From: Microthyrium microscopicum
Taxonomy: Eukaryota
Assembly (NCBI GenBank): GCA_010405405.1
Contig: MU004230.1
Coordinates: forward strand, 3,382,627-3,446,626
Direction: 5' to 3'
DNA length: 64,000 nt
Position 1 is the first letter of the stretch. Each line of letters opens with the position of its first letter. The translations under genes were made by a program, and so were the position numbers. Positions 1 to 64,000 of the stretch are shown one piece after another. Below the pieces are notes generated by a model. The model did not search any database and was not told where the DNA came from. It worked only from the letters and a program-made list of their open reading frames with translations.

Positions 1-6
1 GGACGA

Positions 7-3000
7 ATGGATCTGAGAGTCCTCGGAGCTGATACCATGGCACAAGATCTGGTCAATTTTTTTAATGAACATAAACCAGACAATAGTCCGATACGGACCC
101 AGAATATCCCTCCAGCATTTCAGTGCATTGCTGCCATTCTTGTGGCTGAAAAGGTTGTTGACTATATCGTCAGTGTATCCTCTCACCCTCAGATTGTCTC
201 GCGATCCAATAACATAATCGGGTTCCTTGTTGTAACCAACAATTTTACCAAAGAGAAATCGGACCTCATTTGGAACACTCTCGTCACCAGCAAGGATCCT
301 CGAATGACTGTCACACTAATGGTAGCGCTCTGCAACGTCGTCAAGCAGCTTGCCAACGATGAGGAGACTTTGTATCTTTGTAAAAAGATGCTAGATCAGC
401 CCATCCCGGTCATTGGTGTACCAGAGGCATCCCATCTAATCGCACAAACCATTGATCATGGCAGAAACACGGCAAATGACTCTGATTCTGACAGTGAAGC
501 TCGACTGACACTGATGTTGTTGGCCATCAGCTTGATGCGCCAGTGTGCTCAATATACCATGCCCAATGGCCCAATAATCCAAATCCAAGATGCCGCTTTT
601 GTGGTATTGAGAGGTCTCGCTGGCTCATCGTCGCCTGGAATACGACAACAGGTGTACAAGGAGTGTGTTGCTCAGTTTTGCGATCCGAGCAAGGAAGCCA
701 CATCTATGCAAGCAATCTCTACAATCCTAAAGCTCAACGACGAAGACCTCGAATATGTCACTCAAGATCTTCAAGTAACACAGCTTGCAATGGACTCTTT
801 TTCCAGACAAGTTGGAGAATGGAAAAGCTCATTGAACACTTTCCACGAGGCCAACATTCAGGACCAACTTGAGCGCCGTCTAGAATTGATACTTCACTTG
901 TTCATCCTCAAGCCGGATTCTGTATCACCTACTGTGATTGACAGGTTTTGGGATAGTCTAGTGGGAAAAGATGCTGTCAGCGCCCCAGCTCGAGATTTTG
1001 CTTGGCGATGTCTGGAGAATACAGTCTTTCGGATGCCGCAATCAACAAAGTCTAATTTCTTGGATCTTTTGTACGAAAAATACATTCCTCGGGTCGAGCC
1101 CACATTTTACGTCAGTTCGTTTCTCAACTTTGCAGAGAAGATCGCCCTGTACAAGTTGAAGGCATTTGAGGCGGATGTCAGCGAGTTCACCCAAGTCCTT
1201 ACTTTGCCAGGGATCCAAATGATTTGGCAGATCATATTACAAACACCAGAACACGTTGGCCTTGAGAAGGCAATAAGATGTCTGACCGTGTTCCTCTTGG
1301 ACAAGCAACATATAGAGCACATCTCGGGTCGAAGTTTGGACGAAAACTATACTTTGCTCATAGCTCAATGCATCGAAACGATGAGAAATGCGTATCTAAG
1401 CACTCGAAAACAGCAGAAAGACAATGAGAAAATACGAGACAGTATGGACATTGCCGTCTCTGATGTACAGAATGCAAAGCACGATCCTTTGGAGTTGCCA
1501 AACCAAGGAATAACGACCTTCGTCCGAACTGCCAGTTTCTTGACGAGTCTGCTCAACTTCATACGCAACCAGCCAGACCTTTGTTCTCCTCCAAACGTTA
1601 GGCCTACCATTACGCCTACCAAAGAAGACGTGCACGAAGTAGAGTCTCCAAAAAATGCCCACCTAGCGACTAGCGAGGTTCTGCCTCAGACGGATCTGAA
1701 AATTGCGTATGAAGTACACAAAGAGAAAGGCGACTTGATGAACCAGTGGCTCATTGTTCGCGATCTTCTCACATGCAAAGAACTACACCAGTTCGTTACT
1801 AGAGTGTCTGGCCTACAGAACTTTCGACTCATCTGGGGTGGGAGAAGAGTTTCGTTGATGGAGACTCCCATGCTATCGCTACGCGATTTTGGGGCTTCAC
1901 TCAAAGGACGGATGCTGATTTTGGAAGATCGCTCTACCAACAGCAGTACCAGTTATGTCCCCGATTCTTTGCCGCAAGCCAACAGCCATTTTGAGAGAGA
2001 ACTGATGAAACATTTCGAGACTCTCTATAGTTTTATGGATTCAGACGATCAGATTAGTCGATGCACTCTGCAGTTTTTGAAAAACTTCCAATCTCACCCA
2101 TCGATCTGCGCCCTCATTATCGATGAGTCCAGTGAGTTTGCATCGGTCTTTCCTGTCGACCAGCCTTGCAAGCAGTTGTATTCTCTTGGATGCCTTTCGG
2201 CGCTGTTGTCGGAAAAGGTTCAATCAAAAAGTCTGGAAATGGGCTTTGTCCATCGCGGAATCCATTTGCTGGAGTGGGTAATTTCCAACCCGCCCAGCAA
2301 TGACATACATCAGCACCATTCCTTACGAGTTGCTGAAGCGGCTATACCGGTAATTTCACAATTCTTGAAGCGCCTTACCTTTACCGATGAGGCCGTTCTC
2401 CAAGATCCGAAGAATTTCATTGCTCGCCTCGTCAACATTCTTGAGCTGGCTCAGCATCATGTCGACGCGGTTGTCTTTGTTGGAGAGATATATGAACTAC
2501 TCTTCGATATTGCGACACAGTGTCTTGGTGCCTGGGAAGTAATTTCTACATCTGTCGCATTTCGGGACCTGCATCTGGACTTGCTACTCTGCCATGCCAA
2601 TACCAATGTCATCACCACAATAATTCTCACCATCCAAAACAAGATTTATCGCCTTTCTCCAGAGACGCATGTTTCCCGCGAGGATCTAACACAGTTCTAC
2701 TGGTCGGTATGCTCAGAATTGTTTGAGAAAACGGTTGAGCACCCTTCACATTCGAGCGCTCTCTATGCACTCAGCCTCGAGTTATTCCAGTTTCGATATC
2801 AGTCAGATGATCTCACCGATGCGGAGTTGGAGCAGATAGCCTCTTACTTCAACCTGTGGTCCTCCATGTTACTGCAGTATGAACCCAGAGAGTTTATTGG
2901 CCGAGAAACTGCACACCCAATCATTGCTGGACTCTGCAACCTACTTAAACGTTGCGAGTTTGTGCTGCATCGCATGCCTGGCATTGAACCTGATCAAGTG

Positions 3001-6000
3001 CTTCAATTAGCTGCAAAGGTTTGGGAAAAGTTTCTGTTTCCTCCTTGCAGTGGTGAGCCTGGCTACAATGAAGCTGAGCCTACGTTTCCCATATTCGATG
3101 CCAACTCCCGAGAAAGACTATACGAGCTGGTTTATACCATCACTGCTACTTTCAACCACGATGCCTTCCGCACCGTTGCCGATTGGGTGACCAACATTGG
3201 CGGAGGCTCCGACATTAATCACAGATTTGTTGTGGACCGGCTTAGACTTATACGCTGCCCGTCTGGCTATCTTGGCCTCAAGAACCTGTCCAACACTTGC
3301 TACATAAATTCTCTGCTAACACAACTGTACATGCATCCTGGTTTCCGCGCTTTCATGGTAAGCCAACAATCGAATTACGACCCAGATGGACTTTTGAATG
3401 CCACTCGAGAACTTTTCTGCTCTCTACAGAACAGTTTCGAGCAGTATGGTGATCCTTCTCAATTAGTCCGGAAAATTCGAACATACACCGGCGAATCTAT
3501 TAATGTGTATGAGCAAATGGATGTCGAGGAGTTCTTTAACCTCCTATTTGAGCAATGGGAAAATCAAATGCCAACGCATGAAGCGAAACAAACTTTCCGA
3601 TCGTTCTACGGCGGGAAAATTGTCTATCAAATCAAGTCCTTGGAATGTGAGCATGTATCTGAACGAGAGGAACCATGTCTCAACATTCAATGTGACGTCC
3701 AGGGCATTGCGAATCTCAACGAGAGCCTGTTGGCTTACATTCAAGGCGACGCCATGCAAGGAGATAACAAATATAAATGCGAAAAGTGTGGAGGCAAATT
3801 GGTCGATGCTGTGCGGCGAACATGCCTCAAAGAAGTACCAGACAATTTGATTCTGCATCTCAAACGTTTTGAATACGACCTTAGCCTGCAGCGTCGCAAC
3901 AAGATCAACGACTCATTTGCTTTCCCCATGGAATTGAATATGGCTCCTTACACATTCTCTCACCTTTCCGAGCCCGAAAAACCAATAGAAGAAGACAAGT
4001 TCGAATTGGTAGGCGTCCTCGTACACAAAGGGCACGCCGAGCATGGCCATTACATATCCTACATCCGCGCTCGGCCAGAAATGGACGGAAACAAGCCTTT
4101 ATGGTTACTTTTTGACGATTCTGATGTGACTGAGATCGATGTTAACGATATCCCTGATCTTTGTTTTGGTGGCTTTGGCGGTGAGAAAAACTCATATTCC
4201 GGCTTCACCTCCACTGCAAAGTCATACAGCGCGTACATGCTGTTCTATCAACGTTCTTCATCGATGAAAGGGTCTGTTGGTGATCTGCAACTTGGTTCTC
4301 CTGTTGTCTCTCAAGCCACGATCCCTACGGACCTCAATGACAAAATCCAGGAGGACAATAGCTGGCGACTGCGCCTTTACTCTCTATTTGGGATCCCACA
4401 TTTCAGATTTGTCCGTCAGCTTGTCACACGCTTACATGAATTGGACCACGAAGACCCCAAGCACAAGGTACAGGAGGCTGTTATATCTGCAGTTTGGCAC
4501 ACGATATGGCGGGTGCACAGCCGCATCCGGGATTCTGCTAGCTACGACGAGTTGAGCTTTCAAGTGCGTTCAGCCATGGCCAAGTGTCAGACCTGTACAA
4601 TTCTCACTCTTCGCTGGTTTATTCACAACCCCGAGAAATTAAGGGATCTCATTTCGCGGACGACCCTCCCAAAAGTACGACACCGCCTTCAAGAGACCAT
4701 TATAGATGCGCTTCAGTCTTTGCGTGAAACTTCGGGTTTCTATGGAGTAGACGTCAATACCCTGGATCTCACGGTGGTACCAAATAACTCGTCCTCGGTA
4801 ATATGGCCGTTGTTCAAGTCGCTTGAGTGGATCGCCCGAAATGAACTCGGGTACGGTATTAGAGCTTGGGATGAGTTCTTCAATTTCCTAATCGACATTG
4901 CCTTCATAGGACGAGCTGAAGCCTTGTGTCTGATTGCAAGCGACTTCCTGTGCATTTGCTTGGAATACCTCAATCTTATTTGGGTTGTCAATCGAGATTC
5001 ACACCATCCCTACTACAAAGTTTGCCAGCTCTTGGAGAAAAAGGCTCCTGGTTTAAACAATATTGGAATTCTACTCAGTCAGTTGTTGAGACATACCGAT
5101 CTCAGGAGCATTTACGAGGAGCAATCCGGAAAGCACCGATATGAGAGCCTTGACAAGAACTCAATGAAGCTTCCATTGTCCCAGAAAGAAAGCCAATTGC
5201 TTCGACACCGAGATAAGGAGGGCCTGGTGGCCATCAACAAGTTGTTTGAAAAATGGGAACTTTCTCAAGAAACCGAAGCTCATGGATTTGTCCTCAAAGA
5301 CATTATCGCAGAGCTTACTCGAGCTGAACTGGATCTCAACATAGGAGTGGTACTGCGACAGACAATGTCTGAAGGTATTGAATGTTATACGCCTCCCACT
5401 GCGGAGACATTCATCCGAGCAGCTCCTGAGTTTTGCAAAGAATGTCCTACAGGTGCAGAGGCCAGCGCTATCATCAAGTCGGTCAGCAAGACTATTACCG
5501 GGAACGAGATATTCGACGGCAAGATCATCTTTGGCTTCTACGAGGAGATGCGTCAATGCATCCATCCAAGCGTTGAGCCACTTGAGCCTGGACTTGGAAG
5601 CTTTCACCATCACGTCCTCTTTGCCACTCGATCATTTGCGCCAATCTTGTTGACGTCCTCGGACAACTATGTACGCTTCCAGACCATACATATGCTTCAG
5701 GACATGCTTTTCATGCACCCGCCCATGGCGGACCTTTCGGCTGACGGTCCAACTGAGATGGAAAAGCTGCGAACCAGACACGTTCGACCACTGTTCAAGG
5801 TGTGTCGCAAAAAGGCCGCTGATCTGTTGGAGCTTGAAACCACCAAGCAGCATCTACAGTCATTGATGACTGTACTGCAGTCTTGTGTGCAATATCTCGA
5901 AATGTTGGTCGGCTTGGGCTCTTATGCAGATTCCCTCAAATCCGACGAAGACCAGGGTTTCTTCGACAGCTATCAAAGTGGGTTTGGCAACATTTTATCT

Positions 6001-6195
6001 ATTTGAGAGCTCTTACTAATACAATCGATAGCGCTGGAACAAGGCTTTCAGGCGGCGCCGGCAGTGGCGGAAGAAGAGCTGGTTCATTCCGGTAATTCGA
6101 CTGTTCCGCTTCATCTGGGAGACACTGACACTCTTGAAGCTCTCTCCACTGATTTTTCAGATGACGATGATGAATTGCCAATGTCTACCACGTAG
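7..6195 (+). CDS. Large ubiquitin carboxyl-terminal hydrolase (USP34/USP24/USP9-like, peptidase C19); probably 5'-truncated by the window edge
   Basis: Cys box GLKNLSNTCYINSLLTQL and His box GVLVHKGHAEHGHYISY in the 1999-aa ORF. Intron 5978..6031 (GTGGGT...TACTAAT...TAG) extends the frame to TAG 6193-6195. An optional in-frame 48-nt intron may lie at 6092..6139. Confidence 0.9.
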
Positions 6196-6661
6196 GACGA
6201 CGAATTGGGCTTAGCATTACCACGGAGTTCGACCAGTTCTTCATCATCGCCCAACTCAGACTTTGAAGAGGGAATGTATGAGTGGTTTTTAAAGAAACCA
6301 TAACCTTTTGTATCATTGTAGGGCTGTTGGAATGTTTTATTGCTAATGGGTCCGGCGCTATCATAGCATGGCGCTAGGGATTAATGTATCAGTATGAATT
6401 GATTGATATTGATGTTTTGTCTGTCTTTTACCAACTGTTGCGGTACTTGGTTTGTCTGTTATGCATTTCCTTTCTTCAGATTTTCATGTATGGTGTAAGG
6501 CGCGGTTCGCTGATCCAGAAACTAGTCGAATCTGGAAACAGGAACAGGGAAATTCCACTGCTCTGATACAAAGTCTGTCAAAAAAAGTCTCTATATTTAC
6601 CTTATTGCAAAAGAATATCTAAACCACCAAAACATTGCTATCCCCACTCCCTCTCTTCTCT

Positions 6662-7485
6662 TTACAACGCACCCAACTCCTTCAATTTCGCAATCATCCC
6701 ATCAACATCCTCAACCTTAACACCCCCCTTACGCGGCGGCGGCTCCTCCACCTTCACATTCCTCATCCGCGGCGCCAACTCCAGCCCCAGATCCGCCAAA
6801 TTCGTCTTCTTCAACGGTTTCTTCTTCGCCTTCATAATATTCGGCAGCGTCGCATACCGCGGCTCATTCAGTCTCAAATCCGTCGTCAACACCATCGGCA
6901 CCTTTGCCTTGAGCGTCTCATTCCCCCCATCCACCTCCCGCGTCACCTCCGCCGTCTCCCCATCCACAAACTTCACCGCCGCTATCTGCGTCACCTGCGC
7001 CCAGCCCAACAACCCCGCCAACATCGGACCTGTTTGCGCAGAATCATCGCTGATCGTCTGTTTTCCGCATAACACTACATTACTGCCTTCCTCTTTCACG
7101 ATGTGTGCGAGTACTTTGGCGACACTTAGTGGTTCGAGGTCGACGTCTTCGGCGGTTAGGATGTGGATTGCGTTGTCGGCGCCCATTGCGAGCGCTGTGC
7201 GGAGCGAGTCGGCGGCTTTGGCGGGGCCGAGTGATATGGCGGTTATGGAGGCTATGGCGGCGGGGGAGGTCTTTTTGGTGTGGCGGTCGCGCAGGCGGAC
7301 GGCTTCTTCGATGGCGATTTCGTCGAAGGGGTTTAGGGATTGTTTTTGGCCGGTTAGGTCGATTTTGTTGGATTTGATTCGCGGTTTTAGCTGCGTTTGT
7401 TAGTTGTGTATGGGAAGGGGGTGGGGGTGGGTACGGCGTAGTCGAGGACTCGTTTTACGGGGACGAGGATTTTGAGACCGGACAT
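6662..7485 (-). CDS. ETFB: Electron transfer flavoprotein beta subunit
   Basis: MSGLKILVPVKRVLDYA start; GKQTISDD and DLRLNEPRYATLPNIMKAKKKPL signature; intron 7391..7434. Confidence 0.95.
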
Positions 7486-8443
7486 TTTGGGGGAGTGTGT
7501 GGGTGAGACTGTAGAGGGGAAGGGGAGGGTAATTGAGTTGATATGGGGTGGTGGTGAGTTTGGCGAGAGGATGAAGTTGAAGAGTTTGGTGGTTTTGGGC
7601 GATGCGGTTGTCGACGGCAATGACATCGTGGGCTCGGCAAAAGTTCCCCGCGAGTATGAGGGTCATGATTTTTATATCGCGACAATCAACTGCTAAACAG
7701 CATTACAATTGTGTATATCTTATCTCAAGATTTTCACGACACTGAGGACTGGACAGATTATTGCTTCTAGTTATGACATTCCGCTTCATGCTACTTCCTA
7801 CATTCAACGGCCCCTAGTATACAGATCGCGGCTAATACCTGACATGTGCAAGCAATATTGGACAGAAACATTGCTCCTACCAGCACCTTTACAGCCTTTG
7901 AGTGATACTAGGTATTACTAGTACAATTCAGCCAATGTCTTTTCCCCATTCCGCAAAATCTTCTCCCAAAACTCCCATTCCCCAGCCCTGCAGTTCCTCC
8001 AACACCGTGATGCAAAATAGTGTAGATTGTTCCAACACAGCGCCAAACCGTGCCGTTCGGAGGTGATGTTTGTTGTAATTAGAATTGATGTCCAGCCACC
8101 CAGTGACCATATAGTCCAGAAAGTAAACGAGCAAGACCAAATTTCGGACGCCCCAGATCGCAAAGAAGAAGAAAAGAATAAGACAGGAATGAAAAGAGAT
8201 TTGGATGAAAATCCAGTATTAGTTTTCGAAAGCGTCAGTTTGCGTTTCCAGATAACAAAAGCGAAACGCAAATAAATGATAACAGTAAAAACGGTGTTTG
8301 ACGTCAAAAAAACTACAAGGAGTATACACTGGCTCAAGTAATTCACAGCGAAGCGAAAAAAAGAAGAAGGCGGAAACGTTTTCGCCAAAGACGGGCAGCA
8401 ACAAGTTATGACTGAATCCGTGTTTTCAGAATTGTGTGTGTGA

Positions 8444-10867
8444 TCATTGGACTTCTTCTGCCCAGCCGTTTAGTCCGGCTTCTCCAATGGCGAATCCGAG
8501 GCCTGCTGGTCCGCCGTTGGCGTAGATGCCGTTGCCGAGTCCTTGGACGGGAAGTTGCATCTGGGGACCGGGGGCTTGGGTGAAGACGGGTAGAGACACT
8601 GCGCGGGCGTGTTGCGCGCGCTGGGCGGCGGTGCTGGGTGCTAGGAGGCCGCCGATTGTGGTGGCGCCGTTCATGCCGTTGGTGTTGCTTGACCCGTTGA
8701 TGGAGATGCCGCTTTGCGAGGAGGCGGATTGGTGCGAGAAGGAGTGGCTTGGTGCGTGGAGCGTTGGCATTGGTTGTGGTGATGCGCTGGTTGCTGCGTA
8801 GAAGGCTGCTTGGGCTTGTGCGGATGTAAAGGGCTGGGCGGAGTGGTCTTGTTGTGGGATGGCCTGTTGTTGGTGCTGTTGGTGGAGATACATCATGAGC
8901 GGGTTACCGTTGCCGTTTGTCAACATTCCTTGCTGTTGCTGCTGGTGTTGCTGAGACATGCCGTTTTGGGGCGGCGAGGTTTGGCGGTGGATGCCGTTGC
9001 CTTGGGTTATCTGGGGTTGCATGCCATCTTGGGGAGTCTGGGCTTGGGATTGAGCGTGCTGGGACATTTGGCGAGGTGGGTTGCCGCAGCGGTCTTTTCC
9101 AAAGTTGATCTTGAAGCGCTTATACTCGTCCTTTTGACGAACGGCTTCAATCGCCTTGATGGCGTTGGCGATATTGGTGAAGTTGACGAATGCACAGCTC
9201 TTTTCACGGAGTGTGTTGACTAGCTCAATCTCGCCGTATTCTGAAAAGTCTTGTCGAAGACGTTCTTCGGTCCAGGACTCGTCCAGATTGCCAATGTAAA
9301 CGTTGCGTGACGCACCACCGCTGACGGCGAGTGCAATAGCAGCAGGTAGAGCTCCAGAGTGCTTGCCCCAGCCAATCTTTAGACGTCGGTTGTGAATCAT
9401 GAGACCTTGGAGATTGCTCATTGCGTAGAAGGATGCGGCTGAAGTTGGATCAATGAACGTTACGAAGCAAATGTGCTTGTCTGGAATATAGCGAATGTGA
9501 TGCAGCAATCCTCCGCGTACAACATTGCAAATCTCCTCGATGGTAGTTTCCGGGTGAATGTTACCAAGATACACTGTTCGGTTTCCCAAATTGTTGTATC
9601 CTCCAGCAGCAGTCGCAACAGCAGCAGCAGCTACAGACTGTTGTGCGAGTGCATTAGAGATGACCTCTCGATCAGCTCCATTAAGCACATGAGCATAGCC
9701 AGGAGCAATGCCTAGGTACTGTGCAGCATTCTGCTGCTGAGTCTTGGAAACGTAGGCACATCGATCCTTGCCGTAGTAAACCCGTTTTGGTGAGCCCCAT
9801 TTCGGTTCCTGAGGAAGTTGTTGAACAGCCTTGACCGCATTGCCAATAGAGAGGAAATGCACGAAACCAATCGACTTTTCCCGAACTAGCTTGACAGTAT
9901 CAATGGGACCGAACTTGCCCAGGTCCTCACGAATCTCCTCCTCCGTAACGTCCTCCGCCAAGCTTCCCAAATATACATTTCGAGACGCCTGCGACTGCTG
10001 AACAGCAATTGCCACGGAAGTTGGGACGGGAGATGGTTTGCCCCAGCCAATCTTGATGTCCTGGCCCTTGATTGAAAGCTTCTTCAAAATAGCATCTGAA
10101 TGGAAATGTGTGGCAGAACTGCTGTCTAGGAACGAAATGAAGGCGCAGTTCTTGTCTGGCAAAAGACGGACAGACTCAATCTGTCCGCTACGAACGTGGT
10201 TGAGAATCTCTTCGGCAGAGGTCTCAGGGGGTATGTTGCCGAGATACACAGTCCTGCTTGTACCCGAAATCATACTAGGCATCATTTGCCCGGCCATTGC
10301 CATATTTTGACCATTATACGCTGCATATGCTGTCGAGGGAGATTGTGGGTTGCCCATGTATGGCTGGGCGTTCATGCCGTTGGGCGAAGTCATGCTCTGG
10401 AACACATTTGGGGATAAGGCAGTGGCATGTGCTTGTACGGGGCTCGCCATGTGGTTCTGGCCATTAGCTTGGTGACCATTAGCGTTTGCGAATGTAGCAA
10501 AGCTCTGGAATTGTGGTGACGCAAAAGCATTAGGAGAACCAGGCTGAAAGGGGCTACCAAGGAGCAACTGGGAAGGAAGCAATGGCGTAAAGTTCATATC
10601 AAAGGCTGTTCCGGGTGTCTGCATATCAGCGATCTGCTGTTGCTGCTGCTGATTAAGTCTCGCTGTGTTGATGTTGGGAATGTTCTGTCGCTGTGGGTGG
10701 CGCTCAGAGTAGCCTCCAAGAGAGTTTTGATGCGAGTGAAAGGAGGTGTGATGATGGTACATGCCATGATCGCCATTCATGCCTCCATTCATGTTCGATT
10801 TGCTGTATGTGTGCGGCATTCGTCCACCCTGCGAAGCCATGGTTGGACCAGCATCTTGATGTTGCAT
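8444..10867 (-). CDS. Four-RRM RNA-binding protein, Nrd1/Msa2 (S. pombe) / Mrn1 (S. cerevisiae) family
   Basis: Four RRMs (SRTVYLGN, SRNVYLGS, NRTVYLGN, SRNVYIGN), with GWGK and GKDRC motifs and Q/N-rich termini. Confidence 0.9.
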   Translation of the reverse strand: MQHQDAGPTMASQGGRMPHTYSKSNMNGGMNGDHGMYHHHTSFHSHQNSLGGYSERHPQRQNIPNINTARLNQQQQQQIADMQTPGTAFDMNFTPLLPSQLLLGSPFQPGSPNAFASPQFQSFATFANANGHQANGQNHMASPVQAHATALSPNVFQSMTSPNGMNAQPYMGNPQSPSTAYAAYNGQNMAMAGQMMPSMISGTSRTVYLGNIPPETSAEEILNHVRSGQIESVRLLPDKNCAFISFLDSSSATHFHSDAILKKLSIKGQDIKIGWGKPSPVPTSVAIAVQQSQASRNVYLGSLAEDVTEEEIREDLGKFGPIDTVKLVREKSIGFVHFLSIGNAVKAVQQLPQEPKWGSPKRVYYGKDRCAYVSKTQQQNAAQYLGIAPGYAHVLNGADREVISNALAQQSVAAAAVATAAGGYNNLGNRTVYLGNIHPETTIEEICNVVRGGLLHHIRYIPDKHICFVTFIDPTSAASFYAMSNLQGLMIHNRRLKIGWGKHSGALPAAIALAVSGGASRNVYIGNLDESWTEERLRQDFSEYGEIELVNTLREKSCAFVNFTNIANAIKAIEAVRQKDEYKRFKINFGKDRCGNPPRQMSQHAQSQAQTPQDGMQPQITQGNGIHRQTSPPQNGMSQQHQQQQQGMLTNGNGNPLMMYLHQQHQQQAIPQQDHSAQPFTSAQAQAAFYAATSASPQPMPTLHAPSHSFSHQSASSQSGISINGSSNTNGMNGATTIGGLLAPSTAAQRAQHARAVSLPVFTQAPGPQMQLPVQGLGNGIYANGGPAGLGFAIGEAGLNGWAEEVQ

Positions 10868-13296
10868 AGCTAACAGATGCGGTGGGACAGCAGCGTCCCG
10901 GTACGTGGTCGAAAGGACAGCCGTTTTGATGGATTGAAACGTCCGGTGCCGAAAAGACCGGACTAAAGATTACAATAACGTTGTTTGGGAAAATAGAAGT
11001 GTTCGAGAGCGATTCGAGAATGGTTCTAGTAGGATGAAATTAGAGGCACATTCCAGAGCAAAGAATGCTAAGAGTTGGCCAGGCTTCGCACCTTGAGAAG
11101 ATGATGATATGTTCGAGCGTAGGATATGGCGAAAAGGTAATTGTATGATTCGATAGTTCAGTAGAATAGATGGTCTGAAAATAGTGTGATGGTTCAAGGC
11201 GACAGCTACAAGTTTTGACCAAGCGCTCAGAAGAGTATAAGACAGAGTAGATGAAGGCAAGACTGAAGGTTAACGAAAGTCAAAGGAGCGACGATAGAAG
11301 CGAAGAAGAGGAGCACGGCGGAGAGTTGAAGAGATGGGAGAGAGCAAGAAAGAACAGCACAAGGAGTAGATGATGAGGTACTGAAAGAAGTAGAGGAGAG
11401 CAGTTTCTGAGTAGCCATGTAGGTACGACCGCATTGTCAGTACTTACCACTAGTACTCGGTGTAGGGGCTCTCCAGGCTCACTTTTGGCCTTTGGCTCTC
11501 ACACATGGACAAGGCTTGACCAGGCCTAGAGGCACAGGCGCATTTTGGCAGCGGTTGAGTGGACCAACAAGCGGCGAGAGCCAAAAAAGAACCACTACCC
11601 TTCCTCACCAACGCTGTCCACCGTAGGTCTGACAGAGGGTTGGAAATGAGGCCGTGCCAGAAGCAGTTAGGAGAAAACGCCCCAACCATCAGGGGCTGGT
11701 TGCACAGGCGTGTCTCCGTAGACGGGAGCTTGCCGACTTGTCTCTCGTTCTCAAATCAATTCAGAGCCATGCCCAAAAGGAGAAGACAGATTCTGGGGAT
11801 GGTGGCAATATTCTGACGATCCTAACTTTTCAGACACTGTAAAGACTGCAAGTGTTGGAGAACTTAAGAGATGCAGCAGATTACTGCACCTCGCCATAGC
11901 TATCCGGCGCATAGTGCAAACGCTGGCCGCATGAACAGCCCAGACTTGAGGATTCAAGATTAAGAAGTGCACCGCTGACCTGCAGGTTTCCAGAAGCAGG
12001 AGTTGGCTTCGATGCTATCTCGCTGCAGCAGATTATCTTCGTTTGCGGCGTCAGGCTGCTGGGGAGCTTTCGTCTTGTGCGTGTGCTCATTCTGTTCCTG
12101 ACTAGTGTTTCTTTTGGGACCAGTCCATGCTGGTGCCCGTGCTATTGACTCTGTTTAATTGGTGGGCTTGCTTGTAGTGGAGCTTTTTTTCTGTCCGACT
12201 GTTGAATCTGCAATTGACGTCTTTGCGTGACTCTGTCAGAGCAAAAGACGAGCATGGAATGATTGGACTTGTCCGCTCAACACCAAGGCTGAAGAATGAA
12301 CAATCGTCGCTATCTGGGTCGTCATACATTATCCTCTCACCACCACTCAGGCCCCAAAGCAGGAGAACGAGATTATCGAAACCTGGTTGCTTTTCCAGGG
12401 CGTTCGCTGCAAAGAACCCCAGCTAACCCGTCCGTCTTAGCCCGTCCAGACCAACGGAAACGGTGATTTGCAAGTTCAAAACCTCACGATGGAAAATAGT
12501 GCCCCATCAAACAACCAATCTACCGGCGCGCACCTAGCCGACAACGACCAGGGAGGGCCAGCAGATGAACCAAAGAGAAAGCCGAATATAACTCAAGGCA
12601 AACTCGATTTAGATCACAACCCAAATTGCAATTGCGTACGTCCCAGCGGATAATAGCCGTGCGAATTCTGGGGCAACGAGGGGGTGTTGGTTGGCTGTTC
12701 ATTATTTGCGATTTGGTAACAAAACCCTCCCTGGTTCGCGCAGAAATTCTGGATCCGTGTTCAATATGATCTACAGCGACGATTTTACAGAACAACTCTG
12801 TTCTGTTTGAAACTGCCGCGTCAATATTCTAGAAATGGTGTTAGTTTGTACCGTACTGGAGCCCCCCTCATTGGAGATATTTTGTCCCTGAAAAGCCCCA
12901 GTCATGCTTCTAATATCTTGGCATTTTGTCGTGCTTTCTGTAATTGAGGTGTTTTATATTCGGCCCTGTTGAAGTGGGAACGTATCCATAAATAAATTAG
13001 AGATTGGGATGTGGGCCTCGTGGATAGCGAAATGAAGAAATACCAGGTTGGTGGGGAGAGAGAGAGAAATAGGAGTTGTCAAATGGGCGGGTAAATAGGA
13101 GGATGACTAAGACATTCAATGCTTTCCTTCTTCAACTCATCATCATGCAACTACCGCTGGGTTCCTGGCCATCGTTTTCATCAGCCGCCAATTCTGTTTC
13201 ATTTGCTTCCTTGAGATCGTGCCGTGTTTAGAACACTGCCCGTCTGTTTCTGAACATTTGGTTTAGAGTTTCAGCTTCAGCTGCCAATCTGCAAAC

Positions 13297-13586
13297 ATGA
13301 AGCCCAGGATCCGGCCCATTGAGAAGTTTGCCGCTGCTGTTGCTCAATGCTCCAAAGAGGTATGTTTAATGATCTGGAAAAAGAAACAAGGCGAGCAATT
13401 ACTGACTTTATTTATTGCAGAGCGCCAATTACGGCAAGTGTATAGCCGCTGATTATAATAATGTCTCCAAAGACAAATGCGTCAATGAGTTTATGAAACT
13501 CCAACAATGTTACACCGTGGGTTATATCAATCTCTGATCTGGGATCAAGCTGACATGCGCTGTAGAATGCATACAAGAAAAGATAA
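13297..13586 (+). CDS. 59-aa twin CX9C protein, NDUFAF8-like complex I assembly factor; three exons, absent from the ORF track
   Basis: Exons 13297..13359, 13421..13516 and 13566..13586 with canonical introns give MKPRIRPIEKFAAAVAQCSKESANYGKCIAADYNNVSKDKCVNEFMKLQQCYTNAYKKR*, which has two C-x9-C motifs. Confidence 0.85.
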
Positions 13587-13733
13587 AAATAGCACTTTCT
13601 CAACATTTTGGCTTGGCCAGCAGAATTCCAACAACAGACAATCAGTCCCATCATCTGTATTGCTAGGTAATGCGAGCAAGTAACCGCCAGTGTTCTAGAT
13701 ATCATAGAGTATGTATCTTGAGCAGCATCAAGC

Positions 13734-16700
13734 TTAGAGCTTGACAAGACGCAACAAGAATGTGGCCTTATGGACCTCTTGTTCCTCTTCGACAATGACA
13801 ACCTCATTGCCACCCTCTGGAATCTTCCCTTCGACCTCCATAACGACATGCTTGTCCATCGGCCGCCTCAGGGCCTTCTCTAACATTGCCGTCTGACTCT
13901 CGAACACCTTCTCTATGCCTGTCCCCTCAGGATCCTCGAGGACACGATACTCCATGCCTACATCATCAGTCGGCACCAGCCCCGCCTTCTGACGGAGTCG
14001 CTGTACGCGATTGATGATTTCGCGTGCTAAGCCTTGCTCGACTAGCTCCGGATATGTCTTTGTGTCGAGGATGATAATGACGTCGTTATCCGTATTAAAC
14101 TCCTGGTCTGCGGTCACCTTATCCTCTTTCATTCCGCGCTTAACAACCAAATCGCCCGCTTCGAGCGGAATGCCGTCTACGGAGATGGTGCCTGTTTCCA
14201 GGTAGGCAAGGATTTGCTCATTGGTGAGCGCGGGTAGTCCCTTCTTGACACGTCCGACTTCTTTACGCAACTTTTTGCCAAGGACAGGCCAGTCGGCGTT
14301 GACGCTGTACTGCACGTTGTGCGCTTCTTCGTCACTGCTCAGCTCAAGGTTCAAGACATTGAGCTCGCTGCAGATGTAGCTTTCAAGATCTTTGATGTCG
14401 TCAAGGTACTGTTGGTCGCGGTGAATGACGGTGAGGGTTTTAAGGGGCGTTCGGATGCCGATTGTCTTGCGCTCGCGACTAACGCGCCCGAGGTCGATGA
14501 CAGTTTGCATACGACCTACGCGGCGTTCGATGACTTCGTCAAAGAGTTCTTCGCGGACTTCGGGGTAAGGGAGGAAGTGGACACTGCGAGAATCTTCTGC
14601 GCGGTGCTTCTCTGGAATATATGGCAGGAGGCGTTGGTAGATGTTGTCGGTTATGAAAGGAGTAAATGGGGCTAGTCCACGACATAGGGTGAATAGTACT
14701 TCAAAAAGTGTGTTGAGAGCGCGTTGGGTATCGTCAACGCCAAATTCTCCCTTTAATCGTCGACGGTTGAATCGAATGTACCAGTTGTTGTTGCTGTCAA
14801 TCAATGAGAGAAGTCGAGGGACAACGGTATATAATCGATATGCCGCCATTTCCTCGTTGACAAATTTGAGTAAGCTTTGGCAAAGCGCCAGAATCCATTT
14901 GTCCATGACATTAGTGTTTGTCTTTCCCAATTCGGGGTCAGACATAAAGTCAATGTTTTCAATCTTCTTTAGTAGCGCCACTTGTTGCTGGAAGAACTGG
15001 TAGCTGTTCCACAAAGGCAAGAGAACCTTGGTTACTAAAGCTTGTCAGTAAGAATTCACTTTGAGGAACCAAGAATAACATACCGATATCTTTGACTCCG
15101 GCTTCCTTGAAACGCAAGGTCTCCGCGCGAACCACTGGCGAGTTTATCATGTATAGGCGCAGAGCATCTGAACCATGGCGATCCATGATGATGGTTGGAT
15201 TTGGGTAGTTGTTCAGACTTTTGCTCATCTTCTTACCATCCTCAGCCAGCACAATACCGTTTACCACGCAGTTTTTGAATGGAATGACACCCTTGAGATG
15301 TGTTCCTAGAACAAGCATTGTGTAGAACCAGCCTCTCGTTTGATCCAGCCCTTCAGCAATAAAGTCGCCAGGGAAGGACTCTTCAAACAGCTCTTTGTTC
15401 TCGAAAGGGTAGTGGAGCTGAGCATACGGCATACTTCCAGATTCAAACCAACAGTCAAACACTTCTTCTATGCGCTTCAGGTCACCTTTTCCGTTCTTGC
15501 TGGGGATGGTTATGTTGTCGATGTGATGTTTGTGCAGGTCCTTGATACCAGTCTTGCCGCTGAGCTTCTCGAGTTCCTCTGCGCTTCCAATACACACCAT
15601 TTCTGAGAAATCTTCGTTTGCCCAGATTGGAATTGGTGTACCCCAGTACCGATTTCGTGAAAAGTTCCAATCCCGTGCGTTGGCAACCCATTGGCGGAAT
15701 CGATTCTCTTTCACGAACCCAGGTACCCAGTGAGAGTCCTTGTCTAAGGTGTCCAGCATTGGTTGCACAGTGTCTCCCATTTTGATGAACCATGAAGATA
15801 CAGCACGGTAGATCAACGGTGTGTCTGAGCGCCAACAAAATGGATATGAATGGAAGAACTGGCTCTCACTTACCAAACGCCCCGTTGTTCTGAGATGCTT
15901 AATGATAGCTTTGTCTGCATCCTTGACGTATTGGCCGGCAAAGTCGCTGACTTCTTCCGTATAAATCCCTTGGTCGTTCACGGGGCAAGGCGGTAACCGG
16001 TCGTGGCTGATGATACCATTTTCCATGGCAATTCTGTAATCGTCCTCACCAAATGCTGGTGCCTGGTGGACGATACCAGTACCGCTGTCGGAGGTAACGT
16101 ATTTGTCGTTTAACACTTTGAAGGCGTGATCTTTGAACTGATCCTGGAAGTATGGGAAGAGCGGTTGGTATTTCCACCCAAGCATATCCTTTCCTTTGAT
16201 TTTCTTTTGCAAAACCTTGAATTTCGCCTTTTTCGGATCTTTGTACAAGGATTTCAGTAAAGCTTCCAGCAGGATATATGTTTTGCCAGAAGCCTCGTCC
16301 GTAATTTTGATATAGTCGAAATCTGGATGTACGCAAAGACCCAGATTTGACGGAAGAGTCCACGGTGTAGTTGTCCACGCCAACAAACTTGTCGCCGGCT
16401 CGTCAACAAGCGGAAATGCAACCACCACAGCCGGATCCTGCACATCTTTGTAATTTTGCTGAGCCTCCATGTTGCTCAGTGGTGTAGTAAGACCTGTCGA
16501 GTATGGCATGACTCTGTATCCGCGATACACCACACCTTTGTCCCACAACTGCTTAAACACCCACCATTCCGACTCCATGAAAGGAAAGTCCATAGTCTTG
16601 TAATCATTATCGAAATCCACCCATCGTCCCAGTCGTCCAATAGTCTGGCGCCACTCATTCGAGTATTCCATAACAATGGAACGACATGCCTCATTGTACT

Positions 16701-17025
16701 TGTCAATTCCCATCTTCATCACATCTTCCTTGCCCTTGATGTTGAGCTTCTTGTCAATGATATGCTCAATTGGAACACCATGAGTGTCCCAGCCGAACCG
16801 CCGCTCCACAAAACGGCCTTTCATGGACCAATATCTGGGGATAATATCTTTTATGGTGGAGGCCAGTAGATGGCCATAGTGAGGGAGACCGGTGGCAAAA
16901 GGCGGGCCATCATAGAAGGTATACGGTTTGCGGCCTTTGGAGAGTTCGACTTGTCGTCGAAAGGCGTCGATTTCGTTCCACTGTGCGAGGATGCGCTCCT
17001 CCTCCTTGGGGAAGCTGATGGACAT
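13734..17025 (-). CDS. ILS1: Cytosolic isoleucyl-tRNA synthetase
   Basis: DGPPFATGLPHYGH (HIGH-type) and KMSKS motifs, WTTTPWTLPSN editing motif; intron 15035..15083 joins the two ORFs in frame. Confidence 0.97.
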
Positions 17026-17173
17026 GATTTTTTAGGCAACACTCAGCAGGCAGGCAATGGCTAGAGGTTGTGTGTAGAGGTGTGGGAAAACGAAAGCGCG
17101 ACGACTGCGCAGCTGTGTTGTTTAAAAGGGCGACGCTGTGAGGATGACTGCGAAGGATGAGGCGTCGGACTTG

Positions 17174-17179
17174 GAGTCA
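17174..17179 (-). promoter_or_regulatory. Putative Gcn4/CpcA element (TGACTC) upstream of ILS1
   Basis: GATGACTCC on the minus strand about 150 bp upstream of the ATG. Aminoacyl-tRNA synthetases are known general-control targets, but the motif is short. Confidence 0.4.
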
Positions 17180-17604
17180 TCTACGGAAATCACTATAAAT
17201 TTGGACGGTGGTTACCCAATCCCAAGGTTGGTGGGATGACAGGGTGGGGCATGGGAGCTCTTTCCTTCACAGTTTAGTGGGCAGCCCGAGCGGAGCTTCA
17301 GCCTTATGTTCAGCCTTCCCGAGGTCCAGACATTTGATGCAACTCAAATGAGAGTACAAGAGGGTTGAAACTTTTCATTCAAGACGTCAAACGTGTTCTA
17401 GGGAGCACTCGCTCCAAGATGATGCTGATGATTGCCTAAATAGGTATCTTCCGTGCCTAGTCTACCACATACCATCCATCGTTCTCGAATCCCCAAGAGA
17501 CTCAACCGAGGAGATCGCATCCATCTCACGCGATCGTGTCGCTACCTATCTGATCTATCTTCCATCCATGGTAATATCAAGCATTCCTACATTCGGTCGA
17601 ATAA

Positions 17605-19674
17605 CTATGCTAATCGAGGTTAAACCCCTTCACTTTCTTAGTAATATGTTCAGTGCTATCATGCCGCTTTTGCAAGGACGACAAAGACCGCGGCCATCCA
17701 TTGGTCCCAGAGCTGCCGACGTGCGTACTTCTCGCGCCATCGTGCCCTGAGCCAGGCGACGCCGGGCGCTTGGGAGGGATGTTCTCACCAGATTCTCGGA
17801 GGACGGCGAGAAGTGTTTGCCATCCTGGACTGTTGGATAATTGAAGACCGAGCGATGGATCTTGTTCTTTGGCGAGGCGACCGAGGAGTGAGGATTCATC
17901 CTAATTCTGTTAGCTACAGTCAAAATGATGCAAAAGGTTAGCACATACGTCGCTCAGTATTCCAAGTCCACGAATGAAAGACAGGAGATGGAAATCTGAC
18001 ACAATCTTGATGTCCGACGGATTGTTGAGTTTGAGGCCACCAGTGGCAGCTTTGAGTGTCTTCCCTAGCACTCGTACATCTTGTAGTTGGCCTATTGAGT
18101 CGCGATTCTCCACTGGGAAGGCGGATGAGATAAATTGAGGGTGAACTTCGTTCGGGAAGCCGTGTGTCAGTGTGACTAGTAGGTACTCCACGGGAAACGA
18201 AGGCTTTGCGTTCTCTTGGACATTGGCCCCATATTCGTTCTTCTTCCGGTAAAACACTTCTGGGATGTATCGCGTGCGGCCCAGTTGCTCGTCTTCCTCT
18301 TCATTCTGAACAAGCATCACAGATGGCTCCGCAGATGGCTCGATGATGTCGGATCGCACCATCTCCATAGCTGAGGTCGATGCTTGATATGAAGAAATGA
18401 GAATTTGTCCATCTTCATCGCCGGTGATCACGCAAGTGACGAAATTAGACCCAAATCTACCGGTATCACTCCACTTGGTAGCGCGAGGATACTTGGCTTG
18501 ATGCTGTGCAGCAAAGACAACCTCTAGTGACGAAAGGAAGTAGGAGTCAATGTGACGTTTGCAGACGACTGATCCATCACCCGCGCCAGCATCAATCAGG
18601 TCTGTGAAGATCACGCCTAGGCGCTCCATACCGCACTGCCGCGCCATTGCGTCTACCTCCTTTTCGTTTGCCCATTCTCCTAACGATACACCATCTATTT
18701 CGTTGATCTGAGGAGGTTCGTAGATTGCTTCAACCACAGCTTTGGTGCCCAGTGGAACTTCTGCATATTCCTCATATCTGCCGTATAGATACCCCAGTCG
18801 TTGTGAGCCAGACGTCCGCCAGAAATCGAGCAGGGAGTTGATAAGATCTGGAGAAGCAAACTCTACGTGATCTACCATCCGATACTCTTGCTGTTGTAGG
18901 ATAATAGCACTGGGCTGGCATTTCGTGCAAATACCCTCTGGCCACGCCGGATGCCCGGAGGGACAATTTGGTTTTACGCCGTAGTTTGGCTCGCTCAGCG
19001 GAGGCATGTAGGAAGTTCCAGTCTCGGGCTTATTCTTGGAACTGTTGATTTTGCGAAGGTAGGAGTGGAAGGACAGATGTTTGATTTTCTTGTCTGCTAG
19101 GTATTCCTGGGCGAACGGTTCTAAAGGCATGCAATAATCGCACATGCCTTTCCCGCCATGTCGGCACATTTTATTGTCTCGAGGACGTGTGATCTTGCCA
19201 TCTTTCTTATCTAGCGCGTCATCTAGAGACGACTGCTTGACAGTCTCCCAAGGATTTTTTATGAGAACGGCTTGTTGTGGTATCTTGGATCGGGCTTCGG
19301 CGGGAAGGACGGCGCGGCCACTGAGGCGGTTCGCAGTAGGTTCTGATTCGGTGCTATGGCCGTTTGCTGACGATTCGAGGGTCTTGTAGTCTATGAAGAG
19401 CAGATCACCATTCCTAGGTTATTTCATTAGAATAAAACCAAACCAGAACAACCGAAGCATAATACCGTAGTCCAACGCGACTAAAACTAACACCACGAAG
19501 GTCCGCTATCTTTCTGGCCTCGCCACCGTGCGGTTTGTTGCTTAGCGTCAACGTCGAGGTATCGACATTGTCTGGAAGCTTTTCGGCTAGTGCTGGCAGC
19601 ACAGAGGGGAACTCGTCATCTTGATTGACTTCTAGTCGGAACTGGCCATCTCGACCACGGAAGCGAAGAAGCAT
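17605..19674 (-). CDS. NPL4: Npl4, Cdc48 cofactor (ERAD)
   Basis: [10 protein letters not shown] start, zinc motifs [12 protein letters not shown] and [21 protein letters not shown]. Introns 19414..19465 and 17901..17948, plus a retainable intron 17610..17788. Confidence 0.95.
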
Positions 19675-20508
19675 ATTGTACGCGATCGAAGGTATGAGAG
19701 CTTCGCTATGTAAGGTATGCGAGAAGGCGATGGGGAGTAGGTCGTGGACAACTTGTAGCTTATAGAGGGACGCGGAAGAAGAACGAAGCTTAGAGCTTGT
19801 AGACGGAGAGGAGGAGAAATAAAGGGAAAATGTTATAGTGTGGCCGAAAGGTAAGTGAAAGTTGGTAGGCTTGGTGGGTGGTGGGCTGGAAGATGATGGA
19901 GATGGAAAGAGCTCTGAAGGTTGCCAAATCCACGTCACCTCCACTCCGCAATACTAGCCCAACTTCACTCTATCATCACTGCTTAACCTTCAGTGTGAGA
20001 AAATATGTCATCTTGAGCTCACAGCTTGGACATTTCATACATCAACACTTGACTCTATCATTTTCTTTGTTTTAGATCTTAAGCGTTACGGAGTACTGAG
20101 AGCTGCGTTGACTCGAGCCTTGCCACTACCTTACTTCATCCCATCATAAGAACTGATCTTTGACTCGACCCGCAGGATTCAAACAGGTCTCAAGACATTC
20201 AGAATCGCATAGACAGTAATATTATCAGTATTAGGAATAATTGACATAACCGCGCGCATCATACAGGTAACTCCACATTGAAGCCCTGCCCTGGATCTGA
20301 AAGCTCACGCCAATTATGGAGAGCAACCCGATTTATATTGCTTAGCGCTTAAGAAAGAAGATCTATATAACTAACCCATGTATCCGCGGAGCTTAAGGTA
20401 ACGTTGTGACAACTTATAGACACGTTGGAATGTCTCACGATTGAACAACTGCACTGGTAGATTTGTACTTCCTTAACTTCCCATGTGGTGATAAGACACT
20501 CAGCCGCC

Positions 20509-21937
20509 ATGTTTGCGATCATTCTATTTTCATTTCTCGCATTCATACATGTCACATTCGCAGATCCAAGCTCAGGATGCAAAAAGCGAGCCGGAGTCGA
20601 AGATATCTTCGAAGCACCACCCTCAGAACTCACCTTCGAAGGCCGCCATATCCGGCTAATATTCCCACCCAAATACAAGATCTTCAAAGCCTCACCACTA
20701 ATACTCGCCTACTCCGACCGAGGCATGGACACACGCGAATTCAGTAAACTTACAGCCTTTGATCACCCCGAACTAAACAACAACGCCATCATAGCCTTCG
20801 TCTCCCCCAAATCCGTACATCCCCCATCTCCCCCCTAACCAATAGACACCCACTAACAAATATGTCTAGGACTACTGGATCACCGACCCACAGTCCACCT
20901 GGGACCCAGAAGACATCAGCTTCGACTCCGACGGCACCGATCCCGCCAACGATCTCGACTACACACGCGTCCTCCTCAACCACCTCGAGCGCACCTTCTG
21001 TCTCAACACCCAGCGCATTTACGCCGTCGGTCTCGGCACTGGCGGCGGTGTCGTCCACCAACTCGCCTGCCACACACATCTCTCGCGACGCATTGCGGCT
21101 TTCGCGCCAATCAATGGCGCTTTCTATAGGCCGCGCGGTAGTGAAGCTGAGGACTTGCTTTGGGGAAAATGTATGATTGGCAGACGACCGATTCCAATGC
21201 TAGAGATCCATGGGGTGGAGAATGGGGAATATTTGCTCAAGCCGGAGATGGAGCATGCGCGTAGTCTGGAGGTTTTGAGTGCGGAGGAGTGGGTTAATGA
21301 TTGGCGGGCGCTGAATAATTGTGGTGAGGATGTTGGTGAGACGGTGGAGAGTGGAGCGAGTCGGGCGGTGCGGATGACTCAACTACAGGGCGGGCAGAGA
21401 AGTGAGAGTGTTACATATGGTGGGTTGGCGCGGAAGGTCTCGTATCGGTGTGGATATTGGTCGAATCGAAATAATAGCGATTTCAAGACGGAGGAGAAGG
21501 ATGGAAGAAAGATTAACTTGTTGCATTATGCGGTGGAGCGGTTTATGCATGGCTGGCCGAGAATGAAGGGGCCGGTGCAGGAGGAGGTTGAGTTTTATGG
21601 GAACAAAGTGAAGCCGTTGGGAGCGCCGAACTTTGATGCTTCGGTTGTTGTGCTGGAGTTCTTTCGACAGCATAAGCTTCCGCCTTATGGTGTTATCCAG
21701 GGACAGGCGAAGAGGCTGTTGATTGAGCGAGGAGCGAAGGTCTACAAGGACGGGCCGTCAGTGAAGGATGCCAAATCGATGAGAGACTCAGCGAAAGCGG
21801 CAAAGGCGGCGAAAGATACTGAAGATACCCAAGACACCAAGAAAGATCGAAAGGGGGCCTACAAGAAAGGCACTGCAAATGATGTCAAAAAGGCTGAGAA
21901 GAAAGATCACAAGAGCACCCGCAAGGATGAGCTATGA
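20509..21937 (+). CDS. Carbohydrate esterase family 1-like (feruloyl esterase/PHB depolymerase fold) protein with signal peptide and C-terminal KDEL
   Basis: Hydrophobic N-terminus followed by SSGC; intron 20815..20869; FCLNTQRIYAVGLGTGGG..HQLAC, AAFAPINGAFY, C...RPIPMLEIHG; ends in KDEL. Confidence 0.75.
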
Positions 21938-22224
21938 GACAACCTACAAAGTTCGAGCCTTGATGAAGGGCCGCGGATTTCTCGAATCCTTTTGACTCTC
22001 CTCCGCTGATATGATTGAAGAGACATTTCACCGAGCACAGTCCCGGAATGTTAGGGAGACTTTGTCGTACCAGAGGTCATCGAATTGGCGACACAATAGA
22101 GGATTGTTACGAATGATGTTGGAAGAAAGTTGGTAGCAGGTGAAATGATATTTCATGCTATGTATTGCTGATGATGCTCGCTAAAAATGAAACTCACGCT
22201 GGTGTATGCCTATGCAGAAGACAA

Positions 22225-24351
22225 TCAAGTTCTTCCAATACTAAACCTCTCAATGAAGTTCTTCCGTACAGTCCACATCCTAGCTCGTTTGCCATAGATG
22301 TACATCGGTATCGAGAAAAACATCAACCCAAGCTGTATTCCGCCCAGAGCAAGAAACACTGACTTGCTGCCTTTAGCCTCAAACCACTGAGGAAAGAAGA
22401 GTGAGAACACAAGCCCATGGAAAATATCTAATAAATGTTAGCCAGTCCCCAAAACAATCCGTTGCCGACGTACTCTTTGAAAAGTTGAGCGTGACCAACG
22501 CCTCTCCAGCATACTGCCGATAGCTGTCAACACAGAAAGTAATGGCCGTCGTAGATCCAAGCGAGCATCCAAAGCTCACAATCCCAAAGAACACCGTCGG
22601 CACTATCCACGCATCTCGCTCTTCAGCTGCCCATCCAAAACCCATTAGGCCAACAGTCGTGCTTATCGCAATGGGCAATGCCATGACCAAGCGGAACTCA
22701 GGCTCGTAGACGCCGCCATTTCTCCTAGCCATGGCGCGCACGATAATGTCGGAAAACTTTCCTGCGACTGCTGTACCGAGTACTCCGCCGATGAATGGAG
22801 AAAGGTATACTAAGCCTGCCTGGAATGAGGTGAAGTTGTAAGTATCCTTGCTCCTGTAGATCGACGTGATCGCTTCCGATATCACAATCAGCCATCCTAT
22901 GCTTAGCGAATAGACCATGGCACTCCATAACACAGAGGGATAGGCGAAGAGAATAAATGGCCGAACGGCTACTGTGATCCAGTTGTCGTAGCTGAGTCGA
23001 CCAAAGTACGGTTTGAGGGTGTGTACAAACTTCTTCTTCGGAGCATCTCGCCAGTGTTCTGTGTATTCGAAGCGGACATGGTTTGCGCCATCTCTTGACT
23101 CGTCTTGATGAGATGTTCTCTCCTCTTTTGGTTCTGGTTTTGACTCCAAACGCTCTTCGCCTTCGGGTTCTACAGGCTCTTCTTTCTCAGTCTCATCTTC
23201 TATGGCCTTTGGAGGCAAATCTTGAGATTCACTAATCTCATTCGCTCCACTATGATTCTGGCTCCGGAAATGCGACGTCAACCTGCGAAGAGTAGGTCTG
23301 ATATTATCAGTACTATCCTCCATGCCATGCGGTCTAGGCGTCCGATCCCAAAACGTCTCCGGCAGAAACAAGAACAGCAAAATCGCTCCAAACGCGACAA
23401 ATATCGCCACCGCCCTGAATCTGTCAGTTACCAAACCATATGGTTCAATCCTGACTTACCAAAACGCCCATCTCCAACCCGCCTTATTAATAATAACCGC
23501 ACTAACCAACGGCACCAAATTCTTCCCACTCAACAACAGCAGCGTATACACACCCAGCCGAAACGCCCTCTCATGCAGAAAAAATATCTCCGCCACCGTC
23601 GCACTCGGCAACACCTCCACCGGACTCACCGCCACGCCCTGTAGGACCCGCGCTGCCACCAGGGACCCAAAACTCTTTGCGAAGCCACACCATAGCGACG
23701 TGGCGATGAATAGCAGACTACTGATCAAATACACCGGTCTCTTGCCCAGCAAAATCGCCGTCGGACTCATCAACGCTCCACCCACACCCAGCCCCATCAT
23801 ATACAAGCCCGTCGTGAGCGCGACGCGCTGGATCGATATGTCAAAAGTAGTCGCGACGTTGCCAAAGCCCGCGGCCAACACGGGCGTCATACCGCCGCCG
23901 AGCATACAGTAGAAACCTAGAGAGAGGAGGGCGAGGTTTCGGCGGTATGGCGGTAGGTTTAATGGGTCGTTGTGTGTGTCTTCCGGCTGTGGTTCTAGGA
24001 CGATCTTGCCATCGGGCGTAGTCTTTTTCTTCTTGGCCGCGCGCGCGGTGGAGCGGCGGGAGAAGGTCGGGCGGTGGGTGGTGGAGGAGAGGGAGTTTGT
24101 GCGGGAGAATTGTGATGGGAAGGAGGAGCTTGATATTCGGGCTGGGAAGTTTTTCATTCCGAGGGGTTCGTTGATCTTCTCGGGGCCGGAGAGGAGGAGG
24201 ACGGAGCCTGGGATTGTTTGTTATTATCGTGTATAATGTTTTTGGGGCTTTGAGACTAACCTGGGACTTCATCGGTTTGCTTGTCGCTGAGGATACCGAG
24301 ATTTCGTCGCTTTCTGGGTGGCGAGGCCATCTCGATTTCTGGATCGCTCAT
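22225..24351 (-). CDS. Major facilitator superfamily transporter (DHA1/HOL1-like)
   Basis: LEPQPEDTHNDPLN, GKRPVY, EIFFLHERAFRLG, PETFW, YEPEFRL; introns 24208..24260, 23415..23459 and 22428..22473. Confidence 0.92.
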
Positions 24352-25160
24352 GGCTGATGTGGTTGGTGAAGGAGATCTAATATCGCACGATACTGTACTC
24401 TAATGATGTCTGATGAAGAAATGAATCTAAAGAATAATGAAGCAATGAATCTAGAAGTGGGACCTGCTTGGAATCAGGCCCCTTGGGTCCCTTGAAATGC
24501 TGCTTTGCAAAGAATAGTCGTCATACTCGAGCATCTAAGGCTGATAGACGCAGTCATCTGAATAGCAAAGTCTGTCAATGTCTCAAGAGCGGAAAGAGGC
24601 GGCTCTTGTAAAAGAGTCGGAAAGAAGTGGACGCAGGATCTACAAAAGCTTGGTGTTGTGACGCGTGATGAAATCGTCACACCCGTCGCCAGTGCTGTAC
24701 AAGGAACATATCGACTTGTTTGACAGATGTTGCATACCATGCTGATATCTCCAAGAACTATGCATTGAATTATTGGCTCTAGAAAACGATTTCGGGCTTG
24801 GTAAAGCTTGGTATAGCGGTGAGAAGTGTGGAACCTGATCTTCTGACTTTGGCAGGCGGCCATGAACCGTACAGCACGCCCACTCCAGATCAGCATACTG
24901 CATCTTTCCCATGTGAAGGGAGGCCTCAATTCAACACTAAATCATGCACGTCAGATATGTCAATTACTAGTTACGAACATGGCAAAATATTGTGATAGTG
25001 CTTTTGAAATTCATACTGCACTGCAGGCTATTCTGCCCTTTTCCATCATACACATCAACTAGACGTAGCCTTAATACCTTATAGACATAATGTCCACATC
25101 AAACCCCCAGAAACCCAGAGTACAGACCCATGCATTCGCAGGCTATCAAGCGTACATCTC

Positions 25161-28100
25161 CTAACGTCGACCGTACGCATTATTCTGGTTCCCACGGTTG
25201 TTCCCTCGGCCATTCTGATAGCCTCCTCCGCGAGACTGACTATAATCATCTCGTCGTCCACCATTTCCATACCCTCCTTGCTGCCTGTTATCATAACCAC
25301 CTTGATTGCGATTATCATAGCCTCTATCGTCTCGTCGTCCATCTTGACCTCCACGGTAACTACCGCCCTGGCCACCGCGCTGATCATAGCCACCACCGCG
25401 ATTTCCGGTCCATCCATTATTCTGGCTGCCGCGATTTTGTGACTGATAGTTGCCGCCTCGGCCGTACTGAGGTGGAGGAGCAACTGGATGCCCGCCAGCG
25501 TTCATGGGTGGTGGTGGTGGCATGCCAGGGTTCCAGCCAGGAGGAGGTGGAGGAATTCCACCGGGGAAATTGGTGGGAAAGCCTGGAGGGGGGAAGTTGT
25601 TGGGATCAAAGTTAAGATGAGCAGCGAAAGGGTTACCACCTTGCTGTTGTTGACCTTGTTGACCGTATCCGCCGCCACGATTATTGCCACGATTATTGGA
25701 CTTTCTGTCCCGGTCATAGTTGTTGTAGCCTCCACCGCCATGGAAGTTTCTATTGTCGGCGTTATATTGATCCAAAGGCGCACCTCCGAAGGATTGATAC
25801 CCGCCTCTACCACCTCTGCCACCCCGACTTGCCCGATTACGCTGGAAATCAATGTCGTGAGAATCCAGTTTGCGTGCAGGCATGTTGAGGCCTCGAAGAA
25901 GTTGTGATTTGTGGACGTTGGTCGACTTGGGCATATCATAGTATACGCTGAAAAATGTTAGCTTTGTCTTAGAAACGGGAATAGTAATTTTACCTCATGG
26001 TATTGTCCACATCAAGGCCAGGGAGGAAACCTTCTTCCAAAGGAAACTCTAGCGGACCATTGGGAATGAATGAGTCCATCTTGGCGACATGTCCAGTGAG
26101 ACCGTCTGATTTCGTCGTATCGAGAGGGACTATGGAGGAACTACTCTTCTTAGAGTAGAACTTGCTGACGGTTTCATCAAAAAGAGGATGGTGTTGTGAA
26201 AAGAGCATAATCTCGCGACCGGGCTCATTGCGATCCTTTTCGGCTTGAGTGAGAAGGGGATATCGTGGCGCCATGGCCTCCAATAAACGCTTTTCGTCGA
26301 TGAATGGAAGTATAGCAACGCCTTGCCAGGCAAACTTCTTGCCATTCAGATCGATGTAGAAGTCTGTGGGGTAAAAGTCGATGATCGGACTGTCTTCATC
26401 CATCATCAAATCCCAGAAAGGCTCAGGAATAGCGAAGCGAGAATCAGCCGGAAACACTCCCATGAGTTGTTCATAAGGCTTGAAGGGTTTGGTTTCTACA
26501 AAGGTGGGTGTCCATTCTGCCATTTCAACAAAATCGGCGGCAAAAGGCGCATAGTGGTGAGGGTAAAACCATTGCCATGAGGGACAGCCTTGCATGTAAT
26601 ATTGCAGGACCCAGCAAACTCCCTCAACGTAGTCTTTAGCAACACTCTTTCGGAACTCCATGTCTTTTGGATCAGCACCGAATTTTTGTTGATAGTAGCG
26701 ACTTTCATATCCATCTTCCCACAATCTAACGTTGTCGATTGGCATACCATCTTCATCGACAACCGGAACGTTATTACCCTTGGGAATGGGAGTGCTTCGG
26801 CCTGGGGTTGCGAGATCACTTTGTGAATCGTCCTCGTCCTGTTCCATGAGCTCTGCTTTGCGCTTGTTTGGTGCACTTTGAGGAGTATTGGGGACTTCTG
26901 CTGGCGTCTGGCTCTCGGAATTACTCTCAGCAGCTTGGGAGTTAGTGGAAGATTGGCGGCGTAAAAGCTGTTCCTTTATAATAGCGGCTGCGCTCTTGTT
27001 GGCGTCCACGGACTGGGCCTGAAATACCTCTTTGTTATAGATAACTTCCGTGGCAGTTTCTTCAAACTTCTGTTTCTTCTGACTGTTAGGGGTGTTCTGT
27101 TGACTTCGTCCTCCTCGGCTATAACGACTTTCACGCTGCTCGCGCATTTTCTGTTTCTGGTTACGCTTCACTTCAACCTCTCGCCGCTTTTGGAAAATGC
27201 TAGCCTCTCGTGTCGCTAACCCGCTCAGAATCAATTGGGCTTTTGCAAGATCTACAGTGCCATCTTTGGTCACGTAGCCGTCCATTATCGGCAAATTGTC
27301 TTTCCAGATGGTTACCAAGTTATCGATTCCTTCTTCTCTAATTTCAAGACTGGGAAGATGAGGGAGGAAGTCATTGCCGACGAAGAAGCAAAGGAAGACG
27401 TAATCATCGATAGCCCGTTCCAGGTCGAACTTGAAAGTCTGTTTTGGGGAGTTTAGGTCGATTTCCAGATACTCTCGAAGAACTGATAGGGACAGCCATA
27501 TATACGGTTGTTTTCCCTTCTTCTCTTTTTCGTCGAACTCTCCTACTTTCACTTTGGCTTGGCCTTTGCATTCATAAGCTTTGTGCCCTGTTTGACCACA
27601 TATGTTACATTTCATCTGATTTCCTTGCTGCCAGAATACATCTTCTCGGAGAATTTTGAAATGAGGCTCGTGAGTTGCAAGACCCAGCATAATTAAGTCT
27701 GCATCCAGACCGTAAATGACATGGCTGGTATTTGGATCATGATCTGGAGAACGTCGCTGCGATCGAATGAATTCCATCATCTTGTGCTCTCCTTCACCCG
27801 GGATAGATGCATCCGAAAGGATGACTTTGAGATTTTTCCAGCCTGGATCTTTATTGAGCTTGTAAGCAATCCAATATCGCAGACTTTCTGACAGATTGAA
27901 CATGAAGGGAGTTCCGGGAGTGATCTGATTTGTGTCCCATTTTTCCTTCTTCACATTCGAATCCGCTTCAGCTTGTCCTGTCGATACGAGGAGCTTGTGG
28001 AACTCTTCGGTCTTCTCATTCTCCACTCTAGCTTCTTGTGCGGCTCGAAACCGTCGCGATCGCTGCTGATTCATTTTCGCTCGAGGAGCAACACCATCTG

Positions 28101-28547
28101 AGATAATTAGCATTCGACTTCAAAATGTGGGAGCTGTTGAGAACACATACCCCCCTGTGAGACTATGATGTGTAGTAGAATAATACTGGCACTGTCTTTG
28201 AGGGGAGCACATTGCCTTGCAACTGCTTATGCGAACATACCAACGGCCATGTAGAGAATTTTTCTTGGCCGAACCATGTTTATCAACCGATCGATATAAC
28301 GAAAAATGGCGACCATCATTTCCTGTTCGGTGGTCGGAGCTGGCCCATCTTCAGGATGGGTACACGGATGAACAATATTGTTCATATCCAGATATAGATT
28401 ATCTATCTCTTCGCCATTTGGATTTGGCTTCAAGATATCGATAGGAATTTCTTGCCCATCGATCTCCTCAACCTGTTCCTCGACGACATGAGTGGAGATC
28501 TTGGGGTATTTCGTGGACAGCCAGCGATAGAAGGATGGGATACCCAT
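25161..28547 (-). CDS. RAT1: Nuclear 5'-3' exoribonuclease Rat1/Xrn2/Dhp1
   Basis: [42 protein letters not shown], zinc knuckle, RGG-rich tail; introns 28098..28240 and 25948..25993. Confidence 0.97.
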
Positions 28548-29340
28548 ATTGGCGAGGGTCGGATTGTTTCGCGCAAAGTGTCGTCGTGCTGGTGATTACA
28601 ATGTTGTTGCGCAAAGCGTGTCGCTAACGATGTTGAGATTCGGTTGTGCTCGGCGCACTTAGAGAACAAAGACGGCACCGCAGCGCATTTCTGGAGGTTG
28701 GTGGAGGAGGTTATTGACCGTGCGTTCCTTTAAGAGCTGGAGTGGGTAAGACAAAGACAAAGAAGAAGCGATGGGTGAGATTGTCTGATGAATGCATGCG
28801 CTGGTAAAGGCAGGAAAAACGTTCCACACTTTGATGCAGGAGCAATGGAGCATTGACCAGTTGGCCTACTGTTTGTATGTAGTCACGTGGCCGGGGTGAT
28901 GCCTTCCTCCATAATCTAGCGCTAGTCTGAAGAAGCCTAGTTCAAACCTTAAAGAGCCGCTGGGTCGGAGTTTCCACATTTAGTTCTGGAACCCTTCAAT
29001 CGGGCTAGATTGAAACTGTCATCACGTGTAAGATGATGGGCGTCCAGGTTTCATGTATCAAGCGTGCAAGGCACAAGGATCTTGGTCAACTCCCAGATGC
29101 GCATGAGAACTGCATCAACCTGCATCTCTCTGCCTTTTTCTACATCATCGTCGCCTCTCGCGTCACACGCGTTCTTCTTGTGAGCTCTTGAGCTTTTTTT
29201 GCTCTTCTCATCCTCTTGCTCTCTCCTCAACCCTCATAACCTACTCTTGCTTGCCACGCTTCTTCCTCCACTCTGGCCTCTTCAACCAGCATGATCGCAC
29301 CCTTGTCCAATTTATCCCGTTGCCCGGCATAACAGTCCAC

Positions 29341-31358
29341 ATGGAGGTTGTTATTGATGAAGACTCGCCTTTGGCGCGCTCTTTACTTGAAGGTAAATTC
29401 CTATTCTATTCATCCATCATTCTGCGCAAGCAATGTCTCGGGCCTCCTCTTGCGTTCTCGACGTCATGGTCATGGCTTCAATTCGCCCTCGGGAATGGCT
29501 CTGTGAAACGAAACTAATCCGATCTTCAGGCAAAGGCTTGGGCCTTGACCAACTGCTCGACGAAACAAATACTTCTTCCGTCTCCGAATCCCCTCAACCG
29601 CAATTTGCGCCGCACCTCAACACTACGTCTACTCTTCAGGACAAGTTGCGAAAGCGATTAGGGCGGCCCTTGAGAATTGCCATACCACATAAAGGCCCAG
29701 TCGCTCGGATACATTTGGCTTGCACAGAGGCTGTGACTTCCAAGCTATCGCACAAAGAAAACGAAAAGTTCCTGGAACACTTTCGTTACACACTCATCGC
29801 CTCGAATCTTCTCAGCGAACAAACGGGACGCGCCCCTTTTCGACCTGCCTTCATACAAACGCCCAATGATACTCAAGGTTCGCATGAGTTGGAACTGCCA
29901 GGATGGACAATTGATGGCGCCATGTGCGCCGTAGGCATACCTGCAATATTCTCCGGATTGATGCGATGGACATTCACTACAGCCTCGATCGCAGTCATTC
30001 TAGGACGACTAATTGTCGTTGTGGTCTTTCTGATGCTTGCTGGGTCTGTTGTCGCTGCACAGTTGCGACGACAGAAACTCCAATCCTTACGACAAAAAAC
30101 GGTGCGAAGTGCAAATATCTCTGCGGCGAATTTTCAAGCTCTGGATCAATCATCAAACGCAGCCCTTACTATGGTTCGAGAGGTAGAATTGATATCAAGA
30201 GGCTATCGGCTGAGCAGTATCAATCTTCCGCCGATCACCATGCTGGATGAAAACACAAACACCTCGCAGTCGCGAAGATGCACCCGAATACGACGATTAT
30301 TATCCCGCCTCTACCTTGATACCATTCCAATCCTCATTGAACTTTGCAACAACTTACAAAGTTTTGTCCCTCAAGACGATTTGGAAAAGTACCTGGACAT
30401 TCACGAAATAGCGGAACCTGACGTAAAAGAGGCGTTTTCGGGTGCGCTCATTTCCGAAATCGACGATCAGGAAAGTCTAAGTGCACTACGAGCAATGCAA
30501 TGGCGCTTCAACACCCTGCGAAAAGTCTTTCTATGTCACCTCCTCGCTCTACCTGCCACTGGTTGTGGGGCTGATATCGTACCGTGGCAAAATGCAGAAG
30601 CGGGCATGGAATCCATTGCTTCAACCACTGGTGAATGGGCTGAAAAAATAAATGAGGTGTTGGGAGAAGACGAAATACCAACGTTAAATCCAACGACTCC
30701 TACCCATCGAAACTCTCCTGAACGCGAGCGATATCGTCAACAATTGCGCAAGACGAATGAGCTGTCGGCTGAATTACGTGCGATGCAAGCGAAATTGCAT
30801 ATACTTCGTGATGACGTGAGTAGAATTCTCGACGGCGAAGCCAATATCAATGCCATCACACCTCTATTCAACTCCCAAGCCGATGCAATCGGACAAGACA
30901 TTCGCCTTTTACAGCAAACTTACGACTCCTGGCGTACCTCCCTTCTTTCTCCTGCAGACAAGTACGATCGGAGACGATCTAGAGCATCCTCCGAGTTAAG
31001 ATCACCTGCTTCTCTCGGCGGTCTCACAGTAGTCGACGAAGGCATCGCCAACGGCCCATCCGACGCACTTCGGGCCCTCACCGGTGTATCTAGTGGATCC
31101 TCTGGAAGCCCCGTCAACAGCAACTCTGACGAAGAAGTCTTCGAAGCCATGGCCCTCCCCCGCATCCGCCGCTCCATGACGCGCGAAGAGAAAATCGCCA
31201 AATTACAAGACGAAGAAGCCCGACGCTCCATAGCCCGCGAACAACGCCAACAAACCTCCAACATGGTTCGCGAGCTCGAGACAGTCATAAACACCCGTTT
31301 CTCCAACCGCATGTCGACCGGCCGTATTCCCCATAATGGTCGCATCACCTCCCTCTAA
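29341..31358 (+). CDS. Vezatin-like protein (VezA-like)
   Basis: Exon 1 MEVVIDEDSPLARSLLE (29341..29392), intron 29393..29529; FLEHFRYTLIASNLL, two TM segments, EVELISRGYRLS, coiled-coil C-terminus. Confidence 0.8.
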
Positions 31359-31941
31359 CACTACATCCTCAACACACCTCTCTTTGACGACACGACGTTT
31401 ATTATCTCATGTTCGACGCTCGCATCAACCATTCTTAATGTACATATATGTCTTACGGCCAACAGCTTTTTTGCAAAATAGAGGATTGACATGACAGGTT
31501 GGATTACATACCCCCTAGTCGGCTAGGTGTTCAGGTTATATATGGGCCGTTGAATGTTTTAAAAGCGGAATATGTTAATGATTCATGGAACTTTTTTGGG
31601 ATACGGCTTTTCTTGCGATGTATATATAGGTTTACCTCTGATGGATAGCATTTAATATACGCGATTTACGCTTACCAGGAAGAACATATTTTCCTATCGC
31701 ACTTTTGATATGATAGCTTTCCCTAATGCCTTGTAGTTCTGTAGTTTGACAAGCAGTTTGGGGGCTGTAAAATAGGCGAAGCAAGAATTGGGCATTGAGG
31801 CTGTGCCCGGTGTCCATATCCAGCTTGGATTCTGAAAAACTTAACACAAGTATAAATGCTGCGAGTCTACACGCTATATCAATCTTTACTACAATCCCCA
31901 TCCTTTCAGAAGAAGAAAACCACAAGGGAACCGTACAAACA

Positions 31942-32436
31942 ATGGCCAGCGAAACCACCCAACCACCCGTCCCATTCGCAGTAATCCAACACTGGTCAAT
32001 CTACGGCCAAAGAGGCGAATCATCCACATCAACACCACGCGCCACAAAACCAGACGGAGCGCTCGAAATGACTAAGCCAACATCTTCACCCTGGGACCTT
32101 GTCATTCCACAGTCTGAAATTGTCAAAGTCCTAAATGGGTTTGATAGTCAGCAAATGGAAGATAAATGGGATGTGTACACCACCGGTCCTGATGTCAAGG
32201 GCGTAGCTGTGGTGCATATGTTGAGGAGTTGGACGGGGTTCACGATGGGAGAGGTTAAGGTTCAGCTTCCGGTGGAGGATGATGGGAAGTTGTTGGATGG
32301 CGACGCGGTTTGCACGGAGATCGTCTGGGATGCGGGGAATGAGGCGTATACGGAGACGATGTGTAAGGATATGGCGAAGGGGGTGTGTGAGTGGGTGTTG
32401 GGTGTCAAGTTTGCTGGAGAGAGTGTTGATGGATGA
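31942..32436 (+). CDS. Intronless 164-aa hypothetical protein with GF..QQMEDKW...HMLRSWTG motif
   Basis: Clean ORF with a good start context (ACAATGG) and a TATAAA at about 31851. Confidence 0.7.
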   Translation: MASETTQPPVPFAVIQHWSIYGQRGESSTSTPRATKPDGALEMTKPTSSPWDLVIPQSEIVKVLNGFDSQQMEDKWDVYTTGPDVKGVAVVHMLRSWTGFTMGEVKVQLPVEDDGKLLDGDAVCTEIVWDAGNEAYTETMCKDMAKGVCEWVLGVKFAGESVDG

Positions 32437-33191
32437 TGGAGGTGTTGAGAGTCGAAAGTTGTGGTTGCCGTAGAGGAGAGCAAATAAATGTATATGAGAC
32501 AACGACTTGGAGTGTTAGGTTGGTTTGAATTGGCGCAAGCTGACCGAATATATCAGTATGTCGACTTTCCTCAAAGGTATCTCTACTTAGCCTTGAATTT
32601 GAATTGATAATGATATGAGTAAGGAAAGAAACTGCAGGTCGGCATAACCAGATATAAACATTTACTCGTACGTACCTATGGAGCAGGGCCTTAACCACAG
32701 CGTCCATGTTCAGGAATCAGATGTACTTAAACCTACCTTCATGCGGTCAACACACTCTTTCGGTTCAGTTGGACATATCGCTGGCAAAGCTAACCAATCT
32801 TGCTCTGGTTATTGTGTTAGCAGGCATGTAAAGCCACCTAAAGCTCAGCCTGATAACACAAGTACCTCCTGATTTAATAAGTAATATATGAGACTATTCT
32901 CGCGGTTTCATGCTCTCGTGCTCTTCCACGTCTCTCTCGAATTTCTACGACCAAGTTCTATCTGATCCAGATCATCGCCGGCTGATAAAAATCACACTGT
33001 GAGCAACGTTTCAAGTTCGAAGCCTGATAAACTTTCAAGACGCAGTGAGAATCATATCATCAGGCTGTACAGTTGCCCAATCAAGCCTTTGTTCAGCCTT
33101 GCTCCAAGATATTCCATTCCAGCCAAAATCACAAATCTCCAAGCCAACTAAGGATACAGCCAATATTGGAAATCAATACCGCGAGCTGTCG

Positions 33192-33230
33192 TTTTCGGTC
33201 CCTTGAATTTTCGGTTCTCAAGTTTTCGGT
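33192..33230 (+). promoter_or_regulatory. Three direct TTTTCGGT repeats upstream of the AAA ATPase gene
   Basis: Exact 8-mers start at 33192, 33208 and 33223. Confidence 0.45.
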
Positions 33231-33302
33231 GGTCGAACAAAATACCTGTTAGTTCCGTCTATCAAAAAACATCAGTCACCCACATCCAAAGCATTCGCAT
33301 CG

Positions 33303-36300
33303 ATGGTAGAACTGGAGGAGAGCGCCCAGGCGCTTACTCGTGATGCACCTTGGGAGGCCGAGGGAACAACTAGTAATGTAACTCCAGATGGCTGGACAAA
33401 AGATGCTCAAGGGTGTTGGATTCCTCCTGAAAATTGGAAATACGATAAGCGCTTGAAACGATGGCAAAAAGCTTCCGACTGTAGATACTGGACCACGACC
33501 GGGAGATGCAACTACGGAAAAAGATGTCGCAATTTGCACGCACCCTCGAAGAAAGGCAGTCGAAAGAACAGCAAACAAAAGAAGGATACCAACGGTCTCA
33601 CTTTTGGTGCTCAAGTCTCACCCGCTGTCCATGGTTGGGATTCTTGTTGGGAAGCCTCGCCCGTTGCCGATGGTTGGGATAGCTCGCCCGCTATCGATGA
33701 TTGGGAAGCCTCACCAAACCCCGATCAAAAGGCAAAGAAGAAAAGCGACTTGTCGACATATAAGACCGCGGATGAAGTTCTCGAGGCTATTCTGGAAATA
33801 CCAAACATGACTAAATTTGAGGAGACCTTCACCAACATTAAAAAATTCATCAACATTCTCCTGCTACAAGGTTTGAATTTCCAAAAACGTCGCTCAGATA
33901 TGCATGCTCTTCTAGTATACGATTCGACAGAGCAAGCTCTCGAGTTTGCCAAACTGTACCACGAGCTACTCAAACTATGGGGGTTTTTGGACAAGGACAG
34001 CAAATTTCGAACACTGGACAAAAACTTCAATTGCTGCTTCACATTAGAAACCGCCAGGAACACTGATCCCTGGGGTTCGGGAGGACGTTGCACGTACGGT
34101 GCAACGCCAGCGGTCACTCCGGGACCTGGCATACTATTCCTAAAGAGCTCCAGCAAAGCATTATGCGCTTACGGCAAGGTTCGTCTACGAGAAGCTCTGA
34201 ACACTGGCAATGATCAAATCGTTGTCTTTGGCTGTGCGCACGAATCGAGTCTTGACTCGCTTGGTCTCAGCGAGGACCAGTTCGGAATACGCATGAAGCC
34301 ATACGAGGACGGGTCCAACGATATGATAAGCATTATCTTGGATCAGATCAAATTGACTCTGGCCAAGGATTACAAAAACCCATGGACAATTGAAGGTGGT
34401 GTAGATGGCGAGTATATCAGATTGGTTGCCGAACGAATTCTAAGATTGAAGGAGACAAACAACAGAAGCATGGATGAGAATGTGCGTTCAGCTCTGAAAC
34501 CAGTGTTTGGCAGACAAATACAGCGTTTGTTGAAGCATGATGAGGGCGATGAATCTGTGCCAGATCCGCTTTATATCTCACGCGGGGACATTATCGGCTT
34601 CGAGCCGGACATCTCGAAGATCAAATCCAAGGCTTGGGATGAGCTTCAAGAAATGGTAGGCATGGAAGAAGTGAAGGCATCGCTGAAATCCTTCTGCAAT
34701 GGTTTGCTTGTGAACTTTCATCGAGAGCTTCACGGAAAGAGACCGCTAAAGACTGGGCTTTCACGAGTATTTATTGGCCCACCAGGAACTGGTAAGTCCA
34801 TCTTTTGCATCTCCCATGGGCCTCAAAGCTTCACTCTTTTCTGCCCATATGCTAATTACTGCGCAATGTCCAGGAAAAACAACGGTAGCCAAGATATATG
34901 GTCAAATTCTCAGTGACTTCAACATTCTGAGTTCCGGAGAAGTAGTTGTCAAAAATGCTAGTCACTTTATTGGACAGTATATCGGTCAGTCTGAGAAATT
35001 CACAAAAGAAATCATCGAAGAAGCTCGTGGCAAAGTGCTCCTTATCGATGAAGCATATATGCTCAACTCTTATCGTAGTTCTGCTGGCAATGGACCATGC
35101 CCATATCGCCAAGGCGTGCTGGATACCATCGTCGGCGAGGTACAGAATACTGCCGATGATAACATCTGCGTTATCATGTGTGGTTACAAGGAAGAGATGG
35201 AAAATATGCTTCAGGTCGCCAACCCGGGTTTGGCACGGCGCTTTCCTCTAGCTGATGCTTTCTATTTCAAAGAATTCGACGACTCACAATTGGAAATGGT
35301 GCTGGACCTCAAGATGAAGCAAGAAGAAACGGAGATGACTTCAGAGGCAAAACGAGTTGCAATGGAAAACCTACGACTTGCAAAGCTTCGACCAAATTTT
35401 GGCAACGGTGGAGAGGTTGTGAACATGATGGCACGAGCAATGGCAAACTATAGAACCCGATTCGGGGATCTCAAACCTGAAGAACGAACAGGAGATATTT
35501 GCTTCCTACCTGAAGACATCGATCCCAACCACACGAGAAGCGATGAAGCCGAGAGCAAAATGACCAAGATGTTTGAGGATTTTGTTGGACTTGATTCTGT
35601 CGTTGACAAATTACGATCACTCGCTCGTCAAGCTGCATCGCTACGAAAACGAAAATTCAAACCAGAATTATCCATGCCATTCCAATTTGTCTTCAAAGGA
35701 CCACCCGGTTCCGGCAAGACTACAACGGCGCGAAAGCTTGGAAGCATCTATTACAACATGGGTCTTCTTCCAACGGAGGAAGTTCTAGAGGTTTCAACCT
35801 TGGACATGGTCGCCGACCACGTTGGAGGTACTCGGACAAAAACACGAAAACTGATGGAGCAAGCTGTTGGTAAAGTGCTATTCATTGATGAAGCCTATCG
35901 ACTGTTCTCTTCCGATCAAGACTCGAAATTTTCTGGTGAAGCAAGAGACGAGTTGATCGACGCCATAACCAAACCGGAACTCAGAAACAAAAGTCTCATT
36001 ATCCTCGCTGGCTATGACATGGAGATGGACAAGCTGCTCTCTTCAAATCCAGGATTTCGTGGTCGGTTTAGGACGCAGTTCAAGTTCCCAAGTCTTGATA
36101 GCGATGTCTCATATGAGCTATTGATCAAACGCCTCAAACAAAGCGTTGATATTGGCGCATTTGCAGACCAGGAGAAGACGACAATTCGCGAGCTTCTCGA
36201 AGCGCTTCAGAAAAGTGAGGGCTGGGCCAATGGAAGAGATATCGAGTCCATTTCTTATGAGATTGTTGGGCAGGTCTTCGAAAAAGATTGGGATGACGAT

Positions 36301-36414
36301 GAGACGCCAACGGTGATCGCAAACGACGTGATGCGTGTTCTACGTAGTCGACTACCTCCTAATGTCTTAACATCCGGCCGGTCGGATATACCTGATGCAG
36401 AATTGTATGACTAG
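33303..36414 (+). CDS. CCCH zinc finger plus CbbX/SpoVK-type multi-AAA+ ATPase
   Basis: C-x8-C-x5-C-x3-H at 33480..33539. Intron 34792..34873 restores GPPGTGKTT. Walker B LLIDEAY, NPGLARRF, NFGNGG; second module GPPGSGKTT, LFIDEAY, NPGFRGRF. Confidence 0.88.
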
Positions 36415-36462
36415 ATCGGATCATTCTCTATAGACTCTGGTTCTGGCGCAATAACCTTGTCA

Positions 36463-36694
36463 TGCGCTCAACCAGTGGACAAATTAACTGGCGTGCTCAA
36501 AATAACTTCAATGGCTCCCGCCAACGCTTCCAAATAGCAGATACTATAATTCCCATCATAATCGATCGATAGTGGTAGAACAAACGTAGTCCTTAGGAAA
36601 TAAAACACTCGATAACAAAGCGTAGCAGATGGGAGCCATAGAGTAGAAGTCGATGGGGGCACGCCAGCTATTTTGTCCTTCAGTTAGCGCTCAG
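36463..36694. mobile_element. Fold-back (MITE-like) element, copy 1
   Basis: Inverted arms GGACAAATTAACTGGCGTGC / GCACGCCAGCTATTTTGTCC; the interior aligns with copies 2 and 3. Confidence 0.75.
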
Positions 36695-37098
36695 GTTGAT
36701 TATCAGCTTCCTTAGCTGTATTGATCAATCAAGTTATTTTGCTGTCGTGTACGTTATGAATATTTTCTGATCAGCTCTTCTGTATTGCAAATCTTTAAAG
36801 CAGGTGGTTGTTTTGTACCAAGTGATGTAGATGCAGGACTAAATTGGACCAAGTTCCGAAACTCAATAACGGATATCGATATAGGCTGTTGTTAATCTAT
36901 CGACATCACTATTTGATCAACCAATAATCTCAAAATCACATATTGGATAGGGCCGATTCGGATTCTGAGCCGGCAGTGCACTGTGCAATTCGCAACGTAA
37001 TCTCAAGTAATTTCTGGATCCGCAAGATACAAAAGTAACTGCATCTCTGCCAAAGCGTGTCATTTGCGCTGCGACATTCGTTCTTTTTTCGGTTCAAG

Positions 37099-38171
37099 AT
37101 GCGGTCTTTACTTGCTATTCTCTCAGTGACCTGGCTGGCAACAGCTCAGACACCCCCAGCAAAAAGCGATGGACAATATGCTGGTGGAATCTTTTCCATT
37201 CCTCTCTCAGATGTTCCTAAATATGCCGCGAAGACAAAGATGGGACGAGCAACGGAGGCTAAAAGTGGTGGAGCCAAGACTTCAGGCTCGGGTCCATATC
37301 CAGCCAAAGGAGCAATGGATACAAGCATTCCAAATCATACCGTTTACGCACCAATCGCTAAACCAAACATCACTATGCCGATAATAGTATGGGATAATGG
37401 AGGCTGTGGAACAGATCCAACCCAATTTGGAAACTTCTTGACTGAGGTTGCGAGTCACGGCTATGTCATTTCGGCCGTTGGAAAGGCGGGTGGACTGGGC
37501 AGACAAAGCAAAGTTCAAGACAACAGAGATTCAATCGAGTGGGCATTGAAGGGTTCAGCCGCCAAGTATGGTGAGGTTGATACTACTAAGCTCATTGCTG
37601 CCGGTCAGAGCTGTGGTGGTTTGTCTGGTAAGTTTCATGTCCTATAGACACTGCGATATAGACTAACATCTCAATAGCTTATAGTACTTCTTACCGTAAG
37701 GATCACGATTCTAATAGATCTCTACAATTTCTCACAAAGTATAGATGACCCCCGGGTTAAGTTGCTCATGCTGTTCAATGTTGGAATCTTCGATGATGCC
37801 AAGAGATATCTCATCAAGGAAATCAAGACACCAATCGGATATTTCCTTGGTGGTGTTACTGATTTCGGAGCTCCTGGAGTCAGTATATTTGTGCTAATTA
37901 GCTTTGGCTTCTAAACTGACATCTTGAAAAGGCAGAGAAAGACTATGTCGAACTCCCAGCAGGCGTTCCAGCATGGAAGGGCAACCTCGATACAGGCCAT
38001 GGCGGCACTTACAGCGCTACAAACGGTGGAAAGATGGGCATTGCTGCAGTTGACTTCCTACAATGGCAAATGCGAGGCGATGCCAACTCCAAAGCAAAGA
38101 TGCTGGACCCAAAGACAGCTGGCAGTCTCGTCTCTCAGAACTGGAAAGTTGAGTTCAAGAACTGGACATAG
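37099..38171 (+). CDS. Secreted alpha/beta-hydrolase (chlorophyllase/cutinase-like fold)
   Basis: Signal peptide; EVASHGY, GQSCGG nucleophile, GGVTD, GHGGTY. Introns 37628..37677, 37696..37744 and 37879..37931, with an 18-nt exon between the first two. Confidence 0.88.
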
Positions 38172-38778
38172 AAGTTTCCTAGATGCTGTTTTTACACCAC
38201 AATTAGACAGTAATGAAGTAATTCATTCTCTATTCCTTTGATGAGATGGATTTCTCGTTTTCAAGAACTTGATGTCTTCTACTCTCTCATCTTCCTAGAT
38301 TTCTCACTTAAGGTCTATCGTTCCTGCCAATGGGGAGCGTGAGTTTCTCAGATAGGAAAGTGCAGTGCAGGAATTCACTGATTCAAGGCAGGAGCACTTC
38401 GCGGCCCCAAATCGCACCCACAACAATAAATCCAAACCTCGCACCGGATTTCCACAATTTCATCTTTAGGCGCTGCCTGTAGTCTTGACTCTCGACTTTG
38501 AAGAGGCTTCCACGATGTCGGATTTCGGTGACAAGATGGAGTCAAGGTAACGTTTCTCCAACCTACCAAAGACCCGGCCCACTCCCTAACGCATCATCGC
38601 GCAAGCCGTATTCTTCGCCGTAGATGCTAACCTCACCAGCTCGCCACCTCGACTACAGCAGATAAATGAGCAGCAAAGTAATCGATTTCCACTCCATCTC
38701 GATCAATGGCCACAATCAAACCCGAGCGCTTCTCCATCGAATTTGCCAAATCAGGCTCTCAATCCTACTGACCGCGAC

Positions 38779-39627
38779 ATGCATCCCGACATGTGGCTCG
38801 ATAACTCTGTAGTTTCATCCTCCGTAGTCACTCCCAGTGAATCGGAAAGCGGGGCCAGCACCAATAGCTGGGTTGATGGCAGCGACGTTGAATCCACGGA
38901 GTCCGACTCCAAGGGTGCTGAAGATATGGACACTCCCAATCTTCCAATCCTCTCCGTCGATGAAAAGAAGACCTATCAGCGCATGGAGAGCTCAAAACTT
39001 GCCCCAATCCGAGATGAAGTAGACGGAGTTTATCGATGTCATCGATGCGCCTTTGAGGTGGACCATGGAGAATGTACGGGCTGTCTGACCCATTATGAAG
39101 GATATATTATTGATGAAGGCTATCCTCTTCGAGAGGTTGATAGTGAGAGGTTGTTGGAGCACCATCATGAATTCAACAACGAGGATGTGGACAGTCACAT
39201 TACGCACAAGGGAAAAAGCAGAGTTACTCCCAATCAGAGAGACTTGGAAGCACACAGTCTGGACGTCGAGAGGCCCATTTCAAAGGATCTGTATATTGAC
39301 GACACCGAAGTCCCAAATCAACGAGACATCGAGTCCAGCTCAAGCGTACTCGACACCTGGCTTCGCCGTCTAAAGCCACGACTGAAGCGCCTCAGCCAGA
39401 ATACTTTGTCCCAAGCCAACAACTTCCTGACCTCCACGTCTGAAAAAGATAATCTGGAGCTTACAAGAGAAACATACAAAACTGACAAGAAAGCCATCAC
39501 TGGCTTACGACTTGAACGTTGGGGTCACGAACTTTTCAAGATCCAGATGAAGCAACAATATGAGGAGATGCGAGAAACCATTGAAACTCTGAAAAGGGAA
39601 ATCCGAGGCTTGAAAGGAGAGTTGTAA
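38779..39627 (+). CDS. Hypothetical protein with Cys4 motif (DGVYRCHRCAFEVDHGECTGC), acidic segments and C-terminal coiled coil
   Basis: Long open frame; first in-frame ATG is at 38779, start uncertain. Confidence 0.65.
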   Translation: MHPDMWLDNSVVSSSVVTPSESESGASTNSWVDGSDVESTESDSKGAEDMDTPNLPILSVDEKKTYQRMESSKLAPIRDEVDGVYRCHRCAFEVDHGECTGCLTHYEGYIIDEGYPLREVDSERLLEHHHEFNNEDVDSHITHKGKSRVTPNQRDLEAHSLDVERPISKDLYIDDTEVPNQRDIESSSSVLDTWLRRLKPRLKRLSQNTLSQANNFLTSTSEKDNLELTRETYKTDKKAITGLRLERWGHELFKIQMKQQYEEMRETIETLKREIRGLKGEL

Positions 39628-39908
39628 CTTCAGAGGGTAAATCAGAGCATCCAGTGATGCTCCGGAGGCAGGACCGAGATATGGGATCTAATGTGCTACG
39701 ATCATGCCTTGACAGCATTGTGTACATATTATCTGTATGGTAGATTCCATGATTGGAAACCATTGTAGCTGTATTGGGTGGTCTCATACAATTGTCAGCC
39801 ATTCCTTCTTTCTGTATTAAGGATTCTTCTAACCTCGATCTCTACGGTATCTGTGAGTCCTGAAAGTTAACTTTGTCCTGTGACTTCTATTTCAGCAAAT
39901 AAAAATTC

Positions 39909-40125
39909 GTTGGGACAAAATAATTGGCGTGCCCCCATCAACTTCAAATGACTCCCATGAACGCTACTAAACCGAAGATGCTATATTTTCCATCGCGTTT
40001 GATGAACGGTGCTAGTATTAACGCCCTTTATGGGAAAGTAAGCACTCGATAGCAAAGCGTGTCATGTGGGAGTCATCAAACTCGATGGGAGCACGCCAAT
40101 TATTTTGTTCACTGATTGAGCCTCA
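39909..40125. mobile_element. Fold-back (MITE-like) element, copy 2
   Basis: Arms ACAAAATAATTGGCGTGCCCCCATC..ATGACTCCCA / TGGGAGTCAT..GATGGGAGCACGCCAATTATTTTGT; same orientation as copy 1. Confidence 0.8.
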
Positions 40126-40492
40126 CTCCTGTCCGCTCAAAAGCTGACATGAAAGCCCACTAGTCCCGTTCAATACCGACTTTGAGCTGGACTTTCACTT
40201 AATATGTAGAATGAGGAGCATAAAAAGCCCCCTCGTAAGTCGAATCTCCATCACCACGACATCATCATCTCTTCCAAGGCACATTTGACTCCCTCGACGC
40301 CGTTGGGATCATCCTACAAAAGCCTGCTCAGACAGCTAGATTGATCAAGCGAACGCCAGGTATGATTTCCAAGGACTCAACTAAACCAGTCTCCCTCAAC
40401 ATTCTTGCCATATAGTAACCAATTTAGCTGCAGGCCATAACCTTGGTACTTTAAGCAAAGAACCACCATCAGAAATCCTTGCAAGCTCCGAC

Positions 40493-40975
40493 ATGTCCGA
40501 GACAGAAGAGGAAGCAGTCGATCACTGCTGGAAATGTGACTGGGAGATTGCCGATGGCGAATGTTCGAATGCCTTATGCCCCGAGACAACTGGTCTGAAA
40601 CCGGACTCGGATGACGACAGCGACTCTTCTTCAAACACTGAACATGATGATGACGATGTAAGCGATGACGATGACAGCGATGGCAGTGACGAGGACAACA
40701 GCGAGGATAACAGCGAGGACGACGGCGACGAGGACGACGACGACAATGCTGAAGAGGCCGATTCTCAAGAATCCAGCTCTACCTTAGCCAGCAAATTGTT
40801 GGCTTCCAACCTGCGTGAGAAGGGACTTCGCCTGAAGATCAAAATCTTGCGGCGTCGATTGCGTTTGAACAAATTAGCGAAGACGCGCGCGCTCAAGAAG
40901 CAGCAAATCAAAGATCTCGAAGAACAGCTTGTTGCCAACAAGGCATTGCAAGAAGCTAAATATGAGGACGAATGA
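40493..40975 (+). CDS. 160-aa hypothetical protein with Cys4 motif (CWKCDWEIADGECSNALC), Asp-rich tract and basic coiled coil
   Basis: ORF with the same motif as 38779..39627; possible 5'-UTR intron 40360..40427. Confidence 0.65.
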   Translation: MSETEEEAVDHCWKCDWEIADGECSNALCPETTGLKPDSDDDSDSSSNTEHDDDDVSDDDDSDGSDEDNSEDNSEDDGDEDDDDNAEEADSQESSSTLASKLLASNLREKGLRLKIKILRRRLRLNKLAKTRALKKQQIKDLEEQLVANKALQEAKYEDE

Positions 40976-41239
40976 TGGGGACGGTTCGATTCACAAAGGG
41001 GATACAATCATGAGAGTTTGGGTTTTGTTTGATTTGCATACAAAGTCCCTGCAGTGACGGAATGAATGGGCAATTTCAGGACATGCAGTCGACAAACGAT
41101 GTCGAGTAGAAATCACTGGTGGCGATCTACGCTCACAAGAAGCAGGTCTGGAAAAGTTTTTGACAATGAAAAGGTCTTGTTTAATGTCAAATGCTTCAGT
41201 GACTGTGCGAATCGTGATTCAGCTTCTGCATTTAGTAGG

Positions 41240-41469
41240 AGATACTCAACGGCATGGCAAAATAAATGGCGTACTTCCATTGACTCTAACGGTACCCAGA
41301 CGCTACGGTCTGTTATCGAGTGCTTTATTTGCCATAGAGGGCGTTCGAATTTGGAATGTTTATCAGATACAATGGCAATTAAAGCACCTTTTGGTTAGCA
41401 GCGCTGGTGGTAGCCATCAGAGTTGATGGGAGTACGCCATTTATTTTGCCATGCCGTTTTGATACTCAA
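41240..41469. mobile_element. Fold-back (MITE-like) element, copy 3 (inverted)
   Basis: Perfect 28-bp arms AACGGCATGGCAAAATAAATGGCGTACT / AGTACGCCATTTATTTTGCCATGCCGTT; the interior is the reverse complement of copies 1 and 2 (shared core CACTCGATARCA). Confidence 0.8.
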
Positions 41470-41543
41470 GCAAAAGCTAGAAATAAGGTGCCGGGAATAG
41501 CAATGGCTGTTGATGGGAGAATGCTATTAATTATTCAGTTCAA

Positions 41544-41590
41544 CACAAGTCACAAGTCACAAGTCACAAGTCACAAGTCACAAGTCACAA
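41544..41590 (+). repeat. Heptanucleotide tandem repeat (CACAAGT)6.7
   Basis: Read directly from the sequence. Confidence 0.95.
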
Positions 41591-43142
41591 TAGCACAGAA
41601 CGAAGCAATTTTTTAAAAAGTGTAGGTTAATTGACAGCTGCCTACCAGCCGTAGTGTTTCCCACCCACCACCCACTACAAAGGCACACGATACCTCAGCC
41701 ATTATTGATTCCGCATCCCATCCCTCCGCCCGCCGAGAATAGCCTGTGGGTGATAAAATCCCAAATTGAATCGTGTCAGCTAGATGGATCACGAACGTTT
41801 CTCGACCCTCTCTCGAGGCCACCACCTACAGGTTTTTGTCATGGAGTTCCAGGTCTTCTCAGAACACCAACCCGTAGTAGGCTTTGATGGTTTTTGCGGA
41901 CCAGCTTTATTGATCGTGACATCAACTGGGAGCTGCATTTGTAAGAAGTCCTGTACGACTGTACAGAGACTAGATATCGGTGGGCGATGTCCACAGCGAT
42001 ATATTTTCCTTCCTCGACTATGAGTAAAACTCAGAAAAGTAGAGAAAGATTGTTTAGTTTTGCTTGACACGCGATTGAGATCCAATCCAGGTGTGGTCGC
42101 CATCAGTATTTAGCTGGCTGAAGAAGAACTCGTGCGATTCTTGAAAGTGATGAGCCAGGTCAACTCAGCAAAGCCATGTCACGATTCTTTTGAACAGCTC
42201 GCGAGGGTTGGAAGCTTTAGTCTAGGCGAGTTTTGACATGCTCAATTAGGACCTCCTCGAAGTTGGCTTTTCAAGAAACAGAGCCAAGAACGTAAGAAAC
42301 AAGGCATTGCTGGAAAATCTGGCCGTTATCGCATAGCTCTGAGCACCAATGCTTGCATATGATCGAATTGGTGAAGTTCGATTGGATGGTATATTGAGCG
42401 GAGTGACCGCCGGGAATGAAATTCTTGATTTGTGTAGTTTTTGATTTGATCAATTGACCACGTCGTGGCAAACCGGCTAAAGGGCAAGGACGACAGCCAG
42501 AAGCTGCGTTGGTCGACAGGGAAGTCAACTAGAGAGGTTGAGAGGGGGGTTTGTTCTGGTTCAAGGCTCTTCGCTCAGTGCTGTGGGTTAAGTTGACAAT
42601 TCTGCAAGTGCTACTTTTGCAGCCCATTTCGTCGTGACAAACCTGTCAATTCGGAATGAAAGAAGGCATCATCTTTGGCTCCTACAAAAGACAGCGATAC
42701 AACCACCCGTAGAGAAAGAGGAAGAACAAGGGAAGGTGAAGGTAATCAAATGCCAGCAAAATCGGGATTTGACCTCCACCGCGAGAACAAGACTGCGAAG
42801 AATGACCTGATTATCTTCTAGTGCGCTAGCAAGTTCGCATTTACTTCAACGAACAACACACTCGAAAGCGTAGTTGTGGTAAATGGAGGCATCTTTGACG
42901 TAGAAGTATGATAGAAACCAGGTAACTGGAGAACTCTGTTGCCGTACTAGTGGGCGCAATTAGGCGAAGGACAGAGTCGCCGCAGCTGACAACGTGGAGA
43001 TGAAAAGACAATTGGCTTAGACTTGAAGTGGGAAGGCGAGAAAATGAATTTGAGTGTGAAATTCTAGAATAGTCAACGTCAGCAAAATAATCGGGAAAAG
43101 TTCGAGGCAACCTACAGGGAATGTAGTCGTGAGACTGAAGGC

Positions 43143-44218
43143 GTGCATTGATTGCATATGCTACAAGGCTCGCACAGCCTGTAGAGAATGGTTTATTGTA
43201 TGAAAGTGCTGCGAGGCAGGAGACAACACGAGTCGCTACTGAACAGTCGACTTGATCGGGGTTCGAAGCGCGAGCTTCTGGAGTGGTTCGCGAAAACCTG
43301 GTTTCATAATTCATTGGGGGGTGGTGCCCGTTTATCGGTTATGGCATAGGATACGACGCACGGCACTGCGCCGCATGGAATGGTCTTTTGTCTGGAGAAA
43401 TCGCTGTAAGTAGCAAGACAGCTGGAGTCGCAAGAATCAAGACGACTTCGATATGGTAAAACTCTTTGAACGGAGAGTTCTTGATGGATGGTGGAAGGAA
43501 TCTAGAATGAGGGAAGTTTAAAGCTGATGAGGTGTTAGTTCAGAGAAAACTGATACGTACATTGCAAGAAATGAGGCTTGATAGGCTTACTTTAATCTGA
43601 GCTGACATCTTCTCGGCAGTCCTTTTGCGTCCTATTATGTTGCATAGGCTACGAGTGGCGGAACGACGCCATATACTTTCGTAGGGGTGGTATGTTGACT
43701 GAAGTGTGACTGCGAGGAAGAAAACAGTCAACAGTCGACAAGAAATCGTCGACTGGGAAGGGTTTGGAAGCGCGAACTTCCATGTTTGGTGGGCCGTTAC
43801 TATTGCTAATAAAGACGTTTGTTTTCAAGGGGGGGCATGCCTAATCTCGATATGCACAGGATACGGTGTTCGGCACAACACCGCATGGAATGGTATATTG
43901 TCTGGAGTGGGAACCGTAAAGAGCAAGACGGTTGAGCATCAACACGCTGCGAGGAAGACATCGGCGTAGAGCTGGAGAGAGAACGAAGAAAGGTATTTGG
44001 CTATGAGAGGTTAGCAGATTGCCGAAACATCCATGATTAACTTGGAAAATGGACCTGATGGTGTTTTTGAATTGATCTCACGACCAGGGAAAGTGCTTTC
44101 TTGCATGGGCTACATATGGCAGCACGAAGCCATTGTAGAGATGGTATATTGAGAGGAACTGTCAGAGGAAAAGCTGACAGGCCTCCGCCGCGAGTGAAGA
44201 ATGTCGGCGAAGTGGAGG
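43143..44218. repeat. Array of five diverged structured units (three hairpins plus pseudoknot each); candidate ncRNA
   Basis: Units 43143..43252, 43324..43449, 43627..43755, 43837..43967 and 44093..44218 share GCAYRKG-stem-RTGGTHTDTTG and have covarying stems. Confidence 0.7.
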
Positions 44219-44814
44219 GAAGAAGAGAAGGAGGATATTCGAGGAACGAGAGATTTTATAGCGAACCAGTGTGGGTGCCAAGCCTCTAGCTTGTCATTCT
44301 TTGAGATTCCATCAAGTGATTCTGGAAGCTGCGAGTGATGTTACCTACGGTAGTCTGGTTTCTGTAGGAAAGGCAAGAGCGCTGGGTTGTGATGGCGGTC
44401 GGCAGTCGCAACCGACTGGCAAGCTCCCACCAGCGACGGGTGGCTCCCATGCAGTTAGATTTCCCTCTCCACATACAGAAGAGGATCTAGAGTATTGAAT
44501 GCGTTGAAAGTAGAACGGAACGGATGCTCTCTTTACAGTGTGGTAAACATCACGCTCGATGAGAACATCCCATTTATTTTGTTTATGGGTTGTCAACGGC
44601 ATAGCAAAATAAATGACAGCTACAGCCTCGTAGAGGTTATCATAAGGCTGAGCTAGGCCAAAGGTAGCTACCGTAAGCTCGGGCCGCCCCTCTTTTCCTC
44701 TCATCATATTACGAGTGATTATGCACATTACGCGACCACCTCAACTTCAGCAATACTGCACAATTATCCGATCAATACATTTTGCCTACATCGCCCTTGA
44801 TATGCACCATAACG

Positions 44815-45964
44815 ATGTCAAATCATACCTTTTATGCTCGTCCTTCTGTGACTTGGTCATGGCCCCCGCCGATACTACCCCCTATTAGTACTCCGAAATA
44901 TCCCAAACCTCCAGCTCCTCTCATGACAGAGAAACGCGCCGCTCCATATATTGACATGCAACCAACGCTTCATGTGGCAAATCCAGAGCTAGACAATGCT
45001 GAAAAAGAGAAATGCCTGATTGCTCCTCGAGCCGCCAACCGGCTTACAGAGTTCCAATACGGTCGTATATATGCCTATCTGGAGCTTGGATTTGATCACC
45101 CAGAAATAGCCCAAAGAGTGAAAGTCGGCAAAGAAACAGTAGCAGGAATGGCCAGGAATCTCAGGCGGCACAGCTCCGTACATCCACCATCAAAAGGTCG
45201 TCGGGGCCCAAAGTTCAAGATGACTACAGAGGATGAGGATGCGCTGTGGGAACATATGCTGGAAAATGGATGGATGCAATTGTCTGCGATGGCACGCTGG
45301 CTTTTGGAGGAGAGGGGCGTCAAGATTAATCTTTCAACAATGTCAAGACTGCTTCAAAGACGAAAATGGGATGATAGGCAATTGGAGCTGCAGCGATCAG
45401 GAAATGCAAGTACTCCCACCGGAGTCAAAAAATGGAAATCAAGGATTCGGTTTCCAGAAGCAGTAATTGTCAAGAGACGCAAGAAGGTTCCAAGGAAACC
45501 ACAAAAGCAGCAGACAATGACTCAGGCGACAAGCAACCAGCTGCCGATAAACCGGCAGTCGATAAATCAGCAGTCGATAAATCAGCAGTCGATAAATCAG
45601 CAGTCGATAAATCAGCAGTCGATAAATCAGCAGTCGATNNNNNNNNNNGCAGTCGATAAATCAGCAGTCGATAAATCAGCAGTCGATAAATCAGCAGTCG
45701 ATAAATCAGCAGTCGATAAATCAGCAGTCGATGAATCAGCAGTCGATGAATCAGCAGTCGATGAATCAACAGTCAATAAATCAGCAGTCAATGAATCAGC
45801 AGTCGATAAATAATCAGTCGAGAAATCATCAGTCGATAATTAAGCAGTCGCTACATCAGCAGACGCCGAATCAGCAGTCGATGAATCAACAGACGATGAA
45901 TCAACATACCTTGAGCCGAGATATGATGAGTCTGGCGACCGCAGCTGGCTGGAGCAACTACTGA
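44815..45964 (+). CDS. Tc1/IS630-like paired helix-turn-helix protein without DDE domain, with INQQS repeats; frame interrupted only by an assembly gap
   Basis: HPEIAQRVKVGKETV, GRRGPKFKMT and MARWLLEERGVKINLSTMSRLLQRRKW resemble the transposase DNA-binding region. The repeat frame resumes after the Ns and ends at TGA 45962-45964. Confidence 0.7.
45535..45905 (+). repeat. 15-bp coding minisatellite (AATCAGCAGTCGATR)n containing an N gap at 45639..45648
   Basis: Read directly; true copy number unknown because of the gap. Confidence 0.95.
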
Positions 45965-48765
45965 ACATTCTATTTCCACTGTGCGATCATTCTAGTATCT
46001 GGCAGCTTTACCAGCCCATACTTATCTTGATAAACTTTCCGCTGTATTGTTGATATCACTCAGAGATACATCCATCGTAATCTGGCGGTCGTGCATGTCC
46101 TTCCTTGGCAAGTGTTCGTCAACGACACTCGATTTCAAAAAGGCTTGAACGACAGCCTCAACCGCACTGCAAAGAGTTTGCACTATGGGGAAATATACTT
46201 GCTGCAGCTTCAAGCTCTTATGCAATGGCTTCAAGGATCCTCGAACTGCCGATATCAGGAGAGTGTCGAATTCACTGTTTTATTGTGACAGATCAACTCT
46301 GAGTGAAGCTGCTTCGAGGCTGCGGGAACTTCTAAGGACACATACCTGTTAGTGATGTAACTGACACAGTCGCCCACAAAATGAAGGATGTAGGATCAAC
46401 TCATCGTTGCAACAGGATTGAGCATCAATGGACCAAAAGACTAGCATGATCCTCCAGCTTAGTGTATTCCATCAGTCTAGCGCTATTCTCCATAGTCCTA
46501 TGTATGATAGGACATAAGTTTTGTTGAGCGGGCCGCCTGTTCGTCCCCCCAGTCAAATTGCAATTGCATGGTTTCGAGTTTGGACGAGTTGCTGCTGTTA
46601 ATTCTTACTTGAATGATACTACTCTACATTAAAAACAATAGCAAACATCAAAACTAGAAAAAGTCCTCCTTTTAGCAATGGAAGTTAGAGATTAGTCTTT
46701 ATCCTCCGGATTTACGTGCTCAGCCCATTGGCCAGCAAGACATCTAATTGGCCACACATACTCCACAAGCTGTCCGTATTGGAGATGCGCCTCTCCTAAA
46801 CAGGCAAGTCAACGATCTTAAGTAGCGTTTTGAGACGCCAACACAGCTAAACAAGTCTGGAGAAAGGAACCCAACTTGGACTAGCCTAGCTTTCTGATTG
46901 GACGTTGGATGAGGCTCAGATCCATTTTACGAGTTCTGGATCACGTCAAGGCGCCCGGCAAAGCTAGAGGCCGCGGAACTTGCAAGTCTTGGGTTTTGGG
47001 GCGTTGCAGCCGGTTGCACGTTTGCTTGTCTTGGAAATTGCTTGGTTCAGAGCCCCTGATGGACAAGAATGAGGCTATTTTACTCATCAAATGATCGAAA
47101 CTAATTACAATCTTGTGGGCGTTATGAAGCGCTTCGGGCTTGGCTGAAAGGTGTTGGTCTTTTGAAGTTCTAAAAAATTTCTCTGGTCCGGACTTTCAAG
47201 AGGGAACAATCAGGCTGGGGAAAAATTGTTCATGTTTTCAGCTCTACGCAAGGTGCATCGGTAACATCCGCAAGCTCAAACTTGGCGCAATTATTTTTGT
47301 TGATTTAGAGTCCAGACAAAGTGACTGAAATGTTTCATGCTTTGATCGAGTAACCAGGTTGATATCGTGGCTGCATAATTTGGCAAGCTGGCCCCATAAC
47401 GGCGTATTGTGCAATTTTAGAGGGTAATTACCAATGACAACCCAACACTTCAAGTTGAAGAATGATCATCACTACCATATATATCAGGTATGACGATAAA
47501 TAGACTAGGGTTCCCGAATTATCTATTAAGCTTAATAGGAATAAGCGATCTCTGAATCCTAATGGAATAATAAGACAGGGAGGTGTCATATATTGGAGCA
47601 AATGGATATGGTTCTTACAAGGCTGAGAAGGGCTCAATTGACAGGGTCTAGACTTGAGGAACCAGGGAACAGAGATGGATCTGGAGGAAAGAAGGTGCAT
47701 AAATTCTCACGCTTAGGTATGCAGGTTTCGTCTCTAAGACTAAACTTCAATACGGTCACTTCATATGAGCAGCCTAGCAGGTTGACAATTACAACAGGCT
47801 GGCAAAGGGCGATGGATTTGAGGGTACAAGACTTGAGGAGTGGTGTTGAACTTTGAAGGAGCTTGTCAGGCTGATTTATGCCAGACGTGATGTTTGGTTT
47901 GACAAAAACGGTTTCATTGATCTTGTCCTTCCATACCTACTTTACTCTTAGCTGTATCACTACCAGCCTGATTCTGGCTAAGAGGCAGAATGGAATCAAC
48001 GTTGTATCATTCCAGTGAACTCGAACGAATCTACTTCCTGCCGTTAAACTAGAATACGACATGTGTAATTTCAGTACAAGTTGCAACATATGACAGAATT
48101 TTACAAACCAAGGATGTCAAGAAAGCCCAAGGATTCAACAGGGCCTAGCTCAACATGCACCCCAAGAAAGTGGTAGGAACAGTGCAGGATGGCTTAAGCC
48201 TCATCAAGCTGAAGCGTCTCTCAGAATGGTTCTGGTCACTGGGCGGCGGAGTGGGTCTGGTGAAGAATAAAAATAAATAATACAGACCCCTCAACCTGTT
48301 GGCGGCCCATGTCTCCCGTCCACACCCCTATTGTAATGCTTGCTGCGGATCCTGCGCATTACAATTGAAGTCATTTACCTGAGTGTATTTTCTAGAGCTT
48401 GGGAACAAGGGTTGAGCAAGTTGTAAACATCATCATCTTCAGGTTCTTGGTGTTGAGGTTTGCTGGATCAATATCTACATGTACAGTAGCATTCCTCAGA
48501 TCTAAGGAAGGAACAACGGATCTCAAAACGTGCAAAGCCACGACTCCCACGCGCCCCCCTTCCATCGCTCTTTCCTCCCTTACGACGCAAGCAACAAGCG
48601 GTCATCACTACTACACTAATATACCCCAAAGCCATACTTCTTCTTCTCCGCTTGATTGTCTTCATCTCTTCTCTTAACTGCGCGGTGTTACTTCTCAACT
48701 CTCGTTTCTGCCTTCTTTCCTCCGAATCCTCCGCCGCCGCTGCGTCCGTCTCACATTTTTTTGCC

Positions 48766-50899
48766 ATGGCATCCGAAATATCTCATACGCAACATCCATT
48801 GCCGACCCTCCCCTCTCCACCGCCTGTACCAAACAAAGAACCCCCGGCAATTCCATCTGCGAGACCAGATCTGCCAGAATCTTTAGACTTCAGCAATTTA
48901 GACATTACTAATCACTCGTTTCCACCTCGCCTTTCCTCCATCTCCTCCGCCTCCTCCTCAACGCCTCAGACAAACTTTTCAAGACCAGTTGGTCGAAAAC
49001 CTGTCCCGGAATCGCAAGACTCGAAACCACAAAACGGAAGATATCATGGTAGCAGAAAATCATCTGGTGTTCATCCAGTAATAAATTCCGACGGCCGAGG
49101 AGATTCGCGGGCATCCTCCAATCCTAGTTCCGACGGAGACGCTTCTGGTCCTTCTCGAAATGTTAGCACTCCTGACATCAATTCTGTGCTTTACGAAGCC
49201 ATGCCCGTGCCTCAATACCTAGCACATCATCCTCAAGAAGTACATCCAAATCATGCCATACCAGCTGGAATGTCGGCAGAAGTGTCTAGAAGACCTGCCC
49301 ATGGGCATACACCAGAGATATTACTTGATGGGAATCATTCTGCGGAACTATTGGGAGAACCTGGCCCAGTCATTGAAGACTCTATAGAAGAATTACCTCA
49401 GCCGCGGTTTGCCAATCAGCCATATCAGCGCAATGGAATACCGGAGATTACGCATTCTACAGATTCTTTGGGTCGACCAAAATCTACACATACTGCAGGT
49501 TCTGGGTCGAACTCTGAAGGAGCTCGTCTAAGTCCTCATAGACCACATCTTTCAGTTGGTGGTAGTCCCTCTCCAACTGGATCACCAATGCTTCTTCCAC
49601 AAGGCCATACTCAAATGCGTCCCACATCCTACATCGATCTTCTTCAGACTCCCTATGCACAACAAGTGGCACCAGCTCCGAACCTAGACAATTCTTTTTT
49701 GCGATCAAATGTGGGAACAAATGCATCTTTACTTTCGGCAGTCAAAACACTGGAAATGTACCGGGCCAATGTGAAGAAGACGAACGACTCTGCCATTCAA
49801 TATGAATTTGCCGTGTTCCTAATTCAAACTGCCATGGATTTGGCCCCTGACCATATTGGAGCGCCAACCAAAGTAGAGTTATTGAGAGAAGCGCGTCAAA
49901 TCCTCCAAAAACTCGCAGATCGAAGTTATCCCTTTGCGCAATATTACCTTGGCGATGGTTATTCTTCCGGACTATTTAACAAGGGCAAAGAAGACTACGA
50001 CCGCGCCTTTCCACTATTCATATCTGCGAGCAAACGAGGACACGCCGAAGCTGGATATCGCGCCGCTCTATGCTACGAGTTTGGCTGGGGTTGTCGAAAA
50101 GATTACGCAAAAGCTGCCAAATTCTATGAAACAGCCGCTGCCAAAAACCATCCTGGTGCAGCAACACGTCTAGGCCTAGCATGCATTCACAATGACATGG
50201 GGCTCATCAATCAATATCGTCAAGGTGTCAAGTGGCTCAAACGCGCAGCAGAATCGGCAGATGCGCAGTACAATGCGGCACCATATGAACTTGCGAAGCT
50301 ACACGAGAATGGGTTTGGCGATGATATTTTCAAAGATCCACAATATTCTGCCCAGCTGTACACTCAGTCAGCAAACTTGGGCCATGCAGATGCAAACCTA
50401 GTCATGGGCAAGGCTTACGAGCATGGCCTTCTTGGTTGTCCGCAAGATGCTGGACTGAGCATCCATTTCTACACAGCCGCAGCGCAAGCAGGCGAAGTTG
50501 AAGGTATGATGGCTCTTTGCGCCTGGTATCTTTTCGGCGCAGAACCAGTCCTGGAGCAAAATGAAAGCGAAGCATTTGAGTGGGCCAAGCAAGCCGCAGA
50601 CCAAGGTAAGCCATATCCATAACCTTCCACCTTCCGCGAAGAAGAATGATGCTAACATGTCTTCTAAAACAGGATTTGCCAAGGCAGAGTATGCCGTAGG
50701 TTATTTCAAAGAAGCTGGCATCGGCTGTAAGCAAGACTCGCTCGAAGCAAACATGTGGTACTGGCGCGCAGCCCAACAAGGCGAAGAACGCGCTAAGCAA
50801 CGAATGGCAGCCATCAATTCGGCAGTATCGGGCGGCTCGACTGCTTCGACGGACGCGACGAAGAGTTCAAAGAAGAGTTTTCTTTCAAAGCTGAGATAG
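48766..50899 (+). CDS. Sel1-repeat protein, Skt5/Chs4/Ack1 (chitin synthase activator) family
   Basis: Pro/Ser-rich N-terminus, TLEMYRANVKK, multiple SLR repeats (AQYYLGD, AGYRAALCYEFGWG, AEYAVGYF); intron 50606..50672. Confidence 0.9.
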
Positions 50900-52659
50900 C
50901 AACTTGGCTGGAAGACTATGGAGCTGGACCTCAAGTACCTCGAAGTCGAATTTGGATGATGAAGAATATGCCCCCACGATGAGAATAGAATTGGCTGTCG
51001 CGAGCAATGGAAGACTGCTGCAAGATGAAGCCACAATGGGGAATTTGACCGGATTGAAATCAAAAAGCATTATTGGCACGCAAGCGTTAGGACAAGCTCT
51101 GAAAGATTGTTGATGTGATTCTTATCTTCTCTCTCATCACTTTCCTCTATCATCTTTGGAGCTTCTTCCTATTCTGCAAGCGAGGACGCATTTGTCAGAG
51201 GTCACTCTATCCTCCCCCATTTTTCTGCATATTTTTCCCAGAGCGAAACTCAACACTAACATCAACCATTTACACACCTATACCTCCTGATGCGTTTCTT
51301 GCTTGTTCAGATCTTTTCTTTTCATGTGTTTTCGACTTGGATTTCCTGGGTTACAAAGACATCCCCTTTTGCATGGTTCTCTGCATTGCTTTTTTCTCTC
51401 GACATTCGCGATATGCATTCAATGACTGAATCTGTTTGCACACTTAACCGCTGGTCATTGACTGTACTAGGCATCATGTTAAGCTAATTTCTAAAGACCA
51501 ATGTTAAACGTCACTCTAATACCGCACTTTGTAGGCCACTTCTTTCTGGCACTGACATGATTGAAATAAGATAAAGCTGTGCGATATCAGACATTTGTGG
51601 GGCAATTGAAGGCTTTGGACAAATTGACGCGGGATTCTCAATGGTACACTATGAGGGTCTATCTCGGGGAAATATCAAGGGCAATGTTTACGACACCACC
51701 TAGCGATAGCTGGACGTGCGATAGAGTATTGTATGACTGTTCAGGGTGCCAGCAAACATCATGCTGGATCCCTGGCTCTGATTGATCGAGCCCAAGAGTT
51801 AACATGTATCAATGGAAACTCATTACCAACGGCATCGGGTCACCAGCATAAGGAGCAATTTGACATATGCATGTACCGTCCCAAAAGGGATAATGCTGTA
51901 CACTCGAAGCAACGACATCTCTTCCTCAGATTTAACATCCGACATAAATATTTCACACTCCGAATGTATCTCAAGCAGAAACATATCACAAATTGCACCA
52001 TCGACGAAAATTCTTTGCCTTGCCAATATCAAACTCTTCAAAGAATTCTCCGTTCCTTATCAATTGGCCACTGCAGTCGTCAGACTCGTCACTTTTAGTT
52101 TCAGGTCCCAACCAGACAAGCTCCGAAGCATGCATGCCGCGTCTAGCCGACCTGACCGTTTTTCTTATCAATATTTGTACATACAGAACCACAATGCGTA
52201 GGGCGCATGATCTATCTTTGCGAATTCGGTGTCTAAATGTACATGCGAGCTCGGAGTTGTATGCTAGATAGGCGGCAAAGTCGGTTCCTTTAGTTAGGTG
52301 TGCCTGGGAATCAATGGCAAGCAGCGGTTGCGATTGGAGCACACGGTTGACTCTTCTTCTGCACAAGAGCTATCATTTGGCGGTGGAGAAGTAGAGTGGA
52401 TATTGGGATTTGGTAAATGCTATTTAAGTTCCTGGTGCTTTTGGAAAGATAGTGTTGTTACTTATATACTCACATTTCTATTGTTGTTTGTTCAAGATCA
52501 TTCAGTGGTACCACAGTACCCCTTTTTCAATATTTGATATTTGCATTCCACACCATTGTTATACAACCTTTATCAGTTTGCTAGACTACAATATCTAGGA
52601 ATCACAATCATATATTCCTCTCTCCACCTCTATTGTTCTTACTTTTCATATCGCTCACA

Positions 52660-54358
52660 ATGGCTCCTCCCGCCGCCATCGAAGTCGAGGCCATGACCGA
52701 CACTCAAAGCATCTCCCAATCTACACCCACCACCTTCCCTCACAAAACCGAAAGCTTTTACCGTCGCCGCGCTCCCACCGACAACGAACCAAAGTCACAA
52801 TGGGGTACCGCCGCTCCAGCAACCAGCGCCCAGTTCAAACACTCCAGCACCAAAGGCAAGCCCCTCGCCCGCCGCTGGGACGACCTTCTCACGCCCGAAA
52901 CAAAAGCCCGCAAAGGCAGCACCCTCAAAGCCGCCGCCGGCTTCCTCTCCCGCCCAGGAATCGTCTCGCTAGGCGGCGGTCTACCAAGCAGCAGCTACTT
53001 CCCCTTCGCGCAGCTCTCCGTCACAGTCCCAGCACCTGGCGCATTCAGTGAGCGCGAAACATCACAAAGCGGCGTACAGTTGAGCGCAGACAAACATAGT
53101 CTGCAGACGGGGCAGAGTATCTTCGATATTAGCACGGGTCTCAACTACGGCCAGGGCCATGGCGCCGCACAACTCCTCCGCTGGGTCACAGAACACACTG
53201 AACTCGTGCATGCGCCGCCGTATGCAGACTGGGGCTGTAATTTGACCATCGGGAGTACGAGCGCTATCGATATGGCGCTGCGGATGTTTTGTGCGCCTGG
53301 CGATGCGGTGTTGGCGGAAGCATATACGTTTCCCACATTCGTCGAGGCGAGCCGGCCCATGGGTTTAAGAACCGTGGGTGTGCCAATGGACGAGCAAGGC
53401 CTGGAACCCGGCGCGGTAGATGGGATTTTGGAGCACTGGAATCCAGCTGCACATGGCGGAGCGCGGAAACCAAGAGTGCTGTATACTGTGCCGACGGGGC
53501 AGAATCCGACTGGCGCGACGATGGGTGAGGAGCGAAGGAGGATGATTTATGAGGTGTGTTGTAAGCATGATGTGTACATTCTCGAGGACGAGCCGTACTA
53601 TTTTCTGCAATTGCCGACATACGATGCGGATGCTACGACGCAGACTGAAAAAGCGTCGAGTCATGCTGATTTCTTGGCGGGGTTGATACCGAGCTTTCTT
53701 TCGATGGATGTACAGGGACGGGTGATGCGGATGGACAGCTTTTCCAAGGTCATTGCGCCGGGTAGTCGGGTGGGTTGGGTGACGGGGTCAGAGCAGATTA
53801 TGGAGCGTTACAAGACACATGTGGACTGCAGTACGCAAGGACCAAGCGGATTCAGTCAGATTGTGCTCTTCAAGTTGTTGGAGGAGCATTGGGGACATGG
53901 TGGATACTTGGATTGGTGCAAGTATATTCGGTCCGAGTATACTGAGCGACGGGATGTGATTGTGAGGGCGTGCGAGAAGCATTTGCCTAGAGATATTGTG
54001 AGCTGGGTGGCGCCAAAGGCAGGCATGTTTGTAAGTTTTGTTCGCTGATCTTGGAACCTGCTTTATACTAACTGCTTTATAGCACTGGATGAAAGTTGAT
54101 TGGAAGAAACATCCGTTGGCTGCTTCTTGGACACACCAGGAAATTGAGGAGCAGATATTCATGGCGGGCGTTGATCATGGCTCGTTAGTAACCTGTGGTA
54201 GTTGGTTCTACGCAGATGACGATGTAGAAGAAGAGCAAATGTTCTTCCGAGCTACATACGCAGCAGCTCCATTTGATCAGATTGATCTTGCTATTCAAAG
54301 ATTCGGCGAAGCACTTCGAGATGTATTCGGGCTGCAAAACCAGATTGAGGAGCTGTGA
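52660..54358 (+). CDS. ARO8: Aromatic/aminoadipate aminotransferase (PLP class I/II)
   Basis: SLGGGLP, LNYGQG, PTGQNPTG, EDEPYYFLQ, DSFSKVIAPGSRVGW; intron 54031..54082. Confidence 0.93.
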
Positions 54359-54530
54359 AGACAGAGAAAGCGACCGGACTGTTAATGAGTAAATATTTTC
54401 ATGATTCAACTCTTTACAAAGAGCAAAATAGATCAATTGCATATCGGAGGCCTTTCATTTGCCTCTGCTTTTTCTTCAACGCCAGAACCTTCCTTTTCCC
54501 GCTATAAGTACAATGTTGTAATGTGATGAT

Positions 54531-55103
54531 CTAATTGATAAAGTTGACACAGAAGAAGTGAAGTATTAAGCTTCCAAAGATGTAATCCGCAAACGCACTA
54601 AGATGATTAGAGTATATCCAAGTAAGGGAAGCGTATGTTACGTACCGTTCGGTAGATACAGATTTGAATTCTGAAGCGTTTTCAGGGTTCGTTTGCATTC
54701 TCAAGCTGGCCGTGAGGACGAATTGACCAACAGTTGCGCTGAAACCGGAGAGGAAGGCGTTGAATGGCTGTACAGTTGGTCAGCAATGGATTCATATGTC
54801 ATGCAATACTTTCGTGCTGCGTCTCCTTCTCTCTCTGCAATGAAGTAAATGCAGAGTTTAAGGGGCAGGACTTACAAAGTTACCACCAATGAGACAGTAG
54901 AGGAATTGTAAGGCGCCGACGACAACCAAGAAGACCATGAATGTGTCAATCAGCTTGACTCTCTGGGGAGTCTGCTCGACATAGTTGTTGTATAAATGTT
55001 GTACGATTTGCGACACGTCGTTGGTTTTGCGGATGTTGGTAGAGTTTGTGGTGGAGGAAGGGGCGGAGGGAGTGGATGACTTTGCTCTTTTTGGTGGTGC
55101 CAT
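54531..55103 (-). CDS. OST2: Oligosaccharyltransferase subunit Ost2/DAD1
   Basis: TPQRVKLIDTF..GNF|PFNAFLSGF..SLRMQ..ERAFADY..LHFFCVNFIN; introns 54768..54875 and 54598..54645. Confidence 0.95.
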
Positions 55104-55431
55104 TATGGAGATAATGAGCGTGATGGATGGGCAATCGATCAAGTTGATTGGGATGCGTGATGGTAGATTTGGTGATAGATTTGTTGCGTTTAGGAGATGG
55201 TGTTGAGGCCAGACATCAAAATATATGCCAAGACTTTGAGGTTGAGCTTGGACCTTTCTAGGAGAGCCGCATCATCATTCCATTGTCTCTCCTCGCAGAG
55301 TCGTTACAAGTGATCGACTCATGAACCAAACATTGAACCAACCTCTTGTCTGACCACTTGGCCTCTTCCGTTTTCTCTTTAAATCTCACTTCAACAATTC
55401 AAATCATCAGAAAGCACCGAACCCCTTCATT

Positions 55432-55972
55432 ATGGTAAGTTCACGCTGTGTGCATTCGTTCTTGAGAGCTATTTGAACGATCAATTGGACGGAACTGCTG
55501 TCGGCAGGCGAAACAACACATGTTTACTGCTTCATTTAATGTTCCGATCGCCATGATTTGATTTGTGTTTATCGCGAAGTCTTAGCTAAAAGCTAACAAT
55601 ACATAGTCTCTTGATCAAATCGCATATGCTCTTGGCGCCATCACCGCAGGCGGCGGAATCACTGGCTACGTTCGCACCGGCTCCATCCCATCTGTCGCTG
55701 CCGGTTGCACCGTGGGATTCCTCGTATGAACCATCCGTCTCCAGACTACCAGCTCAATCTCTAATCATGTCCAGTATATCATCAGCGCATACCGTCTCCA
55801 AAACAATCAGCCATATGCCATTGAGCTAGGCCTTCTTGCATCTGTTCTTCTTGCCGGATCCTCAATCCCAAGAGCCATCAGATCCAAGAAGCCATTGCCT
55901 TCTGGTCTCAGTGTGCTTGCGCTTGTCGGTCTCTACAACTTTGGGTTGGCCTTCCAGAGAGGATCGGCATAG
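55432..55972 (+). CDS. TMEM14-family small membrane protein; absent from the ORF track
   Basis: ATG-only first coding exon, introns 55435..55606 and 55724..55774; GGITGYVRTGSIPSVAAG signature. Confidence 0.9.
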
Positions 55973-56093
55973 GTGAAAAATGTTATGTAGCGGCGCAATA
56001 TGGTCGAATGAAACGCAATCCAATAACCATCAATCTCAGTGCTACCCATTTAGACTGTGAGTCGTGACTCGTTCAAGATTGTCGGCAACCCGC

Positions 56094-56539
56094 TCAAGAG
56101 TTGAGAAGCTTGTTGCGCTTCTCTCTTCGTCTTATCCGATCGACTCGCTTTTGATGCATTTTCTCCGCCATTTTTTCAAATCGCTCCTTTTCGGCTTTCG
56201 CTTCTCGTCGATCCTTGATTCCTTGAATCCATCTCTGTATACAAATTAGCATATAGCCCCGATGGGGCGCCAGTGCCACAAACCTGTCGTTGTTCCTCCT
56301 TCTCATCCTTCATCTCTTTTTCAATGGCCTTGACTGCTTGTATTTGTTTCCGGTCTTCCATGCGTTTGGCGAATGTTGAGTTTCCTGCTTTGGGACGAAA
56401 GGCTCTCTTGGTATCATGCCAATTTTTGCCTGTAGGTATTAGTTGAGAGTTACGCGAACAGTCAGATAATGTTGGTACCATTTTTGCGCAAACCCTGTTG
56501 GGCGGCGCTTGGTGCTTTTTCGGTATCAGCAGTACTCAT
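56094..56539 (-). CDS. CGR1: rRNA-processing protein Cgr1
   Basis: [43 protein letters not shown]; introns 56430..56478 and 56235..56283. Confidence 0.93.
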
Positions 56540-56991
56540 GGTGAAGTATTTGCTCGTAGAACGACAAGCGATAGTAAAGGACCAAGGAAGAAGGTTATGC
56601 AGTAGGGATTATGCAGAACGAGGAAGAGTCGGAGGGTTGAGTCTTGGAAGTTGAAAGGTGGGTTCGAAAATTTGAGGATTTGACAGCAGCACAAATAGCC
56701 CCACACTTTTTTTGACACCTCCCAGGGCCCATTCCGCATTTTCTCTCCAAACACAGCTCAAGACTTGCCAATAAAAATTCTACATCTACACCTACGCCCT
56801 TTTGCCGTCCGACCTCGCTGAATTTTCACCACCATGCAATGACTCCCCGAGAGCATTTTAATTCACCACGTCGCTGTCCTCTGACGCGTACCTTCATATC
56901 TACCACACTTGCGATGCGCCCTCGCTAACACCAACCCCTCTACTTTCCTCCTGTCTGAAATCTGGAGCTGCTGTCCGAAGCCGGCGTGTTG

Positions 56992-58033
56992 ATGGCACAC
57001 TCCAATTCACAAAATACTACTGAGCAGAATCCCTTGGTTACTCTCTCCGACAATGGTATAGCTTCCAATAAAGATGTCGCCTTCAATTCTGGCGCCAATG
57101 TCGCGAAAGATATCGTCTTTGGATCTATTGCTGGAGTCGTCGGCAAGGTCATTGAATTTCCATTCGACACCATAAAAGTCAGATTGCAATCACAGCCAGA
57201 CACTCTGCCTTTACGATACTCGGGACCATTGGATTGTTTCAGGCAATCTTTGCGACAAGATGGAATTGCTGGCCTTTACAGAGGTATAAGCCCTCCATTG
57301 TTTGGAGCGGCGGTGGAGACTAGCAGTCTCTTTTTCAGCGTATGTTATCACTAGCAAGCACGAACCAGCAAGATCTAACCACGAACAGTACAATCTTGCT
57401 CAAGGAGCACTTCGTTCTGCCTTCTATCCAACCCAAGACCTTCCTTTCGCCGCTCTGGGCTTCTGTGGAGCAATCTCTGGAGCCTTCACGTCGATCCTCC
57501 TCACCCCAATCGAGCTGGTCAAATGCAAAATGCAAGTGCCTGCTATTCAATCGCACGGCGAATGGCGAGCTCCAACTGTCACATCCGTCATTGCTTCAGT
57601 ATATAAACATCAAGGCATAATGGGATTGTGGCATGGTCAAATGGGTACACTCATACGAGAGACTGGTGGATCAGCTGCTTGGTTTGGAAGTTATGAAGGT
57701 CTAAAGATCCTCATGCGCCGTCAAAATCCCAAGATCAAGAGTGATGATGACTTACCATTACTGAGTAAGATGCTGGCTGGAGCAGTCGCCGGCATGTCGT
57801 ACAACTTCATATTCTACCCAGCAGACACGATAAAGTCACGTATGCAAACGGAAGATGTCAGTCAAGTTTCCAAGACTGGACAGCGGACATTTTGGAGCGT
57901 CGCAAGAGCTACATGGAGTCATCATGGTCTGGCAGGACTATACAGAGGGTGTGGAATCACGGTATTCAGAGCAGCACCAAGTTCTGCATTCATTTTCACT
58001 ATTTACGAAGCATTGAAAAAGCAATTTCCATGA
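56992..58033 (+). CDS. ORT1: Mitochondrial carrier, ornithine transporter (Ort1/ARG-13/AmcA-like)
   Basis: Three carrier signatures [20 protein letters not shown] and [24 protein letters not shown]; intron 57340..57388. Confidence 0.85.
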
Positions 58034-58432
58034 AAAAGTTCTGGTACGAAGGATGTTCTGCATTGCGAGGCGTTTGGTTATACCATTGCATAGGAACTAG
58101 ACATGAACAAATAGACGATTGGACTTTTTAACGACCAATACACCAATATCAATGATCTAAAAGCGTGATAATAGCAAAATGTAAACATGACTCTTTTATA
58201 TGCGTCTTCACATGCTAGTTTGGTGAAGCTTGTGACATCAAGACCCCTGCCATGACCAGCTGTTTGTGCTCATTTCTGCCCTCGGGTCAAAGGCTACCCC
58301 CAACCATTGCTCCCACAACCTGACGATACTACTCACAACCTAACATCTACATTCTCTTATCCTTTTCAAGGCCATTTGGAGGACATCTCTGCTTCTTCAC
58401 GATTGACGCTGTCCCTCTCCGCCCTCATCTCA

Positions 58433-58436
<4 letters not shown>

Positions 58437-58502
<66 letters not shown>
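58437..58502 (+). repeat. Poly-C tract (66 nt)
   Basis: Read directly from the sequence. Confidence 0.95.
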
Positions 58503-58503
<1 letters not shown>

Positions 58504-58796
58504 CTTTGCGCGTGACATCATCCAGATCAACTTGCCGAGGAAGTTTACCGTCCACTTGCACCCTGCATATGTTTGTAAATTGCCGTTTACAGCTCCGAAT
58601 CCTATAAAAATTTCTCGGCCCGACGTTGTAGCTATCCCTCAGACGCATCTTATAGTATTGGGAGTTAGAGAAGAGCTGGGATACCACGTTGTTTCAGGTC
58701 GCGTGCTGAATATAGAGCCATACAACTCCACGTGGAAAGGAAGAAGGAACGAACAAGATACGCGTAACTTCAATCAATTGCGACATATACATCAAG

Positions 58797-59621
58797 ATGA
58801 GCAACCTAGTGAAAAGCGTAGAGAGCGCTCTCACCGAATTCATACTCGATCCAGCCAACCATGAATTCCTTACTCTCGTCAAAGGAGTCCGCAATGGCAT
58901 CGTCTACGGCAGCAAAGTCCGCTTTCCACACGCCCTCGTGTACGTCCCATACAGCATATTTCCCCTCCAAATGTGGCATTGCTAACATCTCACCTCCAGC
59001 ATGATATTCCTCTTCCGCTCCGGAACGTAAGTAACATCCACAGCAACCCTGTCCAACCCCACTGACAAACCAAACTCAGCATCCGCCAAAAGATCTGGCT
59101 CATCTTCAAAGCCACCCGCCAACACGCCCGCAACCTCGGCCTCTTCGCCCTCCTCTACAAATCCACCCTCATGCTCCTCCGCCGCTCCGCCCCAGACCTC
59201 AAACAACGGCCCCTCGACCCCTTCCTCGCCGGTCTCCTCGGCGGCTACGTAGTCTTCGGCCGCAGCCGCAGCAGCATCAACCAGCAAATCGTAACCTACG
59301 TCTTTGCGCGCGTAGCCTTGGGGGCCGCAAAGTTGGTCACGCAGCCCGCGCCCGCGGGGGCGGGAGGACTGGTGGATAATGGGGTTAGGGAGGCGATTAG
59401 GAAGAATGCGTGGCCGGTGTTTGCGAGTGTGAGTTGGGCGAGTGTGATGTGGTTGTTTGCGACGCATCCGGATGTGGTGCAGCCGAGTTTGAGGAGTAGT
59501 ATGCAGTATATGTGAGTATTGAGTGAGAGGTTTTGTACGGGAGAAAAGCTAATGCGTTGGTAGATATGTTGATTCGGATTCGTGGGATTCGTTACGGACG
59601 TTTTTGTGGCATAATAAGTAG
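58797..59621 (+). CDS. Peroxisomal membrane protein 4 (PXMP4/PMP24, Tim17 family)
   Basis: KGVRNGIVYGSKVRFPHALVMIFLFRSG, ATRQHARNL, SINQQI, QPSLRSSM; introns 58940..58999, 59027..59079 and 59512..59563. Confidence 0.93.
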
Positions 59622-60529
59622 ATGGGTGGGGAATAGATCTTGCATTGGGTTTTCTTTGTATATACGATATGATATTATTGCATTATTTGATTGAGACCCT
59701 CGTGAATGAGGCTGGATGATAAGCTTTTTGGTTGGCGTGCTTGGTACTGTGCTTGTTTGAGACTCTTTGAGAAAATAGATGCGCCGAGATTTGGAATCAT
59801 ACTCTTGGTTTGGTTCGGAACCTGCTATCTGGACCTTCAAGATAGTGTGTCGAATAGTGAGACAAATGATTGTGATACAAATCGAGGTCTGAGAATACAG
59901 TGACTCTAAAAATACTTGATCAATGGGAACACGAGATGCATGACATCTATTCTGTCCACCGGTTGATATCCTTCCCAATCCATCGGTGCACCGATCTCTG
60001 GTCATACCAGAGCTAACCAAGCACGTCGTAAGTATCCCAGCAGCATGGTCCTATTGTGGTATCATTTTGTCGAATGGTTCATACCCCCTGCACTTGATTG
60101 TAGTCATGGATCTGTCTACTAGCAGGAAGGTGATTCCTAATCCGGGCTTCACTTCTGCATTTCCTGGTATTTGGGGAAGATCACGAAGATCACTGGCATT
60201 TGATGCTAGTCTGTCAGTGTCATCGAAGATGCCGAATGCCGCTGCAATGTCAAGAAAGTACAAGGAGATTTATGATGGTCAGGTGGTGTCTATTGATATA
60301 CTGCTGTAGAGTCGCACTCATGATTCCAATCCAGGTTTTTGAGAGGACAATGCATTAAAATATTCATTCTATTCTAATATAGATAGAACATGACAGAACA
60401 TGTTTATACATTACAGATCTCGTCAAAGTTAATGCGTCAAGTTTCCTTCGAAGAGTCAGATGGACACAACCTCATCCGGAGCTTACAATAACCCCTAAAA
60501 AGGCTGTTGTCACCAATATTACAAGCATC

Positions 60530-62417
60530 TTAGAAGATGTTGTGAACAAAGTTCATGAACTTCTCCTTCATGGTTTGGTTCTTCCTCAATTCCATAGCGG
60601 CGATGCTCTCGCGTCTCATCTCGTCGGTAGTCTCTCTCATGCCAGTGTAGACGTCGATGTTCTTGATCGCAACCCACAGTGGGCGATCTTCTGGTCGCTT
60701 GAACCAACTGTAGACCTTCCAGATAAAGTATAGGAAGATAAGGAAGGGGCCGGCAAGGTAAGCCTGGAAGAAGAGGGATGCGGACAAGTATGGTCCGCCG
60801 ACTGGGTATAGTGCAACATAAAATTGTGCCATCAGAGCAATGACGTTGATGAACAGGCAGATCCAGGAGCCAATGACACCGAATTTGGCCTTGAATGGCA
60901 GCTCATCGACCGAGTGGCCATTTGCTTTCCATGCCATACGGAAACGGATGTGAGCTAGAGCAATACTACCATAGACAAACAGGATGGAAAGACCTGACAA
61001 TGACAAAAGCCAGTTGAAAATGTCTCCACCGTTGGCTGCCAAGTTGACGAAAGCCAAACATCCAAAGAGAAGCTGAATGATGACCACGGTGATAGGACGT
61101 CCCTTGTTATCAACGTAAGCGCAGATCTTGGGAGCCATGCCGTTGACAGCCAAGGCTTGCATCGTGCGAGTGGAGCCGAAAGTGCATGAGTTGGCGACAC
61201 TGATGACAGAGATCAAGATGACAGCGTTAAAGATTGATGGAAGAACCTTGATACCAGCGAGTTGGATGGCGATAACGAAAGGCGAGTGACGGGAGGATGA
61301 ACCTTCACCAGAGTACAGATAACTATCGGCTGGAACGATCAATCCAATGAGGAAAAGGTTGACAATGTAGAAGATAGCAATACGCCAGATGACCTGGTTG
61401 GAAGCTTTTGGAATCTCCTTCTTTGGGTTTGCAGTCTCAGCAGCAGCAAGACCAGTAAGTTCAGTTCCGGTGTAAGCGAAAGCTGCAGTAACGAAGACGG
61501 AGCAGAAGCCGTGGAATCCGTTAAGGAAAGCAGTATGTGGCGCGTGCCAGTAAGCTGCTCCAATGTAGCCTCTGTTATCTGTTGGAACACCACCGCAGTC
61601 GATGATAATTCCGAGAATCATAAAGCCAATGCAAGCAATAATCTTCATCACACTGAGAACCAATTCGACCTATTTCAATCAGTTTTGTCTTAAAGAGAGT
61701 TTTGGGGAAACATACCTCGCCATAGCCCTTTACACCAAACATTTGGATAACGACCAATGCGACTAGAAGTGGAACAATCCATGCAGCGTTATTAATACCT
61801 TCCGATCCAGACCAGTAATGAATGATGTTGCAAGCAGCGGAAATCTCAAACGGTAATACAGTTAACCAACTGATTGCGTATTCCCAACCACAAGCGAAAC
61901 CCCAAGAAGGATCAACGAATCGGCAGATGTACATGGTAAAGGCTCCGTTGATTGGGTACATGACAGCGAGTTCTGCAAGAGCTTGCATCACGAGGTAACT
62001 AAACAGCCAGGTTAGATGAGGAGTAAGCTGTGGAGCTTCATACATACACCATGACACCTATTTTCAAGTTAATTGCTGCGCACCTAGTCTCGAAAAGCTA
62101 CCACTTACCAATAATAATGAATCCAAGAAGAACAGAACCGGGTCCACCAGTCTGAAAAGCATTACCAGAACCGACAAAGAGACCAGCACCAATTGCACCA
62201 CCACTTCGCGCATGTCAGCATCGTCCTCTCGAATCCGAAGGTCCTCAACTTACATGGCAATCATCTGCATGTGTCGTCCTTTGAGATCTTTGTGAAGCGC
62301 ATTTGCGCCAACTTCTGGGTCGGCATGGTAAGTACCTCCTTCGTGAGCAGTATCATACTCGGGAGCAGCATGAGCGTGCTTCTCGCCGAGATCACCGCTT
62401 TTTGGTTCGTAACTCAT
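60530..62417 (-). CDS. Amino acid permease (YAT/Gap1-like family)
   Basis: LKGRHMQMIAIGGAIGAGLFVGSG, FVTAAFAYTGTEL, SPFVIAI; introns 62204..62253, 62058..62108, 61999..62047 and 61670..61715. Confidence 0.95.
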
Positions 62418-64000
62418 GGTTGCGGTTGCGATTTACGTAGGTAGGAAACGAAGAAATCGACCAGGCCGTGAATTTAATTTGAATAGAAATGCTATGACCG
62501 GGTCTTTAAAGCGTCAAGCAACGACCGCAAGCTACCCCAGCGCCCGCACCGCTGCAACGCGACTCATCAAGCCATGTACGGCAAATCATAGATAAGCAGC
62601 ATCCCTCGCGTGTTGAAGGGTTGCTACTGGTCCCTGCGATGCTCGTAATCAGCATCCGAGCAATCGGATCCGCAAAAGGTATAGAGCTGATTTGGGGAAG
62701 GTGACATTGTAACACCGTGACACCCCACGGCAGATAACCAGGTTCGTGGAAATTGATGTTTTATGGGGAAGTGGCGGTATACGACCAATGCCGTGCGTTC
62801 AAGATGGATGTGGCGCTATACTACTGTACCCTAAAGTGGTGATTGACGAGGTTCTTTGCCTAATCATCCTTTGACAACACCAATACCGTCACTAAGATAA
62901 AGCCGCTCGCGGTAGAACCGCACAAGCGGCGGATAGGGTCACAAGAGCACTTTCAAACGCAAAGAGTAGTTCGGCCATTTTCATTGGATAGAAATGTAAC
63001 CGCATATCTCAAGATATGTCTAGGATTGTGCACTTTTGGGTTCATTTAAAGGTCTAGATGCCTTTTGAATGTGTTAAGAAACCATATTATATCCATCAGG
63101 CTTCAAGATCGGATAGCAGCTCGTCGCGATCAACTTCTGCACGATGGGAAAATCGGTGTTGGCTGTCTGTAAGCCTCATGTGAGCCTCATGCAGGCGTTT
63201 TCTTCAACCAACCTCCTCAAGCAAACGGACCTTTTCTTTCAAAGCCGAAGTGATAGCAAAAGCTAGCTGTCACTAAACACGACGCGTCGGATACAAAACT
63301 TGAAGCCAGAATCTGCCTTACCAGAAAGGATCAAACAAACAAAGGACCCTGATCTGAAACATTGCTTACACGAATATCTTCAGCATTCAGAATTCTTATA
63401 CTCTTGTGGTATTCAAATCATAAGTTGTATAAGCAACGGAGCTGGTTCAGTTACTCCATAAGCCTTTGTCAGTATGAATTTATATGAATGACAAACTGAA
63501 AGCAGCAATGCATAACATTGTAAGATTATCGGATCAGGAATCAGGATATCAGATGGTTACATCCCGATTTCACTAGTATGGACCCTTCTTACGCCACACT
63601 CCACCCTCTAACTCTACGGAGAGTCGGAGGCATATTTCAGCACCCGAGGCATATTCCGCAGTCAGCTATTCGTATTATTATTCCGTTGTACAGAGTCCAG
63701 ATTATCTCACTATCAGTCAAAAGTTCCCGCTAGACGTTGAAAAGCAGTAGACCTTTTCTAAGCGCTACTAGCCGCTTTGGACTAACGGATCTAACTGAAG
63801 ATTTCCTTCTAAGCAAAGGTTCGTCGGCGAGGCCGATTTGGGTGGTAACAACTTACAAGGGTCCACAGCGATTCGTTCGCCTCCTCACATCCACTCATAA
63901 TGAACCGCGAGAGTGTTAGCAAATAACATGACAGTCTTTTCAAATAATAATGGCCGAAAAGATCTGGAGCAGAGCAAGAGATTTTTCGAATTTTGACCTT

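Follow-up and report, generated by a model that had tools for sequence, protein, structure and literature searches.

Six copies of an apparently new structured RNA module in the exons of a spliced transcript of Microthyrium microscopicum

Which molecule is served by a tandem array of hairpins whose layout is kept while their stem letters change? Such an array lies in a 64,000-nucleotide stretch of the M. microscopicum genome (the window), and the original prediction described it as five units of three hairpins and a pseudoknot, selected as a folded single strand. We found that the array forms exons of a spliced transcript of at least 2.7 kb with no long open reading frame (ORF) and is not a free-standing element. 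Its module looks like a new structured non-coding RNA, seen in one genome.

Transcript and extent of the array

A contig of run X5 (record 16, 2686 nt) spans the array and lacks three segments of 54, 67 and 52 nt. On the minus strand each of the three starts with GT and ends with AG, and CTAAC or CTGAC precedes the AG. Since these three introns have their GT..AG on the minus strand, it is the minus strand that is transcribed, and the array lies in exons of a spliced RNA. The strand had been left unresolved in the original prediction, and the introns settle it. Transcription had been named there as a test, which the array passed, as the X5 contig covers it without the three GT..AG segments. The transcript features are as follows.

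41729..44587, minus strand: transcript contig, X5 record 16; the span gives the contig limits, and the transcript ends may lie beyond
44001..44054, minus strand: intron 1 (54 nt), GTCCAT...CTAAC...ATAG; positions 533/534 of record 16 join 44055 to 44000
43524..43590, minus strand: intron 2 (67 nt), GTAAGC...CTAAC...CAG; placed by the boundary at 43591, GT..AG, the length sum and the share of words in X5
43064..43115, minus strand: intron 3 (52 nt), GTAGGT...CTGAC...TAG; placed by the boundary at 43063, its sequence and the 119 missing letters (67 + 52)

The pieces 41729-43063, 43591-44000 and 44055-44587 occur in record 16 with 0 other letters, and the exon lengths add up to the whole contig (533 + 410 + 408 + 1335 = 2686). 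X5 is presumed to be RNA, and introns 2 and 3 come from this arithmetic. The share of words found in X5 (0.84) agrees with the share of 31-mers that fall inside exons (934/1131, 0.83). Intron 1 is present in the DNA contigs of runs X1 and X3 (records 4 and 12), and intron 2 is its paralogue at the 3' end. On either side of the locus some X5 bins are uncovered. In X6, an air metagenome with a share of 0.05, a 167-nt contig that shows 7 other letters and 1 gap covers 44060-44223.

In the spliced RNA no ATG-started ORF exceeds 104 aa, and the one of that length lies outside the array. No reading frame of the spliced RNA runs through more than one unit, and a Pfam search gave no matches, in agreement with the earlier statement that no frame is conserved across units.

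The composite pattern GCAYRKG-N18-45-TGGTNTNTT matched six times in the 64 kb (both strands), always in plus orientation and within 42355-44103. Five matches fall in the units already noted and one is extra, at 42355. A covariance model built from five of the six units (R2) recovered the held-out unit A'' with 32 bits (E 5e-5). Over both strands of the window the six units scored 32-84 bits, and the best score beyond them was 12.7 bits (E 0.65). The predicted layout and the dimer of about 500 bp therefore stand, the latter with direct repeats at 501-510 bp spacing in a repeat search, while the count rises from five units to six. The array had been taken to start at 43143 and in fact reaches down to about 42331. 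All the helices that had been listed were found in place when checked base by base. The units, called on the pair check, R2 and H1 covariation unless stated otherwise, are given below in the order of transcription, followed by the direct repeats.

44088..44222, minus strand: unit A'', exon 1, core 44088-44160; base-by-base check with all pairs Watson-Crick, R2 held-out match; H1 44110-44138, loop pairs with 44093-44097; H2 44159-44180; H3 44182-44218
43833..43967, minus strand: unit B', exon 2, core 43833-43909; H1 43861-43886 (10 bp, one G.U on minus), loop pairs with 43838-43841; H2 43912-43933; H3 43944-43967
43614..43781, minus strand: unit A', exon 2, core 43614-43706; H1 43649-43684 (6+6 bp, internal loop), loop-flank pairing imperfect; H2 43707-43730; H3 43732-43755; H4 43766-43781
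43319..43449, minus strand: unit B, exon 3, core 43319-43399; H1 43351-43376 (10 bp, two G.U on minus), loop pairs with 43324-43328; H2 43403-43422; H3 43424-43449
43139..43278, minus strand: unit A, exon 3, core 43139-43207; H1 43161-43184, loop pairs with 43143-43146; H2 43206-43229; H3 43230-43253; H4 43265-43278
42331..42410 (found by the searches at 42331-42405), minus strand: unit A0, exon 4; nhmmer E 0.019, R2 49.8 bits; H1 42362-42382 (6 bp), loop pairs with 42344-42349; short H2 42398-42410
43344-43424 and 43854-43934: direct repeat, 81 nt, 74% identical
43231-43278 and 43733-43780: direct repeat, 48 nt, 71% identical
43209-43225 and 43710-43726: direct repeat, 82% identical

Decayed relics, seen by eye and given no score by R2, lie at 42680-42900.

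Covarying hairpins and conserved boxes

Read 5' to 3' on the RNA, the module begins with one or two short hairpins, of 5-8 bp and with loops rich in pyrimidines, followed by a conserved unpaired box with the consensus CAAnAnACCAy. Next comes hairpin H1 (6-12 bp), whose letters vary among units while the pairing is kept, and then a second conserved box, YMUAUGCA. A short stretch 12-22 nt beyond the second box is able to pair with the H1 loop, which would make an H-type pseudoknot.

Within the CAAnAnACCA box, eight letters are shared without exception by the six units. The repeat blocks are only 56% identical overall (241 of 431 aligned positions), with 78 transitions and 112 transversions, and the B/B' core is 81% identical. 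Judging by this block identity, the duplication is old. Since the blocks have diverged this far but the box letters are invariant, the boxes and stems stand out from a nearly randomised spacer. Old tandem duplication of a block of exon plus short intron would have left the six recognisable copies and decayed relics. Repeat-induced point mutation was considered as the source of the divergence and rejected on the ratio of transitions to transversions.

H1 carries the covariation. On the RNA strand all 51 cells of the six paralogues are paired and 8 of the 10 pairs are changed on both sides, in an alignment (A7) that was fitted to the model and so favours pairing, and all covariation is among paralogues of one genome. 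None of 500 shuffles reached any of five measures, and in slid registers only 12-58% of the cells pair. MAFFT alignments of the units set the H1 arms in differing registers, and model-based alignments were used for the pair counts. Between B and B', H1 differs at 7 of 20 stem positions with 10 of 10 pairs kept, and H2 shows two double changes. These results support the earlier proposal of selection on a folded single strand.

Against 2000 shuffles per segment, the Fisher combined p values on the minus and plus strands were 1e-8 and 6e-8 for H1, 1e-6 and 2e-5 for H2, and 1e-4 and 9e-5 for H3; these values are generous, as the segment ends were picked after the hairpins had been seen and the units are paralogues. 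In 42330-44225 there are 14 perfect hairpins with stems of at least 6 bp, whereas windows of that size average 5.0 (sd 2.6). Folding z-scores of the whole cores are weak (-0.3 to -2.0 on the minus strand, +0.85 to -1.5 on the plus strand).

Over the six units 129 of 137 stem pairs are Watson-Crick. Of the remaining eight, four pair as G.T on the plus strand but read A.C on the minus strand, and the other four are G.U on the minus strand and A.C on the plus strand. The latter fall in H1 and H2; of the former, three are in H3 and one is in the inner stem of A'. Wobbles thus favour different strands in different helices, as had been noticed, and H3 is imperfect on the transcribed strand because three of its pairs are G.U only on the plus strand. 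Dimeric DNA-binding sites, zinc-cluster or other, were also considered as the origin of the inverted repeats and rejected by reasoning, as the half-site letters differ among units and the complementarity is kept.

The pseudoknot is only suggested by the pairing of loop and flank (p about 0.025). All 29 loop-to-flank pairs are Watson-Crick, those of A' only with a bulge and an overlap of the stem; no contiguous match longer than 3 was found in A'. In A0 the pairing has 6 bp with letters unlike those of the other units (p 0.03). Three units would have no spacer nucleotide left before the second stem, and it is in A0 and A'' that the geometry agrees with a classical H-type knot. The predicted complementarity of loop and flank was found, with A' imperfect as described. 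Its covariation is weaker than had been implied, the letters GUGC/GCAC being common to four of the six units.

What the array might be

A spliced non-coding transcript with selected hairpins very probably accounts for the locus. What such an RNA does is a more tentative matter. In the mechanism that we put forward as a possibility, the folded frame would show one partner, either a protein or a small RNA, six copies of the same unpaired boxes, and the RNA would hold or titrate this partner, as NORAD does for Pumilio. The boxes would then be putative binding sites, and the effect on the partner is likewise conjectural. Taken as a whole, the reading of the array as the exonic body of a spliced, apparently non-coding minus-strand RNA that works as a repeat-built binding platform stands about in the balance.

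The protein-binding motifs tried on the RNA strand gave no fit. The Pumilio element UGURUAUA is absent from both strands, UNAAAC has 2 copies, and UCUUG has 10, which is unremarkable on a pyrimidine-rich strand. Assuming TTAGGG telomeres, a fungal telomerase RNA template was looked for as CCCTAA and longer strings, with 0 copies on either transcript strand.

Known families were sought with Rfam 15. At the gathering threshold the whole 64-kb window gave 0 matches, and with E up to 10 the region 41500-44900 gave only four at chance level: TLS-PK4 on the non-transcribed strand (16.5 bits, threshold 80, E 2.1), PVT1_3 (11.8 bits, threshold 45), Plastid-rpl16 (17.4 bits, threshold 43) and Hairpin outside the units (14.7 bits, threshold 65, E 9.1). 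The family had not been recognised from the sequence, and the scan places it in no known one either. The B-type box and A-type composite patterns had 0 matches in metagenome contigs and 0 in viral contigs; these patterns require exact letters at 20-24 positions and would miss diverged relatives. An open-access literature search found no description of a tandem structured array of this kind in fungi.

The first alternative is that the transcript is a host or polycistronic precursor from which each module is cut as a small stable RNA, snoRNA-like or of a novel class. Fungal snoRNAs come from spliced host genes that are themselves non-coding and from polycistronic clusters, and the units are modular, of small-RNA size and have conserved boxes around a hairpin. 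Moreover, AnACCA, which fits the H-box pattern ANANNA, lies 2-5 nt 5' of H1 in all six units, although the pattern is loose and the evidence weak. An ACA within 30 nt after H1, however, occurs only in A' (at +8), so that five of the six units have none. No pseudouridylation pocket was found: in B and B' H1 forms a continuous stem of 10 bp, in A and A'' it has a 1-nt bulge, and only A' has a 6-nt one-sided loop. The C box RUGAUGA has 0 copies on the RNA strand of 41729-44587 and a single one on the plus strand at 42147, outside the units, and no C...D pair was found. The units are exonic, the introns of 52-67 nt are too short for a snoRNA, and Rfam gave no snoRNA match at E up to 10. The contig also runs unbroken through all units, although contigs are compatible with processing. 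We consider a precursor improbable.

Also to be weighed is a neutral relic: an old tandem duplication whose inverted repeats stayed symmetrical through template switching between their arms in DNA replication, or by chance, and whose transcript is noise from a divergent promoter. The even split of non-Watson-Crick pairs between the strands is what unselected transitions in a palindrome would give, and the folding z-scores of the whole cores are ordinary. No relatives were matched in the scans of metagenome and viral contigs with exact-letter patterns, and repeats and a weak transposase-like HTH gene flank the locus. Nevertheless, the spacer is at about the identity of unrelated sequence, yet the unpaired boxes are nearly invariant in six copies, which copying from arm to arm cannot explain. 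Every H1 cell pairs on the RNA strand, and all three introns retain GT, branch site and AG. The excess of transversions is likewise unlike repeat-induced point mutation. Taken together, this makes a relic quite improbable.

Function of the plus strand, as an unspliced antisense RNA or as a long leader of the gene at 44719-45813 with purine-rich loops, is very improbable. It would explain the pairs that are G.U only on the plus strand, in H3 of A, B and B' and in the inner H1 stem of A'. Whole-unit folds are lower in energy on the plus strand, and UGCAU occurs there 6 times in 41729-44587, against 2 on the minus strand. However, only on the minus strand do the three introns begin with GT and end in AG, and the plus strand has A.C mismatches in H1 of B (two), H1 of B' (one) and H2 of A (one). 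Its lower energies fit its richness in G (GC skew +0.22), while its core z-scores are weaker than those of the minus strand. In X5 the array and this gene, its divergent neighbour, are in separate contigs.

An array of self-cleaving ribozymes, a nuclease-resistant element or the end of a mobile RNA, all of which the original prediction had listed, can hardly be upheld: tandem units with a possible pseudoknot do resemble some arrayed ribozymes and viral resistant elements, but no ribozyme, xrRNA or tRNA-like family was significant (best TLS-PK4 and Hairpin, as above), no hammerhead, HDV-like, twister, pistol, hatchet or hairpin ribozyme model matched in the units at E up to 10, the contig is unbroken across six units, the exact-letter patterns found nothing in viral contigs, and the locus contigs have about the same word depth as flanking contigs, a weak measure. 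The sole copy of CUGAUGA (43524, plus strand), tried as a ribozyme core, is the acceptor region of intron 2 read backwards. A decayed protein-coding repeat is scarcely tenable: unit A does lie in a minus-strand open frame of 164 codons (42841-43335), but intron 3, with 52 nt not a multiple of 3, splits this frame, frames in the spliced RNA are confined to one unit at most, substitutions preserve base pairing rather than codons, and beside the empty Pfam search the 164-aa product had a single weak match (E 4e-4, five short stretches of a 2044-aa protein) among 1.84 billion representative proteins.

A larger reading goes further. The module may found an undescribed family of pseudoknotted fungal RNA domains in lncRNA exons, conserved beyond the species and with a specific partner or activity, which we regard as rather unlikely. 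Such a domain could be a fungal counterpart of a NORAD-type decoy for an RNA-binding protein or a small RNA. It could also be tied to splicing, as in A, A' and A'', the three A-type units that precede an intron, the segment that pairs with the H1 loop is located 27-38 nt upstream of a 5' splice site. If this larger reading is true, the RNA would join a very small number of lncRNAs whose secondary structure has statistical support.

Six diverged copies of one fold in one transcript provide an internal record of covariation, with a defined strand and exon map. The two short conserved boxes can be mutated, and whether the structure is bound, processed or dispensable is thus directly testable. With orthologues, the locus would define a new RNA family and supply a decoy or scaffold of the repeat-built kind from a fungus; without them, it stays a species-specific curiosity.

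Comparison with known systems

With a spliced contig, a longest ATG-started ORF of 104 aa, six units and H1 paired throughout, the RNA falls among the repeat-built structured lncRNAs, which are a functional class and not a homology family. To our knowledge, well-supported conserved structure is rare in lncRNAs and almost nothing alike is described for filamentous fungi.

Candidate motifs of fungal genomes that are supported by covariation, and in this resemble our structured non-coding elements, are presented in PMC5640933 and PMC8216456. A look for "tandem", "repeat" and "multiple copies" in the main text of these papers gave 0 occurrences, and Rfam, which includes many of their motifs, gave no match; by these main-text words and the Rfam scan the array would probably be set apart from them.

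The array shares with H/ACA snoRNAs the order of hairpin, hinge box (AnACCA, fitting ANANNA) and hairpin in a spliced non-coding transcript. It differs from them in the missing ACA after the second hairpin in five of six units, in B and B' without a pocket, in its exonic position and in the lack of an Rfam match.

The Xist A-repeat and the Drosophila roX-box stem-loops are tandem short structured elements in spliced lncRNAs, where they offer a repeated protein-binding surface. Our array likewise consists of tandem structured copies inside a spliced lncRNA. Their units are about 25-50 nt long with conserved stem letters and serve dosage compensation, whereas the units of the array have 75-140 nt, free stem letters and conserved letters in unpaired boxes, and they belong to another host kingdom with no dosage-compensation context.

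The architecture parallels that of NORAD, a mammalian lncRNA which, as described in PMC4947167, is built of about 12 repeats, each of about 300 nt and containing linear motifs and stem-loops. By the same account, the likeness extends to a long transcript with no convincing ORF that was built by internal duplication, to units that each combine conserved linear motifs with short stem-loops bearing compensating changes, and to a divergence that leaves no stretch identical in every copy (PMC4947167). The likeness is architectural only, as the array is without the Pumilio element and no sequence homology is expected or seen. NORAD is not known to contain introns, whereas in the array RNA the first three exons are each followed by a small intron, and two of these exons contain a B-A pair apiece. 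The array RNA comes from a fungal host and has six units, against twelve in the mammalian RNA, and each module of the array has a long covarying hairpin and a possible pseudoknot.

A spliced RNA from the minus strand

The array of six repeat units (A0, A, B, A', B' and A'', ~42331-44222) gives a real, transcribed and spliced RNA built of a new structured module, and this RNA is apparently non-coding. Sampled words of 43100-44260 had a share of 0.84 in sequencing run X5, whose organism label differs from the source and whose RNA status is a guess, and of 1.00 in the likely source runs. Among the X5 contigs compared over 38000-50000, one of 2686 nt (record 16) holds the pieces 41729-43063, 43591-44000 and 44055-44587, each with 0 differences. 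Its positions 533/534 bring 44055 next to 44000 and leave out 44001-44054. Its positions 944-1351 (408 letters) replace 43064-43590 (527 bases), which means that another 119 bases are gone, and these fit two segments at the piece boundaries (67+52 = 119).

44001-44054, minus strand: intron 1, GT...AG, direct junction in record 16
43524-43590, minus strand: intron 2, 67 nt, GT...AG, from boundary and lengths
43064-43115, minus strand: intron 3, 52 nt, GT...AG, from boundary and lengths
Exon 1 (RNA direction): A''
Exon 2, between introns 1 and 2: B' then A'
Exon 3, between introns 2 and 3: B then A
Exon 4, after intron 3: relics and A0

Introns 2 and 3 were placed from piece boundaries and the length sum, the exon-3 piece lying outside the listed contig pieces. 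The exon sum, 533+410+408+1335 = 2686, is the exact length of record 16, and 934 of the 1131 31-mers of 43100-44260 lie entirely within exons (0.83), in agreement with the X5 word share. All three segments are present and ungapped in the DNA contigs of runs X1 and X3 (records 4 and 12). On the minus strand each runs from GT to AG, and CTAAC or CTGAC stands just ahead of the AG; the contigs themselves are strandless and the strand was taken from these ends. Other than the splicing of a minus-strand RNA, little would account for three such precise removals. Introns 1 and 2 have a common acceptor region, so the duplicated block is an exon plus an intron. By coordinates, the stretch that would pair with the loop of hairpin 1 (H1) precedes the next 5' splice site by 27 nt in A, 37 nt in A' and 38 nt in A''.

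The surrounding window is eukaryotic and fungal in its Pfam content (XRN 5'-3' exonuclease, NPL4, Vezatin-type peroxisome protein, UCH deubiquitinase, Sel1 repeats, amino-acid permease), and the 64 kb contain no tRNA gene. A dispersed high-copy repeat (41208-41608 and 39913-40110; summed contig word depth in DNA runs ~100x and ~5x that of the flanks, respectively) terminates the lncRNA contig at the 3' side. Many variant contigs and 'opposite strands' type joints at 41297-41419 suggest a family of small foldback or MITE-like elements, and 41544-41590 is a perfect (CACAAGT)n microsatellite of 6.7 copies. The divergent neighbour gene (44719-45813, plus strand) is expressed in X5 (contigs 44863-45575 and 45739-46627). 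At the end of its frame are tandem pentapeptides, first QSINQ and then SAVDK, specified by a 15-nt repeat (45545-45903); 10 N at 45639-45648 are probably an assembly gap. Its Pfam matches are weak and sub-threshold: Extensin_1 (E 1.5e-5) and homeodomain-like HTH_32 (E 7e-4).

Six units in an old tandem duplication

The original prediction counted five units. All are present, but a sixth, A0, with a complete core (H1, conserved boxes and loop-complementary flank) lies below its range. A profile of the five (nhmmer) gave a weak extra match at 42384-42416 (E 0.019), and the A0 elements are as follows.

A0 box, read from the sequence: TGCATATG
42362-42382: A0 hairpin, 6 bp
A0 linker: contains TGGTATATTG
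42368-42373 with 42344-42349: A0 loop-flank complement, 6 bp, letters unlike those of other units

The composite pattern GCAYRKG-N18-45-TGGTNTNTT has 6 matches on both strands of the 64 kb, all within the array and in the same orientation. A covariance model built from B and B' alone, with the window searched unfiltered, recovered A (E 2.8e-4), A' (0.032), A0 (1.6) and A'' (7.8). A second model, from five units, found the held-out A'' at 32 bits (E 5e-5); outside the array its best match reached 12.7 bits (E 0.65). Decayed relics, seen by eye and unscored by the models, are GTAG...TGGTAAAT near 42870-42890 and CTAC...GTAG AGA at 42683-42722. No relatives of the module were found in the metagenome and viral contig collections scanned, which include no fungal genome collection. 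In an air metagenome (X6), a 167-nt contig over 44060-44223 is ~95% identical to A'' (7 other letters, 1 gap), so the unit is carried by a close relative of M. microscopicum.

The array region is a real, old tandem duplication, with direct repeats spaced by 501-510 bp and 71-82% identical over 17-81 nt. Aligned full blocks are identical at 241/431 positions (56%). Tandem Repeats Finder did not report the duplication, consistent with this low overall identity. The 78 transitions against 112 transversions between blocks speak against repeat-induced point mutation as their cause, given the signature expected of that process.

Helices and possible loop pairing

Every helix listed in the original prediction was checked by coordinates, and 129/137 stem pairs in the six units are Watson-Crick. 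A0, A, A', A'' and the B pair each spell H1 with a different stem sequence. In a model-fitted six-unit alignment on the RNA strand, all 51 lettered H1 cells are standard pairs, both sides have changed in 8/10 pairs (14 cells) and there are 13 further pair types; because the fit followed the structure and the units are paralogous, these counts overstate independence. None of 500 shuffles matched any measure, and sliding the partner by 1-3 columns left only 12-58% paired. From exons 2 and 3 alone, RNAalifold recovered H1, H2, H3 and H4, with 10/48 pairs compensated. Perfect 6-bp hairpins are denser in the array than anywhere else in the window (14, mean 5.0, sd 2.6). The hairpin segments fold better than their own shuffles; whole cores do not clearly do so.

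A pseudoknot between the H1 loop and the flank is plausible from base complementarity. The longest complements measure 6 (A0), 4 (A), 3 (A'), 5 (A''), 5 (B) and 4 nt (B') (Fisher p ~0.025), and equal control windows gave p 0.93 on the other side and p 0.9997 at 100 nt away. The covariation originally claimed for it holds in part: since four units have the same GUGC/GCAC, real covariation comes only from A0 and from the fifth pair in B vs A'', and A' has no contiguous match.

An identical 12-mer, UCUUCCUCGCAG on the RNA strand, joins loop to stem both in H2 of A' (43710-43721) and in H3 of B' (43947-43958), and A has a near variant (43209-43225), which suggests that H2 and H3 are copies of one hairpin type. 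It is a splice-acceptor-like pyrimidine run ending in CAG and could be a masked acceptor. Beyond the six units, perfect 6-bp hairpins lie in the transcript at 42602-42622, 43046-43064 and 43460-43479, one of them abutting the intron 3 acceptor.

Possible role and comparison with known RNAs

Across the six old copies, conservation lies in two unpaired boxes and in the presence of the hairpins around them, not in the hairpin letters. This fits a folded frame that would display the same single-stranded sites many times, and argues for a multivalent binding platform, on which the RNA would act as decoy or scaffold for a putative protein or small-RNA partner. Rival readings are processing into small RNAs, a neutral palindromic relic, function on the plus strand, a ribozyme or mobile RNA, and a decayed coding repeat. 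The wobbles do leave the strand undecided, as originally noted. Four pairs are G.T on plus but A.C on minus: three lie in H3 (one each in A, B and B'), and the fourth is the first pair of the A' inner H1 stem. Four others read A.C on plus but G.U on minus, with two in H1 of B and one each in H1 of B' and H2 of A. A simple minus-strand RNA is hardest to square with this equal split and with H3 being imperfect on the RNA strand. Tests for ribozyme cores, snoRNA boxes, a telomerase template and Pumilio elements matched only a loose H-box pattern.

In the spliced RNA the longest stop-to-stop frame spans 131 codons, codon 80 being its first ATG. The longest ATG-started ORF (104 aa, 42103-41792) lies beyond the array, and a 164-codon genomic frame covering unit A is interrupted by intron 3. 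Against 1.84 billion representatives, this 164-aa frame had one weak match (E 4e-4), to five short stretches of a 2044-aa protein, and Pfam gave the array and transcript frames no family, with a single chance-level match (E 0.04).

No Rfam family reached the gathering threshold in the whole window. At E <=10, 41500-44900 gave only four chance-level matches, none within a unit on the RNA strand, which bears out the initial view that no family is recognised. In the main text of two fungal structured-RNA surveys, the words tandem, repeat and multiple copies are absent (PMC5640933, PMC8216456). As a new structured RNA module the array is interesting, yet its support comes from one genome only. Its closest analogue in architecture is NORAD, which, according to passages of its description, has 12 units of ~300 nt; every unit carries linear protein-binding motifs, a U-rich stretch and two stem-loops, one of 4 bp preserved through compensating changes and one of 8-9 bp (PMC4947167).
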